64,000 bases of DNA from a virus. Below the pieces are notes generated by a model that saw only the letters and a list, made by a program, of their open reading frames with translations, was not told the origin of the DNA and did no database searches. The number at the start of each line of letters is the position of its first letter. Positions within the stretch are counted from its first letter, which is position 1. The position numbers were made by a program, and so were the translations under genes. Below are positions 1 through 64,000 of the stretch, one piece after another. The stretch spans positions 28,203 to 92,202 of the IMG/VR virus record IMGVR_UViG_3300037261_000033; one strand, 5' to 3'.

Positions 1-981
1 GTTAGCGCCGGAAGGTGCTACCCGCTCAAAAAGTGATGATTCTTCTATGCGTTCGGTTAGCGCCGCCGCTACGTTTTTTTGCGCCTGCTTATAGTACGAC
101 GATTTTAATTCCGCCCCGACTCCTTTTCTGCCAAGTGTCACGGCCCCGTAAACTTCCGAGCCAACTCCCATGAACGGGGTAAACACTACTTCGCCGACGT
201 TACTCCAAAGGATGATGCAACGCTCGATCACGTCAAGTTGAAGCGGGTGAACGTGCCGCTCATCATCTGGGTCTTTTGATTCTCGATATGGAAGCACGCG
301 ATCAATTCGCACGTCATCCCAAAACGCGCTAGCGTATTGTCTCCAAACCCAATGATTATAGCGGTTCCCGGTTTGTTTCCCCGTCCAGTCCCGATAACTC
401 AATAACTCATGCGGGACTTGACGCTCGCCTGCGTAATTCGTTAAGCCAGAGGGGTGCGCTACTGGCACTTTGTTCTCTCCCTTCTTTCGGAACATTAAAA
501 GGTAGTCCGCGCTCGCGGTATCACAGAGCGTTGAATCCTCCGTTAGTTGCCGATGCGCTAATCCTTTCGCCATTGTTCGGTTGCGAACGCCCAGCGGTTC
601 CTTCCAGACATGATACCTAGCGCAATATTGAAATCCGAGTTTCTCGTGTAGCCTGATTATATCACCCGGAAAATCAGTCAGTCCGCCGCCCGCGTTTGCA
701 CCGGCTTTCGGGATGTCCATGCAGTGAACCGCCGTTATCCTGCCCGGCTTCGTAAGCCGATAAATCTCGCGTGCGACAAACTCGTAATGCTCGAAAAATT
801 CCTCGTAACTCCGGCAGTTCGAAAGGTCGCGCTCGGATGAACTATAGTTGAACAGCCCGCAAAACGGCGGGGAGTAAACTGAGAGGTCAATCGCGCCGTC
901 CGGCATATCCCGCATCACTTCGATGCAGTCCCCTTGATAAAGCGCGTAGTTATCCGTGATGTCTTGATTCGCTATTGCCAT
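1..981 (-). CDS. N4-cytosine/N6-adenine DNA methyltransferase (3' end runs off window)
   Basis: Not in the ORF track; translated by hand from ATG at 981: MAIANQDITDNYALYQGDCIEVM...SVYSPPF (catalytic motif IV)...HVHPLQLDVIERC...VFTPFMGVGSE (SAM-binding FxGxG). AGGAG lies just upstream of the ATG. Confidence 0.9.
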   Translation of the reverse strand, partial: MAIANQDITDNYALYQGDCIEVMRDMPDGAIDLSVYSPPFCGLFNYSSSERDLSNCRSYEEFFEHYEFVAREIYRLTKPGRITAVHCMDIPKAGANAGGGLTDFPGDIIRLHEKLGFQYCARYHVWKEPLGVRNRTMAKGLAHRQLTEDSTLCDTASADYLLMFRKKGENKVPVAHPSGLTNYAGERQVPHELLSYRDWTGKQTGNRYNHWVWRQYASAFWDDVRIDRVLPYRESKDPDDERHVHPLQLDVIERCIILWSNVGEVVFTPFMGVGSEVYGAVTLGRKGVGAELKSSYYKQAQKNVAAALTERIEESSLFERVAPSGAN

Positions 982-988
982 ATTTCTC

Positions 989-2419
989 CTAAAGCCACGC
1001 AGGCTTTTTTTGTTTAACCGTGAACTGGTTCTCTTGCCTGATGTTCAATTCATCATTCATTAACTCGACAAGTCGCGCGAACATTACGTCCGCTGCTTTC
1101 GTTTTACGTTGCAGATTGGCTAGCACATTCGCTTCGCCCTCGGATGTTACCACGTCGATTGTCACCTTATGCTTTTGTCCGAACCGCCATGACCGGCGCG
1201 TGCCTTGGTAGAACTGTTCAAAGCTATGAGACGGAAAGAATGTTTGATGCGCGCAGTGCTGCCAGTTTAACCCGAGGCCAGCGATTGACGCTTTAGAAAT
1301 CATTACGCGAATTTTCCCGGCTGAAAAAGCTGCGAACGATTCCTCTTTCTTTTCATCTGAGTCATCCCCCGAAACTTGAACCGCGTCAGGTATCAGCTTT
1401 TCAAGAAGATCGCCCTCGTCATTTAGATTACACCACGCTACGGCGGCTCGTTTCTTTTTCGCGTTAATCAGTTCCGCTACTTTCTCGCATCGCTCTTCGA
1501 TGGTGCGCCTACGTTCTTTGCGTTGCTCGTCGAGTCCGTGCGCTGGCATGTCGAAAAGAAATCCATCCGGTAATGTCCGCGCCTTTATGACGTGCTGCTG
1601 AATAATTAACTCCGGCAAAATAAAGTCGCCGTCATCGAATCCTAAATCTGATGGCTTACGGATCGCCCGCGCCCATGAACATACCCAGCGCCAGTAATCT
1701 CGTTCGGCGTGCCCTCGAAAACGAAACTTCCCGCCTAACTCATTTTTGCCAAATCGTCCATGCGCTCCCCCGGCCCGGTTACTTCCACCGCCGCCCTGCG
1801 CGTAACTTCCATCATCTGACTTAAAGAACATCTTCACCATGTCCATGTAGCCCATCTCTCCGAGCGCTTCGCTCGCCGTCCCAAGTTCAATGTAATCGTT
1901 CGGAGCAGCGGTCGCGGTGCAGAGATTCCGATATGGTAACTTGCGCATGAAATCCGTAATCGCCTGTTTAGTCGCGCCCTTAAAGTTTTTCAGGATCGAG
2001 GATTCATCACAGACCGCACCAATAAAGTCCGTCGAATTGAAATGATGCAGTTGCTCATAATTCGTGATTACGATTTTCGCTCCGCTCGGAAACGCCCCGT
2101 CTCGTGATTGCACGCACTCGATTCCAAACTTCTCTCCCTCGCGCACCGTCTGACTTCCAACTGCGAGCGGTGTCATTATCAAAACCGACTTGTTCGTTTT
2201 CTGAACGACGTTTTGCGCCCACGCGAGTTGCATCGGTGTCTTACCTAAACCGCAATCAGCGAAAAGCGCGCCGCGCCCCTTCTTACAGGCCCATTCAACA
2301 AGCGCCTTTTGAAAATCAAAAAGGAAGTCGGGTATCCAAATGGCTTGAAATCCTGAGTCGCCGCCTATCTGCGTCTTGCGATCAAGAAAGCTGTCGTATC
2401 CGTCCTTGCTTCGTTTCAT
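989..2419 (-). CDS. SNF2-like helicase (methylase-associated type)
   Basis: DCGLGKT Walker A, DESS motif II, TATA motif III, GLGLNWQ and QGTRRSWRFGQ motif VI. Start moved to ATG 2419 because a promoter occupies 2432-2460. Confidence 0.85.
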   Translation of the reverse strand: MKRSKDGYDSFLDRKTQIGGDSGFQAIWIPDFLFDFQKALVEWACKKGRGALFADCGLGKTPMQLAWAQNVVQKTNKSVLIMTPLAVGSQTVREGEKFGIECVQSRDGAFPSGAKIVITNYEQLHHFNSTDFIGAVCDESSILKNFKGATKQAITDFMRKLPYRNLCTATAAPNDYIELGTASEALGEMGYMDMVKMFFKSDDGSYAQGGGGSNRAGGAHGRFGKNELGGKFRFRGHAERDYWRWVCSWARAIRKPSDLGFDDGDFILPELIIQQHVIKARTLPDGFLFDMPAHGLDEQRKERRRTIEERCEKVAELINAKKKRAAVAWCNLNDEGDLLEKLIPDAVQVSGDDSDEKKEESFAAFSAGKIRVMISKASIAGLGLNWQHCAHQTFFPSHSFEQFYQGTRRSWRFGQKHKVTIDVVTSEGEANVLANLQRKTKAADVMFARLVELMNDELNIRQENQFTVKQKKPAWL

Positions 2420-2431
2420 GCTCGTGCCGCA

Positions 2432-2460
2432 ACTCTCCGGTGTCACTCTAACCAAGTAAA
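2432..2460 (-). promoter_or_regulatory. Promoter TTTACT-17-GAGAGT
   Basis: Member of a recurrent promoter family with a 17-bp spacer; lies just upstream of the SNF2 ATG. Confidence 0.6.
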
Positions 2461-2488
2461 GCCTTTTCAGGCAGCGCGGCCCCGCCGA

Positions 2489-2926
2489 TTACCGACGCGA
2501 GCCGCGTCCCTGTGACACGAAATTATTATTCCCTCCAACGTTCAGCATAAGTCGCGTCGCTGGTTCTGCTTTTTTCTCGATCATACCCGCGACGGTCGGA
2601 TGCATCGCTTCCCTCATCTTATCGAGGAGCGTATCCGTAACGTCTTGCTCGATGCCCGTAAGCACTACGTCACGAAGTTGTAAATGGATTGAGGCTATTA
2701 CGTCACGTAAGGCATCATCGTTGTCGAACTGATCGCGCCATATTCGGCGCTGCTTTGGCGTCGCCGGTTTGCCGTGGATGTCGAGCTTGAGCATCTGGCG
2801 AACTTTTGGCGTAGCCGCGATGTAATACGGTACGCCGAACTCCGTCACTAAAATGAAGAACGGCGCGCGCGCCCTCAAGTGCTTCGAGAGGGTAACGTGC
2901 CTCGGGATTTTCTTGACGATTTGCAT
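2489..2926 (-). CDS. Hypothetical protein
   Basis: MQIVKKIP start overlaps the stop of the AAA gene (TAATG). Confidence 0.65.
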   Translation of the reverse strand: MQIVKKIPRHVTLSKHLRARAPFFILVTEFGVPYYIAATPKVRQMLKLDIHGKPATPKQRRIWRDQFDNDDALRDVIASIHLQLRDVVLTGIEQDVTDTLLDKMREAMHPTVAGMIEKKAEPATRLMLNVGGNNNFVSQGRGSRR

Positions 2927-4563
2927 TAGTCCGGCGCTTTGGCTAAATCGATGAACTTCGTCACGTAAAGTAGGTCGTCCACATCGACCGCTTTCTTCGT
3001 CTTGTTCGCCATAATCGACGCCAGCTTTAGGATGTTCTTCACGTTGCGGCCGGAAAGTGTAGGCAGTTCTTTCACGAGCCGGGCTAGCTGCTTGGCGTCG
3101 AGTTTCACCTTGTAGTTTGTGGAAAGCACTTGCCAAAGCTTTTTCAGTTCTTCCGGTGTCGGTAGCGTGTAGCGCACATGCGCGATGGCGCGCGATATAA
3201 CCGCGTCGTCAATCGTGGTCGCCCGGTTGCTCGTTAGGAATAGGATGCCACGGTAGCGTTCGAGTAAGCGCAGGAACACGCCGACGATAGCGTTCTGTTG
3301 AATGTCGTTTCCACGTTCGCGCACGTAAACATCTGCTTCATCAATCAGTAGGATCGCCCCCCATCGACTCGCACGGCTCAGCGTTAACATGAGTTTCTTT
3401 TCCAGTTCCTCTTCGTCCGTCCCAAGCTGCGAGCATTGCACTGAATAGAGCGGTCGCTCGATCTGTTCGCTGTAGCATTCCGCCGTGAGTGTCTTTCCGG
3501 TTCCCGGTTCGCCGGTTGCGATAACGACCGTGCCGCCCGTTTTCCCGGCGATGATGTCTTCCATTATTTCCGCGCTCGATTCCATTAACACGTTGACGAG
3601 TTGCTTCGTTTTCTCCGGCAGGACTAGCTTCGTGGCTATCTCGTGATCGTATTTATAAGGTTCAATCTGGTTTACGTGGATGCCGACGTATTGATGCAGT
3701 CCCAAGTCGAACGCTTGCACGTAAGGGTGAACCGGAATTGGAAGCACATCTTCCTCTTCGCTATCCTCTACGTTACGCGCGCTGCCCTTACTCCAAAATT
3801 GTGCGGACGCGGCCCGGCGTAATTCTTTCTCGCTTTTTTCGGTATCATCCCCTTTCCGGTCGATGACTAAGCGCGCTTTGACTCCGTCGCGTTCCATCGC
3901 GATCATCCCGTAGTTATAGCGGCCCCCTCGATTAAACGCTTCCCCGGTTCCACTGTATTGCTTGCCGAGTTGATCTACGATGCCATTGAAGCGCGCCACT
4001 TCTTTGATGTAAGCCGCGTATGCATCCGCCGTCTCACGGTGAATGCCCGCCTCTCTCAGAATTTGTGGCACCGTCTTGCGCCCGCAAAGGTCTGCCGTGT
4101 ACCAAGTCTTGTGATGATTGTCCTCTTCGTCTAATGAGCTAGCTAATCCCTTCAGGGTAACGCTCGCCGGGTCGTCTCGGTGCGGCGGTTTATAGCTTAT
4201 ATCGCTCACGTAGTACGGGCACATCTGGCCGTCCTGCTGTTCGATGAAAATGAATTTGTGCGGCGCGGGTCGCAGGTATTCGATCATCGCTGTCGCGAGC
4301 CTGTCGAGTCTTCCAACCGGCGCGCCGCCCGGATCGGCGAGCAACGTCCGATACGAATCAATCCGCTTCACTATCATCTTGGCCGCAGGATCGTCGGGAA
4401 ACTTCTTAGCGTAATTATAGATGTAGCCGATGTGCTCTTCGTCCAAGTCGTCGGTGTCCACGACGCCTTCATTGTCGTCCCTGCGATAAATCCATTCCCT
4501 TAGAACGTGGTCGGGAAGTTTGCCCGCTTTTTTGAAGAATGAAACGGTGTGCCTTAGTTGCAT
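2926..4563 (-). CDS. AAA+ ATPase with N-terminal extension
   Basis: GEPGTGKT Walker A, LLIDEAD Walker B, FLTSNR sensor 1, DDAVISR arginine finger. Confidence 0.9.
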   Translation of the reverse strand: MQLRHTVSFFKKAGKLPDHVLREWIYRRDDNEGVVDTDDLDEEHIGYIYNYAKKFPDDPAAKMIVKRIDSYRTLLADPGGAPVGRLDRLATAMIEYLRPAPHKFIFIEQQDGQMCPYYVSDISYKPPHRDDPASVTLKGLASSLDEEDNHHKTWYTADLCGRKTVPQILREAGIHRETADAYAAYIKEVARFNGIVDQLGKQYSGTGEAFNRGGRYNYGMIAMERDGVKARLVIDRKGDDTEKSEKELRRAASAQFWSKGSARNVEDSEEEDVLPIPVHPYVQAFDLGLHQYVGIHVNQIEPYKYDHEIATKLVLPEKTKQLVNVLMESSAEIMEDIIAGKTGGTVVIATGEPGTGKTLTAECYSEQIERPLYSVQCSQLGTDEEELEKKLMLTLSRASRWGAILLIDEADVYVRERGNDIQQNAIVGVFLRLLERYRGILFLTSNRATTIDDAVISRAIAHVRYTLPTPEELKKLWQVLSTNYKVKLDAKQLARLVKELPTLSGRNVKNILKLASIMANKTKKAVDVDDLLYVTKFIDLAKAPD

Positions 4564-4791
4564 TTTATGCGCGCCTCTCTACTCTGCCGCCAAGCGCATA
4601 CCAAGAGTTGTTATAGCACTCGCGATGACTCACGGTTCTACCGCGTCGCACCACGTCCGTATCATATCCGCTCACTTCTTTTCCGCAGACGTGACAAGTC
4701 TCTGCGGTTGGCGCGTTCCGCTCCGTCAGGCGCGCTATCGCCGCCGTCACTCCGATTGGCTCCGCTGCGTCTAGCTTAGCTTGGTCGGTTC

Positions 4792-5019
4792 TCATGGCTT
4801 TACGATTTCGTCCTCCATGAACTTTCCGATGACGGTTAGACCGCGCTTGCCGAACTTCTTGCCTTCTTGGAGCGCGGTGATTTGCGCGTCAACGTCCGCT
4901 TCGGTAAGACCGCTGTAACCAAACGCGCGTAAGTTTTTGGTTTTCGCCGTGACGTATACGCGACGCGGAACTTCACCCGCCTTGCCGTTGATGATTACTT
5001 TTAGCATTTCTGTTTTCAT
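4792..5019 (-). CDS. Hypothetical protein
   Basis: MKTEMLK start lies downstream of promoter 5045-5073; ATGA overlap with the next ORF. Confidence 0.55.
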   Translation of the reverse strand: MKTEMLKVIINGKAGEVPRRVYVTAKTKNLRAFGYSGLTEADVDAQITALQEGKKFGKRGLTVIGKFMEDEIVKP

Positions 5020-5044
5020 ATTCGTGTCTCGTTTCGTGGTTCCA

Positions 5045-5073
5045 ATTAAGCGCCCTTCGCGGCGCAATGTAAA
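5045..5073 (-). promoter_or_regulatory. Promoter TTTACA-17-CTTAAT
   Basis: Same -35 and spacer length as other family members. Confidence 0.5.
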
Positions 5074-5375
5074 GCGTTTAGTTTCCGCGCGTTCATTTCG
5101 GCTACCTTCGCCGCCCATGCCGCATCAGTTGGGGCTGAGATGACTCCCATCGCGGCAAACACCTTTAACTGTAAATCCCTCGCGCCACGGCATAGCTTCG
5201 GCTTCTTACCGGTGCGCCGGTTGATCGCGTTGTTCGAGCCGGTGGAATGGCAGATGCGCGAGCGGTCGTTCATCGCGCTGCGGGAAAGATCATCCTGTAA
5301 GTACGCGTATGGACTTCCGTAGCGAAAGGGACACGTGGCGCACATACTGGCGCGTACTGGCATCGGGCGCATCAT
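5046..5375 (-). CDS. Small Cys/His metal-binding protein (DUF6283-like)
   Basis: CATCPFR...ICHS...LCRGA pattern. Confidence 0.5.
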   Translation of the reverse strand: MMRPMPVRASMCATCPFRYGSPYAYLQDDLSRSAMNDRSRICHSTGSNNAINRRTGKKPKLCRGARDLQLKVFAAMGVISAPTDAAWAAKVAEMNARKLNALHCAAKGA

Positions 5376-5619
5376 GATAATAACCGGCTAAGGTTTTTGA
5401 ATGAAGGATGGTTGCTCAGGAAAAGGTTGCTCCATTTCTCCGACATCGTCTCCGCGTGCGCCATCGCTTCCTCACGCGTCTTGAATCCCGCTGTCGCTTT
5501 CGGTGGCCGGATTCCCTTAGTGAGTTGCACCGTCCAGCATCCGGTATCATGGAATCCGAATCGCTTCGCGTTCGTTGATGTCGGGTAACTCCACTCGACT
5601 GACTTGAATCGCTCTTCGC

Positions 5620-5850
5620 TCATTGTGTCGCCTCATCTAAGAGTCCGGTCACTTCCTCAACGGCTTCCGCCGCGCTCTGTAGGGCATCTGCCGCTTCGCT
5701 TGCACGGTCGCCCTTCTCTCCGGCCTGAATCGCTTCCGGCATGTTGTCGTAGTAGTCCTGCTCTTCGCCTTGAAGGCTCTCGATGTCACTCTTCGCTTCC
5801 TCAAGCTTGGTCTTGATCGCTTCGATCTGTTTACGGCGTTGCGCGTTCAT
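5620..5850 (-). CDS. Conserved helical phage protein
   Basis: MNAQRRKQI...EEQDYYDNMPEAIQAGEKG, a pattern common in phage hypothetical proteins. Confidence 0.65.
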   Translation of the reverse strand: MNAQRRKQIEAIKTKLEEAKSDIESLQGEEQDYYDNMPEAIQAGEKGDRASEAADALQSAAEAVEEVTGLLDEATQ

Positions 5851-5855
5851 GTGGG

Positions 5856-6335
5856 TTATTCCTCCGATCCTTTGCCGCAATGCGGGCAAATGAAATCCAT
5901 TTCAGGATTGTGCGGTGTCGTAACGATGAACTTCCAACCGCAGCCGTCGCACCTATTTTCTTTCGACGCTGCCATCTTCTCAATGGCCCGGTCGATTCCC
6001 GTCGCCTTATCTACCGCGTCGCTGTCACAGAACTTCTCGATGAAGTCGGATAGAATTTGCTCCGCGTGCGCCGGTGTCGCCCACTCTATCTTTCCGAGTG
6101 CTGCGCTAATTGCTTGGCGCTCACTAAACAACTTCGACGCTGCGCTGATTAACCGTCCATTGGCTTCCGCGTCCGGGCCGAATAGTTTCGCTACGCTATT
6201 CGATTGATTAGCTGTCGCTAGTCCGTCTTCATCGCGAGCGACAACGTGTTCCCCTTCCAAAACCCAATCTCCCGGCGAGTGCGTCGCTTTCACGTGCCGT
6301 TGGGATATCGACTCTTGCTTGCTCGTCGTGCTCAT
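5856..6335 (-). CDS. Mosaic hypothetical protein with C-terminal Zn ribbon
   Basis: HSPGDW...EANGRLISAA phage motif; CDGC...CPHC. Confidence 0.6.
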   Translation of the reverse strand: MSTTSKQESISQRHVKATHSPGDWVLEGEHVVARDEDGLATANQSNSVAKLFGPDAEANGRLISAASKLFSERQAISAALGKIEWATPAHAEQILSDFIEKFCDSDAVDKATGIDRAIEKMAASKENRCDGCGWKFIVTTPHNPEMDFICPHCGKGSEE

Positions 6336-6336
6336 C

Positions 6337-7803
6337 TTAGATGTCCCCCTTTCGCGCCGCCGCGATCATCCGCGCGCCGATCTTGGTCAGCGCCTTGTAG
6401 TATTCCTCGCTCAGATGGTCTCCGCTGTACTCATGCCCTAACTCGTGGATGAGCAAGTCGTCGATCCGTTCGCGGTTCGCTTCAAGGTTGAACCACGCTG
6501 AGCCTAGCCGCGACTTGTTGAAGCTTAGGCTGCGGCTCCCGTAGCACGCCGCCGCCAGCATCGCCAGCGTAGCGTAAAACTCCACCGTGATGTGCGCGCC
6601 GATTGCTAACCTCGCAAATCGCTCTGCGTAAATCGCGGTCTGCCGCATGTCGTCCGTCCACTTTTCGAACGGTATCGGTGTGGCCGCAGCCGCGTCCGGG
6701 TTGTCCTCACCGTTCCACGCCTTCGCGCTTGGCGTTACTTGTCCAGCCGGTTTGATGGCTTCGAACGTCCGCACATTGCTCCACGCGTCCGCGCTCAACA
6801 TCCCGCCGTGAACTACTGTGTAACCTTCGGACACCGCGCGCTTGTTCGCTTCTAAGTCGCTCGGGTCGTAACTAACGCGGCGCTCGCCGAACCGCTTCGT
6901 CATGTAATCCGCGACGGCCAGCGGTTGCGCGTCCGCTGATTCGATTGCGGTCTGCGCCCATTCCGCCGTTGCCTGCTCCGGCGTCACAAGTTCGTGCGCC
7001 GCGTTGAATACCGCCGTCCGTAGCGCCCGCAGGAATCGCGGCGTCACGTTCTCGCGGTCAAGCGTGATTGGAACCTTCTGTTGAACGTCGCAGTGGAACG
7101 CGCAGTCGTGTTCGACTACCGGAATGCCCATCTCATAGATTAACGCTACTTCACCCGGCTCTGGTTTGTAAAGCCGCACCGCTGTATTGCGCCGCGCTTT
7201 TCTTAACGCGCCTTCACTGTCCGCAATCTCCGTTGGCAGCGATGCGAAAACCTCGCGGATAACTTCGCGCGGCAGGAGCGTTGTGCCGTTGTAAACCGTC
7301 TCGATTCCCGCTGGCGAAATCAGTTTATAGATTTCCTCGTTCACTTCCGCGATTTCCTCGCGGTTCATCTTCAACCGCATGAAGCAATCCGTGCCGCGCA
7401 CCGTAGCCGCCACGCGCGAAACTCTCCGGCCCGTGCCGTTGAACTTCACGCTCCCGGTCATGCTGTAGATCGCCGCGCTCTCGCACAACGCCAGCACCAG
7501 CTTTTCGCCAAGGTTGAATCGTCCGCGCTTCTCTGCGTCACTCTTTTTTGCGCTCTCCGCGAATAGTGTAAATGCGTGCGACAAATCCTTGAATCCTTCG
7601 GGCGCATCGTCGCTGATTTTCAACACCGCGTGCCCGCGCTTTTCTTCGTCCGGCGCGAGCGTCACCTCAACGCGCGTCACCCCGTCTTCGTCCCAAGCGT
7701 TTTGAATCAACTCGAAAACCGCGAACTCGATACCGCGTCTGCGGAGAATTTTCCCAAGCCCCGCGCGATCTACTGCGAACCATTCCTTATTAGCGCTCAT
7801 CAA
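6337..7803 (-). CDS. GHKL (Bergerat-fold) ATPase fused to a C-terminal zincin-like HExxH domain
   Basis: N-box ELIQNAWD, G1 SDDAPEGF, G2 RGRFNLGEK; C-terminal LLIHELGH...DHLS. Confidence 0.75.
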   Translation of the reverse strand: MMSANKEWFAVDRAGLGKILRRRGIEFAVFELIQNAWDEDGVTRVEVTLAPDEEKRGHAVLKISDDAPEGFKDLSHAFTLFAESAKKSDAEKRGRFNLGEKLVLALCESAAIYSMTGSVKFNGTGRRVSRVAATVRGTDCFMRLKMNREEIAEVNEEIYKLISPAGIETVYNGTTLLPREVIREVFASLPTEIADSEGALRKARRNTAVRLYKPEPGEVALIYEMGIPVVEHDCAFHCDVQQKVPITLDRENVTPRFLRALRTAVFNAAHELVTPEQATAEWAQTAIESADAQPLAVADYMTKRFGERRVSYDPSDLEANKRAVSEGYTVVHGGMLSADAWSNVRTFEAIKPAGQVTPSAKAWNGEDNPDAAAATPIPFEKWTDDMRQTAIYAERFARLAIGAHITVEFYATLAMLAAACYGSRSLSFNKSRLGSAWFNLEANRERIDDLLIHELGHEYSGDHLSEEYYKALTKIGARMIAAARKGDI

Positions 7804-7991
7804 TTTCTCTCCTTGATGTTGAGTTTCGCTAAAACGGTTCCCATCGTCGCGCCGCCTGCAATTAGTTTTGTAACGGTCTTCATTTGTCGGCGGAACTTCA
7901 TCAAGTCCGCATAGCGCTTGTCGAATTTGCGCTGCTCTCTTTCTTCCATGCCGGAATAGGCGTCCAACATCTCATTTGCATTTCGTGTCAT
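7800..7991 (-). CDS. Small hypothetical protein, probably leaderless
   Basis: ATG lies 5 nt after the -10 box of promoter 7997-8025. Confidence 0.55.
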   Translation of the reverse strand: MTRNANEMLDAYSGMEEREQRKFDKRYADLMKFRRQMKTVTKLIAGGATMGTVLAKLNIKERN

Positions 7992-8091
7992 GCCCCAATG
8001 TCCGCTTTACCTTGCGCCGTGTAAAGCTCTTTTTAGAAGATTCTTGGAGATAATTTACGCGCGAGTTTGCCTAGGCAAAACGCGACGTAAA
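7985..8091 (-). promoter_or_regulatory. Promoter (TTTACA-17-GACATT) plus palindromic operator TTTGCCTAGGCAAA, copy 1
   Basis: Near-duplicate of 35511-35616; perfect 14-bp palindrome at 8066-8079 inside a larger imperfect inverted repeat. Confidence 0.75.
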
Positions 8092-8095
8092 CCGA

Positions 8096-8317
8096 TCAGG
8101 CGATGAATTTCGCCACCGAAAGCGCGTTCCCCGGCTGCTTGAGGAGCGCGACTTGAGTGATTGCGCCGCTCTGCCATCGCTTCGCATTTTTCTCGCCGAA
8201 GAGCGCCGCCTGCTCATCCGGCGTCTGTGCATTCATCCATGCCGTGAACGTTTGCGGCTCCGCGCCCTTGCCGTCCATCTCCGCGCGCACGTCGTCGGGA
8301 ATGTCAGATGCTTTCAT
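8096..8317 (-). CDS. Detached C-terminal part of head morphogenesis protein
   Basis: RAEMDG...TFTAWMNAQ..EQAALFG...RWQSGAIT...LLKQPGNALSV matches the usual tail of SPP1 gp7/Mu F-type proteins; ATGA-coupled start at 8317. Confidence 0.65.
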   Translation of the reverse strand: MKASDIPDDVRAEMDGKGAEPQTFTAWMNAQTPDEQAALFGEKNAKRWQSGAITQVALLKQPGNALSVAKFIA

Positions 8318-8928
8318 GCAGCCTTTCGTAATCGCTGACGTTCGTGCATCCCCTTCATTACGGCCTGCCTTTTTGGTGATCGCGCCATCATTATTTTGCA
8401 CCAACCTTTATGGCCGCGTGGTTTACCGCAAGCACATCCGTTTACCACGCCGGAAATTATTCGCTTAATTTTCATAACCGTGTTGCGATTTATTTTCAGC
8501 GCACGCTCAACTTCGCGGTCGGCGTGACCTTTGCGAATCATGTCTAGTGCTAATGAAACTTTTTTAGGGCGATAAAATCCGAACGGTAATTGACCACGCT
8601 TTGCAATTAACGTCGTCTCGGGCGCTGACGTATCCAGTTGTCCGGTCGCTCGCATATTCCAACGGAATGAATGCTTCGCACGATTTACTGATTCCACGAA
8701 TGCCGCGAACTCTTCTGCGTTACCGCCCGTATCAGGATGAAGTTCCCGATAACGTGTTCGCGCTTCTGAAATAAACTCAGCGTAAATCTCGCGCAGACTG
8801 AATCGGTTCGCGTGCCAAAAACTTTGCTCCTTAACTTTCCGAAACTCGATTCCTAAACTTCGGAGCAATACTGGCACGGATGTCTTGCTATCGCGGAACT
8901 TCCATCGCGACTCGATTATTTCGTTCAT
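8314..8928 (-). CDS. Protein with J-domain-like HPD motif, HTH and Cys/His tail
   Basis: YRELHPDTGGNAEEF; DREVERALKINRNTV; CACG...HKGWC. Confidence 0.55.
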   Translation of the reverse strand: MNEIIESRWKFRDSKTSVPVLLRSLGIEFRKVKEQSFWHANRFSLREIYAEFISEARTRYRELHPDTGGNAEEFAAFVESVNRAKHSFRWNMRATGQLDTSAPETTLIAKRGQLPFGFYRPKKVSLALDMIRKGHADREVERALKINRNTVMKIKRIISGVVNGCACGKPRGHKGWCKIMMARSPKRQAVMKGMHERQRLRKAA

Positions 8929-9294
8929 CCAGTTCCTTCTTCGTCATCATTATCGTTCGCGGCTTTTTCGATGGCGTAAATCTTTAAGTGCAAAACTCCA
9001 ATCGCGCCAGCGACGCTCAGGTTAAATTCCTTCTCGTATCGCGCCACGAGATTGTCCAGTTCTCCGGCGAATGCGGTAATCTGTTCCTTATCGGTCATGC
9101 TTGTTCGCGCCACTCTTCGCCGTCTTTGTCCGGCTTGAATGAGCAGCAACTTTCCGTTCCAAGAAGTATCGTCGCCGACTCGAAGATTGTTTTTTCACCT
9201 TCACTCCAAACATGGTCATGATCCGCTAGCGCGCTTCCGAGCGTATCGAGCGCGCCCTGCACGATGCCCGCGTCAATCTCGTTAAGCGTGATTG

Positions 9295-9570
9295 TCATTT
9301 TATCCCCGGAAAATCTCCGCAGTCGTAATCTAACAACTTTAGGAATACGTGCCACTCGCATCCTTTCGTATCCTCTGGCGGGACGTTACCGCGCTTGTGA
9401 TAAAACGATGCCGTCACTGTTCCGTCCGCGTGAACGTGATGCAGTCCGATGCCGGTGATTCTTCCACACTGGCATTTTATTAACGGCTTCGCGTTTGAGC
9501 CGTCTTGATTCTTGGTTGGAATCCAGCATGGCGCGGGACTATTCCATGTTCCTTTTGGAATCTCCGTCAT
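9295..9570 (-). CDS. Small Zn-binding hypothetical protein (DUF6527-like)
   Basis: IKCQCG...DGTVTASF...GCEWH. Confidence 0.5.
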   Translation of the reverse strand: MTEIPKGTWNSPAPCWIPTKNQDGSNAKPLIKCQCGRITGIGLHHVHADGTVTASFYHKRGNVPPEDTKGCEWHVFLKLLDYDCGDFPGIK

Positions 9571-10445
9571 GCGCTCGCCTCCATCGCCGCTAATTCTTTG
9601 AAGCTATAGGTAATCGGCACGACTACGCACCGGCAGTTAAAGTGCGCGATTCCACCGGGGAACGGAAGGTTGTGGCCCTCGGGGATGTAGTCGCTGTCTT
9701 TGTCGCCGGTCTCTGGTAATCTCCAAATCTTGCCGTTGAGTTCACGGCACACTTCACAAGTTTTAGTATCCTCCAAAGTCGCGATCCACTCGACCGCCCT
9801 AACAACATCACGATTATTTAGATAACTCGCGAGTTTGCTTTCGTTGGCTACACTCATCACGCCAGTTCTCACCAGCGCCTCTGCTTGATAGCGCGGCGCG
9901 TTCATAACTCCGTCCGTGAATCCGTTCGCCTTCGTCCCGCGCACCCGCCTCACTAGTTCATCGACGCCCTCGCCGCGATACTGCCCCTGCCGCATTTGTT
10001 GCGCGAATTTGTTCCGTAACGACGTGGCCTGACTCGCCCACCACTTCGCTTGAATATGTCCCTCGATTACGGTCTTGCCCGCGATGTATTCAATCTGCTC
10101 TTTCGTCATCCCGACGCTCATCAACTCTACGCGCACGACCGCGTTTACGCCCTCGATTGTTTTCCGTGCGATAGCGATGGCAACTTCTTTGAGCGCCGGG
10201 GTGAAGCTGACTGCGATGTTATCGTAAGCAGTGTTAATCGTCGCCCGCGTCTGCGCCAGTAACGCTTGGAGTCGCGCGAGTGATAAATCTGATTTACCCG
10301 CCGCCCGGCTTAGATCGTCGATCAGGTCTGATTCGAGTGTGTTGAGATCGCTTAGGATTTGTTCGCGCAGGCTCGCTTCCACTCTCAAGAGTTGTACTGT
10401 CTGGCTCGTCACCTTATCTGCAATACGCGTGCTGACGTTCGGCAT
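9567..10445 (-). CDS. Phage head morphogenesis protein (SPP1 gp7/Mu F-like), N-terminal and core part
   Basis: AEALVRT, WIATLEDTKTCEVCRELNG, HFNCRC; located downstream of the portal. Confidence 0.9.
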   Translation of the reverse strand: MPNVSTRIADKVTSQTVQLLRVEASLREQILSDLNTLESDLIDDLSRAAGKSDLSLARLQALLAQTRATINTAYDNIAVSFTPALKEVAIAIARKTIEGVNAVVRVELMSVGMTKEQIEYIAGKTVIEGHIQAKWWASQATSLRNKFAQQMRQGQYRGEGVDELVRRVRGTKANGFTDGVMNAPRYQAEALVRTGVMSVANESKLASYLNNRDVVRAVEWIATLEDTKTCEVCRELNGKIWRLPETGDKDSDYIPEGHNLPFPGGIAHFNCRCVVVPITYSFKELAAMEASA

Positions 10446-10671
10446 ATTAATCTGTTGTCCAACACGTCCATCCCTTGTCTATATCGAGCGATTCACCTAG
10501 TAACCGTTCAACGGCCTCGCGCCCATCCGCTGAGTTGTGAATTATTAGCGGCCCGGCCGCAAACTCGACGCCCGTTTCCTCATTCCGATAATCGACTCGC
10601 GGCGCACACCAACAGTAAACGTCGCTGATGTGCTTCCGTTCGTCGTTATTTGGTTCGACGTTGACCAAGCG

Positions 10672-10839
10672 TTAACAGTTTTGGCAAACGCTCTTCGCTT
10701 CTGCCGCGTGATCTGCCATCGCTTTCACCATCCCCGGATGTCTCCACGCTGGCGCTTGCGCTTTTGCATTCGCGTCAGCCTCTTCCGTTCCCGCCGTGCC
10801 GACCACTTTTACTACTTTACTTTTTTTCGCGGTAGTCAT
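10672..10839 (-). CDS. Small hypothetical protein (55 aa)
   Basis: Hand translation MTTAKKSKVVKVVG...; fills a gap on the coding strand. Confidence 0.45.
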   Translation of the reverse strand: MTTAKKSKVVKVVGTAGTEEADANAKAQAPAWRHPGMVKAMADHAAEAKSVCQNC

Positions 10840-10844
10840 TTGGG

Positions 10845-11021
10845 TTAAACATGCCCCTTGTGGATGTCGATTCCCTTCGATGGAGAGGGGGACGACGCCG
10901 GGCCGGGTGTTCCGCCGCCTGCCTTCAACTTGCGACTAGCGCCTTTAGCTCCGAATACTTTCTTCGGCGCCGTCGGCGCTGTGAATGCTTTTGCCTTACC
11001 TACCTTTTTTGTGAATGCCAT
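10845..11021 (-). CDS. Small Lys/Ala/Pro-rich basic protein (58 aa)
   Basis: Hand translation MAFTKKVGKAKAFTAPTAPKKVFGAKG...; AGGAG upstream; follows the portal. Confidence 0.55.
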   Translation of the reverse strand: MAFTKKVGKAKAFTAPTAPKKVFGAKGASRKLKAGGGTPGPASSPSPSKGIDIHKGHV

Positions 11022-11036
11022 AACCGCCTATCCTCC

Positions 11037-12596
11037 TTATTGATTTTGCTGCTGCTGTTGACCGCCTTGTGATTGTTGTGCTGGCGGATGCGCCGCCGCG
11101 TCTACTGCCGCTTGCATTTTCATCTGCGCTAAGCGCACGGGATCATTTTCAATTGCAGCGACTTCCTCATCTTGCTCGCGCTCGGTTGAAATGATACCAC
11201 CTTTTTGTAGCTTGGAAAAGAACGTATCGAAGCTGATGCCGCCGCCCATGTAGAGTGTCCAGAGCGCCGTCACCATCGGACTATCCAAGATCATCTCGAC
11301 GTATTCGGTGTTCAGTTCAGTCTTAATGTCGTCGCTCAAATCTTCTGGCCGCTCAACGCTTCTATCCATCCACCATCCTACCCATTGCAGGATGTCTGAC
11401 AGGCTTTGCGTACAAGCGATGGTCGCTGACATTAGCGCACTATGATCGCCGCTTTGCCGCGCCAACACGGTCTGAAACGCTTCCGGGTTTCCGCCGCCGC
11501 GACTTACTTGCTTGTCTAACATGCGAGCGCCAAGCGCGGCCATCTGCGCTTCCTCGTTTGCCATGTCATCAACGAGCGGTTTTAATTTGTTAGCGTCGTA
11601 AGCGAGAAAATATGCTTTCGCGTCCGCCTTGGGCGTTACTATCGACTTGTTCGTTCCGAGATAAAGTTCGTTTTGTTTTAAGTCTTCGAAGCCGCAGAAG
11701 ATTGGTGTCGGAACTCCGGCGACGTGAAGCGCGTTCTTCAAATCCGCGCTTGTCCGGTAATGACTGAGGTTGATGTCCGCGATTGATTCCAACGGTACTT
11801 CCGTCACGTCCAAGTCGTTCACTTCCGGCCCGTGCACCACGAAGGGTATTCGTGTCAATGATTGCACGCCGCGCATCGGTAGAAACTCGTCAATGATGCG
11901 CCATTCGGGTGATAGCGTCGGCTGCTTTGTTCCGTTGCCTTTCCCCTTCACGACCGGCTGACCTTTCCGACGTTTCACTCTGACGCGGACATACGGCAAG
12001 CCTGCGTCGTCGTTGATCAGTTCGTATTCCCGTAGCTGCTCATATTCGGCGTAGTCGTATGCGTCCGGCGCGTCTATTTTCACGCCGTCCTCTGGAATGA
12101 ACTCGTTGCTCGTTTCCTTGAATACGATCAATGCCAGAACTGTCGCGTGGTTTATCCGGCGATATTGCCAGTTGAGGATTTCTTCTGCCTCGTAGGTGAG
12201 CAGGTAAGCGCGATCCTCTTCTTTGTGCCAGTCGATCACCGTCCCGCGCTTCCCGACCGACATTACGCTTCTGACTACTTCTTTGCTTACGTCGTAGAAA
12301 CTCTTACCCGTCATAGTCGCGTCACGCAGGAACTCAGACATTGTGTCCGGCGTCACTACTTCCGGGTCGTTCCTGAAAATAAGTCCAACGAACGCCTGCA
12401 ATGTCCGTTTCAGCGCGTTGAAAAATACCGCGCGCATGATGTAACTGAAATACTCCGGCCCGCTCTGAACTCCGAGCGGTGGAAGGTATTTTACGCCGCG
12501 CTTTTTAATTTGTCGCGAGCCCGCGATACAGTCGCGAACCATCGTCCACGCATCAATACACGCTTCGTGAGAAGGGTGGCAAGAATCATCGGCCAT
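11037..12596 (-). CDS. Portal protein (DUF4055 type)
   Basis: YIMRAVFFN, YEAEEILNW, IPFV, PLESIADINLSHYRTSADL, MAALGARM; 519 aa; precedes the head morphogenesis gene. Confidence 0.88.
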   Translation of the reverse strand: MADDSCHPSHEACIDAWTMVRDCIAGSRQIKKRGVKYLPPLGVQSGPEYFSYIMRAVFFNALKRTLQAFVGLIFRNDPEVVTPDTMSEFLRDATMTGKSFYDVSKEVVRSVMSVGKRGTVIDWHKEEDRAYLLTYEAEEILNWQYRRINHATVLALIVFKETSNEFIPEDGVKIDAPDAYDYAEYEQLREYELINDDAGLPYVRVRVKRRKGQPVVKGKGNGTKQPTLSPEWRIIDEFLPMRGVQSLTRIPFVVHGPEVNDLDVTEVPLESIADINLSHYRTSADLKNALHVAGVPTPIFCGFEDLKQNELYLGTNKSIVTPKADAKAYFLAYDANKLKPLVDDMANEEAQMAALGARMLDKQVSRGGGNPEAFQTVLARQSGDHSALMSATIACTQSLSDILQWVGWWMDRSVERPEDLSDDIKTELNTEYVEMILDSPMVTALWTLYMGGGISFDTFFSKLQKGGIISTEREQDEEVAAIENDPVRLAQMKMQAAVDAAAHPPAQQSQGGQQQQQNQ

Positions 12597-12643
12597 TCCG
12601 ACCTATCTAAACGGCGGAACGGTTTCTTGCAATTCCTTTTATT

Positions 12644-12730
12644 CGGATGGGGTAGGATTCGAACCTACGGCGCGTTACCGCGCGTCAGTTTTCGGGACTG
12701 TTGCGATAAACCGGACTCCGCCACCCATCC
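12644..12730 (-). tRNA. tRNA-Ser(CGA), atypical C33, CCA not encoded
   Basis: GGATGGG/CCCATCC acceptor stem, G73, loop CCCGAAA, long variable arm GCGCG-GTAA-CGCGC, T-arm GTAGG-TTCGAAT-CCTAC. Confidence 0.85.
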
Positions 12731-12739
12731 TTATTTGTA

Positions 12740-12830
12740 GCGGCCCCGGCGCTGTAATACCATCGAGACCGTAAGGGAAAGCCCTCTCTGTCTCTCAGTG
12801 CGCACAAATTATTACAACCGCCAAGGCCGC
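12740..12830 (-). ncRNA. Putative structured RNA (long hairpin)
   Basis: About 20-bp stem GCGGCCUUGGCG-G-UUGUAAUA / UAUUACAG-CGCCGGGGCCGC. Its three G-U pairs form only on the minus strand. Inner GAGAC/GUCUC and AGGG/CCCU helices. Confidence 0.5.
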
Positions 12831-12839
12831 GTCCGAAAC

Positions 12840-13040
12840 TTACGGTGCGTTTTCGTTAGAGCTAATGCTTTTTACGAAGGCTGCGGCTGTTTGTGTGTCC
12901 GCGAATGGATCGATTCCGAGGGGCTGGTTACACTATACGCCATCACGACCTGCGTAGGCAGCGCCGAATTTCCCGCGCTTGCCATTGTAGTCGGCGACAA
13001 TGAAGCCTTTACCGTACTTTTCGATTGCGAAGTGTTCCAT
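12840..13040 (-). pseudogene. 66-codon ORF interrupted by an in-frame TAG (12933-12935)
   Basis: MEHFAIEKYGKGFIVADYNGKRGKFGAAYAGRDGV*CNQPLGIDPFADTQTAAAFVKSISSNENAP. Confidence 0.45.
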
Positions 13041-13288
13041 TTATTTCCCTTCCCTCACCGTTACGCGCTTACCGGAAACTGGATCGATAAAGACGATTGC
13101 CTTTTCAGACATAGCCATGTTCACGCAGGTTACGCAGCGCGGACTCTCCGGTGTCGCGCCGCTTCGCCATGTCAGCCGCGCTCTATTATTACAAATCGCC
13201 GCCGCTCGCACCCTGCCCTCATCTCGATTGATGACGCATAGGTGTGCGTCACGATCTTGGTCGCTCAAGAGCCATTGCATTTCCGCGT

Positions 13289-13510
13289 TCATCGCGCAGC
13301 GCCTTTCGACAAATGATAACCAGCGCAGAACGGACATGGGTAAATATGAAGCTGCTCCGCTCTCCCATGCCGCCCTCTTCGTCGCATTGCTAGATTAAAA
13401 ACTGTGCGCGCTTCTTTCTTATCCGCGTAGCGTTTTTTGCCCGTGCACATCCGCTCCCGGCGCGCTTCGTCTGCGTCCGTAGCGTCCTGTAATGGCGGGT
13501 ATTCGTTCAT
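13289..13510 (-). CDS. Small Zn-finger phage protein
   Basis: CTGKKRY...IYPCPFCAGYHL. Confidence 0.65.
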   Translation of the reverse strand: MNEYPPLQDATDADEARRERMCTGKKRYADKKEARTVFNLAMRRRGRHGRAEQLHIYPCPFCAGYHLSKGAAR

Positions 13511-13551
13511 GCCGGTAGAACTTGATCTAGCTGGTAGCGCTTGCGCAGCCA

Positions 13552-14103
13552 TTATTTCGGCTGAACGGTCGGTGTCGGTTGCGGTGTAGCGCTCGCATTT
13601 ACTGCTTCGCCCCGCATTGGTGGCGCTGTCTTTCCGGGGCCGGGGTCTTGCCCTGTAGGAACTGGCGTAGAAGCGGCGCGAATATGCCAGCGCACGTTCC
13701 ATCCGTCCGCTTCCCGCGTCGCGATTGGTTCGTAGTCCCCGCTGTTCAACGTTGTCCCCTCAACCGGCAGTCCCTTCGTTACTTCTGCGCCGTCATCCCG
13801 AATGATTTTTCCCCAAGCGTTGCCTTTCTCGTCTGTAAGGAAAAAGCCTTTGCGCGCTATCCGCGCCGCGCGTTCTTGCTCCGTCTCGTACGGATTAATG
13901 ATCTCGGGTATCGGTATCGGCGTCACGCTCGGCGCGATGATAGCGTTGATCGCTTTCTCGATTCGCTCAAGCCGCGCCATAGCGTCCGGCGTTGGTGATA
14001 CGGGTTGTGTCGTTACCGGCGTTGGACTTGGTGCGTTTGATTGTGGCGCTTTGCCGCACGCTACTAAAAGCGCAGCGGCGATGATCATGACTATCGTTTT
14101 CAT
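13552..14103 (-). CDS. Putative lipoprotein, Pro/Thr-rich
   Basis: MKTIVMIIAAALLVA-C lipobox. Confidence 0.7.
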   Translation of the reverse strand: MKTIVMIIAAALLVACGKAPQSNAPSPTPVTTQPVSPTPDAMARLERIEKAINAIIAPSVTPIPIPEIINPYETEQERAARIARKGFFLTDEKGNAWGKIIRDDGAEVTKGLPVEGTTLNSGDYEPIATREADGWNVRWHIRAASTPVPTGQDPGPGKTAPPMRGEAVNASATPQPTPTVQPK

Positions 14104-14137
14104 TTTTGTTCCCCCTATAGTTTGCGTGCTTTTCTTC

Positions 14138-14602
14138 CTAAATACACTTCCATGTTGTCCGAGAACGGATATATGAAATCGCTGTTCGACTCATTTTAAA
14201 TCGCTCAGATAACTGTTGAATATTATCGCCTGAATTACGTATTTCCAAAACGTCAGTTGCGTTCAACTTTGCCCTCGCGTGTTCCTCTCCTGACTGATCA
14301 CCTCTGCGGCCCTTAGCTATACAATCTCTTATGTTGTCTAGCTGTGTTCCGAGGAACAAATGCTTCGGATTAACGCAAGGAGGAGTATCGCAGGAATGTA
14401 GCACATTTACCCCCTGCGGAATTTCTCCAAAATGGATAATCCATGATGCCCGATGCGCTTGCATGTTTTTACCATCAACCCTAATTATTCCGTAATCGTT
14501 TACATCTCTACATGCCGTCCAGAGCCAACAATTAGAGAAAGGTTCCGGCGTGAATTTATCACGAAAACGTTCAGGGAATGTTTGAGGCCATCTCTTAGAC
14601 AT
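14138..14602 (-). CDS. HNH endonuclease with C-terminal HTH
   Basis: CWLW...AHRASW...VLHSCDTPPCVNPKHLFLGTQLDN. Confidence 0.92.
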   Translation of the reverse strand: MSKRWPQTFPERFRDKFTPEPFSNCWLWTACRDVNDYGIIRVDGKNMQAHRASWIIHFGEIPQGVNVLHSCDTPPCVNPKHLFLGTQLDNIRDCIAKGRRGDQSGEEHARAKLNATDVLEIRNSGDNIQQLSERFKMSRTAISYIRSRTTWKCI

Positions 14603-14606
14603 TTTC

Positions 14607-14942
14607 CTAGTCCGTGGAAATTACTAACTTCGGTTCGCTTTCCGGCAATCTCTTGCCGTCTTTATCTGTGAAAATCAAGATTACCTTTTTCTCTTTCGCG
14701 TCGTGTTCAACGCTCACGATGCAATCCTCGTCCGGCATCGACATCGCTGCGCGGTAGTCGCCCTCGTCCATCTCGATGCGCCCGCCAGATTTGAACACCG
14801 CCGTCCATAGCATTCGTTGCACCTTGTTCAGCACGCGTTTCAACTCCTGATTGTTCTCTCGGAGTATCCGGTTCTGAACCGGGTATGGCATCGACGGCGC
14901 TGGCATTGTCTTGTGCGCCCGGTTTTTGAATTTACTACCCAT
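14607..14942 (-). CDS. Hypothetical protein
   Basis: Intact ORF within the coding-strand run. Confidence 0.55.
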   Translation of the reverse strand: MGSKFKNRAHKTMPAPSMPYPVQNRILRENNQELKRVLNKVQRMLWTAVFKSGGRIEMDEGDYRAAMSMPDEDCIVSVEHDAKEKKVILIFTDKDGKRLPESEPKLVISTD

Positions 14943-14947
14943 TTCTG

Positions 14948-15277
14948 TTATGCCGCTTTCTTAATACTCATCGGCGCTAAACTGTAAATTGCTACCGGCT
15001 CACCAAATGTACCGTCTGTTTCAAATCTGAGCGCGTATCCGTTCTTTCGGACAATCCTCTCCATTTGAGCAAGAGGGTTAACGACTTCGCAAATGAATCC
15101 GTTCGCATGAATCGCCTCGACTAAACGTCGAAAGTCGCCGCGCCCGCGATGCTGCGATACTATCAAGCAAACTCGGATAGCGTTACCGGTTTTCCAAAGA
15201 TAGCCATTAAACTTATCGCGTGTGAATCCGAACTGCGCGGCGCGCTTCGTGTCTAAGTCGATGATGCCGTCCTTCAT
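14948..15277 (-). CDS. Possible minimal GNAT-like protein
   Basis: IVSQHRGRG motif-A-like segment; start at MKDG abuts the upstream stop. Confidence 0.4.
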   Translation of the reverse strand: MKDGIIDLDTKRAAQFGFTRDKFNGYLWKTGNAIRVCLIVSQHRGRGDFRRLVEAIHANGFICEVVNPLAQMERIVRKNGYALRFETDGTFGEPVAIYSLAPMSIKKAA

Positions 15278-15984
15278 TACGGTTTCTGAGGTTGGTTCAT
15301 ATCCCAAATGCGAGGCGGGAAAATGTCGATGTTGATTTTCCCCCACGGCGTCGGTAATCCAAACCAAAGCGCCCAAAGGAAAAGAATAGTTAAGACGATT
15401 GACGGAATACAACCGCATCCGCCGAAACAACAGTCGGAACTACAGCTATTAGATTCTGATTCGCTCATAATCCGTCTCCCGGTCGCGGTTTATTGTTGTG
15501 GCGCGCCAGCATATCGAGCACGTCGATCTTCACCGCTTCCAATGCTCCTACTACGCCGAACACGGTAAGCTTGTCGCTCTCGTTTATGTAGCGCCTCACG
15601 ACCGCGTGTAATTCGTAATAAACCATTTCCGCTTCTGCTCCCGAATCGCTCACGACTTCCCTTGTTTCTCTTGGCATTTCGGGCGGCGTCATTCCATTGC
15701 GTTCCCGACGTAATCTTTGGGAATGTGTCCCCGCGTGTGGCCGACTACATAGAATGGAGCGCCGTTCCTTCCGCCTCTTACCTCAACCCATTTGTAGTGC
15801 ATCTTGCTCAAGCCAGTTTCGAATAAGGCGTTTGTCCGGGCCAAACCTACGTCATCGCATCTACCCGTTATCTCTCCAATGACCTCAATATGGTCACGGA
15901 ACTCCGACCGAACCATCAGCGCAACAATGAGAATCACCGTAACGGTGGCGATGACTTGAAGAGTTGTTGTTTTCATTTCCCTAC

Positions 15985-16326
15985 TCAACCCTCCGCCTCA
16001 TCCTTGGAATTGGAAAGCTCTTTCTCTAGCGCGTATTCGGCTAATTGCGCTACGCAAATCTGCTCCGTGCTGCAATTCTCGCAGATCGTAATTGCGTGGG
16101 CATGATTCATCAGGTTTTCAGTCATTTCCTCGTCTGGCCCCATAACTGATGCGAGCCGTCCGTTACCGCCAAGCATCATTGCCAGTCCGTTCTGTCGTTG
16201 GAGCGCAGGAAGGTCGAGCATGTGCCGATTGATTGTGACGCGATAAAACAACGGTACTCGCGCCTCGCCGATTTTCTTTTTGCAATGCGCGCATATCGCC
16301 GCCGCTCTTAGCTCTGCTTCTTTCAT
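15985..16326 (-). CDS. Zn-binding hypothetical protein
   Basis: CAHC...CENC; ATGA overlaps at both ends. Confidence 0.6.
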   Translation of the reverse strand: MKEAELRAAAICAHCKKKIGEARVPLFYRVTINRHMLDLPALQRQNGLAMMLGGNGRLASVMGPDEEMTENLMNHAHAITICENCSTEQICVAQLAEYALEKELSNSKDEAEG

Positions 16327-16931
16327 CCCTGCCCTTCCCCTTTTTTCTCCGCCACGTATTCGCGCAGAAGTTCACTCGCTTTTGTATTCCCGCAGCCTAC
16401 GGCCTTAGCGAGATCGCGAGTACTCGGTAACGTGTCATCCTTCGCGTCCGTTAACCTTTCTATGGTTTTCCGTGTCGCTTTAAGCGTAAAGGTGCGCGGA
16501 CGGCCGATAATCGCGCCACCGGCCTTCGCGTTTGCGAGTCCTAGCTTGCGGTTTTCGCGGATGTAATGAACGTGCGCCGCCGCCAGCGCCCTTATTACTT
16601 GCGGCTCGACCGTCTTCGGTTTGTCGGCGTAGAACCATAGCCCGGTCGCGATTGAATGCACGCTGACGCCCGCGTCAAGGAGCGCGGTAATCTGCTTCAC
16701 CAACCCCGGCACGTCGCGCCCCAAGTCCGAGAGCTTATCGATGACGATTACTTTCGGCACGCCTTCGCCTTGCTCCGTCCACCGCAACGCCTGCGCTAGT
16801 CCGCGCTGGCCGCTCGTCGCGTCCCATGAGAAGCCGCCGAACTGCTGCGCGCTCGTCCCCCTGATCGCTCGCTCAAGAAATTCCTTCGCGCTCTCCTCGT
16901 TCTCCGTCCGTGTGTAGCAGAAGTAAAACAT
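16323..16931 (-). CDS. Resolvase/invertase-family protein with degenerate catalytic motifs
   Basis: YTRTE (for YxRVS), KLSDLGR (for LDRLGR), GLANAKAGGAIIGRP hinge and C-terminal HTH. Confidence 0.75.
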   Translation of the reverse strand: MFYFCYTRTENEESAKEFLERAIRGTSAQQFGGFSWDATSGQRGLAQALRWTEQGEGVPKVIVIDKLSDLGRDVPGLVKQITALLDAGVSVHSIATGLWFYADKPKTVEPQVIRALAAAHVHYIRENRKLGLANAKAGGAIIGRPRTFTLKATRKTIERLTDAKDDTLPSTRDLAKAVGCGNTKASELLREYVAEKKGEGQG

Positions 16932-17210
16932 CTCAGTTGATCGAAACGTGCAATTCCGCGTAGCAAACCCAACGACGCAGCCCTTGAAGCGGTTCCGCCT
17001 CTAGCACTGTTGGGCACGCGAACCAAGCATCTCGCCGCGCCCCTGCCTCATGTATTATTCTATCGCCCTCTTCCCGAAACGGAATATCTGTCGCCTCTAA
17101 TTCTTGCTCGGTTTTGCACCGCTTACACGTTACGACTTTCCCCGCCCACCAATGGCGCGCAGTTACTGGCGGTCTCTCGCCGTTTTTCAATTGTTTCATC
17201 TTATCGTCTT

Positions 17211-19037
17211 TCACTGATAAAACTCTTCACTGATTCGTATTGGTTGGCCGCGCGTGATTAGTTCCAGTGTCCGCAGTCTGGAAAGTGAATTGTTGAATCC
17301 ACCGCTGCTAGCGGAGTAACCCGTTACGGCTCCAATCTCATCCGCCGTCATTCCGTTCGGATAATTCGCGGCGAGCGTTTCGAGAATTGTCCGCTCGCAT
17401 TTGCTGCTCCGCCCAAGCCAGTGATCGAGCAATCCTTGACCTGTCGGTAATGGCTTCCAATCTCCGAGCGTTGAAAGTCCCCCCTCTGTAATCTGAATTG
17501 GATTGCCGCGAGTGATGCAATTTCCAAACGGTTTATCATCACTCGGGGCTGATCTTAGCCTACTTAATGAGTTATTGAAGCCGCCCGATGTTCCTGAATA
17601 GCCAGTAAGGATCGCTACCTGAGTCGAGGATCGGCCTTGTGGATATTGCGCCAGCGCGGAGAGAATTGTTCTTTCGCACTTTGACAGTCCATTTTCTATT
17701 CTCGGGACAGTAACGCGCGGTCGAGACGGCGGCGTAATCGTGAATGGCTCATTATGTCGGACGTGCACCGCTATTGGAATCTCTTCATCGATCATGCCTT
17801 TCATGACCTTCACCGCATTAGCTGCGTCGGCCCTTAACTTTTCAAATGTTTTCGTGCGCGCCTCGATTATTCCTTGCACCTTGCTCATAGCCGATTGCAC
17901 GGCGCTGTCTATCGCTGCCTTTAGTTCTTCCTGCGGGACTTCCTTGAAGTCGTGAGCGATAACGTTGACTAAGATTTTCATAGCTTGTTGAAGTGCTCTT
18001 TTAGTCCGGCGTAGTTCTTCGGCTTTCGGAGCGGTTTCGATTGATGGTGACGGCTGGCGCTGCGCCTTTTCTAACTGCCGCCGTAATACCGTGAGTTGCT
18101 CTTTTAGTTCGCGCGGATCATTTGCTTTTGCTTCCTCGATAACTGAGGCCAATTTTGCGGTGACTTCGGCTAGGTCAACGTCGGCCCAACTTCGGTTGTT
18201 TACCTTTTTCTGTAACTGCGGCGGCGCGAAGGAATCGAATGTCTTGAATATCGGAAAATCCGTTATGATCGGGCCGAAGTCTATTTCAGGTGACCAAATC
18301 CACGCGCTTCCGCGCGCTAGTCGCGCCAGCGTGTCGAGAACTTCTTTCCCTTGTTCCTTATCACCGCATCCCTTTATCCAATCTTCAACCGCGCCGCGAT
18401 CTGCCGCGTGAATTACGCGCATCGCGACTAACGTTTCGCACGAAGTCAGCGTGTCGTTGTGAACTTTCTGCGGTCGCTGCGATGCGATTAAGCAAACGAT
18501 CCCAAGTCCGCGCCCCTCACTCAATAGTCGATTCGACCAATGCAGGCATTTGCCCGCTTGCGGGTCGAGAATCTTACCCTTCGGAGCGAAGTTATGGAAC
18601 TCGTCACCCACGAGATAAAGCTCGCCGGAATTGGCGTTGAAAATGCCGGACGCGAAGTCAATCCAGAATTGCACCATGTGCGCAGTCATCCAGCCACGAA
18701 AACCGATGATCGCTGGCCGGTTCCCGCTCGTTATCAGTTCGGCTACGTGCTTGCCCGACTGCTGGTTAATCGGAACGTCTGTCGCGTTTTCCTTTTTGAA
18801 ATCACCGAAAGTGATAATTGGATAGCCCGGCCCTTTGCCGTCCGCCGATGCTTTCAGTCCCCACCAATCTCCCTTTGGGTCGATGATGCAGACGCGCTTC
18901 CCGCGCGATAGTAAGTGCTCGACGATATGGCGAAGCGCGGATGACTTACCCGCCCCGGTCTTACCAAGTACGACAAGATGTTGATCTAGTATCTCGTCTG
19001 GAAAGCATAACTTCACCGCGCGTGGCGTTACGCTCAT
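17211..19037 (-). CDS. HerA/DUF87-like ATPase with tandem C-terminal winged-helix repeats
   Basis: GKTGAGKS, IIDPKGD, DEFH, SQRP; two copies of SKCERTIL...TGYS..SGGFNNSLSRLR. Confidence 0.85.
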   Translation of the reverse strand: MSVTPRAVKLCFPDEILDQHLVVLGKTGAGKSSALRHIVEHLLSRGKRVCIIDPKGDWWGLKASADGKGPGYPIITFGDFKKENATDVPINQQSGKHVAELITSGNRPAIIGFRGWMTAHMVQFWIDFASGIFNANSGELYLVGDEFHNFAPKGKILDPQAGKCLHWSNRLLSEGRGLGIVCLIASQRPQKVHNDTLTSCETLVAMRVIHAADRGAVEDWIKGCGDKEQGKEVLDTLARLARGSAWIWSPEIDFGPIITDFPIFKTFDSFAPPQLQKKVNNRSWADVDLAEVTAKLASVIEEAKANDPRELKEQLTVLRRQLEKAQRQPSPSIETAPKAEELRRTKRALQQAMKILVNVIAHDFKEVPQEELKAAIDSAVQSAMSKVQGIIEARTKTFEKLRADAANAVKVMKGMIDEEIPIAVHVRHNEPFTITPPSRPRVTVPRIENGLSKCERTILSALAQYPQGRSSTQVAILTGYSGTSGGFNNSLSRLRSAPSDDKPFGNCITRGNPIQITEGGLSTLGDWKPLPTGQGLLDHWLGRSSKCERTILETLAANYPNGMTADEIGAVTGYSASSGGFNNSLSRLRTLELITRGQPIRISEEFYQ

Positions 19038-19040
19038 GTG

Positions 19041-19067
19041 TTTGACTTAGCGCCTTCCGGCGCCAAC
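19041..19067. repeat. Palindromic repeat copy (parS-like)
   Basis: TTTGACTTAGCGCC-TTCC-GGCGCCA. Confidence 0.6.
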
Positions 19068-19598
19068 TGACCGGCCAGCGCGATATCCTGCGCCGTCTGC
19101 CGCTTTATTCGCGCTAACATCTTGCGCAGGATCGCTTCCAGTTCGCCGATGCGCGCCATCAACTCGCAATTGTGTTGCTCTGTTGCGTTAAACGGCGTCA
19201 CCCGGTTCATGACTTTCGGTAAATGACAAATCAGTTTCCGCAATTCGTCGTGCGTGGCGTGGTCGCGGATACCGATTGCCAGCGCGTGTAGCAAACTCTC
19301 TGCGTCTGTCGGCTTGCGCGTTCGGTTGCGCGGTAGCGGGAAGAGTGTTTCGCGCGGTTGTTTCTTTTTCGTGCTCATATCTTCTCGAAGATGTAAGAGT
19401 GCGGGGACGTTTCTTCGGTCGCTCCGATTGATTCAACCTTTAATCCGTTCTCGGTTGCCCACTGCGTTACTTTCTCTATTCGCTTCGCCGGGTTCCGTAC
19501 GTCGCGAAATTCGCTGTGAATTGGCTGAGATAGAACGCGCAGCTTCCCCTTCGGTTGCGCCGCGAAGTAAGCCGCGATCTCGTCTGTCGCTTTCCTGC

Positions 19599-20876
19599 TC
19601 ATGATGCGCCCGGAATTGCCGCGTGGTATTCATCCCTGAATTTCGCAGCGGCGATTTGCCAGTCCCAAGTTTGCGTTTCCCAGTTTCCGCCGCTCGCGTT
19701 CGCGATTATACCCCACGCTTGTTCAAGAAGTAATGCCGCAGTCTTCGCGTCCGCTTTCGCTTCTTCACGTGCTTCGCGCGTTAATCCGATGCAGTAACTG
19801 AGTGTAACTTCCTGTCGTTTTAGCCGTCCGTTTTCGAGTAGGCACTCAGCTCTTTGCTGGCACGCGAGCTTCAAATCTGCGGCGAGTTGATCGCGCTCCT
19901 TTACTAACTCTGAATTTCGAGCGTGCATCGCTCTCGCCTCATCGCGCCACAATTCTTTAATAATCGGTTCACTTGCGCGTTTTATCTGCGCGGCGCTATC
20001 GCCCGGCGCGTGAAACACTGGTGGCGACGAAAGCAGGTTCGCGATTTGATCTGCATTTTCTTTCGTAATCCATCTCCCGTCGCCGAGTAGGTCATGCTTA
20101 ACGGTTTCATCCCATAGCTTCCGCAACTCCGCGATCACTCGTTCCTTGTGGCCGGTGAACTCTTCGATGATGTGTACGACTCGTGTCATAAACTTATTAT
20201 CTCCGAGAGTCGGAACAATCGAGGCGTAATACATCTCGCGCGCCTCACCCATGATTCTCCGCGCCGCTTCCCTTACCGAGAATGGCGGTTTATGCGTAGG
20301 CATTCGCCCGCCTTCCGTGAACGCTTTCTTGCGCACGCTCCAAGTTTGTAAATGACTACCGGGCCACGCTGGTTGTTGGATTTGCACTATCTCATCCGGC
20401 TGGCATCCGTACTTCGCGATGAACGCTTCCATGATTTCGTCCCGCTGCTCCATCACCCTATGCCACGCATCTTGAGCGCGCTCGAAGAACTGCAAGAACG
20501 GTGTCTTCGCGGCAGGCGTTTTTGAATCGTGCCGGGGTTCCAATCCAGCAATTGCGTGTGGTTTTTCGAAAGTAATAACGCAGCCGCCCACTGTTTCGCG
20601 CGTGTTATGCGCGGTGATCTTCGCAATCTTACCGTCCGCGTCGCGCTCGACCGTTACGCCGTCGAACTGCTTCAATGTAACAGCCTGATTCGAAAGCCGC
20701 TCCGGTATCGTCGTGAACTTGTGCTTAGGGTCTTCCTGAATAGCCACAACACTCGGAAGACTATTTTCGACTATAGCCTTCACCCCCTGCGGATACACTG
20801 TTCTGTACGGCCCGCCGAATGGCACCGTGATAAGAAATATTCCGTCGTGCGTTTTCTGTATCGTGATTGCGTTCAT
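19599..20876 (-). CDS. Mosaic hypothetical protein
   Basis: Long ORF downstream of promoter 20892-20920; C-terminal AWGIIANASGGNW phage motif. Confidence 0.7.
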   Translation of the reverse strand: MNAITIQKTHDGIFLITVPFGGPYRTVYPQGVKAIVENSLPSVVAIQEDPKHKFTTIPERLSNQAVTLKQFDGVTVERDADGKIAKITAHNTRETVGGCVITFEKPHAIAGLEPRHDSKTPAAKTPFLQFFERAQDAWHRVMEQRDEIMEAFIAKYGCQPDEIVQIQQPAWPGSHLQTWSVRKKAFTEGGRMPTHKPPFSVREAARRIMGEAREMYYASIVPTLGDNKFMTRVVHIIEEFTGHKERVIAELRKLWDETVKHDLLGDGRWITKENADQIANLLSSPPVFHAPGDSAAQIKRASEPIIKELWRDEARAMHARNSELVKERDQLAADLKLACQQRAECLLENGRLKRQEVTLSYCIGLTREAREEAKADAKTAALLLEQAWGIIANASGGNWETQTWDWQIAAAKFRDEYHAAIPGAS

Positions 20877-20891
20877 AATCGTTGAAAGCAA

Positions 20892-20920
20892 ATCGTCCGT
20901 TAAGTCTAACGGAAAGTAAA
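20892..20920 (-). promoter_or_regulatory. Promoter TTTACT-17-GACGAT
   Basis: Family member in an intergenic gap. Confidence 0.6.
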
Positions 20921-21113
20921 GGCTTTATTTCTGTTCGAATCCCGCGCGCCGTTTGATCCGCCGCTTGCAGTGCTCTAACGCGATATATTCTCTCGCCGCG
21001 CGCTGATGATCTTTTGCTTTAACGGTTTCCGGCAACGCTGAATTACAACTCATGCACGCTCCGTTCGCGAATAACGCCGAGACTTGATGTCCGCACGTTT
21101 CGCAACGCACGGC

Positions 21114-21695
21114 TTACGCTCCGGCTGGCACTAACTCATCAACGATATGGAGCGTCGCCTGATCTGCTCCTGCGAAGTCGAAAAGTAATTGCCCGCTCTT
21201 CTGCCGAATCATTACCGCTTGCTGAACTTCAATGCTCGCTATGCCGTGCCGCGCTGCTATCGCCGTAAACCAGCCGAACTGATAGTCGTGGTCGCGCATC
21301 TTAAACATCGGCCTGTTCAAATCATCCGTCTTCGCTTTCTCCGTTCCCGCCAGCATCATCGGGTTAAGATGGTATAGCTCGTGGTCAAGGAGCGCGGTCT
21401 GTTGCGGCGGCGTAAACGTTTCCCAAAGTTCTCCGTCGATCTTGATGAGCACGTCGCCTTCGCCTAACGCGCGGTGAATCAGGCTCGTGACGTTGATCGT
21501 CGCTGCCGCCGCCGTGCCGTGCAGCTTCAACGCCGGGCCGGTTGGGTTGCCCGCTTCATCCTCTGACGCGTAGCACATTAGGAAGTCGATGCGCGGTTTG
21601 ATCTTCGCTAGCGTCGTCGGGTAGAACTTACGCATGATCTTCCCGGCCAGTTGTTCGACTTCTTTCTTCGCGCGAATAAATCTGTGATGCGTCAT
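21114..21695 (-). CDS. Putative phage metallopeptidase-domain protein
   Basis: W...QQTALLDHELYH...RDHD. Confidence 0.8.
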   Translation of the reverse strand: MTHHRFIRAKKEVEQLAGKIMRKFYPTTLAKIKPRIDFLMCYASEDEAGNPTGPALKLHGTAAAATINVTSLIHRALGEGDVLIKIDGELWETFTPPQQTALLDHELYHLNPMMLAGTEKAKTDDLNRPMFKMRDHDYQFGWFTAIAARHGIASIEVQQAVMIRQKSGQLLFDFAGADQATLHIVDELVPAGA

Positions 21696-22239
21696 TGGTT
21701 TTCTTCCTTATCTTCGATTGCTGCGGTCGCGCCCTTCGGGTAAAATTTTACTTTGGCGGTTCCAGAATGAAAACCGGTGTAAGGCGGCGTGCTCATTTCA
21801 ATTACTCCGTCGATCCGCGTGCCGTTTTCCAAAAATAATCCGCTACCTGCGTGCGATCCGTCGAGGCGCATAGATAGCTTACGCGTTAAGTAATATTCCA
21901 TCTCGCATTCTTCAAGTTCTAACACCGCGACTGTGATAGCTAAACTGCGAAGCATTAGCTGCATCCCATCGGGTAGAAACACTTTCGTGCCTTTGCTCGT
22001 GCCATCCGATTGAACTCGCAGGTAGTTCTTCATTGGTTGCCCGGCCACTCCACTGCGTCAGCTTCACCGCGAAATACTTTCCACGCTATCCGTAGGCGCT
22101 CTCGGAATGAGACGTAACCGGACTGGCGTGACGGATACCATTGATGCCAGATACAAACCTTCGCCCCCGTTTGGTAATGCCGGACAAGTTCAATCAACTT
22201 CCAGAGCTTCGGTGCTTTTTTCATTTCATTTTCGTTTCT

Positions 22240-22290
22240 AAAAAAGTGCTGCCCGGCGGGTTCCCTTTAAGCCCCGCGCCGGGCAGCGGC
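22240..22290 (-). terminator. Intrinsic terminator-like hairpin
   Basis: GCTGCCCGGCG...CGCCGGGCAGC followed by ACTTTTTT on the minus strand. Confidence 0.65.
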
Positions 22291-22552
22291 CCCTTTATGT
22301 CTCCTACTATTTATCTCTCCGAATCCGCAAGATGGAAAGCTTTTTCTTTCCCGGCTTAGCGTCCTTGGATGCTAACTGAAATTGGCGGCGTATGTCCCTT
22401 GTGTCGCCTCGGGTTAATCCCGTGCCTACGCTCAAACTCCGCGTCGGCTTCTAATATTCCATCTGCTTCGATCTGTTCCATCTTTGGTAGCTTAATGAAA
22501 TCCGCGTAATGTTTGTCGCTTTGGATCGCGAACGTCGTGTAGGTGAACGTTT

Positions 22553-25402
22553 TCATTTTCGACGTTCCAAATAGTCTCGCGCCAATTGCTTCACCCGTTC
22601 CCCGGCGCTCTGTGAGAAGTCCGGCGCGACCCGCGCCTTATCCGGGTCAACTACGCTTCGTGCCTGCGCGCTCTTTAATCCTAGCACGCTCGCTATTGTC
22701 GGGTCGCTCCCTGCGTCGCTGATTAAGAAATACGCGATCACGCCGCCGATAAGTCCATCCCGGTTGAGGCGACCAATACAGTTGCCAACTATCGCGACGC
22801 GTCCATTGCGGCGTGTCACTAATGTTCCCAACTCGTTTGTCACGCACCACACTTGCTCGTTTGGATAGCTTTGCGTTTTAGAGAATGCGTTTGCCTTACT
22901 TCCTCTCGGTAAGCTCGCCTCCTTAGCTGACGCGATGTAAATGTCGAATACGTCCCTTCCGTTTTTCGTCTTCTGTTTTCGTTCCGAAATGTTCGCGCTG
23001 AACCCGCGCCGAACGCACAGCGATTGCAAGCGGTCTAAGAATTTCTTGTTTGTGTTCGTTACGCGAATGACGTTTTTGAGTTGTTGGCTTTTCGCTCCGT
23101 CCCCCATGCGGACTCCGTGTAAGAAATGCGTTAGCTGCGCGCGGGTCATTCCGTCGAGTAATGGGCTCATGTTTTTGTCGAAGTACGCTTCGAGATGTTG
23201 GCAGCCTTTTTCGGTGCGCTTGATTACCGGCTCCATCACGCCATCACCGGCTCTCAACTTCTTCCTCTTTTTATACACTGCGCTTGCCGTGCGATCTAAT
23301 CGCTCTCCGATGATTGCTTTACTGTGACCAGCGGAAATCATTTCCTCCAATGTTGCGATTTCGGAGGCACTCCAACGCTGCAAGTTGCCTTTAGGAATTT
23401 GGTAAATGTTCATCAACGTCCCGTTTTGGTTCCGATGTTGATACCGTGCCCATGTCACTCCGCAATCGTTGAGACATCCTACTAAGTCTGCATTCCAAGG
23501 TTGGTGCGCGGCTTGGTAAATGCATAATTGTCGCCCGTTGAAATAGCCATCTGTTATGAACCATCCTAAAAGGCGTAGCTCGCTGTCTGACAGCGGTAAT
23601 CCTGCCGCGCGCTCGTCACCGCTCACTGGAATGAACCGTCGCGCCTGACACGACAGTTTACTCGCTTCTTGAAAGTCCCAGTCAGACCTACCAACGCCCA
23701 TGACGGTGCGCGTTTTTCGCCTAACGACCATGCGGTGATTGCCAGTCACTCGAATATCCGTCTTTTCCGTTTTCGTTGCGAACATCTCCTCGTTGTCAGC
23801 AAGCGGGCGCGTTATTTTATCCGTTGCTTTTACCCATCGAATACTTCCGTCAGATGCATTAAACCCTGCCACTTCATCTCCGATATTTACCCGATCAGGC
23901 CCGACGAATCCTGTTCGCGTTAATATTTCTGTATCGCTTGATAGGCATTGATCGTGAACGCCCGGCGACCAATCTAGTTCGCCGAACACGCACGTCCGGC
24001 TTACCGTCTGCAAACCGTCGATCCCGAGTCCAGAACGGAGCGACATTATCAGTACGTCGCAGCCGTCGCGACCTTTACTCTTGAACCGCCGTATCGCTTC
24101 TGCTTTCTGCGCAGGTGATTCGCTTCCCGTGTAAAGAAGTGGTCTGCAATCCGCCAAGCGTTCGAGATACACGCTGTAAACTTCCCGGTGCCATCCGAAC
24201 AAGACGATCTTCTCTCCGCTCTCCGCTAGCATTCGCACGAAGTCCGCCACGAACGGCGCTTTCGATACGCCCGTCGCCTGCCTCAACTTTATGTCAAACT
24301 CGCGCGCTGCTTGTCCGCTTTGCAAGAATGTTCCTTCAAGCACGAGCCGAGCTAATTCCGTAGCGTCACTTTGCACTTCTTTTAGCGCGTCGGCGTTGTG
24401 CGGTATCGTTGCGATATCTCGCTGCACTTGCGGCAGTTCTAATCCTACTTCTTCGCGCCGCCGCCGCAACATCAGGAACTCGTCTCGCAAGTATTGGCCG
24501 AACGCTTCCGGTTCTTTGATCGCGTAATTGTTTTTCCCTATCGGCGTACACCATTCCCGGTTGAACTCGCTCCAATTCGGTACGCGGTCGGGTGAAAGTA
24601 GTTTCAAGATGCTGTAAATCTCACCGCCGTAGTTGTAGATTGGAGTCGCGCTCAACCCCATCGCGTAATCGCACGTCTCACGGATCGCGGTCGCCGCGAA
24701 GTATTTCCCAGTCCCTTGATGTCGTAATTCTTGAACCTCGTCGAAGACGATTGATTTGTAACCGCGCTCGCGTAGCACGTCCGCCCACTTCGCAAGCTTC
24801 GAATACGTGATAATCATTACTGATACGCTCGGCAGCGAGTAGAGCGGCCCGCGCCTTATGATGTGAGTTGTCGCTGTTGGTAAAAAGACTTTAATGAAAT
24901 CGTTCCGCCATTGCTGCGCCAAGTGTGTCGGGCAAACCACGAGTGCCGGTAACGTCCCTTTCGCCGCGAACGATCCAAGCGCAGTCACGGTCTTTCCCAA
25001 CCCTAGCTCGTCCGTCAACAGTAAGCTCTTCGTCCTCATGTGAAGATCGACTGCGACTGCTTGATAATGCCGAAGCGGTTTCGCGAGGCGATAGGTCTTC
25101 GGCTTATAGTCTCGCGCTAGCACCCGTTCCATTTCATCTTGCACTTCGCGGTGTCCGGCGCTGCCGTCGCGTATCAGCCACGCCGTCGCGTCGTCTATCT
25201 CCATCGGGAAACGTTCGAAGAACCAATCCAAATCCCGGCACGTCTCCGGCGTATTCTCAATCGTAATCGCGCTGAACTCGAATTTGTTGATACGCGGGAA
25301 CAGCGCCTTCAATCGTATCCGCGTGTTAGCGCCGCAGAGGATGACGAACTTATTCTCCGTCGTCGTTACTTGTCCGAACGTCTTCACGCGAAGTTCTTCC
25401 AA
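22553..25402 (-). CDS. SNF2-family helicase containing an intein
   Basis: DELGLGKT, DEVQ, LSATP, ELDWSP..Q|intein|CIGRLNR. Confidence 0.92.
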   Translation of the reverse strand: MEELRVKTFGQVTTTENKFVILCGANTRIRLKALFPRINKFEFSAITIENTPETCRDLDWFFERFPMEIDDATAWLIRDGSAGHREVQDEMERVLARDYKPKTYRLAKPLRHYQAVAVDLHMRTKSLLLTDELGLGKTVTALGSFAAKGTLPALVVCPTHLAQQWRNDFIKVFLPTATTHIIRRGPLYSLPSVSVMIITYSKLAKWADVLRERGYKSIVFDEVQELRHQGTGKYFAATAIRETCDYAMGLSATPIYNYGGEIYSILKLLSPDRVPNWSEFNREWCTPIGKNNYAIKEPEAFGQYLRDEFLMLRRRREEVGLELPQVQRDIATIPHNADALKEVQSDATELARLVLEGTFLQSGQAAREFDIKLRQATGVSKAPFVADFVRMLAESGEKIVLFGWHREVYSVYLERLADCRPLLYTGSESPAQKAEAIRRFKSKGRDGCDVLIMSLRSGLGIDGLQTVSRTCVFGELDWSPGVHDQCLSSDTEILTRTGFVGPDRVNIGDEVAGFNASDGSIRWVKATDKITRPLADNEEMFATKTEKTDIRVTGNHRMVVRRKTRTVMGVGRSDWDFQEASKLSCQARRFIPVSGDERAAGLPLSDSELRLLGWFITDGYFNGRQLCIYQAAHQPWNADLVGCLNDCGVTWARYQHRNQNGTLMNIYQIPKGNLQRWSASEIATLEEMISAGHSKAIIGERLDRTASAVYKKRKKLRAGDGVMEPVIKRTEKGCQHLEAYFDKNMSPLLDGMTRAQLTHFLHGVRMGDGAKSQQLKNVIRVTNTNKKFLDRLQSLCVRRGFSANISERKQKTKNGRDVFDIYIASAKEASLPRGSKANAFSKTQSYPNEQVWCVTNELGTLVTRRNGRVAIVGNCIGRLNRDGLIGGVIAYFLISDAGSDPTIASVLGLKSAQARSVVDPDKARVAPDFSQSAGERVKQLARDYLERRK
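22781..23947 (-). mobile_element. Intein (389 aa) with LAGLIDADG endonuclease
   Basis: N-terminal CLSSDTEILT, block B VTGNHRM, LLGWFITDG and FLHGVRMGDG, C-terminal AIVGN followed by C+1. Confidence 0.92.
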
Positions 25403-25785
25403 ATCTCAGCGTTATAGATCGGCTTGCCCGATAGCGTCGCCGGAATCGCGAGCGGCTGGCGGCTCATTACAATTACACCGCGCACGTCAGCTTCGTCCGC
25501 ATACGCCTTTATCTGTCGTAGTACCTTCGCTCTACCGTCTTTTGTTTTCGTCTCTATCGCGATGCCTAACTCGTAAACGTAAAAGTCGAGCCTGCCGACG
25601 CCCGGCAACATGAACTCGCGATGATGCTTTATTCCAGCCTCGGTTAGCACTTTCGCGACGCGATCTTGTAGCTCGCGCTCGCTATTGCATTGCGCGCTGA
25701 CTCTCGAAAGCAGCAAAAGAAGGGTCGGCACGCCAGCTAGTTCATTCAGTAATGACCGCTGACATTTCTCTTCGCTTCGTTTCAT
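25384..25785 (-). CDS. PD-(D/E)XK nuclease-like protein
   Basis: REF...GRLDFYV...IAIETK. Confidence 0.65.
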   Translation of the reverse strand: MKRSEEKCQRSLLNELAGVPTLLLLLSRVSAQCNSERELQDRVAKVLTEAGIKHHREFMLPGVGRLDFYVYELGIAIETKTKDGRAKVLRQIKAYADEADVRGVIVMSRQPLAIPATLSGKPIYNAEIWKNFA

Positions 25786-25823
25786 GCCGTTAAGTATCAC
25801 GCGGCCCGCTTTCGATTGAAAGC

Positions 25824-27350
25824 CTAAATTCCGCCTACCGTGATGCGGCGCGTCTTGCCCATCTTGAATTGTATCCCATAACGACAACCATCGAATGCGT
25901 GGTCAATCGCGTTATCGCTAATGTCTTCCGGGTCTTTTTCATCGCGGAGCAACTGCGGGATTGTTTCTATGGCGCTCTTACAACATTCGAAGAAAACAAG
26001 ACCGGGCCGGTCATGAAGTGGTTTGCCATTCGCGTCTAAGATTTGTTTCCCGTTTGGCTTCCCGTTCTCCGTCATGATCGGCGCGTCTTTATTCGGAGCG
26101 AGTAGCCGATGAAAGTTCTGCACGCCAGCAACGCGGCTGCCGGGCCATTTCTGCGCCGGTGTCCATTTGCATCCGAGTCGGTTCATCTGATCGCCACGTG
26201 TGATTTGCTTCTGTCCTTCCTTATCGCTTTGTCCGATGTCCGTGAAAGCGTTGTTATCGTAAAGTCCCTTCAAAGGTTCTTCGTTGTAAAAGGTGTTGAG
26301 TTTCCCGTCCGCGTCGCGCGTTCCGTCTTGCAGAATAATCTGCTTGTCCCTTTCCAGCACGCGGCGCGCGATTTCCTCTGGTAACATTCCTTTGCGATAC
26401 AGTTCGTCGATGATGTAGATCGTCTTGCGTTCCGGGTCTTGCGTAAGCCAATAGATCGCCGTCTCCGCCGCGTAGCCGTCGTCTCCGCCCCTCCATAGCG
26501 TCCAACCGTTCGGTATGGCAAAGCCGGAGTGAACGTGCCACGGCCTGCCGTGCATCGTTGCGCGCCAAACCTCACCGAACATGCTCCCTGCGACGACAGA
26601 CCAATCACCTTCCTTCATCGCGCGAACGAGTACCGCGTCACCCATGCCTTCCAAGCGGTCGAGATAGTTCGGATCGTTCCGCAACAGCGCCGGGTTGTCC
26701 GTATTCCGCGCCGGGATAAACACGCGCTTCATGCCGCCTTCTTTCGGTTCCGTCTGCACGACGTTATACGCGCCATGATCAATGAACGTTTTCTTTACAA
26801 ATGCGTGCGAGATTCCGCCCGGATTCGCGCCGCATAGGATTCTCGGGAAAACTCCTTTCATGTGTTTCGGCGGTATCCAGTTTCCAAGTCGCACTGAGCC
26901 CCGGAGATAGCGGTACTGTTGCTCTGAGAATTGCGTTAGCTCATCGAGTCCTAGAAAATGAATTTCCGGCCCTTGGTATTTCGTAACGTGCCGCTCAAGC
27001 TGTAGATGGTTCAAGAAGATGCGCGCGCCGTTCCAAAAACTGATTTGATGCGACGTAATCCGCGCGTGCTGCCGTTGCACCATCTTTGCAAGCATCACGT
27101 GGAAGCTGGTCGGCCCTTCCATGTGATTCGCTTTTAGATCGGGATAGAGACGCCGGAAAAGGTAACACTGCAATCCCGGCGCTTCGATACAGCACATGCA
27201 CATTGCTGCGCGTATCAAAAAACTTTTCCCCGGCCCCTTCGCTCCGCCGAAGAGCACTTCGTTCGCCTTGGTGGTAAACGCTAAGGTCTGTTGCGGCCAG
27301 AGTGACCAATCAAAGTCATACTCTTCGTTGACGACTTCAACTTGTGGCAT
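25824..27350 (-). CDS. terL: Terminase large subunit
   Basis: GGAKGPGKS Walker A, LDELTQF Walker B, ANPG, DNP, GDW, C-terminal DHAFDGCRY. Confidence 0.95.
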   Translation of the reverse strand: MPQVEVVNEEYDFDWSLWPQQTLAFTTKANEVLFGGAKGPGKSFLIRAAMCMCCIEAPGLQCYLFRRLYPDLKANHMEGPTSFHVMLAKMVQRQHARITSHQISFWNGARIFLNHLQLERHVTKYQGPEIHFLGLDELTQFSEQQYRYLRGSVRLGNWIPPKHMKGVFPRILCGANPGGISHAFVKKTFIDHGAYNVVQTEPKEGGMKRVFIPARNTDNPALLRNDPNYLDRLEGMGDAVLVRAMKEGDWSVVAGSMFGEVWRATMHGRPWHVHSGFAIPNGWTLWRGGDDGYAAETAIYWLTQDPERKTIYIIDELYRKGMLPEEIARRVLERDKQIILQDGTRDADGKLNTFYNEEPLKGLYDNNAFTDIGQSDKEGQKQITRGDQMNRLGCKWTPAQKWPGSRVAGVQNFHRLLAPNKDAPIMTENGKPNGKQILDANGKPLHDRPGLVFFECCKSAIETIPQLLRDEKDPEDISDNAIDHAFDGCRYGIQFKMGKTRRITVGGI

Positions 27351-28029
27351 CGGCGTTCATCAGCCGCATCGCTTTCTCGCTCTCAGCGTTGGTCAATAGC
27401 TGTAGCCGGACGCGCGGTTGAACTAACGTCACAGGGATCGGGCCACCATCTGAGCCTTCATGCGCGTGCCGTTGCGTTGCTTTCGGTAATACCCCGGCGT
27501 CCTGCAATAATGAGATTCTGACTTCCGAGATTTTGGTCGCCGTGTTGAGATAGCCTATTTTCTCGTTCCCTTCCGACTCACGAATGCCGTGTAAAGCGAT
27601 AGCGCGCCCCGCTTCTAAGTCGGCAAGCGTTTCATTCAAAATTGCGCTGGCGTGCGTAGCGTCCAGCGTCTCGCACAACGCTTTCTCGATGGCTCGTAGA
27701 TCGTTGATGACCGTTTGCTGTCCCGCGCCCAGTTCCGCCGCCATCTCGCGCACGCTGTAACCGAGTAATCGCATCGTATAAACTTTCGTGCGCCGCTGCT
27801 TCTGCGAAAACGTTCCCTCGAAACTCTTCGGATCGATTGCTCTCGTTTGCTCTCTCTTCCCCTTAGCAGCGGTGATTGGAACGCGAACTCGCTTGATGAT
27901 TCTTTTCAGTCGTTTCCGTTCGCTCTCACTGAGGAGTCCGCCCTTAGTCAATCTACTCACACGGTTGAGTTGATCTCGGTCGAGTAACGCTTGCGCGTCC
28001 TTCGGTGTGATTTGTTCTTCTGCGCTCAT
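27337..28029 (-). CDS. Probable terminase small subunit
   Basis: HTH GYSVREMAAELG...TVINDL, HEGSDGGPI tail; immediately upstream of terL. Confidence 0.65.
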   Translation of the reverse strand: MSAEEQITPKDAQALLDRDQLNRVSRLTKGGLLSESERKRLKRIIKRVRVPITAAKGKREQTRAIDPKSFEGTFSQKQRRTKVYTMRLLGYSVREMAAELGAGQQTVINDLRAIEKALCETLDATHASAILNETLADLEAGRAIALHGIRESEGNEKIGYLNTATKISEVRISLLQDAGVLPKATQRHAHEGSDGGPIPVTLVQPRVRLQLLTNAESEKAMRLMNADATS

Positions 28030-28058
28030 ATTCGTTTCGTTCCTTCTTTTCTTTCGCG

Positions 28059-29057
28059 TTAGAGTTTCAGGATGCGCTGCTTTACGTGTTCCGCAACTGC
28101 TTTCATAAGAAGCGGTGGGACGCTATTACCCATTCTTGATACGGCTCCGCTCCATGTTTTCTCTACATTCCCTTCGTCCGCGAATTTGAAATCATCTGGA
28201 AATCCGAAAAGTCTTTTGTATTCGTTCGTTGTAAAGCGTCGCTTCTCTCGCCAATGCATTGAGCCGTAAAGTCCGATATTGCCATCACTTTTTCTTATTG
28301 TTGGTGATGGTTTTTCGGGGTTGGCTTTAACCGCGCCGAATCCTTTTACCTCTTTCCGCGCCCCGCTTACGCTCTGGCCGGGCTTGGTAATTTCCCAATC
28401 AGTGAAAGCTACGTTATTCGAGCATTCCGAAAGCATCCAGTTCCTTTCAGTTTCTTCTATATTAACTTTGCGTAACGCCTCGCTGCATGAAATAACCCGC
28501 GTTACGTTCGGAGTAGGGAGCGTTGCCTCGCCTACTCGTGTTCCTATTACTATGACTCTATTCCGAGCTTGCGGGGTTCCGTAATGCGCGGCGTTGAGAA
28601 CTTCCGCTTTTACGTGATAGCCGCTCGCCCGCAGCGATACCATTAGCGCGAGAAACATTGGCTTCATGTGTCCTTTAATAAGCCCCGTAACATTTTCCAT
28701 TACGAAAGTCTTTGGCTTAAGCGCTTGAAGTAGTCGCACGTATTGATCTGAGAGAGTATTTCTTTGGTCATTTAATTTTCTCTTCCCTGCCGTCGAAAAC
28801 CCCTGACATGGCGGTGAGCCGTCAAGCACGTCCAGTTCGCCTTTCTTAACGCCCGCGAGCTTCATGCACTCCGCGCCGCTTAGCTCCTTTATGTCGCCGT
28901 GATAGACCGGCACGCGTGGAAAGTTTAGCTTGAACGTCGCGACCGCGTTATCATCCCACTCAACCGCGAGCAATTCCTTGAATCCCGCCCATTTGTAACC
29001 AAGTGAACTTCCGCCACAGCCCGCGAAGAGTGAAATAACGGTCGGCTTCCTGCTCAC
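28059..29057 (-). CDS. C5 cytosine DNA methyltransferase
   Basis: FAGCGG, GSPPCQGFS, MENV, QARNRV, GNSVPP. Confidence 0.95.
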   Translation of the reverse strand: MSRKPTVISLFAGCGGSSLGYKWAGFKELLAVEWDDNAVATFKLNFPRVPVYHGDIKELSGAECMKLAGVKKGELDVLDGSPPCQGFSTAGKRKLNDQRNTLSDQYVRLLQALKPKTFVMENVTGLIKGHMKPMFLALMVSLRASGYHVKAEVLNAAHYGTPQARNRVIVIGTRVGEATLPTPNVTRVISCSEALRKVNIEETERNWMLSECSNNVAFTDWEITKPGQSVSGARKEVKGFGAVKANPEKPSPTIRKSDGNIGLYGSMHWREKRRFTTNEYKRLFGFPDDFKFADEGNVEKTWSGAVSRMGNSVPPLLMKAVAEHVKQRILKL

Positions 29058-29635
29058 CAGCTAAATCCACATTTAGGGCATTTGTGTGAAACTTTTCCCA
29101 ACTTCTCTTCATCAACCGGAGTGTTGCTGTCCGGTATCACTAACTTTTTTAGAAGTGCGTCCATTTCTTCTTTATCGAATCCGAGTAAGTCGATGCTTAT
29201 CGGTTTCTGCGCGCCCTGTAATTCAGCGAGCAGCTTCGCAAGCGCAGTGTCGTTAAACTCTCCGCCGTGCCGGTTCGCCGCGATCATTGCCGCCGCTTCT
29301 TTTTGTTTCGGCCAGTCAACTTCGCGGTAGGCGTAGCGTGTTCCGTTCACTTCGCAGTGGCCGTAGGCAACTGTACCGGTCTTATCCGGTTCCTTAAGCG
29401 CCTCTGTAATCGTTACCTTTGTTTCAGGTGAGTTGAAGGCCGCGATTCTTTGATGTCCGCCGACCAACCTTTCCGTTCTTCGGTTTAGAACGATGCCACC
29501 TAAGTCTCCGAACTCCGCTAATGCTTTCCCTAGCTTTTCAAGTTGCGCCGGGGAAATAAGGCGTGGGTTTTTCGGGTTCGCGTTGAGCGTGGTCAGTAAG
29601 CGCGCGTCCCCCTTTTTGAGCGGCTTCTTTTTCAT
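29054..29635 (-). CDS. ParB/Srx N-terminal-domain protein
   Basis: NPKNPR, LVGGHQR, terminal CPKCG; typical location beside methylase and terminase genes. Confidence 0.8.
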   Translation of the reverse strand: MKKKPLKKGDARLLTTLNANPKNPRLISPAQLEKLGKALAEFGDLGGIVLNRRTERLVGGHQRIAAFNSPETKVTITEALKEPDKTGTVAYGHCEVNGTRYAYREVDWPKQKEAAAMIAANRHGGEFNDTALAKLLAELQGAQKPISIDLLGFDKEEMDALLKKLVIPDSNTPVDEEKLGKVSHKCPKCGFSW

Positions 29636-30261
29636 GCGGTCAAGAATTTCTTAAACTCGGCGACAGCCGCCCGGCTCAGCCAAGGATAAATCGAGTTGCT
29701 GCCGTGCCGCATCAGCGGCCCCGCCCATCGGATGTTCAACCGAACGAGCCGCGCGTAGTACTCCATCGCCAGCGCGTGATTTATTTTCATCGCGGCAATG
29801 AAAGTCTCCGGCGTGTCGATGCGGTGCTTCACCGCGAACGCTTTCATCGCGTCGTGGTTTAGCCACTCGCTGTCAAAGCTCACTTGGAAAATCCCTGTTT
29901 CCGCTCCGGTCTTATGCGCCACGCTCGCAGGGTTTGATTTATCAACGCCTTCGTTCCAGTTCCACGATGACTCGAACCCGGCGTGGACGCGCATCGTTTC
30001 AAGCAGCGCCGCTCTCCGGTGAAGCGCGTTGTCCCATTGGTAGATCGGCGTGCCGCTCGCGTCCTTCCCCACTGGCGTTGCTAAGCTTGATTTGATAGCC
30101 GAAAAGATTTCTACCGGGACGGCGTTCGGCGCGAAGATTTCGTCCGGCGCGTCGCTGCCCCAAGCGATCAGTTCTATCAAGAAACCGTCCGGTGGTGCAC
30201 CCTGCTTTGCTACCTTGGACTTGCACGCCGAAAACTGCCGCGCCGCTTCGTGTTCATTCAT
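29632..30261 (-). CDS. Lysozyme-like/transglycosylase protein (candidate endolysin)
   Basis: HAGFESSW catalytic-Glu-like motif and ETGIFQVS motif. Confidence 0.55.
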   Translation of the reverse strand: MNEHEAARQFSACKSKVAKQGAPPDGFLIELIAWGSDAPDEIFAPNAVPVEIFSAIKSSLATPVGKDASGTPIYQWDNALHRRAALLETMRVHAGFESSWNWNEGVDKSNPASVAHKTGAETGIFQVSFDSEWLNHDAMKAFAVKHRIDTPETFIAAMKINHALAMEYYARLVRLNIRWAGPLMRHGSNSIYPWLSRAAVAEFKKFLTA

Positions 30262-30269
30262 CTTTTGAG

Positions 30270-30298
30270 AGCGTCACGCTTTGCTCGCGCGCTGTCAA
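30270..30298 (-). promoter_or_regulatory. Promoter TTGACA-17-GACGCT
   Basis: Canonical -35 with GAnnnT -10; ATG 8 nt downstream. Confidence 0.55.
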
Positions 30299-30306
30299 TC
30301 CGAAAG

Positions 30307-30422
30307 TGGTCGGGCAGGCAGGACTCGAACCTGCGGTGTGGGTTTGTCGCGCCCCAAACGCGATGTCGAACCGCTGACCTACTGGTTATGAGCCAGTCGC
30401 GCTACCAGACTGCGCTACCCCG
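30307..30422 (-). tRNA. Chimeric tRNA-like RNA with Met(CAT) and Pro(TGG) anticodon arms, encoded CCA
   Basis: D-arm GCGC-AGTCTGGTA-GCGC; ACTGG-CTCATAA-CCAGT; TCGCG-TTTGGGG-CGCGA; T-arm GCAGG-TTCGAGT-CCTGC; CTGCCCG-A-CCA. Confidence 0.75.
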
Positions 30423-30432
30423 ATAAAAATAA

Positions 30433-30888
30433 TCACTGCACGACATCGAAGCCGATTACGATCGTACCATTCAACGCCTGCGTCGCGTGCAAGTTCGGCA
30501 CGAGGATTACCGCTGAACCGGCTCCCGGCGTTACCGTGGCCCCCGCGAGACTGCCTTGCGAATTTGTTCCGTTCGTAATCGTGACGAAGACCTTGCTCGT
30601 TGCGGTAATCAAGCTGTCCGTCAGCGTGAACGTGTAGGTCGCCAATCCCGCCGTGGTCAGCGCCTCGGTCGTGATGGTTCCGCTATCCGTGTTCAGGGTC
30701 GCGGCGTGCACGGTTGAAACCGCGGTGCCAGTCGTCTTTACGGCTGCGATTCCGCCCGTTCCGACTTTGACCGTCAAGCCGGGCGTCAGCCCCTTGAACA
30801 TTGTCACTTGCGCCTGCGCGTTATCCACCGTCGCAAAACTGATCGCGACGAGTGCCAGTAATCCAACGATGAATGATTTGATTCTCAT
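30433..30888 (-). CDS. Thr/Gly-rich beta protein with signal peptide, possibly a virion decoration protein
   Basis: MRIKSFIVGLLALVAISF...AQA|Q; composition resembles phage head/tail accessory proteins. Confidence 0.55.
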   Translation of the reverse strand: MRIKSFIVGLLALVAISFATVDNAQAQVTMFKGLTPGLTVKVGTGGIAAVKTTGTAVSTVHAATLNTDSGTITTEALTTAGLATYTFTLTDSLITATSKVFVTITNGTNSQGSLAGATVTPGAGSAVILVPNLHATQALNGTIVIGFDVVQ

Positions 30889-30944
30889 AAGCTCCGTTTC
30901 TAATCCTTCTATGCTCCGGTGTCAACCTTACTTTTCCTCGTCGC

Positions 30945-31295
30945 TTATATTTGTCTCGAAAGAATGTCGTCTCCGTCGTCGAAATGATAAACACAGCGGA
31001 AGCCCATCGCGGCATACGTGGCGCGCGCCGCCTTGTTCTTTTCCACTACGATTAGACTAAGTGATTCCTTTTTCGCGAGGCGCGCGATCCGGGCGCATTC
31101 CGCGATCATTTTACCGGCCACTCCTTTTCGCCTGTGCCGGTTCGCCACATATACGTTTGACACCAGCGCGTTCGATTTTCCAAGCGTAACAGTAGCGACG
31201 GCTTTTATGCATAGCGCCGGAGTCACGAGAGTTAATTGCACCGCGTGTTGTCCGTCAATGCGCCGGTCGAATAATATGAGCTTGTCGCGCTTCAT
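30945..31295 (-). CDS. GNAT acetyltransferase
   Basis: VYVANRHRRKGVA, NKAARATYAAMGF. Confidence 0.85.
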   Translation of the reverse strand: MKRDKLILFDRRIDGQHAVQLTLVTPALCIKAVATVTLGKSNALVSNVYVANRHRRKGVAGKMIAECARIARLAKKESLSLIVVEKNKAARATYAAMGFRCVYHFDDGDDILSRQI

Positions 31296-31339
31296 GCCGT
31301 TTTTTTCACTTTGTCTGCGTTCTTAATGGCGAGATTAAT

Positions 31340-31840
31340 CTAAATCATCGTATCGCTACGATCCGAATACTTCATGCACGTCAATTCAAACTTTGCGGTT
31401 TCCAGCGCCGCCAGCAGTTCATCATGTGAGGCTCGTAGGGCGGAGTAGGATTCAGGCGCTTTGTCCAGTGCCGTATTCAAATCTGTTAGCACTCCGATTG
31501 CCGTAGCGCGAATGTCTGGGGTGAATGACGTGCCTTCGTGTTCGATCAAGCGCTTCGCTTTTTCGCAAATATCTCGCAGGGCTTCATGTGAGTTGCAGGC
31601 GGAAACGATAAACTCGGCGTTGGCCCATTGGTTGGATAAATCCTCCACGCGTGATATGTCGTGCTCTGAGTCATCGCTAGTGATGAACAGTTGCCCCATA
31701 CCATTGACCGATATTTTCCACGGCAGCGGGGTGTGCGCCTTCTGTCCCTCGCGGGTTGCGTGCTCACTCGGGAGAGGAGTTTTCGCGTTAGCCCCGCCCT
31801 TGTGTGTGAAATTACTGTTCTTGTCGATCACTAGTTTCAT
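31340..31840 (-). CDS. Hypothetical phage protein (may extend past TAG to 31292)
   Basis: HTPLPW...ANAEFIVSACNSH motif; the frame stays open after TAG and ends in an ATGA overlap. Confidence 0.7.
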   Translation of the reverse strand: MKLVIDKNSNFTHKGGANAKTPLPSEHATREGQKAHTPLPWKISVNGMGQLFITSDDSEHDISRVEDLSNQWANAEFIVSACNSHEALRDICEKAKRLIEHEGTSFTPDIRATAIGVLTDLNTALDKAPESYSALRASHDELLAALETAKFELTCMKYSDRSDTMI

Positions 31841-32493
31841 ATTTTATCCGGTTGAGTTTTCAGATGCGCTTCCGCTTCCTCGCGCGTGTCGAAGAAATTC
31901 TCGAACGTCGTCCGCTTCTTTCGCCCGCGCCCGCGTATCCAGACCATAGTGGCGCTCTCGCGTTCGACTTCCACCGCCTCGATCTTACCGAGGCAGGTCT
32001 TGTATTTCGTGGTCATGAAGTTTGATTTTCCCAAGCGGGATTTTCGTCACGCATTTCAGCGTTCCAACGGCGAAGCATATCATCCGGCGGCTGCTTCCCG
32101 TTCATTCGAGAAATAACTACCGCTGCCGTTGCTTCGCTTTTGAATGGCCCCTCTCGTTTGGGTTGCCGTCCGTCGTGCCAATCTATATGCCCGGCCCACC
32201 GCTCGCCGGATTGGTATGTCCAAAGCGTCGGGTTCATAGCGAGCGGCTTAAATCCCGCCCCGGCTTTACCTCGATGCTCGGTCGATCTGGCGGATACTTG
32301 TGACCGAGCGGTGGTTGGAATTGATACTGCGGTTTCGCTGTTGCCGGTTTCCGCTCGAACGCTACCAAATCCGACGCCGGTTCCCGCACGAACGCTTGCC
32401 GGTGCGCCTCGCGTTCCATCAGTATCCCGACGTTGGCGCTCGTGAATACCGTCACGAGCCATCCCGCGCAAAGTATAATTAGGGTTGTCTTTT

Positions 32494-34380
32494 TCATAGT
32501 TTACTCATTTTTGGATGCCACTGTTCCGCACTAAGCAACGCGCCAGCCCATTGAAGGTATTTCCCCTTCTGCGTGCGGTCGCACAAAAACTGTTTGTAGT
32601 CACCCGGCTGGTAGGCCATCAAGTTGAACACGTATTCGAGCGGTATCCACATGCGCCCCGTATAACTCTTTTCGTGCGAACTCCCCCATCGCGGATAAAT
32701 CGTGCGCACGCCACCGTCCCATTCTATTTCAACGCCAGCTATACCGACGCATTCTTTTTCCCGCCTGCCATCGTGTCCCCCGTAACCGCTCCGCGTGTAA
32801 TGCGGTTGCACAACGTCACCCTTGTTCCCGCACCTTATCTTCTTTACCTGAATTATCCGGGGACGGTCTTTTGTCTGGAAGGGTCTACGCCGGTGATCGT
32901 AGTAATCGCTGTAAATAAAGTCGCCTTTTTCAAGACCTGCGTTGCTAGCGTCACGGTATTCTTCCCATGTCTTACTCAGCGTCCCGGCCCCTAACGCGCC
33001 TTCCTCATCTCTTATGAGGTTGAGCCATTCGAGCATGTCGTTCTGGTCTGCTAGATTGATAGGCGGATGCGGATGGAATACTTCGCTCCGGTCGAGTAAT
33101 CCCTGCAAGAGTACGACGACGCGGTTGTATTGCTTTAGGTGGTTGCGCAGCTTTTCAGCGTGCGTGTCGTAATCGAAATTATCCGGCGCGATACGGGTAG
33201 TTTCTTTCTCGTCCGGGATATATCGATTATCTTTCCCGCCAGTCCATCCGCCGTATTTTACGGTGTGCGTTTCGCTGAATGCGTCATCAAACTCTCCCTT
33301 TAATGGTATAAGGCGCGGCTGAAAATCGACGGCGCTCGCGATTCGATAAACTTTCTGGCCGTTCCGAATTAAAAGGTAGGTCGCAAAATTCAGCTTATTC
33401 ATTTCCATGTGCGCCCACGCGTCCCAAATTGTTTCCGGTATCCCGTAATCTTTTTCGTCTCGGCGTACCCGAAAGGCGACGAGGCCGCGCGGTTCTGGTA
33501 ACACTCGCGCCATGCTCTCCGGCTTCGCTACCCATTCGTCGAAGTCTCTCAGGTTGCGGAAATCCATCCCGCCCTTGTCGAAGTCGATCAACGTCTCTTC
33601 GTCCATAAAGAGTAGGCTTTGGCGCACCGTTATCTTAGTATCTGGCCCCGCCGCTTCGCCGTCCGCGATCTGCTTCACCTTCTCTTGCAACCCGGCGTAA
33701 ACTTCCAGCGTGAAAATCTTATCCTCTACCACGCGCAGTTTTTTCTGCATCGCGTAAAGATTGTTCAATTCGGAAAGCATTAAACCCTTCGCGAGTCCGG
33801 CTTGTTCCTTCGCTAACAACTCGATGCTCTTTACCACTTCGGGTATTTTCTTTTTGAGGCGCGTTAGTCGTCCCTTTTCTTTCGCGGGGTCTAGCGTCCT
33901 GATCGCGAGCGCGAACGGTGCTGATTCGGTTGGCGTGAATTGTGTATTACTCGGCGGGAGCGCGTTAGCTTTCTGCGCGTCCTCGTATAGCCGCCGCGTC
34001 TGTGCTTCCATCTCCTGTCGGACTTCCTCCATCCGGTTTTCTAACGCTACTCTCCACTCCGGCGCTGGACGGCAGTTCATCATGAAATCTTGGAAGCTGA
34101 TTTGCTCGGTGTATTCCGACTCTCTCTCGATTCTGTTAAACTGGATGTGATTGCTGGCGACATGTTCGACGCACATCAAATGCTCGTGGAATTTCGGCTC
34201 GGCCTTGCGCTTCTTTCCGCGCCGCTTGCTGATGTGCCGCCCGGCGTGGCGATAGATTGTATCTGACGGGTCTTCCTCCACGCGAACCCAAAACCATTCG
34301 CCGATCTTCGGTAAACCACTCTCGATGCTCTCGGTCTTAACCGGCTCGATAACTGCGAGTGATTTTGATTCCTCGTTCAT
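32494..34380 (-). CDS. Large hypothetical protein with coiled coil
   Basis: 628-aa intact ORF with an ATGA-coupled start. Confidence 0.8.
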   Translation of the reverse strand: MNEESKSLAVIEPVKTESIESGLPKIGEWFWVRVEEDPSDTIYRHAGRHISKRRGKKRKAEPKFHEHLMCVEHVASNHIQFNRIERESEYTEQISFQDFMMNCRPAPEWRVALENRMEEVRQEMEAQTRRLYEDAQKANALPPSNTQFTPTESAPFALAIRTLDPAKEKGRLTRLKKKIPEVVKSIELLAKEQAGLAKGLMLSELNNLYAMQKKLRVVEDKIFTLEVYAGLQEKVKQIADGEAAGPDTKITVRQSLLFMDEETLIDFDKGGMDFRNLRDFDEWVAKPESMARVLPEPRGLVAFRVRRDEKDYGIPETIWDAWAHMEMNKLNFATYLLIRNGQKVYRIASAVDFQPRLIPLKGEFDDAFSETHTVKYGGWTGGKDNRYIPDEKETTRIAPDNFDYDTHAEKLRNHLKQYNRVVVLLQGLLDRSEVFHPHPPINLADQNDMLEWLNLIRDEEGALGAGTLSKTWEEYRDASNAGLEKGDFIYSDYYDHRRRPFQTKDRPRIIQVKKIRCGNKGDVVQPHYTRSGYGGHDGRREKECVGIAGVEIEWDGGVRTIYPRWGSSHEKSYTGRMWIPLEYVFNLMAYQPGDYKQFLCDRTQKGKYLQWAGALLSAEQWHPKMSKL

Positions 34381-35169
34381 CCATCCACCTTTCCGAGCGT
34401 GCATTCTTTAGGGTAAAGAAGCGTGTGGTCTTGGCGGCTATCTCCCTTCTGATTCGCGAAGGGGAAGAGCGCTCCGTCAACTTTGCCTTCCGGCAGATCG
34501 TCCATCTCTATCCACGCTCCGTAGTCCGCCCTACGGCAGCGGCGCACCGTGCCGCTCAATCCCTTTAACGGGCCGTCCTTCACCGTTACGCGAAGTCCGC
34601 TCGTGAATTTTTTGATTTTAATGCTCATTGGTTTTTTCTCCGCGCGGCCCCGGCTTGAACAGGGCCGCGCTTCGGTTGATTATTCCGTGGTTAATTCTTA
34701 CTCTGATGCCCCGTTTTCGCTCCCGAATTGGAAGCCGAAATTGTTATGGAAAAAATACGGCGCAGGTATTCCAAGTGCGCCCAGACTTCCTGCGGCGTCG
34801 CCCACGGTCGCAGATCGACGCTCCGGTTGTCGTCCTCTGTCACGTAGCCCTTGTCGCCGCAATACTGGCAGTCGTGGAGCGCGTCGTGATCGCCTTCTAG
34901 CCATCCGTCTCCGCCGCATTCGTCGCACTGGCGCTCGCCTTCTTTAAGGAGGAGCGGTCGCTCGATGGTCGTGTCATTCATAAAGTTTTTTCTCCGTGCG
35001 TTACCGGAGCGGCCATCGGGCACCGCCCCGGCGTTTGACACGATGTTAGAGATTCGCTCCGTTATAATTGCGCTTTACGTTTTCCGCCGCGTCTTCAGTG
35101 GCGAACCATTCCGTTTTTCTGTCGCATGGAAAAATAACCGCCCATTTGAGCCACGCCTTGTCCGCCGAT

Positions 35170-35517
35170 TTACGGACTTGCGCTAATCCAACGGTTGCCG
35201 CCATGTTGATTGATCGGCTCATGCGTCCGCGCGAACTTGACGCACGGCGCGAAGTGAATTTCCATCAATCCGTCTTCCACCGTCATGCTGCCCTCGTCGA
35301 TCATGTCGCCCCAAATGCTTTTGGAAATGGACAACGCGCTTTCATGAGTTTCGATGCAGGATGTTTCGTGCGCCAGCTTTTTGCAGTCCGCGCAATCCGC
35401 CGCGTGAACTACGAATACTCCCTTGGATTGGTCGCGGAGATTCGCGCCAAATATTCTAACTTTCAGTCCGCGAGCTTCTGCCGTCGCGCTGGCGTCGTTG
35501 TTTGTGGTTCGTGTCAT
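35170..35517 (-). CDS. Hypothetical protein, probably leaderless
   Basis: VHAADCADC...HFAPC; ATG 5 nt after the -10 box. Confidence 0.65.
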   Translation of the reverse strand: MTRTTNNDASATAEARGLKVRIFGANLRDQSKGVFVVHAADCADCKKLAHETSCIETHESALSISKSIWGDMIDEGSMTVEDGLMEIHFAPCVKFARTHEPINQHGGNRWISASP

Positions 35518-35616
35518 GCCTTATTCTCCGCCCCACTATGCGCCGTGTAAAGCTCTTTTATGACGATTTATGAAGATTTTTTACGCGCCAGTTTGCCTAG
35601 GCAAAACGTGACGTAA
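35511..35616 (-). promoter_or_regulatory. Promoter (TTTACA-17-GAGAAT) plus palindromic operator, copy 2
   Basis: Near-duplicate of 7985-8091; palindrome at 35592-35605. Confidence 0.75.
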
Positions 35617-36024
35617 GTTGCACGCCCTGCCAATTTCAGTCATTTTTCTCTCCGCGCATCATCGAATCCGCTGCCGCCTCTAGCGCCGCGTCCGCCTCTC
35701 CGTCCGGCTCTGGTTCCGCCGCCTCGACCTTCGGCGCGCTGGCGGTGCGCGCGCGCTCTTTCCTTGACCGCTTCGGTTGCGGTTCCGGCTCGCTCGTTTT
35801 CCGTTTCCGCTTTGGCCGGTGTAATTTGTATTCCGCTTGCCGCGCCGACGCCCGCTGTATCATCGCGCCGTAAAAACAAATGCTCTCTTCGCACGGCGGG
35901 CAAAACGGTTTGTATCCGAATGGTCGCGTTCCCGGATCGCGCGGTGTTTGAAATTCGGTTTTGCAGCGGACGCATTCTCGCGGTTCCGAGCCGATGTCAT
36001 CGGGCCACAGTTCCGATTGTTCGA

Positions 36025-36234
36025 TTATGCCCACACGCCGGGGATTTGTTCAACCGGGCGATTGTCAGGGCGTTCCGGCTCGATTCGCTCGCGTGTCGTA
36101 AAGCGGTGTCCGTTATCGCAAAGCCTGCGCCGCCGCGTTACCGTTCCCTCCCGGCTCAAGCGGCTGTCGATCACTCCATTCCTGCGCTCTCCGCACGTCG
36201 GACAGGGAAACGTCGCGTGTTTTTCTCTGATCAT
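36025..36234 (-). CDS. NrdR-like Zn-ribbon protein (no ATP cone)
   Basis: CPTCG...VIDSR...RRRRLC.NGHRFTTRE. Confidence 0.8.
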   Translation of the reverse strand: MIREKHATFPCPTCGERRNGVIDSRLSREGTVTRRRRLCDNGHRFTTRERIEPERPDNRPVEQIPGVWA

Positions 36235-37154
36235 ATTAGTGAGGGAAATTCTCTAACGCGCAAATCTTCGGGCCACTCTTCCATGTCGCCGCCGTGGGAG
36301 TCTTTGAGGCGATACCGGCACTCCGCAGAAGTGGCGAAGTTGCCCATGAGACCGTTCCAGTATGGCCGCGCGCCAAGCTGCTTTACAAACGGCGCGACTC
36401 CGTTGGAGCGGCAGAACGCCACGCCCTCGCGAATCCATTCTACGTTCAGATCGCGCGCGTTCTTCCCGCTCTCCCCGCCGAAGATGATCCAGTCGAATCC
36501 CGCTGCGTGCTTCGTATCCAGCGCGTGCAGCATCGGCTCGCAGGAAAGAAAATGAATCTTGGCCGGTATATCCAGCGCCGCCTTTTGGTCTGCTCCTGCG
36601 CTTACTCCAATCCAGATGTTGTGTGGAGGTTTATTAAATTCCAACCACAGTTTCAGCCAACTGCGCACGAGTTCTGTGTCAGCATCGCGTTTGTAGAGTT
36701 CGGCGATTGCTTCAAAGATTCGCCTCTTCCAATTCTGCGGGCGTTTGCTCAAGAAAAGAAAATCGAGATTATCGCAGCGGTGCGCCAGAATCATCAAATC
36801 AGCAAACCATTCAATCGGCACTTCCTCGTCCAGCCAGTCTCCGAGAGAGAGGCAGAATACACGGACACGATGCGTTCCGGTACTGCCTGCCGATGTATAA
36901 CAGTTCGGACAAGCGAGTGTGAAAAAGAGTCCGCAGTTGTCACATCGCCACGGCTTTTTATTCCACGCGAGCGGCTGCTTCCAAAGGTTTTCGGATGTCC
37001 TGCGCCGTGGCTGCCCCTTGCCCCACTTCGCGCGACCGAAACGTTTATCAACGAGCGTTTCCGCGTAGCAGTTCTTGCACTCTGGCGCGACCTTCGTGCA
37101 GCCCTCCCACGGGTTAAACGTATGGTCGGCCCACTGTATCGCCGTGTCCTTCAT
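36231..37154 (-). CDS. DUF5131 (Gp37/Gp68) radical-SAM-like protein
   Basis: IQWADHTFNPWEGCTKVAPECKNCYA, LSKRP, FLSCEPML, WIIFGGESG, FVKQLG. Confidence 0.9.
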   Translation of the reverse strand: MKDTAIQWADHTFNPWEGCTKVAPECKNCYAETLVDKRFGRAKWGKGQPRRRTSENLWKQPLAWNKKPWRCDNCGLFFTLACPNCYTSAGSTGTHRVRVFCLSLGDWLDEEVPIEWFADLMILAHRCDNLDFLFLSKRPQNWKRRIFEAIAELYKRDADTELVRSWLKLWLEFNKPPHNIWIGVSAGADQKAALDIPAKIHFLSCEPMLHALDTKHAAGFDWIIFGGESGKNARDLNVEWIREGVAFCRSNGVAPFVKQLGARPYWNGLMGNFATSAECRYRLKDSHGGDMEEWPEDLRVREFPSLI

Positions 37155-37462
37155 TTCCGGGTTAATACCGCCGCGCGTTTCCCGCTGATAGTATTTATCC
37201 TGCGCTCGCCCGTCTCTATTATCCGTCCGAGCTTCATCAATTCGGAGCAGCGCGGACGGCAGTAAAGCACCGTCACGCCCATCTTCGCCGCTATTTCATC
37301 GGCGGTGAAGTCGCCGGTTTTCAGAATGTCGAGAATGCGACGGTGCGAATCCTTCGCGTCCGTGATACTCGCCGCCGCTTCCTCGCTCGTCCCCTCCTTT
37401 TTGAATCCGGCTGCGTTCGGATATTTCGCCGGGCCAAATTGTAGCTCGTCTTGCGTAGTCAC
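37151..37462 (-). CDS. Winged-helix DNA-binding protein
   Basis: TADEIA...RPRCSEL...IIETGERR. Confidence 0.7.
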   Translation of the reverse strand: MTTQDELQFGPAKYPNAAGFKKEGTSEEAAASITDAKDSHRRILDILKTGDFTADEIAAKMGVTVLYCRPRCSELMKLGRIIETGERRINTISGKRAAVLTRK

Positions 37463-37853
37463 GGCGAGGCTTTGATTTTTAATACGCGCGTATATGGCGC
37501 GCTGCTCTTGCCTTCGATAACGGTTTGTATTTCGCGCGTTACTCCGTTGGGAAACGTGATGGAAATTTTCGCGGTTAATTTCGCTCCGACGTGATCTACA
37601 TCTAAAACTGGATCGGGATATGGAGTTATAAAAAGGCTCGAAAATGGCCGTTTATTAGGCGCGAGTTGCTTAGTTTTAATTGACGGAATCGTGATCGCAA
37701 CTTCCACTTCCGTAGGTTCCGCCGCTAAATCCAGCATTGGTATTTTATTGGTTTCTCCGCCGCCCCGCTTCCCGTATCTACTCGGTGCGCTGGCGGCAGG
37801 AGTTTCTGGCATCCGGGGCAAACCCCTTAAGAAAGCCCGGACGCCGGAAAGGT

Positions 37854-38834
37854 TTATTCCTTCGCCTTCTTGACGACGATCTCCAAATCCACGCCCTCGT
37901 GCTTGATCGTGAGCGAGTAGTTCCCGGCCTTCGCTACGCCCTGCGCCAGTGCCCGCGTGCAAAGATCGCCGATGCTGTGCGTCCGCCCCAAGGCAGTCAT
38001 TTTGTACTTCTTCGCCTTAGCCAACGCCCAACCGGAGCCGATGAGCCCGCGTACCTTGATGATGTCGGCATCCGACATCCCGGCCAGTTCGAGAATCTCC
38101 GCCCGCTTGCGCTTCTCCATCACCGCCGCCGTGTCTTTCCCGGCGACGTTTGAGATTTTCTTGAGCGCATCGGCCAGTTCCGCCTTCGCCGCGTCAACCT
38201 TCTTTTGATCGCGCTCCGCTTTCGTCAGCGAGATTTTTCCGGCCTTTGCCGCTGCGAACTTTTTCGGGTCTTTCTTTTTCAACGCCTTCGCCCGTTCCAC
38301 GCTCCGCGCGCTCGCGCCCGTCACTTTCGCCGCTTTCGCCGACGCCTTACCTTTTGCTGCTTTGGCAGCTTTCTTCCCACGCGGCGGCGCTTGAGGTTCA
38401 TCCGCAGCGTTTGTGCCGGGGTCTTGGTTCATTTCGTCGCCGTTTGAGTTAGCGCCGGAAGGCGCTACCCGCCCACCGCCCGCACTCTGGCGCTCCTTCG
38501 CTTCCGCTTCAAAGAACGGCAGCGCGTCCACCGCGATTGTCGCTTTCTGTGTCGCGTTTAGGTGACGCCGGTCGAGGTTCCGCGCCATCACATATTCCAG
38601 TGGCCCGCTCTTGCGGATGATCGGAGTCAACGCTTCGAACGCGACGACTCGTCCCTCGATTCCTTCCTCTTGGCATACGCTGTAGCGCGATGCGCCGTCG
38701 AGGATTTTGCCGTCGAGCAACACTATCGGCTCGATCAACCCGTTTTTCTTGATGGACTCAGTGAGTTTCGCTTTGTCGTCCGCGTCCATCGGCGGAAACA
38801 ACTGCGCCAGTTCATGCAGTTCGTATTTTTTCAT
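37854..38834 (-). CDS. ParB-like DNA-binding protein
   Basis: HELAQLFP, SIKKNGLIEPI, ILDGASR, NLDRRHL, HTH AAKVTGASARSVERA. Confidence 0.85.
   Translation of the reverse strand: MKKYELHELAQLFPPMDADDKAKLTESIKKNGLIEPIVLLDGKILDGASRYSVCQEEGIEGRVVAFEALTPIIRKSGPLEYVMARNLDRRHLNATQKATIAVDALPFFEAEAKERQSAGGGRVAPSGANSNGDEMNQDPGTNAADEPQAPPRGKKAAKAAKGKASAKAAKVTGASARSVERAKALKKKDPKKFAAAKAGKISLTKAERDQKKVDAAKAELADALKKISNVAGKDTAAVMEKRKRAEILELAGMSDADIIKVRGLIGSGWALAKAKKYKMTALGRTHSIGDLCTRALAQGVAKAGNYSLTIKHEGVDLEIVVKKAKE
38443..38472. repeat. Palindromic repeat copy (parS-like) inside the ParB-like gene
   Basis: TTTGAGTTAGCGCC-GGAA-GGCGCTACCCGC; 24/25 identical to window positions 1-25. Confidence 0.75.
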
Positions 38835-39176
38835 TTCATTTTTCCTTTGGTTTTCTGTTTGTTTTTGCCTCGCGGTTTCCGGCGCTTCGCCGCATTCCAC
38901 GGTTGCAAAATGTAAACTCTGTTCGCGTCGAAAACTTCGCGCAAGATCAACCCGATTCCGAGGAGCGGCTGCTCGCGGTTCGCCGGTTCATCACGTAGCC
39001 ACCGCGTGATTCTGTGGCGACTCACCGGCTTGCGGAGACGCTTGCTCAAAAGTTCCATCAGCTTCGTCCGGCTGCCGAACACGTCGCGAGTCGCGGTGAT
39101 GATTGGTTCGACGTAAGCGTTCGCTCTGTCTCTTACCACGTCTTTTTTCGTCTTCGTTCCCATATCGTGCCGTCAC

Positions 39177-39635
39177 TTATCTCCGTTCTCGGCCCGTTTG
39201 TAAAGTTTTTTCTTTCCGGTCGATTTTCCCTCTGAGTGGCGTTATTTCCCACCCGCTCGCCAATTTCTGCGCGAGCGTGAACCGCTGCGGAAACAGTTCG
39301 GCGGCGGTCTTCGGTTTCGTGAGGGCTTTCGAGAAAATAAATCGGCCTTTTACTTCATGAAATTCCAGCGTCCCATCAGGAAATTCAACGTCCCAATCCG
39401 GGGTATATCGACATCCATCCGCCAGCTTCAATGTGTATGCTTCAAACCGAACGTCGGCCTCTGGATATTTCGATTTCAGCATCAACCCATATTCGGCCTC
39501 TGTCCGGTTCGGCTGTCGGCCTTTCGTTTTCGGTTCCGCTGCCGCCTGTTGCGTATTCGTTTCGCTCGCGCCCATCAACGCTAGGAAACTTTTACTCGCG
39601 TGCGGAAATGTCTGCCGCAATCTCTCCGGCGTCAT
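39177..39635 (-). CDS. PD-(D/E)XK endonuclease (DUF1064-like)
   Basis: NRTE, YTPDW...FHEVKG. Confidence 0.75.
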   Translation of the reverse strand: MTPERLRQTFPHASKSFLALMGASETNTQQAAAEPKTKGRQPNRTEAEYGLMLKSKYPEADVRFEAYTLKLADGCRYTPDWDVEFPDGTLEFHEVKGRFIFSKALTKPKTAAELFPQRFTLAQKLASGWEITPLRGKIDRKEKTLQTGRERR

Positions 39636-39644
39636 TGGGCGTCA

Positions 39645-39914
39645 CTAAAGCTGCTCCGTCTCTTCTGCCGGTACGATCGATATGATTGCGAAGCGCGGAG
39701 ACAGTACGGATGGACTCCGTTCCCCGTCTTGAATGCTCGTGATGCGGAATACCAAATGCGCGTCGCTGTATTGCCCCCTGAACGGATCGAACTCTCGCAC
39801 GCATATCGTCTCGTTCATTTGAAAATTCTCGTTGAGCCGCAGTAAAAACGTCTGCTCGCCGCTTTTCAGTTTCGCGAACTCGGCAGAATCGGATTTCAAA
39901 TCGTGCATCGCCAT
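39645..39914 (-). CDS. DUF3850/ASCH-like protein
   Basis: HDLK...F....SG.QTF.LR...F...E....REFD. Confidence 0.6.
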   Translation of the reverse strand: MAMHDLKSDSAEFAKLKSGEQTFLLRLNENFQMNETICVREFDPFRGQYSDAHLVFRITSIQDGERSPSVLSPRFAIISIVPAEETEQL

Positions 39915-40157
39915 TTTATTTTTCCTCTGGATTCGCCCGAAGCCAATCGATTGCTTCTTGCGTGTTCCCAACGTCTCGCCAGTCAACCGCGTTGTCGCTG
40001 ATGATACCGTGATTTTGAAGCGCGTTCATTGCATCGCATTCCGTCCTCCCGTTCAAAACGTCGGCGGGGATTTTCGTTCCGCCGCCCGTGATACTTGCGG
40101 GTTCAATCTCCGATTTCAGTTTCTTAAACTGCTCTACGAAAGTTTTTGAATGCCCGC

Positions 40158-40454
40158 TCATGCCGCCGCCTTTTCTTTTTTATCGTGCCCGTTCTCTTTT
40201 TGGCGCGCCTTTACGAGCTTCAATACTTGGTCTAGACATTCGTCCCGCGCCTCAAGAATATGAGAACAACGAGTCGAGTTAGAAGGCGTAGCGCCCGGCT
40301 GCGCGATTACTTTTTCGAGCCGGTAGGTGAAATTTTCGCAGCTACAGCGCCCGTTCCCATCGTATGCGTCTAATTCGACAAGGTGCTTTATCCCCGTCCG
40401 AGTATGACTGTCTACGTGCCAGCGTAAAGGTGAATCGTAACGCTTGGCGCTCAT
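40158..40454 (-). CDS. SWIM Zn-finger protein
   Basis: CSCENF...CSHI. Confidence 0.7.
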   Translation of the reverse strand: MSAKRYDSPLRWHVDSHTRTGIKHLVELDAYDGNGRCSCENFTYRLEKVIAQPGATPSNSTRCSHILEARDECLDQVLKLVKARQKENGHDKKEKAAA

Positions 40455-40694
40455 ACGATTTCATCTCCGCGGGCGGCGCTCGCTTCAAAGCAATCTGTGT
40501 GCGCTACGTGCTCAGCGTCTTCACTTCCCGCCTTCCATTGCGTCCAGCTTCGCGAGCCAATCGGCTTTCCGCAGATGTCGCAATCCGGTCGGATCGGTTC
40601 ACTCATTATAGACATTCCCATAAAAGCGCCGCGATGTATCGCCGTCCGTGCTGATCTTCTAAGAACCAAACGTGCGTTAAGACGAGACGCTTTT

Positions 40695-41282
40695 TCATGT
40701 CGTCATTGCCGGTATCGCTTGCGGCGCTTCCACGTAGAGAATACGGCCCGAGGCTTTCCCGCAAGCATGGAAGATGGGCTGTAGGTGTGGCTTTAGCGCG
40801 TCCATGATTTCCTGCTCCTTTTTATCCACGCGAATTTCGATGTTCGTGGTCGCTTCCGCTGATGCCACTTCAATCGAGAACGGCTTAATGAAGATTCGGT
40901 CAAGCAATCGTTGTAGTAACGCAACGGTCGCATCCGGCTTCCAATTCAGGTTTTCTTCAAACTGTGGCGGGATAACGAAGTCGCGCGGCGCGATCCTTGG
41001 CTGGTCTATCAGCATCACGCGTATCCGGCGCTGTTCGCGCGCACCGATGAAGTCAAAGATCGTTCGGATCGCCGTGATGTGCCGCCCTTGCGAGCCTGCC
41101 ACCTTCCCGTAATCCGCCCGGTTTACTTCTAGCTCGATCAAAATATTCGCCCCGCCTTGGCTCAGTGTCGTTACTCCGATGTCATCCGGGTAGCTCACAA
41201 ATGCGGCGATGATGTCAACGAGTAAATCCTCATCGGCGTTCGGTTCGCGCTTTTTTGGTTTCGCTTCGTTTTTCTTTCCCAT
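40695..41282 (-). CDS. KhpA-like KH-domain RNA-binding protein (tandem, second copy degenerate)
   Basis: FVSYPDDI...LEVNRADYGKVAGSQGRHITAIRTI. Confidence 0.75.
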   Translation of the reverse strand: MGKKNEAKPKKREPNADEDLLVDIIAAFVSYPDDIGVTTLSQGGANILIELEVNRADYGKVAGSQGRHITAIRTIFDFIGAREQRRIRVMLIDQPRIAPRDFVIPPQFEENLNWKPDATVALLQRLLDRIFIKPFSIEVASAEATTNIEIRVDKKEQEIMDALKPHLQPIFHACGKASGRILYVEAPQAIPAMTT

Positions 41283-41297
41283 GCTCGCATCTACTTA

Positions 41298-42146
41298 TCA
41301 GAAAATTACAGGGGTGCAATGCTGTCTCAATCTCCGGCGCATCGGCCCCGCTAACTGCGGATCGTCTATTAGTGGCTTGCTTTGTTTGCCTGACTCGTCG
41401 ATGCCGCCTTCAAAAAGCATCTTTCCGCTTACATTAGTCGTAATGATTAACGGTCGCAGTCGCGCTACCCGGCGATCCAAGACCGCGAAAAATCCTTGTT
41501 GTGTCGCCGGTGTTAGCCGTTTTGATAAATCATCGATTACCAGTATGTCCGGTGCGACCATTTTGTTCAATCGCTTATCGGTGTTAGCCGGGTCGCCGAA
41601 CGCCGCGCTGCATTCGTTTGAAAATGCAATGCCGTCTATTATGACCGCGCTCCGGTTGTGTTCGATGATTTCGCGATATAACATTTTGAACATCGTAGTT
41701 GTCTTCCCTAACCCTGTATCGCCGATTATCCAGAGTCCCTTGGGGCTGAATGTCCACGCTAACACTTCGCGTATTTTCACTCGATCAACGCTCGCCGGAA
41801 TCAAATCGATGTTGAACGGTTCTCGGAACTTGGCCGGGCAAAGTGTCCGCCACCGACCTTCCTTTTGCCGTTTGTGTAACTCCCGCACGGCTGCCGCTTC
41901 AATCTCCGCCGTTTCGCGTGCGCACTCCTTTGAACTTTCCGCCGTTATTCCGTAACGCTTACGGAAGGCTGCGATGTCCGCGCTAAGAGGCTGAGGGTCT
42001 TTCCCGCGATATTGTCCCGGCTCAACTCCGCGTTCTAGGTCTCGCTGCTTGCGGCGCGCAACTTCCTGCTCTAAGCGTGAAAACTCCGGCGTCGGCTCAA
42101 ACTCAGGTTCGGCTGTCGCTATGTTACTTTTTGCGCGCTTGCCCAT
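41298..42146 (-). CDS. DnaC/IstB-like helicase loader ATPase
   Basis: GDTGLGKT, LVIDDL, IITTN, RRL. Confidence 0.85.
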   Translation of the reverse strand: MGKRAKSNIATAEPEFEPTPEFSRLEQEVARRKQRDLERGVEPGQYRGKDPQPLSADIAAFRKRYGITAESSKECARETAEIEAAAVRELHKRQKEGRWRTLCPAKFREPFNIDLIPASVDRVKIREVLAWTFSPKGLWIIGDTGLGKTTTMFKMLYREIIEHNRSAVIIDGIAFSNECSAAFGDPANTDKRLNKMVAPDILVIDDLSKRLTPATQQGFFAVLDRRVARLRPLIITTNVSGKMLFEGGIDESGKQSKPLIDDPQLAGPMRRRLRQHCTPVIF

Positions 42147-42625
42147 TCTACTGTTCCCTATGCGCTCCGCAGAAAATAATTTTCCCACCGTGAACGCTTT
42201 TTAGTGCGCCACGCCCGCAAAATCGGTAAGTCTCTCCGGCAATTATTCTCCGGTGCATACACTTCGCCGCTTGGAATAAATTCTTCAACGTCATCGCATC
42301 CTTTTGGTTTAGTTCCTCTTGATGATCGCGTAGGTATTGTCGCGTCAACGTCATTTCTTATTTTCCTCGCTTTTTGTTTCCCACGGATGATCAGTCGTGA
42401 GTAGTACCGGCACCATTCTGTCGTACGCTAGATGAAGCCAAAGTGGTTCGCCAAGGTTCAACTTCACTAACTCTTCCGGCGTCGGCTTCCACGCCGTTAG
42501 AACAACCGGCTTGCCCTTGTCCCCGCCATAAGTCCCGATAAACCCTGCGATATCGGCGCACTCGCGTTCCGTCCAGCCTTCCGGCTTCGTGAATGTGATG
42601 TTCGATTCGGGAAAGCGTTGCGCGA

Positions 42626-43141
42626 TCATGATGTCCGTAGCCCCATAACTAGTCCCTCTCCGCCCGTGAATCGGAAGGCTACACAAGCATCAAATTGTTT
42701 AGGGTCGGCTTCTACTTCCGCGTTTGGAAGCGTCCAAATTAATTTGGCGTAATTGCGGTGAATTGTCGCCGCTCCAATCGTTACATTCCGGGTTCTATTT
42801 CTTAACCCCGTTCCGCTACAATGCCCGCATTGATGCGTCACCCCGCAGTTACATTTATGTTCCGTCGTACCGTTGCAGTAGCCGCATTTTTCAAACCACT
42901 CACTACACGGTTTCCAGTTCGTAATCTCATTATGCCGCCAACCTAGCGCAGCGATAGAACCAGATGTCGGAGTTAGGGGATGATAAGAAGCGGTAATTGG
43001 GGGATGGTCTGTAGCCGGAATCTTTAGAATGATTCGCGTATCCGTCGCGTAAACGAAATCACCGTCGCGGAACGGCTGCATTATTCCGGGCCTGCTCGCG
43101 TTAATTGAGCAAAATGGTTTTAGATCGATCATAGGTGCCAC
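42626..43141 (-). CDS. Hypothetical protein with CxxC ribbon
   Basis: YATD, CGYC...CGHC, FTGGEGLVM. Confidence 0.6.
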   Translation of the reverse strand: MAPMIDLKPFCSINASRPGIMQPFRDGDFVYATDTRIILKIPATDHPPITASYHPLTPTSGSIAALGWRHNEITNWKPCSEWFEKCGYCNGTTEHKCNCGVTHQCGHCSGTGLRNRTRNVTIGAATIHRNYAKLIWTLPNAEVEADPKQFDACVAFRFTGGEGLVMGLRTS

Positions 43142-43397
43142 TCCGTAATTTCAAACTCGTCCGGCTTAACTCCGAGTTTCTGTTTGTTATCCATCACGGC
43201 GCTAACCGCCCCGTGACTGTTTGTATACGCCGGGTAAAGCATCCCGCGTTCCGCAATTACTCCGCGCCATTCAGGTGACAGCGAGCGCATCGGTTCGTCC
43301 GCTTGAACTGCGCGCCTCATTCGGATCGTCTTAGGAACGCGGCCCATAAATCGCGCCGGATAGTCCTGCGATTGTAAATGTAACGCCGGGCAATCGA

Positions 43398-44114
43398 TCA
43401 TAGCGCGTTCTCCGCTGTAAGGTTTTTGTAATCCTCCGCTGCTTTCGCGTTCCGGTGTCCGTTGCGGTCGGTGTCCTTCTCTTCAAAAATACTTTTCCAG
43501 TTTTTGAAAATGCTGTGCTTAATGGCCGCGATTGCCCGCTCCGGCCCCCATTCCTGCATTTTCTTGATTTGTGCCCGCGCCGAACCTTCACTGAGTTTAT
43601 TTCTCCGCTGGCGGCAATGTTCCTGCCACTCGTCCCAAGCGTCTTGCATCTCCGGCGTATTCAGTGGTGGCGGTAAGTTCTCTGATGAAAATGAAAAAAG
43701 AAACGCCGTCTTTCCCTTAACTGGTTCCTCTTTGGTTTCTTTAATTGTTATAGTTTTGCCCGATTCGGCGCTTCCATTTGCCCTACAGGGCGCATCGAGA
43801 TGCCGTAGAAGGAATATGCTTTCGTCCTTAAAGGCATACCACAACGTCCTGTCATAACTGTTCGCGTTGAAGTTTCCTGTGATAATTATGTCAGCCTTAA
43901 CTAATTCTTCCAACGCCCGGCGAATCTGTTTCCCAGTGAGATACGGAAACATTTTTTGAAACGCCTTATTTGAATTGTAAGTCCACGTCCTGCCTTCGTG
44001 CTCATTTCTTCCGTTGGCTTTATTTTGAGTAATCCAAAACTGGAACTGGCAGAGGCAAATCGCAGGTAGTAGCCCGTATTTCTCGGCGTGCTCGATGTCA
44101 AAGGAGTGGTTCAT
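43398..44114 (-). CDS. Replication initiator-like protein
   Basis: HSFDIEHAEKYG, WTYNS, wHTH, DRTLWY; C-terminal AIKHSI..NWKSIF. Confidence 0.75.
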   Translation of the reverse strand: MNHSFDIEHAEKYGLLPAICLCQFQFWITQNKANGRNEHEGRTWTYNSNKAFQKMFPYLTGKQIRRALEELVKADIIITGNFNANSYDRTLWYAFKDESIFLLRHLDAPCRANGSAESGKTITIKETKEEPVKGKTAFLFSFSSENLPPPLNTPEMQDAWDEWQEHCRQRRNKLSEGSARAQIKKMQEWGPERAIAAIKHSIFKNWKSIFEEKDTDRNGHRNAKAAEDYKNLTAENAL

Positions 44115-44683
44115 TCTCCCGATTTGATTTGAGCTATATCGTCCTCTGACAACTCGAACCACTCTCCGCGCATTCTTTTGTTCTCGAAACGGCGATGTAA
44201 GTCTTGTTCGTCCCGCATCGAACCTTTTGCGATGTGGATAAATTCAATTTCCGGCTCTTCGGATTGAAGCGTTGCTTCTCGGGTCGCCGGTTGTGTTGAA
44301 AAACCGATTTTAATAAACCCATTCCGCTTGTTAAGGGCTAGGTAAATAAATCCTTGCCTGAATGAGCGCCTTTCTGACTCTCGTCTAATACCGCTAAATT
44401 CCCGGCGCGCCGCTTGCACTAATTCCCGCTCTTTGTCGGAAAGAAACGGGCACTCGTCTAACTCTCTTAAATCGCAACCCGATAGAGTTCTCAACCATCT
44501 CTCTCCCAGTCGGCTAATGCTCGCCGCCAAGTCGATTAACCTCTTGCATCTTTCCCAAATATGGCGCGCCTCTAATAAATCCTCATCGGTGAACTTTTCA
44601 TCCTCGAAAAACCAGCGAAAGGCTTCCCTAGAGAATTGATCTCGAAAAGCTTGCACGGCCTTACTCTCTGTTTCATCGCTCAT
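44111..44683 (-). CDS. GIY-YIG (T5orf172/MUG113-like) nuclease
   Basis: GFIY...IKIGFS...R...LQ...E..LH..F...R.RGEWF. Confidence 0.8.
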   Translation of the reverse strand: MSDETESKAVQAFRDQFSREAFRWFFEDEKFTDEDLLEARHIWERCKRLIDLAASISRLGERWLRTLSGCDLRELDECPFLSDKERELVQAARREFSGIRRESERRSFRQGFIYLALNKRNGFIKIGFSTQPATREATLQSEEPEIEFIHIAKGSMRDEQDLHRRFENKRMRGEWFELSEDDIAQIKSGE

Positions 44684-44765
44684 CTTCGTATTCTAAGTAT
44701 CCGCCGCGCGCGCCGAAAAGGAAAGGCAATTCTTCTACCACTTTTCTTCTCCGCATAACGCGCTC

Positions 44766-45506
44766 TCAAGTTCCCGAATGCTTAACGCTCGGTATAGCAC
44801 TCGCGTTACGTCGAAATATTGCAGGAACTGATTCAAGCTGCCGTCGGAGAGCTTTATTTTCTTGCCGGAGGGACGCAAGAGAGGCGTTGTGAGCGTTTGC
44901 GATCATCTCAAATTCGTCCACAAAATCTATCGACCCGGCTACGATCTTAGCGACCGTAGCACCCGTCCACTCTTCTGCTCCCGGCAGGGGAAAGGAGATA
45001 GGATGTGTAAGCCTGCTCTTGCAACGCGAGTGATGGAATTGAGTCCCGTTGCACTCTGGACATGCTCTCGACGAAACCCCACTTGCCTTATCGGACTCCG
45101 GTGCGTGCTCGGACAGAAGAAGTAGCTCAATGTCCGTCCGTCCAATCATAGCGCAGTAATCGAGAGATGGGGGGCCGTCACCTAAATCGTCATGCCACCA
45201 CTTTCCGTTGTTTAATTTCCACCCCGATAACTTGGCGAATTTAAGATTGAGCTGATCTTCGGTAAGTCGTGAGAGAGCCATCTGTAGGACGTGCGTGTTT
45301 CGCTCTGACGCAATGGGGGTTTCACTACACTTAGGGCATCCATCTCGGAAAAAGTATTTTCCGCCGTGAATTGCACAGGTTATCTCTCCTGCTGATTTGA
45401 TGTGTGCGATTTCGTTCTCTGCTATTAACTGCTTAATACGGTTAGGACCAGCGCCCATTCCGACTTCCTTTATGATTTGGTTTGCCAATTTGTCAGTGTC
45501 GCTCAT
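44766..45506 (-). CDS. Mosaic hypothetical protein
   Basis: Intact ORF, ATGA-coupled, with Cys clusters. Confidence 0.6.
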   Translation of the reverse strand: MSDTDKLANQIIKEVGMGAGPNRIKQLIAENEIAHIKSAGEITCAIHGGKYFFRDGCPKCSETPIASERNTHVLQMALSRLTEDQLNLKFAKLSGWKLNNGKWWHDDLGDGPPSLDYCAMIGRTDIELLLLSEHAPESDKASGVSSRACPECNGTQFHHSRCKSRLTHPISFPLPGAEEWTGATVAKIVAGSIDFVDEFEMIANAHNASLASLRQENKALRRQLESVPAIFRRNASAIPSVKHSGT

Positions 45507-46237
45507 TTCTTGTTCTCCTTTAGGATGGCGGTGATCTCATCAGCGGCGTGTCTCGCTGGAATGTCGGTATAATCTTCGTAGCCCGAGCGCATCAGTCTGA
45601 TAAATTCCATCGCCCTGCGCAGCGCCTTTACGAGCGCCAATCCTTTTGCCTGAATTGTTTCTCTTTGGTAATCAATCTGATGGTGAAAGTATTTCTCCTC
45701 CTCATCGAGTATCGCGGGAAGTGAGTCAGACTGGATTTGGGGAGACTCCGAGACGGGTGAGCTTTTCGATGCGGCAGGGACAGAAGAGGTTGGTAAAAGT
45801 GTTCCGTCACAACTCGCGCATCGCCCCATGCGCCATTTTCTGCTCCCTGCAAGCAACCAAGTCGTGAACGTTCCGCATTGCACGCACCTCATTTCCGAGG
45901 CGTCGGATAATGGATAACGCTCCTTCTGTCCGAGCACTTTAACGGAGTCCGATGGCGCTGCGGGGGTTTCCGCTGGAGGCGAAATCTCGGCTGAAAGATA
46001 ACGGCAAACGTATTCGGCTAACTCGCCATTTCCAGAGTGCTCGATTATGACACTCTCGATTGCGGCGAGCATCTTCTTGTTGTGGATACTCGGCTTCTTT
46101 GGCTGTTGCTTCTCCCACTCTGTTATGGCTGAGACAACTCGCTTGGTCATTACCTCAAAGTGTCCTTGGTTGAAAGGAATGTTTAATCCACCAAAACTTT
46201 CGACAACCTCTCTCGCTATTGCTTCCTTGTCTTTCAT
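45503..46237 (-). CDS. Mosaic hypothetical protein
   Basis: Intact ORF downstream of promoter-like 46255-46282. Confidence 0.6.
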   Translation of the reverse strand: MKDKEAIAREVVESFGGLNIPFNQGHFEVMTKRVVSAITEWEKQQPKKPSIHNKKMLAAIESVIIEHSGNGELAEYVCRYLSAEISPPAETPAAPSDSVKVLGQKERYPLSDASEMRCVQCGTFTTWLLAGSRKWRMGRCASCDGTLLPTSSVPAASKSSPVSESPQIQSDSLPAILDEEEKYFHHQIDYQRETIQAKGLALVKALRRAMEFIRLMRSGYEDYTDIPARHAADEITAILKENKK

Positions 46238-46290
46238 AATCGTTTCGTGCGCTAATTATCTCCGTTTACCGCGCTTTGTAAAGTGCTCAT

Positions 46291-46315
46291 TTTGAGTTAG
46301 CGCCGCACGGCGCTT
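46291..46315. repeat. Palindromic repeat copy (parS-like), intergenic
   Basis: TTTGAGTTAGCGCC-GCAC-GGCGCTT, just upstream of a TTTACA -35 box. Confidence 0.7.
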
Positions 46316-46546
46316 AAGCGCGCGGATTGCGCTACGCAGGCCTATGTAGGGGTTTCTTAAAAGGCTTTATTATTAACAACGCGCTCAATGTTACGTCGTC
46401 CGCTAGTTCTGAATCCGGCCTGCTTTTCAATTCCGCGAGCATTGCTACGGCGGTCTTGTATTCCAGATATGCCGCGACGCCCTTGCTTAATATGTGAGTG
46501 CGAATCTCTCCTATTGTGATGGCGGCTGTTTCCGCTGTTATCCGAA

Positions 46547-48400
46547 TCATGGCAGCGCTTCCTTAATAAATCGAGACGGCGCGCACTCTTTGTATTCCAT
46601 TCGCCCCCACGGTTCTCTGCGCGCCGCCGCCCACGTTATGCATAGCGTCCGCCTTGCGCGCGTCATTCCGACGTAGAAGATGCGCCGCTCTTCCGATAAG
46701 TCCGACCGGCGCGACGGTAACGTTCCCTCCTCGCATCCCGCTATAATTACGGTGTCGAACTCTTTCCCTTTCGCCTGATGCACCGTCGAACAGAAAACTC
46801 CTTCACCGACTGTCTCGTATTCGAAGTCCTGCGACACGGCCAGTACGACATCCGCCAGCGTCGCCTCTGGTATCATGTCCGCGATCATCCCGATTCGCTC
46901 CTCGCTCGCGAAGCTAATGTCGAGCCGCTTCAAGTCCCGGCCCAAACCAGCGACCGTGCATTCCAGTCCTGTCATGAACTGTTCGCGGAGGTTGATCTTG
47001 CCTAGCGCGTGCTGCTTCTCCGCGAACACCGCCGCGCTTGGGTTTACCAGCCGTATGAAACGGATGATCGAGTCGTCATTCCGCGCCTGCAACATCCGCA
47101 GTGCCGCCTTCGCTTTCTTCCAGTCTTCCGGCAGGTTCGGCTTCACTCTCCGCCGCACGGGTATCCGGTGCGCCTCTAAAGTGTCCGCGATGTTCTCCGC
47201 GATTGCGTTTGTCCGCGCCAGAACAGCGAAGTCGCTCGGCTTTACTCCCCACGCTTCGATAACTCTCGGTTCTTCCGTTCCGAGTTGATCAAGCGCCAGT
47301 TTGCTCATAATCGCTGCCGCTATCCCCACGGCTTCTGCCGTGTCAGAATCGAACGCTTGTGCACTAACCGTAGAAACGGGCGCGCGACCGTCCGTTAAGT
47401 TCGCGGGAGGTTTTTGCGCTCCATCTTTAGCCGTTTCCGTCGCGGCTTCGGTTCCGACTAATGATACCATCGTCTTCGGTATCCGGTCGGCGTTATGCTC
47501 AATGAGTCGCTGAGCCGCCGCGCATATCTCGGGACTACATCGAAAATTCCCTTCGAGCTTAAGTAATTCCCATTCTGGTGACTGCGCCAATTCCAGTACG
47601 CCGGTAATATCCCCTCCCCTCCATCCGAAGATAGCCTGATCACTGTCGCAGACTATAAATCTGTTCTCCGTTTGAATGGCCGCGTAAATCTCCATGTCCG
47701 TGCGGCTACTATCGTGCGCCTCATCAACAAATAGATGTTTCCATTCGCGCTGTCGTTCTTGCCCGACGCAATAAGGACAAGTGATATAGCCTTTCTGTCC
47801 GGGTATCGTTACAGGAGTGACTTCAATGGCTATTCTCTTTGTGTCGCCACATTTTTCGCAGCCGACGCGAACTAAATGCTCTAACGCCTTTGTCAGAATA
47901 GAGTTGAAGTCCAGCGCGCGCGTCGCCTCCATTTTTCGGTAGTAACTCGCGACCGCGATTTGCACCGGCCCTTTCGGTAGGAACTGTTCGCGCAACCAGT
48001 TTTCACGGCATAACTTTAATTCCTTCTCGCTCGCTTTAACGCCCGCCGCCTTCGCGCGTCGCAATAGTTCCTCGTCCGCCTCTTCCTCATCCAGCACGGT
48101 CACGTTCGTGAACCCCGCGTAGGACTGTAGGTGCTTGAGGCAAAAAGAATGGAGCGTACCAACAAACCCTAGGTTGATCGCGAACTCGCCGCTCGCAGGA
48201 TGTAGCCGGTCGTGGATGACGCGCGCCGCCTCGTTCGTGTAAACGATTACACAGATGTCTCCGGGTTCGACTCCGTTTTGTATCAGACGCAAGATGCGCC
48301 AGACAAGAGTTTTTGTTTTCCCGCTACCCGCTCCGGCGACGCAAAGAATGAACCTCGCCACGCTGTCGATTACCGCTTGCTGCTCCGATGTCGGTTTCAT
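46547..48400 (-). CDS. UvrD/PcrA-like SF1 helicase
   Basis: AGAGSGKT, VDEAHD, DQAIFGWRG, NFRC, STVHQAKGKEF, EERRIFYVGMTRAR. Confidence 0.93.
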   Translation of the reverse strand: MKPTSEQQAVIDSVARFILCVAGAGSGKTKTLVWRILRLIQNGVEPGDICVIVYTNEAARVIHDRLHPASGEFAINLGFVGTLHSFCLKHLQSYAGFTNVTVLDEEEADEELLRRAKAAGVKASEKELKLCRENWLREQFLPKGPVQIAVASYYRKMEATRALDFNSILTKALEHLVRVGCEKCGDTKRIAIEVTPVTIPGQKGYITCPYCVGQERQREWKHLFVDEAHDSSRTDMEIYAAIQTENRFIVCDSDQAIFGWRGGDITGVLELAQSPEWELLKLEGNFRCSPEICAAAQRLIEHNADRIPKTMVSLVGTEAATETAKDGAQKPPANLTDGRAPVSTVSAQAFDSDTAEAVGIAAAIMSKLALDQLGTEEPRVIEAWGVKPSDFAVLARTNAIAENIADTLEAHRIPVRRRVKPNLPEDWKKAKAALRMLQARNDDSIIRFIRLVNPSAAVFAEKQHALGKINLREQFMTGLECTVAGLGRDLKRLDISFASEERIGMIADMIPEATLADVVLAVSQDFEYETVGEGVFCSTVHQAKGKEFDTVIIAGCEEGTLPSRRSDLSEERRIFYVGMTRARRTLCITWAAARREPWGRMEYKECAPSRFIKEALP

Positions 48401-49186
48401 TTGACGTACCACTTCCTTTCTTGCGCAGTCAGCTTGCGCGCTTCCCATCGGCTGATTGTTGTTCGCGGCTCCCGGTTTTCGTTCTCTACCTTATTCTTCG
48501 TCTCGTGCTCGCTGCCAGCGTAAATGAATCTCTCTCCGCAGAACACCCCCCAATCGTTTTTGTAATGGCGCGGCCCAACGTCTGCGCGCCGCCGTCTTAT
48601 GCAGTTGTGCGGCTGGTTAGGTCGCCGCAATGGTCGCTGACAGTTGCGACATTTGAACTTTCCCGGTTTGCTCATTTTGCTTGCACTGGCACTCCACCTG
48701 TGTTTATCGTCTCCCCGTTCATGAATAAACCTGATGGTTGGATAAAGCAGCGGCCGCACTTTTTCGTAAAGAAATTGATGCGGTCGTTTGCGTTGTAGGG
48801 TGTCATTTCCTCAGAGGCTCATCCGACAGAAAATGAAATCTCCATGCGATTCTTGTGCATGTGCTCAATAGTGAGCCGCGCTACTGCCCTCCGACAGGCT
48901 TCCTTGTAATCGCGATCCTCTCCGCCGCCGCTCGCGTACTGGACGATGTAAAGTTTTCCATCCTCCTCCTTGTCGCGCTTAATGAAACACGTTAGGTCTT
49001 TATTCTCGCGGTAGCTCTCCGCGAAGTCCGCTAGCCGGTCGAGACTGAGTGCCGGTTCAAGCCTTAACGCTTCCTTGATGATTCGCTCAGGTTCGGCGCG
49101 AAGTGCTTTGATGAATGCTTCTAGTTCGCCTTCAACTTCATCTCGTCCGAACGTTGAATTATAGCCGCAAAAAAGTCGGTAACTTG

Positions 49187-49420
49187 TCATGGCCGGTGCG
49201 TTACGATAAAGTCCGGCGCGTCCTTCTCTAGTGCGCTGAAACTCTCTTTAATGTAGTTATGAAGCGGCGCGTTCTGTCCGGCCTTGTCTCGGTAAACTCC
49301 GTTGTCCCACAGCCAAAGAAGATATTCGCTTGGGATATCTTCGAGCTTGCGATGATCCCCTTTTGTCGGCCCGTATTTTCCCCACGGCATCGTGTCCGAG
49401 TCTGTTAGTGGTTCGCTCAT
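49187..49420 (-). CDS. DUF3820-like small protein
   Basis: MPWGKY...LEDIPSEYLLWL. Confidence 0.7.
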   Translation of the reverse strand: MSEPLTDSDTMPWGKYGPTKGDHRKLEDIPSEYLLWLWDNGVYRDKAGQNAPLHNYIKESFSALEKDAPDFIVTHRP

Positions 49421-49615
49421 AAGCTTGTTATTCCAGCGGCTCGACACCGCTCCACCATTCGCGCAGGTAGTAAAGTACGTAGTCACGCCAGCGGAGTTTT
49501 CGTAACGTAACCCGCGTCGCGGATTCCACGCTTGCTATCCGCATCCGTTTTCCATCCGAGAACGCCACTTCCTCGCCGATATCAAAGCCTTGGTCGAACT
49601 CGGTCGTTAGTGTTG

Positions 49616-51571
49616 TCATGATCGTGCGTAAGTATTGTCCTTCGCTTCGATGCAAGTAAAGCCTTTTGGTAGGAATCGTATCCCGGTCTGATCGTCTTCA
49701 TCTAACCGCGCCGTCATACCTACAAATTGATCGAACGCTCCGGCCTTATGCGCTGCCACAATGTTTTGCAGGAAGTGTTTCGTGTTCACCGCGTCGATAG
49801 TCGCCAGTTCGTCCATCAGGATTATGCGGCACGGGCTCTGCGCTCCTAACGCGCATTGCAGCGCCGCGTGAAGTAACGCGCGCTTCGCCCCACCGAAAGT
49901 TGCTTCGGTTACCCACGATGAACCCGAGAACATTCCTAGCTCGCCGTCGCGATACTCGATAGGCTGCAGAAAAATACCGCGCATGAACCGCTCCGCCGTT
50001 TGTAACAGCGGGTCGAACACTTGCTTGATCAATTCCGCTTTCTTTTCGAGAAGGAACTTCTTGGCCTCCTTGTAGCGCATCTCGATCAAGATTGCCCCTT
50101 CCTGCGCGTTCTGCGCTTCCTGTAGCCGCTTTCGGTCTTGCCGGTCGCTCTCCGCTGCCTTCCGCTCCGTTCTGAGCGTTTCAACGCGGTCTACGTGCGA
50201 CAGCACCTCGATTGCTAAAGCCGCCATCTCCGCGCCGTGGTTAACCGGCTTTGCCATCTCCGCTAGTTGCTTCCGCCACGTCACTACTTCTGCCGTCTGG
50301 ACAAACTCCGCAATGTCGTCGCGTACTTGCTTTAGCTCCGCTTCCAGAACGTCGATGTTGTCCGTGCTTACTTCCGGCTCAGGTCGCGCCTGTTTTACCA
50401 ACTCCGCTATAAGTTCTCCCTTGCGCGTCGCGTTATCCACACGTTCGCGGCAGCCTCGCCATTCGGCTGTTAACTCCGGTAATTTATCCGCGTCTTTGAC
50501 CGGCTTGGGGTAAACCTTCTGCTTGCACGTTTTGCACGTCGATGGTTTCTGCTTGGCGATTGCCGCTTCGATTTTCGTAATACGCTTTTCAAGAGCGCTC
50601 ACATCAGTTCCGAGTTTTTCAATCTCTTTGATTTCCGACACAAGCCTATCTATTTCTCGCTGCCGTATATCGTCCTTGCGTTTCCATTCTTCTTTGTCCG
50701 CCACGCGCGCTCGCGCCGTCCCTAGCGTTAGGCAAATACTCGCCTCTCGACCGCGTAACTTCGCGATATCAAACTCACGCGGAACCGGATCGCCCGCCTG
50801 CGCTATCCGGTGTTGCAAGGAATCCCGTTCAAGTTCAAGCTGCTCGTTCTTTTTCTGAGCCTCTTCCAGCGTTGTCCGCCGCGCCCGTTTCTCCGCGCCA
50901 GCGTTCTGTTCCGTCTGAATGTCCGCGTCGATCTCTTCCACGCTCCGCGTCGCCGGTTTGTCCGCCAACTGTAACGCGCTTAAGCCTTGAAGTGTTTGCG
51001 TATAGCGCCGCACGTCCGCTGCGATGCGTTTCCGTTCTTCCTCGACTCCGTTGAGCGCGTTGTCGATCAACTCTTGCATAGTCATTGCCGCTTGCGCTTT
51101 CGCGTCCGTCATGCCCTCGCTTAACCGAAGCGTTCGCGCTATCTCCTCTGGAAAGTCAACCTTAACGCTGCTGATATCCGCCACGCTGAACACCATCTCC
51201 ACCCGGCCCCGCGCGCTCCGTCCGAAGTAATCGTTAGCGTCAAGTAAGACTAGCGGCGTCGTATCTTCTAGCTCCACTGGCACCTTCTTGACGGTCTGGA
51301 TTCTGTCTCCGCTTTGTTTCCAAGTTCGATGGATTACCTCTCCGTTGTCGAACTCGCCATTCACCTCCATTATCGCTCCGCTACTCAGCTTGAATATCTC
51401 GCCCGGCAGCTTTCCAAGCGCAGGAAGGTAGCCGAGCAACAAGAGTTTAATGAGATTTCCGAGTCGCGTTTTCCCGCTGTCGTTCGAGCCGTGAATGAGA
51501 TTCAAGTCGCCCAACTCTACGGAGAACGTGCCTCCCATGAACGCCGTCCCGCTGATTTTCGTTAGCTTCAT
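49616..51571 (-). CDS. Rad50/SbcC-like ATPase
   Basis: GSNDSGKT, long coiled coil with central CKTC hook, IILMDE Walker B. Confidence 0.8.
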   Translation of the reverse strand: MKLTKISGTAFMGGTFSVELGDLNLIHGSNDSGKTRLGNLIKLLLLGYLPALGKLPGEIFKLSSGAIMEVNGEFDNGEVIHRTWKQSGDRIQTVKKVPVELEDTTPLVLLDANDYFGRSARGRVEMVFSVADISSVKVDFPEEIARTLRLSEGMTDAKAQAAMTMQELIDNALNGVEEERKRIAADVRRYTQTLQGLSALQLADKPATRSVEEIDADIQTEQNAGAEKRARRTTLEEAQKKNEQLELERDSLQHRIAQAGDPVPREFDIAKLRGREASICLTLGTARARVADKEEWKRKDDIRQREIDRLVSEIKEIEKLGTDVSALEKRITKIEAAIAKQKPSTCKTCKQKVYPKPVKDADKLPELTAEWRGCRERVDNATRKGELIAELVKQARPEPEVSTDNIDVLEAELKQVRDDIAEFVQTAEVVTWRKQLAEMAKPVNHGAEMAALAIEVLSHVDRVETLRTERKAAESDRQDRKRLQEAQNAQEGAILIEMRYKEAKKFLLEKKAELIKQVFDPLLQTAERFMRGIFLQPIEYRDGELGMFSGSSWVTEATFGGAKRALLHAALQCALGAQSPCRIILMDELATIDAVNTKHFLQNIVAAHKAGAFDQFVGMTARLDEDDQTGIRFLPKGFTCIEAKDNTYARS

Positions 51572-51621
51572 AATCGTATTCGTATTCTTCGTCTTTCCGA
51601 AGCGTCACGCGCGGCCCGCGT

Positions 51622-52068
51622 TTAGCGTGTGCGCGACTTAGCTATAATATCCTGCTGCATTTGAAAACTTTCCTTGACCGTATTGTGCGGGTCGTGGCTC
51701 AGATCGCCCGCTTTCAGTTGCTCGAATGCCTTTTGAGAGAACGTGTATCCGCCAGACATGCAGGGGACTTCACCTCCGCCCTTTATCCGACTTATCTCAT
51801 CCGGCACTTCTCCCCGACAGTCCATGTTATCTCGCCAGCCATAGTCACCGAGCTTGTTAAATTTATCCCAATGTTCATCCCATTTTCCTTGCTGGCGAAG
51901 CTCCGCGATAGCTTTGTCAATCTTCACTTCCTCTTCTTGATGCCATTGCGAGGTTAGCTGTCGCACCTTTCGGACTTCAACACGTCTCGGCGAGAAATTC
52001 CTACGGCAACCACCTAACCCTAAACAGGCGGCGCACGTAATGACGGTAATGAATTGATATAGGTTCAC
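51622..52068 (-). CDS. Putative lipoprotein
   Basis: Hydrophobic N-terminus ending GLGG-C. Confidence 0.5.
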   Translation of the reverse strand: MNLYQFITVITCAACLGLGGCRRNFSPRRVEVRKVRQLTSQWHQEEEVKIDKAIAELRQQGKWDEHWDKFNKLGDYGWRDNMDCRGEVPDEISRIKGGGEVPCMSGGYTFSQKAFEQLKAGDLSHDPHNTVKESFQMQQDIIAKSRTR

Positions 52069-52994
52069 GCCGGTGGCTCCTCTTCCGCGTTCGCGCTCTT
52101 CGCTGGCGCATCCGCGTTAGTTAGTTCGAAGTCCGGTCGCTTTTCTTCCGGCTTGATCTTGCCCATAGAAATGTCCAGCGCATACCGGAGTCGCCTGTCG
52201 TCTTCGCTAATCGGCTTGCCTTTCCACGGCTTCGGTTGCCACTTAGTTTGAAAATACGTGAGCGCCGCCGTGCTCAGTTCACCGAGTTGCTTCCCCTTTA
52301 GATGTTCCGCGTCACAGCCCGGCCCGTGCTGTTGCCCGAAGTGGACGCGGACGTTCCGCCAATCATCAATTGGTATCATCGGCGGCTTTGTCGTATCTCC
52401 GGCTTTCGGGCCGCCCGGATTATTCTCCGGTGAATCAGGATCGCTGATCTCTTCCAGTGGCGTCGTAGATAAGTTGGCGTTCATCAACACTACGACGTGC
52501 GCGAACGCTTGCTTGCAGACGCGGCCCGCCGCCCTCGTTTGACACATCGCTCTGATGGCCGAGTCGTGCCGCTTCTGGTAAGTCTTTTCTTCGTAGCGAT
52601 TATTCTTCCAGATTTTCACTGTTCCGCCGAACCATACCGGCTCATCTTCGCCAACGAATCCTTCCGCCGTTGCGATTACCATGCCGGTGTTCTGATTCTT
52701 GATTTCCGCGATGGCCCTAAAGCCGCCCGCGAATCCCGGCTCATCCGCCGTACCTGCGCCCTTTACGTATTCAACGTCGCGCGTGCTCACCACGTAGCCA
52801 TGCGCGACCGCTATCGCTTCCCAACTTGCGGCGGGAACGTATTTGTTCCCCTGAATCTCTACCGCCGTCGCTAAGACGATGGCCTTGCAAAGTCCCGCCA
52901 CGCTCGTCGCCTTACGGAAGTTCGCCGTCACTTCCAGTTGCGCCTGTTTTCTCGCGTCGTCGATTACCGCGAGGCTGTCTGATTTTTCTTCCAT
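52065..52994 (-). CDS. Putative ssDNA-annealing/recombination protein
   Basis: AMCQTRA...AF...TPLEE motif seen in phage recombination modules; exact family not established. Confidence 0.5.
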   Translation of the reverse strand: MEEKSDSLAVIDDARKQAQLEVTANFRKATSVAGLCKAIVLATAVEIQGNKYVPAASWEAIAVAHGYVVSTRDVEYVKGAGTADEPGFAGGFRAIAEIKNQNTGMVIATAEGFVGEDEPVWFGGTVKIWKNNRYEEKTYQKRHDSAIRAMCQTRAAGRVCKQAFAHVVVLMNANLSTTPLEEISDPDSPENNPGGPKAGDTTKPPMIPIDDWRNVRVHFGQQHGPGCDAEHLKGKQLGELSTAALTYFQTKWQPKPWKGKPISEDDRRLRYALDISMGKIKPEEKRPDFELTNADAPAKSANAEEEPPA

Positions 52995-53032
52995 ATTGTT
53001 TTCGTTTTCTTGGTTCGTTGTTTTTACTGAAA

Positions 53033-53183
53033 TGGATGAGCGGGCCGGACGCTATCCCGGCGAGAGTCAGGCAGGATTTGAACCCGCATTGAACTATGGG
53101 CTTTAGGCCAAGGAGAGCTTACCATCTCGTTTCCCCACTCGCGTTCGTCAACGCTACGTGTCTGCTTTCCACGTCGCCGCTCA
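53033..53183 (-). ncRNA. Nested tRNA-like RNA ending in CCA
   Basis: TGAGCGG/CCGCTCA-T-CCA outer stem; CGTG/CACG arm; two T-arm-like hairpins (GCGGG-TTCAAAT-CCTGC and GCCGG-GATAGCGT-CCGGC). Confidence 0.6.
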
Positions 53184-53469
53184 CTCCCGCATCGCTGCGA
53201 AAGGTTTTTGAAAGTTTTTGCCGCGCCTTATGTTCCGTCGTCTGATTCGCGCAGAAGTCCGCGATGTCCCAAAGACAGTTACATTCGTAAATCGTGCCCG
53301 TGGCCGGAAAGAATCCGTAGCAACGCCAGCGCGCGAACCATTTGATTTCCCCAAGAATCGCGCCGCCCTCTTTAATTGTGACGTTCCAAATTTTCGTCTT
53401 GCGATCTGGCGGTGTCGGTACTTCCCGCATCTCGATCCATTTGTAATTCTTGGACGGATTCATTATCAC
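53119..53469 (-). CDS. Conserved phage hypothetical protein
   Basis: KTKIW...LGEIKWFARWRCY...CLWDIADF; its C-terminus runs into the ncRNA. Confidence 0.65.
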   Translation of the reverse strand: MIMNPSKNYKWIEMREVPTPPDRKTKIWNVTIKEGGAILGEIKWFARWRCYGFFPATGTIYECNCLWDIADFCANQTTEHKARQKLSKTFRSDAGVSGDVESRHVALTNASGETRW

Positions 53470-53727
53470 GCTGCCACCTGCGTTCCCTGCGCTGAAATAA
53501 ATCTTACTGGCTTTATTCCGCCGAACAGGAATGGCCCGATGCCGTTATATTGTGGCTGGCGTGGCGAGTGCTCGATATGCGCCGCGCGGTCGCTGGTCTT
53601 TTTGAACGTCGTCCCGTCGATCTCAAACTGTGCGTCCACGGGTAATTCTTCGAACTCTACCATCGCGTCGTTTTTCATATTCGTATCTCACTTATCTCCG
53701 TTTACGCGCCTTTGTAAAGCTTTTATT

Positions 53728-54162
53728 TTATTCGCCTTTTATTCTGCGATGTGTTTGCAAATATTTAATAGCGCGCCGGAGACTACCGATGCTGTCTTTG
53801 AATGTTCCGAGGGCCGCATTACATGAACTGCAAATCCAACCCCTGAATGTCCTGCGCTTATGGCAATGGTCAAAAACTAGAAGTTTAACCTCTAAGCAAA
53901 TCGGGCAAATGCCCTCTCTTGGGGGAGCGCCGTCACCAATTCCGCCCCGCATTTTAATTCTAATGGCAGCCGCGATCTTTGGATTTTTATATCGTTTACG
54001 CCAATAATCTCTTTTGTTCAGCTCCCTTAATTGCTGCCGATATTTCCTCGGATTGTTTATGCGCCAATTAATTGTTCTCGCTCTGTTGCAATTCGCGCAT
54101 TTTACCCCGGCGATTAGTTTACTGCCGTGGATTTTGCATTTCCGAAGTCTTTCTTTTGCCAT
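53728..54162 (-). CDS. Endonuclease VII-like protein
   Basis: CPIC...DHCH....RGWICSSCNAALG.FKD. Confidence 0.88.
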   Translation of the reverse strand: MAKERLRKCKIHGSKLIAGVKCANCNRARTINWRINNPRKYRQQLRELNKRDYWRKRYKNPKIAAAIRIKMRGGIGDGAPPREGICPICLEVKLLVFDHCHKRRTFRGWICSSCNAALGTFKDSIGSLRRAIKYLQTHRRIKGE

Positions 54163-54173
54163 GATAATTCATT

Positions 54174-54202
54174 ATTATCCTTTTTATCGGCCAAAATTGA
54201 AA
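54174..54202 (-). promoter_or_regulatory. Promoter TTTCAA-17-GATAAT
   Basis: Family-like spacing upstream of the Endo VII gene. Confidence 0.5.
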
Positions 54203-54229
54203 GTATTTTCAGGGTCGAATTTGCCCTGT

Positions 54230-54256
54230 TTTGAGTTAGCGCCCGCTGGCGCTACC
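54230..54256. repeat. Palindromic repeat copy (parS-like), largely intergenic
   Basis: TTTGAGTTAGCGCC-CGCT-GGCGCTACC. Confidence 0.75.
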
Positions 54257-54796
54257 TGAACAGCCAGAGCGCGAGCGTGCCCGCCGCGAGAATCGCAATC
54301 ACGATGAATGTCCAAGGAATCGGCCACGTCGAGCCTATCTCACACCACTCTTCATGCTCTCCGTTTAGCCTACCGCATTCGCCGCATTGATTCATTTAAG
54401 CGGCGACCTCTGATCGCGCTTGTTCAAACTGGTTCTTTGCTCCCTCCGCCGCCTGCTTTTCTTGCTCCCGGAAATATACTTCCGTTATCTCGTCCTACGG
54501 CCATGGGTCCGAAACTTCCCCGGCCCGGCCATCGGCCATTCCTGGAGACTGGGTTGTCTCGATAAAATTGACGGCATTTCCGTTGCATCCGCCAGCGTTC
54601 AATGAATCCGATTTTCATTCGCCTTCCTCGTTGTAATTGTTCCGCATCGTGGGAGAGGGGCCGTCCCAAACGCTGCCGTGCGGTTTGTTGACGTGGCTCG
54701 GACCGGACGACGGCGCGTTGTAGTTGAATTGCCGGAAGCCTTCATACACCCCGCAGGATGAGAAGAGGAAGGCGGTTGCGATGATGTAGAGAATCT

Positions 54797-55186
54797 TCAT
54801 GCTATCGCGGAAAGTCTATTCGCGGGTGAGCTTTTCGGTTCCTTGGGGATAGATGAAGCTGGCACTGTAAACACGTAATGGCCGCCGCGCGCCGAGGACT
54901 GCCAGCATATCGCCCAAAACGCTACGTTCTGTCGTAGCGCTGAAATCAACTCTTCGTTTCCGCTCCAGCCGCCAGTTGAAATTCGGTAGTCATTGCCCTC
55001 ATTAGAGAAATAATCGGGATACTTCCATGCCCGCGCAACGTAAGCCAAGAGCGAATGATAACCGTCAAAAAGCGGCCAATGTGTAATCGTCTCCTCAGTC
55101 TCTTGCGTTGGATAGCCATCGGCGTCGAATGTTGGTTCGTCGCCATAAACGCAAAGCGCTTCCTGTCCTTTGAAGGTGGGGTTCAT
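54797..55186 (-). CDS. Conserved phage hypothetical protein
   Basis: DGYP...STGGWSGNEELI..L...W....RGGHY. Confidence 0.75.
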   Translation of the reverse strand: MNPTFKGQEALCVYGDEPTFDADGYPTQETEETITHWPLFDGYHSLLAYVARAWKYPDYFSNEGNDYRISTGGWSGNEELISALRQNVAFWAICWQSSARGGHYVFTVPASSIPKEPKSSPANRLSAIA

Positions 55187-55404
55187 ATCACGCCTCAGAT
55201 TTCCCTAAAAAATTCCACACCATGCCCGCGAGTATCAGAACAGCGATCCCAAGCAAAACCTGCCCTGAATTAATCTCGAACAACCACGGGCCAAGGTAGG
55301 CGATCACAGTTGATTCCTTTTATCGCGCCACACGCAGACCAGCGCGAAGATGACGGCAATCGCAACGCATCCGAAGATTTCGTAAACGATGCCGTCAATC
55401 AACA

Positions 55405-55620
55405 TTACGGGGTAGCGACGGGAGCTGCAGCCGCCGGATCAATCGCGGCCAGCGCGTTAATCCCGGCTTGCAGTTTCGCTACTTCCGGCGCAAAATCAAC
55501 GCCAGCGTTAACCTTTGCGAGAAGCGCTGCCAAATCTGCGCTTACGCGCGCAGCTGCGTCACTTACCGCTTTGCCAATTTCGTCTAGTTTGGCGTCTAGT
55601 TCAGCTTGTGTATTAGCCAT
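55405..55620 (-). CDS. Small Ala-rich coiled-coil protein
   Basis: MANTQAELDAKLDEI...; may carry an N-terminal TM extension from 55710. Confidence 0.55.
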   Translation of the reverse strand: MANTQAELDAKLDEIGKAVSDAAARVSADLAALLAKVNAGVDFAPEVAKLQAGINALAAIDPAAAAPVATP

Positions 55621-55713
55621 TTTGTTTTGTCCTTTTTCTATCTGTTGTAGTGCAATGAGGCTCCAGACCGCACACACGGCCAAGAATATCAAAGCAAAAG
55701 TGTTTATCATGGC

Positions 55714-56292
55714 TCATTTCGCCAATTCGATCTTCACGATCGGGTGTACTTCCCAAATCGTAGCGCGCCAGTTATTCTTCCCGCTCGGGTTCGTGTTCGT
55801 CGCGTTCGGTGCGTGTATCTTGTCCGCGAACATCGGGCCGGTGATCGTCACGCGCTTGTGAAAAAACTTTACCTTCAAATCCGTCGTGCTCCCGATGGCT
55901 TTGCGAAAGTGCCAAGTGACTTCGACGATAACGTGTTTCGTGCCGTCCGCGTAATACTTAGGATCAGTCACGAGCGCGATGTGCGTGTCAAGGAGGTTAG
56001 GATCGTGGCACTCACATGATTCCAACCCGCCCGGCTTCACCACCGCGACGTAACCCGTCACGCTCGCCGCGTCGTCGTTGCTGAATCGTTTCGTGTCGTC
56101 TCCCGGCTTCACCATTGCTTCCAGCGTGATCGCCTTGTTGATCTTCGTAGGCGCTGTCGCCCGGTTCTTGAACGGGTTGCCAGCTTTCTCCATCGCTGTC
56201 TTTCCGTCACCCTCAGGCGGGCAAGGCGCGCTAAGAATTGGCAATGCCGGGAAGGTCGCCGCGATGATTAACGCAAGAATTGATTTGCTCAT
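55714..56292 (-). CDS. Secreted protein, possible OB-fold
   Basis: Signal peptide; DTHI, VIVEV, VTITG..F.D..H, WEVHPI. Confidence 0.6.
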   Translation of the reverse strand: MSKSILALIIAATFPALPILSAPCPPEGDGKTAMEKAGNPFKNRATAPTKINKAITLEAMVKPGDDTKRFSNDDAASVTGYVAVVKPGGLESCECHDPNLLDTHIALVTDPKYYADGTKHVIVEVTWHFRKAIGSTTDLKVKFFHKRVTITGPMFADKIHAPNATNTNPSGKNNWRATIWEVHPIVKIELAK

Positions 56293-56782
56293 TTGTTTTC
56301 CTCGTGAAACACCAACTTCAAGATCGTCGGATTAACGTTGATGCGTTCCCCGCTCAACTGTGATTTTAACTGCACGTCGCCTTTCGTCATCCCTACCTCT
56401 TCCCACCGCGCGCCCTCACCATCAATCCAAACTTTGTGGCGCGGCCTGCATCCGCCGAACGCCAGTACCGCGATCATCAGCGCGAGAGTAAACCTCGTCA
56501 TGTCTTTCCCTCTTCCAGAACCGGCTCCGCCATTTTCGCTCCGCGTTGTGGAAGTTTGACCGTGACGACCGCTATGAGTTGCGCTCCGTCAATGCGATCT
56601 TCGGCGGATTGAACAATCTGGCCCATCTGATCGAGTGAAGCTTTCATCTGCTGAGTAACCCATGCCTTTGTAAGTTCAGTTTCCGCAGCGGCCCACTTCT
56701 GTAATCCATCAATTAAAGACTGCATCACCGGCTGCAATTCAGCCGGCAGCTTATCCAGTCCGACCATGCTCGCGAGGCTCAT

Positions 56783-57526
56783 TTATCGTAATCCGTTCGG
56801 GTTGCGATACTCGCTCCGATGACAATAGCGATCTTCTTTGGCAAATCTTTTCTCCTTAGCTTTCGAGCCGAAAATTTCATGGACGCCGCCCGAGTCCGAC
56901 ACAATCAGATAACCGCCGCTCGCGATTTGAAACGGCTTTGTCAGTTTCCCGAGATAATCGAACTTCACTGATTTCGGTTTATGCCACGGCTCGAAATATG
57001 ACGGGAAAACGAAATTGCTCATCGTGATGCCGTCGATGTCAAACGTCTGTTCCTCAACGGGGTCGCTCATTTCGTAAGCGATGAAAGCGCCGTCCGGTTT
57101 TTGCGCCCAAAGTTGAGCGCCGGGGTCGATCATCATTTCCGCGAGCTCGTGACAGGCGGTGACGCTCACAAGTTGGCCGTCCGCGAGCGTGGTCTTAACG
57201 AATATCTTGGAAACGGGTTGACCGTCTTTCGTCAGGTCGTGGTAGCCGAGCGCGCCAGCCGTGTCCGCGTCGTCGATGAACAAGAATTGCCATTGATCGG
57301 CAGGGATGGATTTCAGGTCGGGATACGCAATTAGCTTCGCCGGGTATCCCCAAACCGGAACGAAATGCAGATCAAGGAATTTCTGTAACGCCTTGACTAG
57401 CGCGGCGAAGTCGCACTTTAACGGAGCTATCGCTAACGGCACCGTTGCTAGGTTGACGACGCCGATTGTTGGAAATTGCCCACCTTGATTGAAGGCTGCT
57501 CCGAGAACATGACGTGGTTGGTTCAT
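56783..57526 (-). CDS. Zn-metalloprotease-like protein
   Basis: GALGYH, SVTACHELAEM..DP, YEMSDPVE (HExxE variant). Confidence 0.65.
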   Translation of the reverse strand: MNQPRHVLGAAFNQGGQFPTIGVVNLATVPLAIAPLKCDFAALVKALQKFLDLHFVPVWGYPAKLIAYPDLKSIPADQWQFLFIDDADTAGALGYHDLTKDGQPVSKIFVKTTLADGQLVSVTACHELAEMMIDPGAQLWAQKPDGAFIAYEMSDPVEEQTFDIDGITMSNFVFPSYFEPWHKPKSVKFDYLGKLTKPFQIASGGYLIVSDSGGVHEIFGSKAKEKRFAKEDRYCHRSEYRNPNGLR

Positions 57527-57901
57527 CGAAAGCTAGAGCCTGCCGAATTGTCCGGTCACGCGAAACAAGCTGCGGAGAGTTGAGCCAAGGCCGAACTTTT
57601 TGATGATTCCGCGCAGTGATGCATCCAGACCAAGCGGCTTAACTTTGCGCGACTTTGTATTTGCCTTTTCCACTTTAGAAATCCGCGTGTCCGCTAATGC
57701 CGACCGTCTTGATTCGCTTCCCAGTTTTCTTATCTGTCTCTACTGATGCGGTGGGGCGGATGCTACCGAATAGCCGTGTCCAAAATCCCCGCTTATCTTC
57801 TGCGAGCGGCGGTGCATCGTCTTTGGGCATCGGCGTAACCGTATCGAATTTTAACGGATTGCCCATTTCTGATTAGGCGCGGTGACTTTATGCAACGCGC
57901 T

Positions 57902-58270
57902 TCAAGGACTATTGACGGCGTTACTCACTCTGTCTTGGTACGCCTTGACCGTAATGTTATGAATCGTCGCGGCTGGCAGTGACGGGTATTTCTTAGTGAT
58001 CACTTGTTCGGTGGAAATTTCGGCTGCCGCCATAGCCGGGGACGCCGCCGAAAGGCTTACTCGGGCTTTCGTTGGCCCAAGATACTTGCTCACCGCAGCA
58101 TTGGCCGCAGCGATAGCGATTGAAGTTGCGGCTGCGATTGCGGCTTGCGCTGCCGGACTGTTCACGTCGAATGAGGTTGTGCTGTTGCCGTTGGCGTCCT
58201 TTGTGGTTGAGCAAGCCGGGAACGATAACGCGCAGATTGCAGCGACGGTGAGTAATAGGATTGTTTTCAT
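57902..58270 (-). CDS. Lipoprotein (lysis-region candidate)
   Basis: MKTILLLTVAAICALSFPA-C lipobox. Confidence 0.65.
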   Translation of the reverse strand: MKTILLLTVAAICALSFPACSTTKDANGNSTTSFDVNSPAAQAAIAAATSIAIAAANAAVSKYLGPTKARVSLSAASPAMAAAEISTEQVITKKYPSLPAATIHNITVKAYQDRVSNAVNSP

Positions 58271-58331
58271 AGTTTGGTTTTCTTTCAGAAGCATATTTAC
58301 ACGGCGGCAAGTGAGTGAGCAAGGATTATTT

Positions 58332-58751
58332 TTATCCATTCGGAAATTCCACGGCGGCTACCGGCGGGTTTGGTAATCCCGGCACGACTTCACCGGATTC
58401 CTTCGAGGTTTCGCGCGTCATGTCCACCATCGTTTTAGTCCCCGGTTTAGCGATGTCTCCGGTTAGTGTTTGCGCCTGACTGCCGCCCGTCACGTTCTTT
58501 GATTTCTGCACGAGTGCATTCCAAGCTTTCAAAGCTACCGTTGCTCCGAGCGAAATGATCGTAACCCATTTCTTAACTTCGGGCGGCATGAAAGCGGCGA
58601 TATCTCCAAACTGGTAGGAAAGTCCCGCGAGAGTTGTTAGGCCGAAGAAAAGCGCAGCGCCGACGCCGGATACTGTCGTCTGCCAGTTCGCTCCCATGCG
58701 GAGCACCTTGCCAAAGAACCAATCGCCAGCGGAGAGTTTGTCAGGATTCAT
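58332..58751 (-). CDS. Holin-like membrane protein
   Basis: NWQTTVSG, two TM segments, KSKNVTGG; follows the tail fibre. Confidence 0.55.
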   Translation of the reverse strand: MNPDKLSAGDWFFGKVLRMGANWQTTVSGVGAALFFGLTTLAGLSYQFGDIAAFMPPEVKKWVTIISLGATVALKAWNALVQKSKNVTGGSQAQTLTGDIAKPGTKTMVDMTRETSKESGEVVPGLPNPPVAAVEFPNG

Positions 58752-58757
58752 TCCGGC

Positions 58758-58787
58758 AGTCTATGTCTTCGTTCGGCATAGTGTCAA
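58758..58787 (-). promoter_or_regulatory. Promoter TTGACA-18-TAGACT, leaderless
   Basis: ATG 6 nt after the -10 box. Confidence 0.5.
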
Positions 58788-61700
58788 AAGGAATTTGCTG
58801 GCGTCGGTGAAGGTGACGATATGGTTTTAGATTGCGCCGCCTTCAATTCATCAATCTCTTTCCGCTGCTGTTGTACCTCCTGAGTCAGTGATGCGATCAA
58901 TACCATTGGGTCGATTCCAAGTCTTTTCTCTCCGGGCGCTGCTGGATCATCCGGCGCTGGCATCACTGCTTCCGGTAGAATCTTTTGCACTTCCTCTGCC
59001 ACAAACCCTACCCGGTTCTGATTGGGCAATGACTTGTATTGATAGGTTCTCGGTTTGAGATTCAAAACGGCGTTGGTCGCCGTGGATGTTTTGCTAGGCT
59101 GATAATCCTTAATGTTTTGCTTTACCGCTGCCGATGAAGTGTAAAGCGTTCCATTTACATAAATGGATGCGTTCCCAAACACGTAAGCCGATACTCCCGA
59201 ACTCCATTGTAGATAACGGGTGGAATCGTTTCCAAACCAAAGAACGCCACCCTTTGCGTTCTGAGTTTGCAACGCTACGTCCCCTGCCGTTGAAGAAGAA
59301 GGGTTAGTTGTACTGCCCCCGCTAAAAATGTTAGCGGAAACATTTCCATTGAATGACCAATTCCCACTGCCGTCTGCGGTCGTGTTTGTCGCGCCCGAAC
59401 GAAAGTGTATAACGTTAGCATCGAGATACATTACTCCGGTGTTGTAATTGCCGATGATGAGGTTCCCGCTGGCTTGAGAAAAGGTTGTGTATCCTCCACT
59501 GTAGGAAAGACTCGTATTTCCCGCCGTGAGAACTGCTGTCGAAGGCAACGTGACATTTCCGCTCGTGGTCAAGGACGTGAGCGTGCCGAGACTGGTGACG
59601 TTCGGCTGCGCGGCGGTCTGGAGCGTTCCGGTTAAGTTTGTGGCGATGAGCGAGCCGCTCATGTAGAAATTGCCGGAGCCGGGATCGGCCCAACTCCCAC
59701 CGTAATTGCCAAGGTTCAACCCATTCTGCAAAAGCATCCGGTCAGTGCCGTTCGTCGCGAACTTGATGGACGAGCCTTCGATTATCCACGGCTCCCAAGC
59801 CTGCGTTGCGTCCCACTTGTAAGACTGAAGGTGGGAGTAATTGTAGGTGGCGTCGTAATACATCACCGCGCCTTTCCCTGTTGTCGGAACCTTCGTGCTG
59901 GAAAGTGCTTGAATCGGTTGGTCGAATTTAGCCGAAGCACCGTCCGCTTCCATCCAAACGCTTCCTTTGACGACCTTGTTGAATGCGAAATTGATTTCGC
60001 TCAACCCCCCAGTCGGATTTTCGTTGCTCAGCGTGAGCATTCCCTCTGGGAAATTGGCGTTATGGGTGGTCTTGTTCGCCCGGACAAAAAGCGGATTGCT
60101 TTGCGGCTGGAAGTAGTAGGTGAGGAGATCGTTGATGACGGGCTGGATGTAGCTGGCAAATTTACGGCCACCGGCAAAGGTGTGATGCAGTTGATCGCCC
60201 TGATACCAAGTGGTGTTTGAATAGCCGCCCGTGTTGAACTCGTTCGAGCCGCCGTTGATCACGCCCCAATCGACGAAGTGATCGGCGAATTGCGCCCAGT
60301 TCTGGCGGATGAGCGCGTTGACCGTGCCGACAAGCGTGTCGTAGGCAATGCCGGTGCCTGACTGCGTGCCCCCGCGCGAGGTGAGACCGACGACGATGAC
60401 GCGCCAGCCGTTTTGGCGATGATGTTTGCAGATCGCTTCGATAAGCGAGTAGGTCTGCTCCGCGCTCAGGTAAGGCGAGAGGCCGAGATTGTTCGTGCCA
60501 GCATCGTAGACGACGACATTCATCCCGGCTTCCTGCCGGTAGAGGGCATTGACGCGCGCGGCGGTTTCGTAGAGATCCTGAATCGTCTTGCCGGCGACGG
60601 CAACGTTCTGGCCGACGGACGGACTGACCGCGATCCCATTGTAAGTGCCGATCGCAGGCACGGCCGAGACGCCATCGGCGCCGGCCGCGCCCATGTAGTT
60701 GTTGTAGCCGTTCGGCGCGCCGCTCACATCGCTGACCTGCTGGGTAATGGAGTCGCCTTCGAAGACGACGTTCGCGGAATAGCTGCCGGTGATTCCGATG
60801 GTGTGATCGGCGGCGTTGACGGGGCCGGAGGCAGTGACACTGGAAGGAGTGATCGCGCCGAGGCCGATCGTATTAGTCGATCGTGTTATTCCATTGATGA
60901 AGGTGAGCGCATTTTCTTTCGCGTTCCACGTCGAGGCCGAGGCGATGTAAGTGTCTGAGATGGGACTTGCGTTCCAAGTCCCGGCGGAGATAGCCCCGCC
61001 GTAAAAGCCGAAGTATGTCGAGCGGAACGCCATCGGAACGTAACCGCTCGTCGCATCGTTCCAGGCGTCGAGTTGAATGCCAGATGTGTAGTCGGCATGG
61101 CCGCGCACTCCGAAATTTTCATCCGTTGCCGCGTGAGCAAAGATTGGCATGCTCGCGATAGGGGTCGTGCCGATGCCGATGGGATTTGAAAATATTTTGC
61201 TGCCGCCGATGGTTTCCGATCCGGCAAGGTGAACAACTGCGGAGTCGTTCGCGGCGGTGTAACCAAGCGCGGCCTGATAACTCGTTGTATCAATCGAAAG
61301 CGTCCCATCCGATGAGCCAGTTTTCAGGAAGCCGTTGGACGTTTGATTGGTTATCTTAGCAATGGATAATTGCGCATTGGATGGCACTGAAATAGTCGGA
61401 TTTCCGCTAACTCCATCACCATTACTTACCGAGACTTGATTTGTGGTTCCGATGAGCGTCCGGGCGGATCGGGTATTAGCTGCGGTGCGCACAATTAGAC
61501 CATTTACGGCTAAACCATTGTCGATTGTGTCAAGCGTAATCGAACCACCAAGAGCAATAGAAGTTCCAGCAATACTGACAGTTGAGTTAGCGAGCTTGGC
61601 GTTCGCGATGCCTGCATTGTTTATTCCATAAGTTGTGACGCTCGATGCGGTATTGACATACAATCCATCGGCTGAATTGAAGGTGCTGTATCCCTTAATT

Positions 61701-63499
61701 CCATTTAAGTAAGCAGCGGCGGCACCTACCGTTATCGCCGGTTCAGCCCCTATTGCTGCGGGGGTGATAGCTGCACTGCCCGCCGCCGTAAGTAAGCCCT
61801 TCCCGTTCGTTGTAAACGTGGCGACATGTGATGAATCACCAAAGCTTCCTACGTTACCGTTAACTGTCGCAAGTGTCCCTGCATTTGTTACATTTCCGCT
61901 GCCATCGAATGACGGGGAAGTCCAAGTAAGATCGCCCGTGATTGAAAGAGTGCGCCCGGTTGCCAGTGCGGTAGCTGTAGCCGCATTTCCAGCACTCGTG
62001 ATGTAACCGCTTGGGTTAGTGGCGTTGTAAGGCGTGAAGCCTAGCGCTGTCGTTACCATGCCGGATGTGATGCCGGAAATATAGGCAGATGGATTGGTAG
62101 CATTATAGGGAGTGAACCCCAAAGCAGCCTGCTTGTTATTAAACGTAGTCCAATCCGCCGTTGATAACGCGCCGCGATTCGACGATGACGCCGTTGGGAG
62201 ATTGAAGGTGATCGCGTTAGCTCCACTGAGCACAACCCCGAAGTCACTCCCGCTCGTTCCCACACTGATCGTCTTGTATTCGTAAGCGGTCGCGCCGTTG
62301 TTCATCCCGAGGACTTGGTTCGCTGTCCCGAGTCCGCTTAATCCGGCGAGAGAAAATGTCCTATTGGTGCTCAAATCTCCACCGCCAAGCAGGGGCGAAG
62401 TTGTGGAAATCGTAATCGCGCTTCCAGTTAGATAAGTATTGGTATCAAGTGACAGCGTTCCGTCACTGGCGCTTTTCACAAATCCTGCGGTTAGATTTGT
62501 AATCTTGGCTATGGACAGTTGCGCGTTGGAAGGAATCGAAAATACCGGATCGCCGCTGACCCCGTTTGCGTTGGTTACAGTGATCTGGTTTGTGGTTCCG
62601 GCCATTTGCCGAATTGTCCGAGCATTGGTTGCAGTCCGGGCTAGAAAACCGTTTGATGAAATTCCGTCAATGGCGTCGAGCGTGGCGTCTGCCGTTCCAT
62701 CAAACGAAAATCCACCGATATTCCGCGCTGTAGTCAGCTTAGCTGCGCTCCCGGTCGTGTTCTGATTCAGAGTGGGGAAGTCAACCGCAACCGCTATTGA
62801 AGGGACGCCCGTTCCTGTCGTGTTCTTCAAGATTCCCGTCGCAAGACCGCTCATTGTCGTCCCGTTTATCTTCGTGACCGTGAGCGATAGCGTTCCCGCC
62901 GTGTTGTTCGCGTCCCCAGTAAACGCTGGCATGAGTGACGCCGGGAACACGCTCGTGTTGAACGTTGGTGCTCCGCTGCCGCTTCCTGAGTTGCCGAACC
63001 ACGAGTAGCCCGCAGCGTTGCTTAACGAGAACGTAACCGCTTGCGTTGTAGTTCCGCTTACGTTCGACGTGAACAGTGGCGTCAAGTTCCCGACCGTCAC
63101 GGCTGACACTGCGCCGATTCCTCCCGGAGTGATTGCGTTTGTCGTGACGACAGTTAAGCGTCCTTTCGCATCCGTCGTCAGCGTGAGCGTGTGCGTCGCA
63201 TCCCCGTAAGTTCCCGCCGTCCCGACATTATTCAACGCGGAGTCAAGAAGGAATCCGCTTCCGTTAAGAACCGGAACTTGGTTAGCGCTATAACCGAAAT
63301 TGTAAACCGTCCCGTTGAGGCTGAATTGCCCTGTCGCGAAGTCGATTACGCTAGGCGTGCTGATGTGTCCGCCCGGCCCCTTACTCCGCAGAATCGGCTC
63401 TACGCCGTAAGTCCCCTGCGCCAAGGAATGCTCGGCAAAGAACGATGAAACGCTCAAGCACGCAATCAGGGTTATTCGGATTAAGCTACTTGTCGCCAT
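58784..63499 (-). CDS. Tail fibre/spike with SGNH esterase domain and C-terminal S74 intramolecular chaperone
   Basis: G/T/S/N-rich shaft repeats; FEGDSIT, GTNN, DQLH; SSAAVKQNI...GFVAEEV....PEAV followed by a coiled coil. Confidence 0.88.
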   Translation of the reverse strand: MATSSLIRITLIACLSVSSFFAEHSLAQGTYGVEPILRSKGPGGHISTPSVIDFATGQFSLNGTVYNFGYSANQVPVLNGSGFLLDSALNNVGTAGTYGDATHTLTLTTDAKGRLTVVTTNAITPGGIGAVSAVTVGNLTPLFTSNVSGTTTQAVTFSLSNAAGYSWFGNSGSGSGAPTFNTSVFPASLMPAFTGDANNTAGTLSLTVTKINGTTMSGLATGILKNTTGTGVPSIAVAVDFPTLNQNTTGSAAKLTTARNIGGFSFDGTADATLDAIDGISSNGFLARTATNARTIRQMAGTTNQITVTNANGVSGDPVFSIPSNAQLSIAKITNLTAGFVKSASDGTLSLDTNTYLTGSAITISTTSPLLGGGDLSTNRTFSLAGLSGLGTANQVLGMNNGATAYEYKTISVGTSGSDFGVVLSGANAITFNLPTASSSNRGALSTADWTTFNNKQAALGFTPYNATNPSAYISGITSGMVTTALGFTPYNATNPSGYITSAGNAATATALATGRTLSITGDLTWTSPSFDGSGNVTNAGTLATVNGNVGSFGDSSHVATFTTNGKGLLTAAGSAAITPAAIGAEPAITVGAAAAYLNGIKGYSTFNSADGLYVNTASSVTTYGINNAGIANAKLANSTVSIAGTSIALGGSITLDTIDNGLAVNGLIVRTAANTRSARTLIGTTNQVSVSNGDGVSGNPTISVPSNAQLSIAKITNQTSNGFLKTGSSDGTLSIDTTSYQAALGYTAANDSAVVHLAGSETIGGSKIFSNPIGIGTTPIASMPIFAHAATDENFGVRGHADYTSGIQLDAWNDATSGYVPMAFRSTYFGFYGGAISAGTWNASPISDTYIASASTWNAKENALTFINGITRSTNTIGLGAITPSSVTASGPVNAADHTIGITGSYSANVVFEGDSITQQVSDVSGAPNGYNNYMGAAGADGVSAVPAIGTYNGIAVSPSVGQNVAVAGKTIQDLYETAARVNALYRQEAGMNVVVYDAGTNNLGLSPYLSAEQTYSLIEAICKHHRQNGWRVIVVGLTSRGGTQSGTGIAYDTLVGTVNALIRQNWAQFADHFVDWGVINGGSNEFNTGGYSNTTWYQGDQLHHTFAGGRKFASYIQPVINDLLTYYFQPQSNPLFVRANKTTHNANFPEGMLTLSNENPTGGLSEINFAFNKVVKGSVWMEADGASAKFDQPIQALSSTKVPTTGKGAVMYYDATYNYSHLQSYKWDATQAWEPWIIEGSSIKFATNGTDRMLLQNGLNLGNYGGSWADPGSGNFYMSGSLIATNLTGTLQTAAQPNVTSLGTLTSLTTSGNVTLPSTAVLTAGNTSLSYSGGYTTFSQASGNLIIGNYNTGVMYLDANVIHFRSGATNTTADGSGNWSFNGNVSANIFSGGSTTNPSSSTAGDVALQTQNAKGGVLWFGNDSTRYLQWSSGVSAYVFGNASIYVNGTLYTSSAAVKQNIKDYQPSKTSTATNAVLNLKPRTYQYKSLPNQNRVGFVAEEVQKILPEAVMPAPDDPAAPGEKRLGIDPMVLIASLTQEVQQQRKEIDELKAAQSKTISSPSPTPANSF

Positions 63500-64000
63500 C
63501 TGGAATTAGGATCATCTGCGGTTGCGGTGTCGCCTGTCACTGGGGCGATTCCCTGTAAAAGCCAAAGTTGAAACGCATCGTTTCCTCCCACCTGAGTTAC
63601 GATTGGCACGAGGGAGGGTTTTGGAAGGATGAGTGTGTTTATCGGCAAGGCGGTAGCATACGCCAACGTGCTCGTCACGTCGAGAATTTGCATCGCGCGG
63701 CTAAAGATTTGCGCCGATTGCGTGTCTCCCGGTGAGAACAGCGGCAGGTTCCGATTCAGAGTAAAATCCTTGTGAATCACGTACTGTTGCCCGCTCGCGG
63801 TTGTCCCGACAAAGTTCCCGTTCAGAGTCACTTCCCAAAATCCGCTTCCACTGTGCGCCGGATCGGCCTTAGCGGCTACCGTGTAAACCGTTGCGTCCGG
63901 CGCGACCAGCGAGAACCACGACGCGCCCGCGACAACTTGCGTCCAATCACAGTTAACGTCACCGATGACGCGCGCGCTGCCGCTCGTGACCGTGACCGTT
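63481..64000 (-). CDS. Probable virion structural protein (5' end outside the window)
   Basis: The frame stays open to the window edge (TVTVTSGSARVIG...); directly upstream of the tail fibre. Confidence 0.6.
   Translation of the reverse strand, partial: TVTVTSGSARVIGDVNCDWTQVVAGASWFSLVAPDATVYTVAAKADPAHSGSGFWEVTLNGNFVGTTASGQQYVIHKDFTLNRNLPLFSPGDTQSAQIFSRAMQILDVTSTLAYATALPINTLILPKPSLVPIVTQVGGNDAFQLWLLQGIAPVTGDTATADDPNSRWRQVA

Follow-up and report, generated by a model that had tools for sequence, protein, structure and literature searches.

The window analysed here is a stretch of 64,000 nt from a 92.2-kb IMG/VR phage record, which is complete and has terminal repeats; it covers bases 28203-92202 of that record. 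The locus under study lies on its minus strand between two co-oriented genes, an upstream open reading frame, P0001 (53119..53469, minus strand, 116 aa), the last ~30 codons of which enter the RNA described below, and a downstream gene of unknown function, P0002 (52065..52994, minus strand, phrog_19042). No promoter or terminator match was found at the locus between them. The minus-strand sequence from 53183 to 53033 agreed exactly with the description given in the first-pass annotation, which had taken these 151 nt for a tRNA nested within a tRNA, and all of the stems listed there are present.

The RNA gene was delimited as 53036-53184 (minus strand), the extent of a full-length match to the covariance model described below. 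It is closed by helix P1, the 5' strand of which (GTGAGCGG, 53177..53184, model positions 1-8) pairs with the 3' strand at 53036..53043 (CCGCUCAU). The outer stem TGAGCGG (53183-53177)/CCGCTCA (53043-53037) forms a perfect 7 bp, is the sole such inverted repeat in the area and is followed by T-CCA; a G·U pair between 53184 and 53036 lengthens the closing stem to 8 bp (GTGAGCGG/CCGCTCAT). The CCA after the helix occupies 53033..53035. A CG linker (53175-53176) leads to the P2 hairpin, ACGUG-GAAAGCAGA-CACGU (53156..53174). This is the arm that had been described as D-like, CGTG-GAAAGCAGA-CACG; it is present and actually has 5 bp (ACGTG/CACGT, 53174-53156). In the window, P2 follows P1 after 2 nt, keeps all of its stem pairs and has a loop identical to that of the family, and an A-U pair replaces the consensus G-C that nearly all other members have, a compensatory variant also present in the family member L180. 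The P3 hairpin, GCCGG-GAUAGCGU-CCGGC (in DNA letters GCCGG-GATAGCGT-CCGGC; 53044..53061), abuts P1. Its loop is a variant found in 3 of 112 members, the family consensus loop being AGUAGCGN.

Between P2 and P3 lies a hypervariable middle domain of 94 nt (53062..53155), which is the unaligned insert region of the model. It contains a small hairpin, GCGUU-GACG-AACGC (53141..53154), that appears in both the MFE and the centroid folds and is not conserved in the family, and a degenerate tRNA-like unit (53063..53140). Directly 5' of P1, at 53184-53203 (minus strand), an 8-bp hairpin with a GCGA loop is predicted (CUUUCGCA-GCGA-UGCGGGAG).

Taken whole, the element is not unusually stable. The 151 nt gave an MFE z-score of -0.8 to -0.9 and their 281-nt context a fold z-score of +0.8, and RNALfold at z <= -2 had no match on the locus. 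When the inner 77 nt were removed, the remaining 74-nt shell folded as a cloverleaf with z = -2.6, an energy that only 0.2% of windows split in the same way across this genome reach. It is its homologues, and not its energy, that set the shell apart from chance.

In a standard run over the window, ARAGORN found tRNA-Ser (12644-12730) as the sole tRNA, and Rfam at gathering thresholds reported this gene together with a tRNA at 30310-30422 into which 42 nt are inserted. At 53033-53183 ARAGORN reported no tRNA until thresholds were lowered to 80% with introns allowed. The outer unit had no match to the Rfam tRNA family (RF00005), the inner unit scored 17 bits (gathering score 29), and a permissive Rfam tRNA search touched 53063-53128 only. 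No tmRNA was detected in the ARAGORN tmRNA mode, and there was no Rfam tmRNA match. The proposal that the outer part is itself a tRNA was abandoned on these negative ARAGORN and Rfam results and on its two conserved loops, which are unlike D and T loops.

Homologues were sought with patterns that avoided the inner unit. The first pattern took from the outer unit only its 3' strand and the stem of its 3' hairpin, with the loop left free, and retrieved eight IMG/VR contigs, six of which also had the outer 5' strand and P2 60-150 nt upstream. The second was the P2 hairpin alone (21 nt, two degenerate positions) and was found in at least 120 IMG/VR contigs. Among the matches listed, 116 of 127 P2 instances had a flanking helix of at least 6 bp and a 5-bp UAGCG-loop hairpin where expected.

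The order of parts in the family is P1, CG linker, P2, variable middle, A, P3 and the P1 3' strand. P1 is a closing helix of 7-12 bp, free in sequence and always paired. The P2 consensus is GCGUG, loop GAAAGCAGA, CACGC, and both its loop and its stem are near-invariant, an invariance that is partly due to ascertainment because P2 itself was the search query; copies found by the model alone have P2 loops with long insertions between GAAAGC and AGA. P3 is a 5-bp hairpin with UAGCG within its 8-nt loop (AGUAGCGN) and no spacer before the P1 3' strand. The element as a whole is ~90-330 nt long, with a median of 133 to 151 nt. The middle domain measures ~40-250 nt and is wholly different between phages. 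Words complementary between loops and middle domain, as for pseudoknots, were no commoner than in shuffles. One subgroup (L090, L103, L110, L171, L178, L191 and L195) has a common middle domain ending ...AAGGCTTTGTCGGCCT.TGAGGATAGC; within subfamilies, then, the 'variable' domain shows conservation of its own and may be functional. Some phages carry two copies of the element per contig (L117, L123, L132, L133, L138 and L154), and in several of these the P2 loop of the second copy is diverged or expanded.

The pairing of the family was then assessed by covariation. Standard pairs made up 99.8% of pair cells among 22 short members, and 72 cells had changed on both sides; none of 500 shuffles was as good, and sliding the partner left 30-42% paired. 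In an alignment of 105 rows, 97.5% of pair cells were paired and compensatory changes occurred at 15 of 18 pairs, covering all P1 and P3 pairs, with P1 accounting for 8/8 modelled pairs where element boundaries had been set by extending P1, which favours P1 pairing. The P2 and P3 hairpins predicted each other independently, and the model alignment gave the same picture.

A covariance model of 109 positions, R1, was built from other phages, with the window excluded. It gave 105 matches in 100 sources and a further 32 in a second set. Against the window it aligned over positions 1-109 to 53036-53184 (minus strand) with 60.8 bits and an E-value of ~6e-12 to 7e-11, and this was the one copy in the whole 92-kb genome. 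The idea of a class of phage RNAs, for which the first-pass annotation had proposed a covariance model and had named the lack of homologues with compensatory changes as refuting, was thus borne out, since such homologues were found. What it had seen as a discrete, cloverleaf-like structured element also holds: a closing helix of 7-8 bp, 2 nt, a hairpin in the D position and a hairpin in the T position stacked on the helix, with a tRNA-like unit nested in between. The CCA end did not prove to be a feature of the family. Among 116 members the 3' tails vary, and most are neither CCA nor U-rich, with U-rich tails in 10 of 115.

In the family there were 32 G·U pairs against 6 A·C, an excess that points to the minus strand as the one that is predicted to fold here. 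Wherever a tRNA gene was found no more than 400 nt from an element (14 genes), both lie on the same strand. A good sigma-70-like site was present just upstream in 14 of 106 members (~13%), compared with 2 at each of two control positions.

By sequence comparison, this structured RNA family is widespread, occurring in at least 120 phage contigs and often among tRNA genes. The G+C content of carrying contigs at the element ranges from 39 to 73%, and the flanks are unrelated. At L098 a tRNA gene flanks the element on either side, at distances of 5 and 6 nt, and at L104 the element starts 2 nt after a CCA. No conserved protein neighbour was found, the largest cluster comprising 7 of 115 loci, and an integrase-like neighbour occurs at 3 of 115. 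Cultured carriers are the Pseudomonas phages Persinger, PotUPM1, Orimi01 and Orisa01-03; Persinger (MT613935) has a full, unannotated copy at about 23287-23389, 10 nt after its integrase gene. In PotUPM1 (OQ633420, element at about 33929-34117), Orimi01 and Orisa01-03 (PP179326-PP179329) a 'hypothetical protein' CDS is annotated over the element, which is probably a false gene call. Partial matches were found in phiAH14a and D14H, and plasmids gave one match (Brucella). A blastn search of 5,426 E. coli genomes found none, the short conserved blocks limiting detection by blastn.

Rfam 15 gave no match to the shell of the window element or to that of 14 further members, and literature word searches with the motif sequences returned no match. 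The family may coincide with an unnamed candidate among the 8,495 of an IMG/VR screen (PMC10690425). Other RNAs were noted near some members. A Proteo-phage-1 RNA (RF03044, 71.7 bits) lies at L096:7056-7136(+), ~210 nt upstream of a family member; a T-arm-like hairpin, CCCTG-TTCGACT-CAGGG, stands just before P1 in L096, L102 and L193; and ARAGORN reported a permuted tmRNA at L052:4657-5101, on a phage contig of 177 kb on which a distant homologue of P0001 is also encoded.

The tail of the 53119-53469 reading frame overlaps the first 65 nt of the 151-nt element. Three proteins, P0123-P0125 (64-81% identity), are the sole close homologues of P0001; with lengths of 80-88 aa they finish near residue 85-88, ~30 residues before the stop of the window frame. 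On this comparison, the P0001 tail past residue ~85-88 is non-conserved read-through, and since the homologues are shorter, the true intergenic gap is ~210 nt. At 53185-53215 (minus strand) the P0001 stop at the homologues' position has been lost; a 30-codon read-through follows, with its TAA inside the tRNA-like unit. Excision of the RNA at P1 would leave the P0001 message without a stop codon.

Among 44 distant relatives of P0002, the junction with the upstream gene is mostly 50 nt or less or overlapping, and in distant relatives of P0001 other genes follow immediately. Given these tight junctions, the element in this phage would be a lineage-specific insertion at the end of P0001 that removed the stop codon of that gene. 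The closest relatives came from Logan assemblies (P0003, 70% identity; P0123, 81%). Searches with the flanking proteins returned distant loci only (44 via the P0002 family, 8 via the P0001 family), all without the element, and among cultured phages there was no match to P0002 and none to the 900-nt region.

The inner unit appears to be tRNA-derived, and it is degenerate and optional in the family. It has an intact, canonical T-arm, GCGGG-TTCAAAT-CCTGC (53071-53087), and a good 3' acceptor strand, CTGACTC (53064-53070), together with a weak D-arm, a mismatched acceptor and no anticodon arm; the anticodon position holds a 3-bp stem with a 5-nt loop. The Rfam alignment, which is the source of the 17 bits on 53063-53128, has no arm at all at this position and puts the 5' acceptor at GAGATGG (53128), a second and equally imperfect reading. 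The inner T-arm and 3' acceptor match a tRNA-Met from a gut phage, itself unrelated, at all of their 24 nt, and the D-arm region also aligns. The same T-arm/acceptor type is also found in tRNA-Lys and tRNA-Ile of other organisms, and an identity of the inner unit as tRNA-Met was therefore dropped. Searches with the inner T-arm returned only ordinary tRNAs in unrelated genomes.

Among the matches listed, 7 of 116 members, the window element among them, have a T-arm motif (GGTTCRANNCC) in their middle domain, where we estimate that ~0.1 would be expected by chance; L107, beyond these 116, has it as well. Rfam tRNA scored above its gathering score inside L186 and L192 and below it in the other members with the motif. 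L186 and L107 have a D-arm and a T-arm without a real anticodon arm, like the window under Rfam's alignment. The 'tRNA-within' part of the earlier description thus recurs in 7 of 116 members, but as an optional unit that is mostly degenerate and not as a defining one.

The composite at 30307-30422 (minus strand), which had been put forward as a second member, is not matched by R1, which finds a single copy in the 92-kb genome. It is tRNA(CAU)-like, with an Rfam score of 43.8 bits despite a 42-nt insertion in the variable region; its 5' acceptor strand is two bases short, and ARAGORN at lowered thresholds reads tRNA-Pro(UGG) on the 3' part. It resembles the product of two tRNA genes that have been fused or rearranged. 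The 22 nt that precede its CCA recur unchanged in L100, within a long tRNA-like sequence that follows an orphan P2 hairpin. Patterns taken from the other two tRNA-like genes of the window retrieved no relatives of the phage.

The family was compared with known RNAs of similar setting. GOLLD and ROOL (RF01998, RF03087) are phage-encoded and often found beside tRNA arrays (PMC5737381; PMC12286853), and GOLLD has a variable linker beside its conserved part, sometimes with tRNAs (10.1101/2024.12.08.627333; PMC5737381). They resemble the new family in being phage-encoded, in their tRNA-array neighbours and in having no known protein partner. They differ in being 500-800 nt or more in length, with pseudoknots and cages, whereas the new family has a median of ~130-150 nt and three core helices. 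Their Rfam models had no match at E <= 10 in the window and two members, or at E <= 0.1 in 12 loci. RNAC and RNAD of T4 are small stable RNAs from the phage tRNA region with an unknown role (PMC3014915); they are known only in T4-like phages and are likened to the new family by description alone.

In the YrlA type of Y RNA, paired ends enclose a tRNA-like domain with D and T arms and no anticodon arm (PMC4201824), and the insert type of the window, L186 and L107 is YrlA-like. YrlA has a Ro60 gene within 4 kb and carries GNCGAAN0-1G (PMC4201824), whereas the 92-kb genome has no TROVE/Ro60 gene (PF05731) and the 5' region of the window element, GGCGACGUGGAAAG, does not fit this motif, which was looked for near the 5' end. 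Moreover, the tRNA-like part is optional in the new family, and the conserved loops differ. Identity as a Y RNA was rejected on the lack of a TROVE gene in the genome and on the misfit of the motif.

In topology the family agrees with tRNA and tmRNA: a terminal helix of 7 bp is followed by 2 nt, by one hairpin and then by another of 5 bp that stacks on the helix. tmRNA is further alike in that its anticodon side is replaced by a large domain. The core of the new family has no T- or D-loop consensus, no conserved CCA and no tag reading frame. In kind, the element is a tRNA-associated structured phage RNA that falls outside GOLLD/ROOL and YrlA by those membership tests that apply, with RNAC/RNAD likened to it by description.

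We consider it likely that the minus-strand segment 53036-53184 belongs to a widespread, apparently undescribed family of structured phage RNAs, tRNA-shaped, cut out together with tRNAs and stable. P1 stacked on P3 would imitate the acceptor/T-arm helix, with P2 standing in for the D-arm. From this tRNA-like topology and from the position in tRNA arrays at tRNA-like spacing, we infer that RNase P would cut at the 5' side of P1 and that the tRNA-maturation enzymes would release the RNA, which would then accumulate as a stable, trans-acting RNA. The invariant loops suggest a specific partner, and a conserved factor of the host or the phage may recognise both of them; the free middle domain would be cargo. 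The family RNA would have no decoding role. RNase P measures tRNA with a fixed 12-bp ruler, and the P1 length of 7-12 bp fits it poorly, which argues against such processing. The variable length of P1 and the lack of a conserved CCA argue against a strict tRNA mimic.

An engineered tRNA scaffold attributed to Ponchon and Dardel (2007) reportedly carries foreign RNA on its anticodon side and is processed and protected like tRNA. That scaffold is an artificial design, and a scaffold for the new family is a hypothesis. The RNA may act as a tRNA mimic or decoy, as the first-pass annotation had proposed. A fuller version, in which a large class of undescribed RNAs from tRNA arrays, with the window element as its first recognised member, is matured by host enzymes and presents a hypervariable cargo, sometimes a tRNA-like unit, on an invariant two-loop core that binds a universal cellular factor, as a natural tRNA scaffold or as a decoy against tRNA-acting host factors or defences, is offered tentatively, with a modest chance of being right.

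Other explanations were weighed against this family of free, tRNA-processed RNAs. That the element instead acts in cis within polycistronic transcripts, as a processing or stability module or as a processive antitermination or termination signal acting on RNA polymerase or nucleases, is unlikely. It would account for most members having no promoter of their own, for their position in gaps between same-strand genes and for the window element, which has co-oriented genes on both sides and matches neither a promoter nor a terminator; it sits poorly with members inside tRNA arrays and also after an integrase gene, with the lack of a common downstream gene, and with a closed multi-helix fold and free cargo domain that are unlike known put or terminator elements. 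The tails, U-rich in only 10 of 115 members, also speak against it, and a terminator role as such was rejected on their rarity and on the missing terminator match at the window. We regard as quite improbable that the conserved ends serve mobility at the DNA level, as in a selfish mobile cassette, a recombination or attachment site or an ssDNA structure, even though P2 and P3 are near-identical across phages of 39-73% G+C with unrelated flanks, the window copy seems to have been inserted with the loss of a stop codon, and the Persinger copy lies 10 nt after an integrase gene. This genome has no integrase (PF00589), and integrase-like neighbours are limited to 3 of 115 loci; apart from P1 the element has no terminal repeats, and it occurs once in the genome; and both the surplus of G·U relative to A·C and the shared orientation with tRNAs indicate an RNA made from one strand. 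The inner 22-mer, taken as a possible attB, occurred in 0 of 185,579 bacterial species genomes, and an attP with a tRNA 3' fragment was discarded on this absence and on the lack of PF00589.

Our own first reading was of chance stems around a dead tRNA gene, with only the inner pseudogene real. The whole-element z-score of -0.8, the overlap of the reading-frame tail with the 5' part and our estimate that a perfect 7-bp flank pairing would be expected ~0.3 times are all compatible with it. It was overturned by covariation and by the outer parts, which alone retrieve homologues in many unrelated phages, and by the 60.8 bits of a model built without the window, and we now give it very little credence. 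A working nested tRNA or suppressor, with the inner or outer unit aminoacylated and decoding, has a next to negligible probability. The canonical T-arm, the CCA after the outer helix and the near-complete tRNAs in the middle domain of two members would fit such a molecule; the inner unit, however, has 17 bits where 29 are called for, its acceptor is mismatched and it lacks an anticodon loop of 7 nt, the anticodon position of the outer unit is taken by the tetraloop GACG, the CCA is not conserved, and ARAGORN is silent until its thresholds are set to 80% with introns.

Few structured phage RNAs of unknown function have been described, and those such as GOLLD and ROOL have turned out to be structurally remarkable. 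The present family is common (at least 120 IMG/VR contigs), spans phages that differ in type and G+C content, and has no entry in Rfam 15. Its presence in cultured Pseudomonas phages makes it directly testable, and R1 can prevent such loci from being miscalled as genes or broken tRNAs. Near-invariant loops, carried on a tRNA-like frame, suggest that a specific and conserved partner exists, and the location in tRNA arrays ties the family to the question of what phage tRNA-like molecules are used for beyond decoding.
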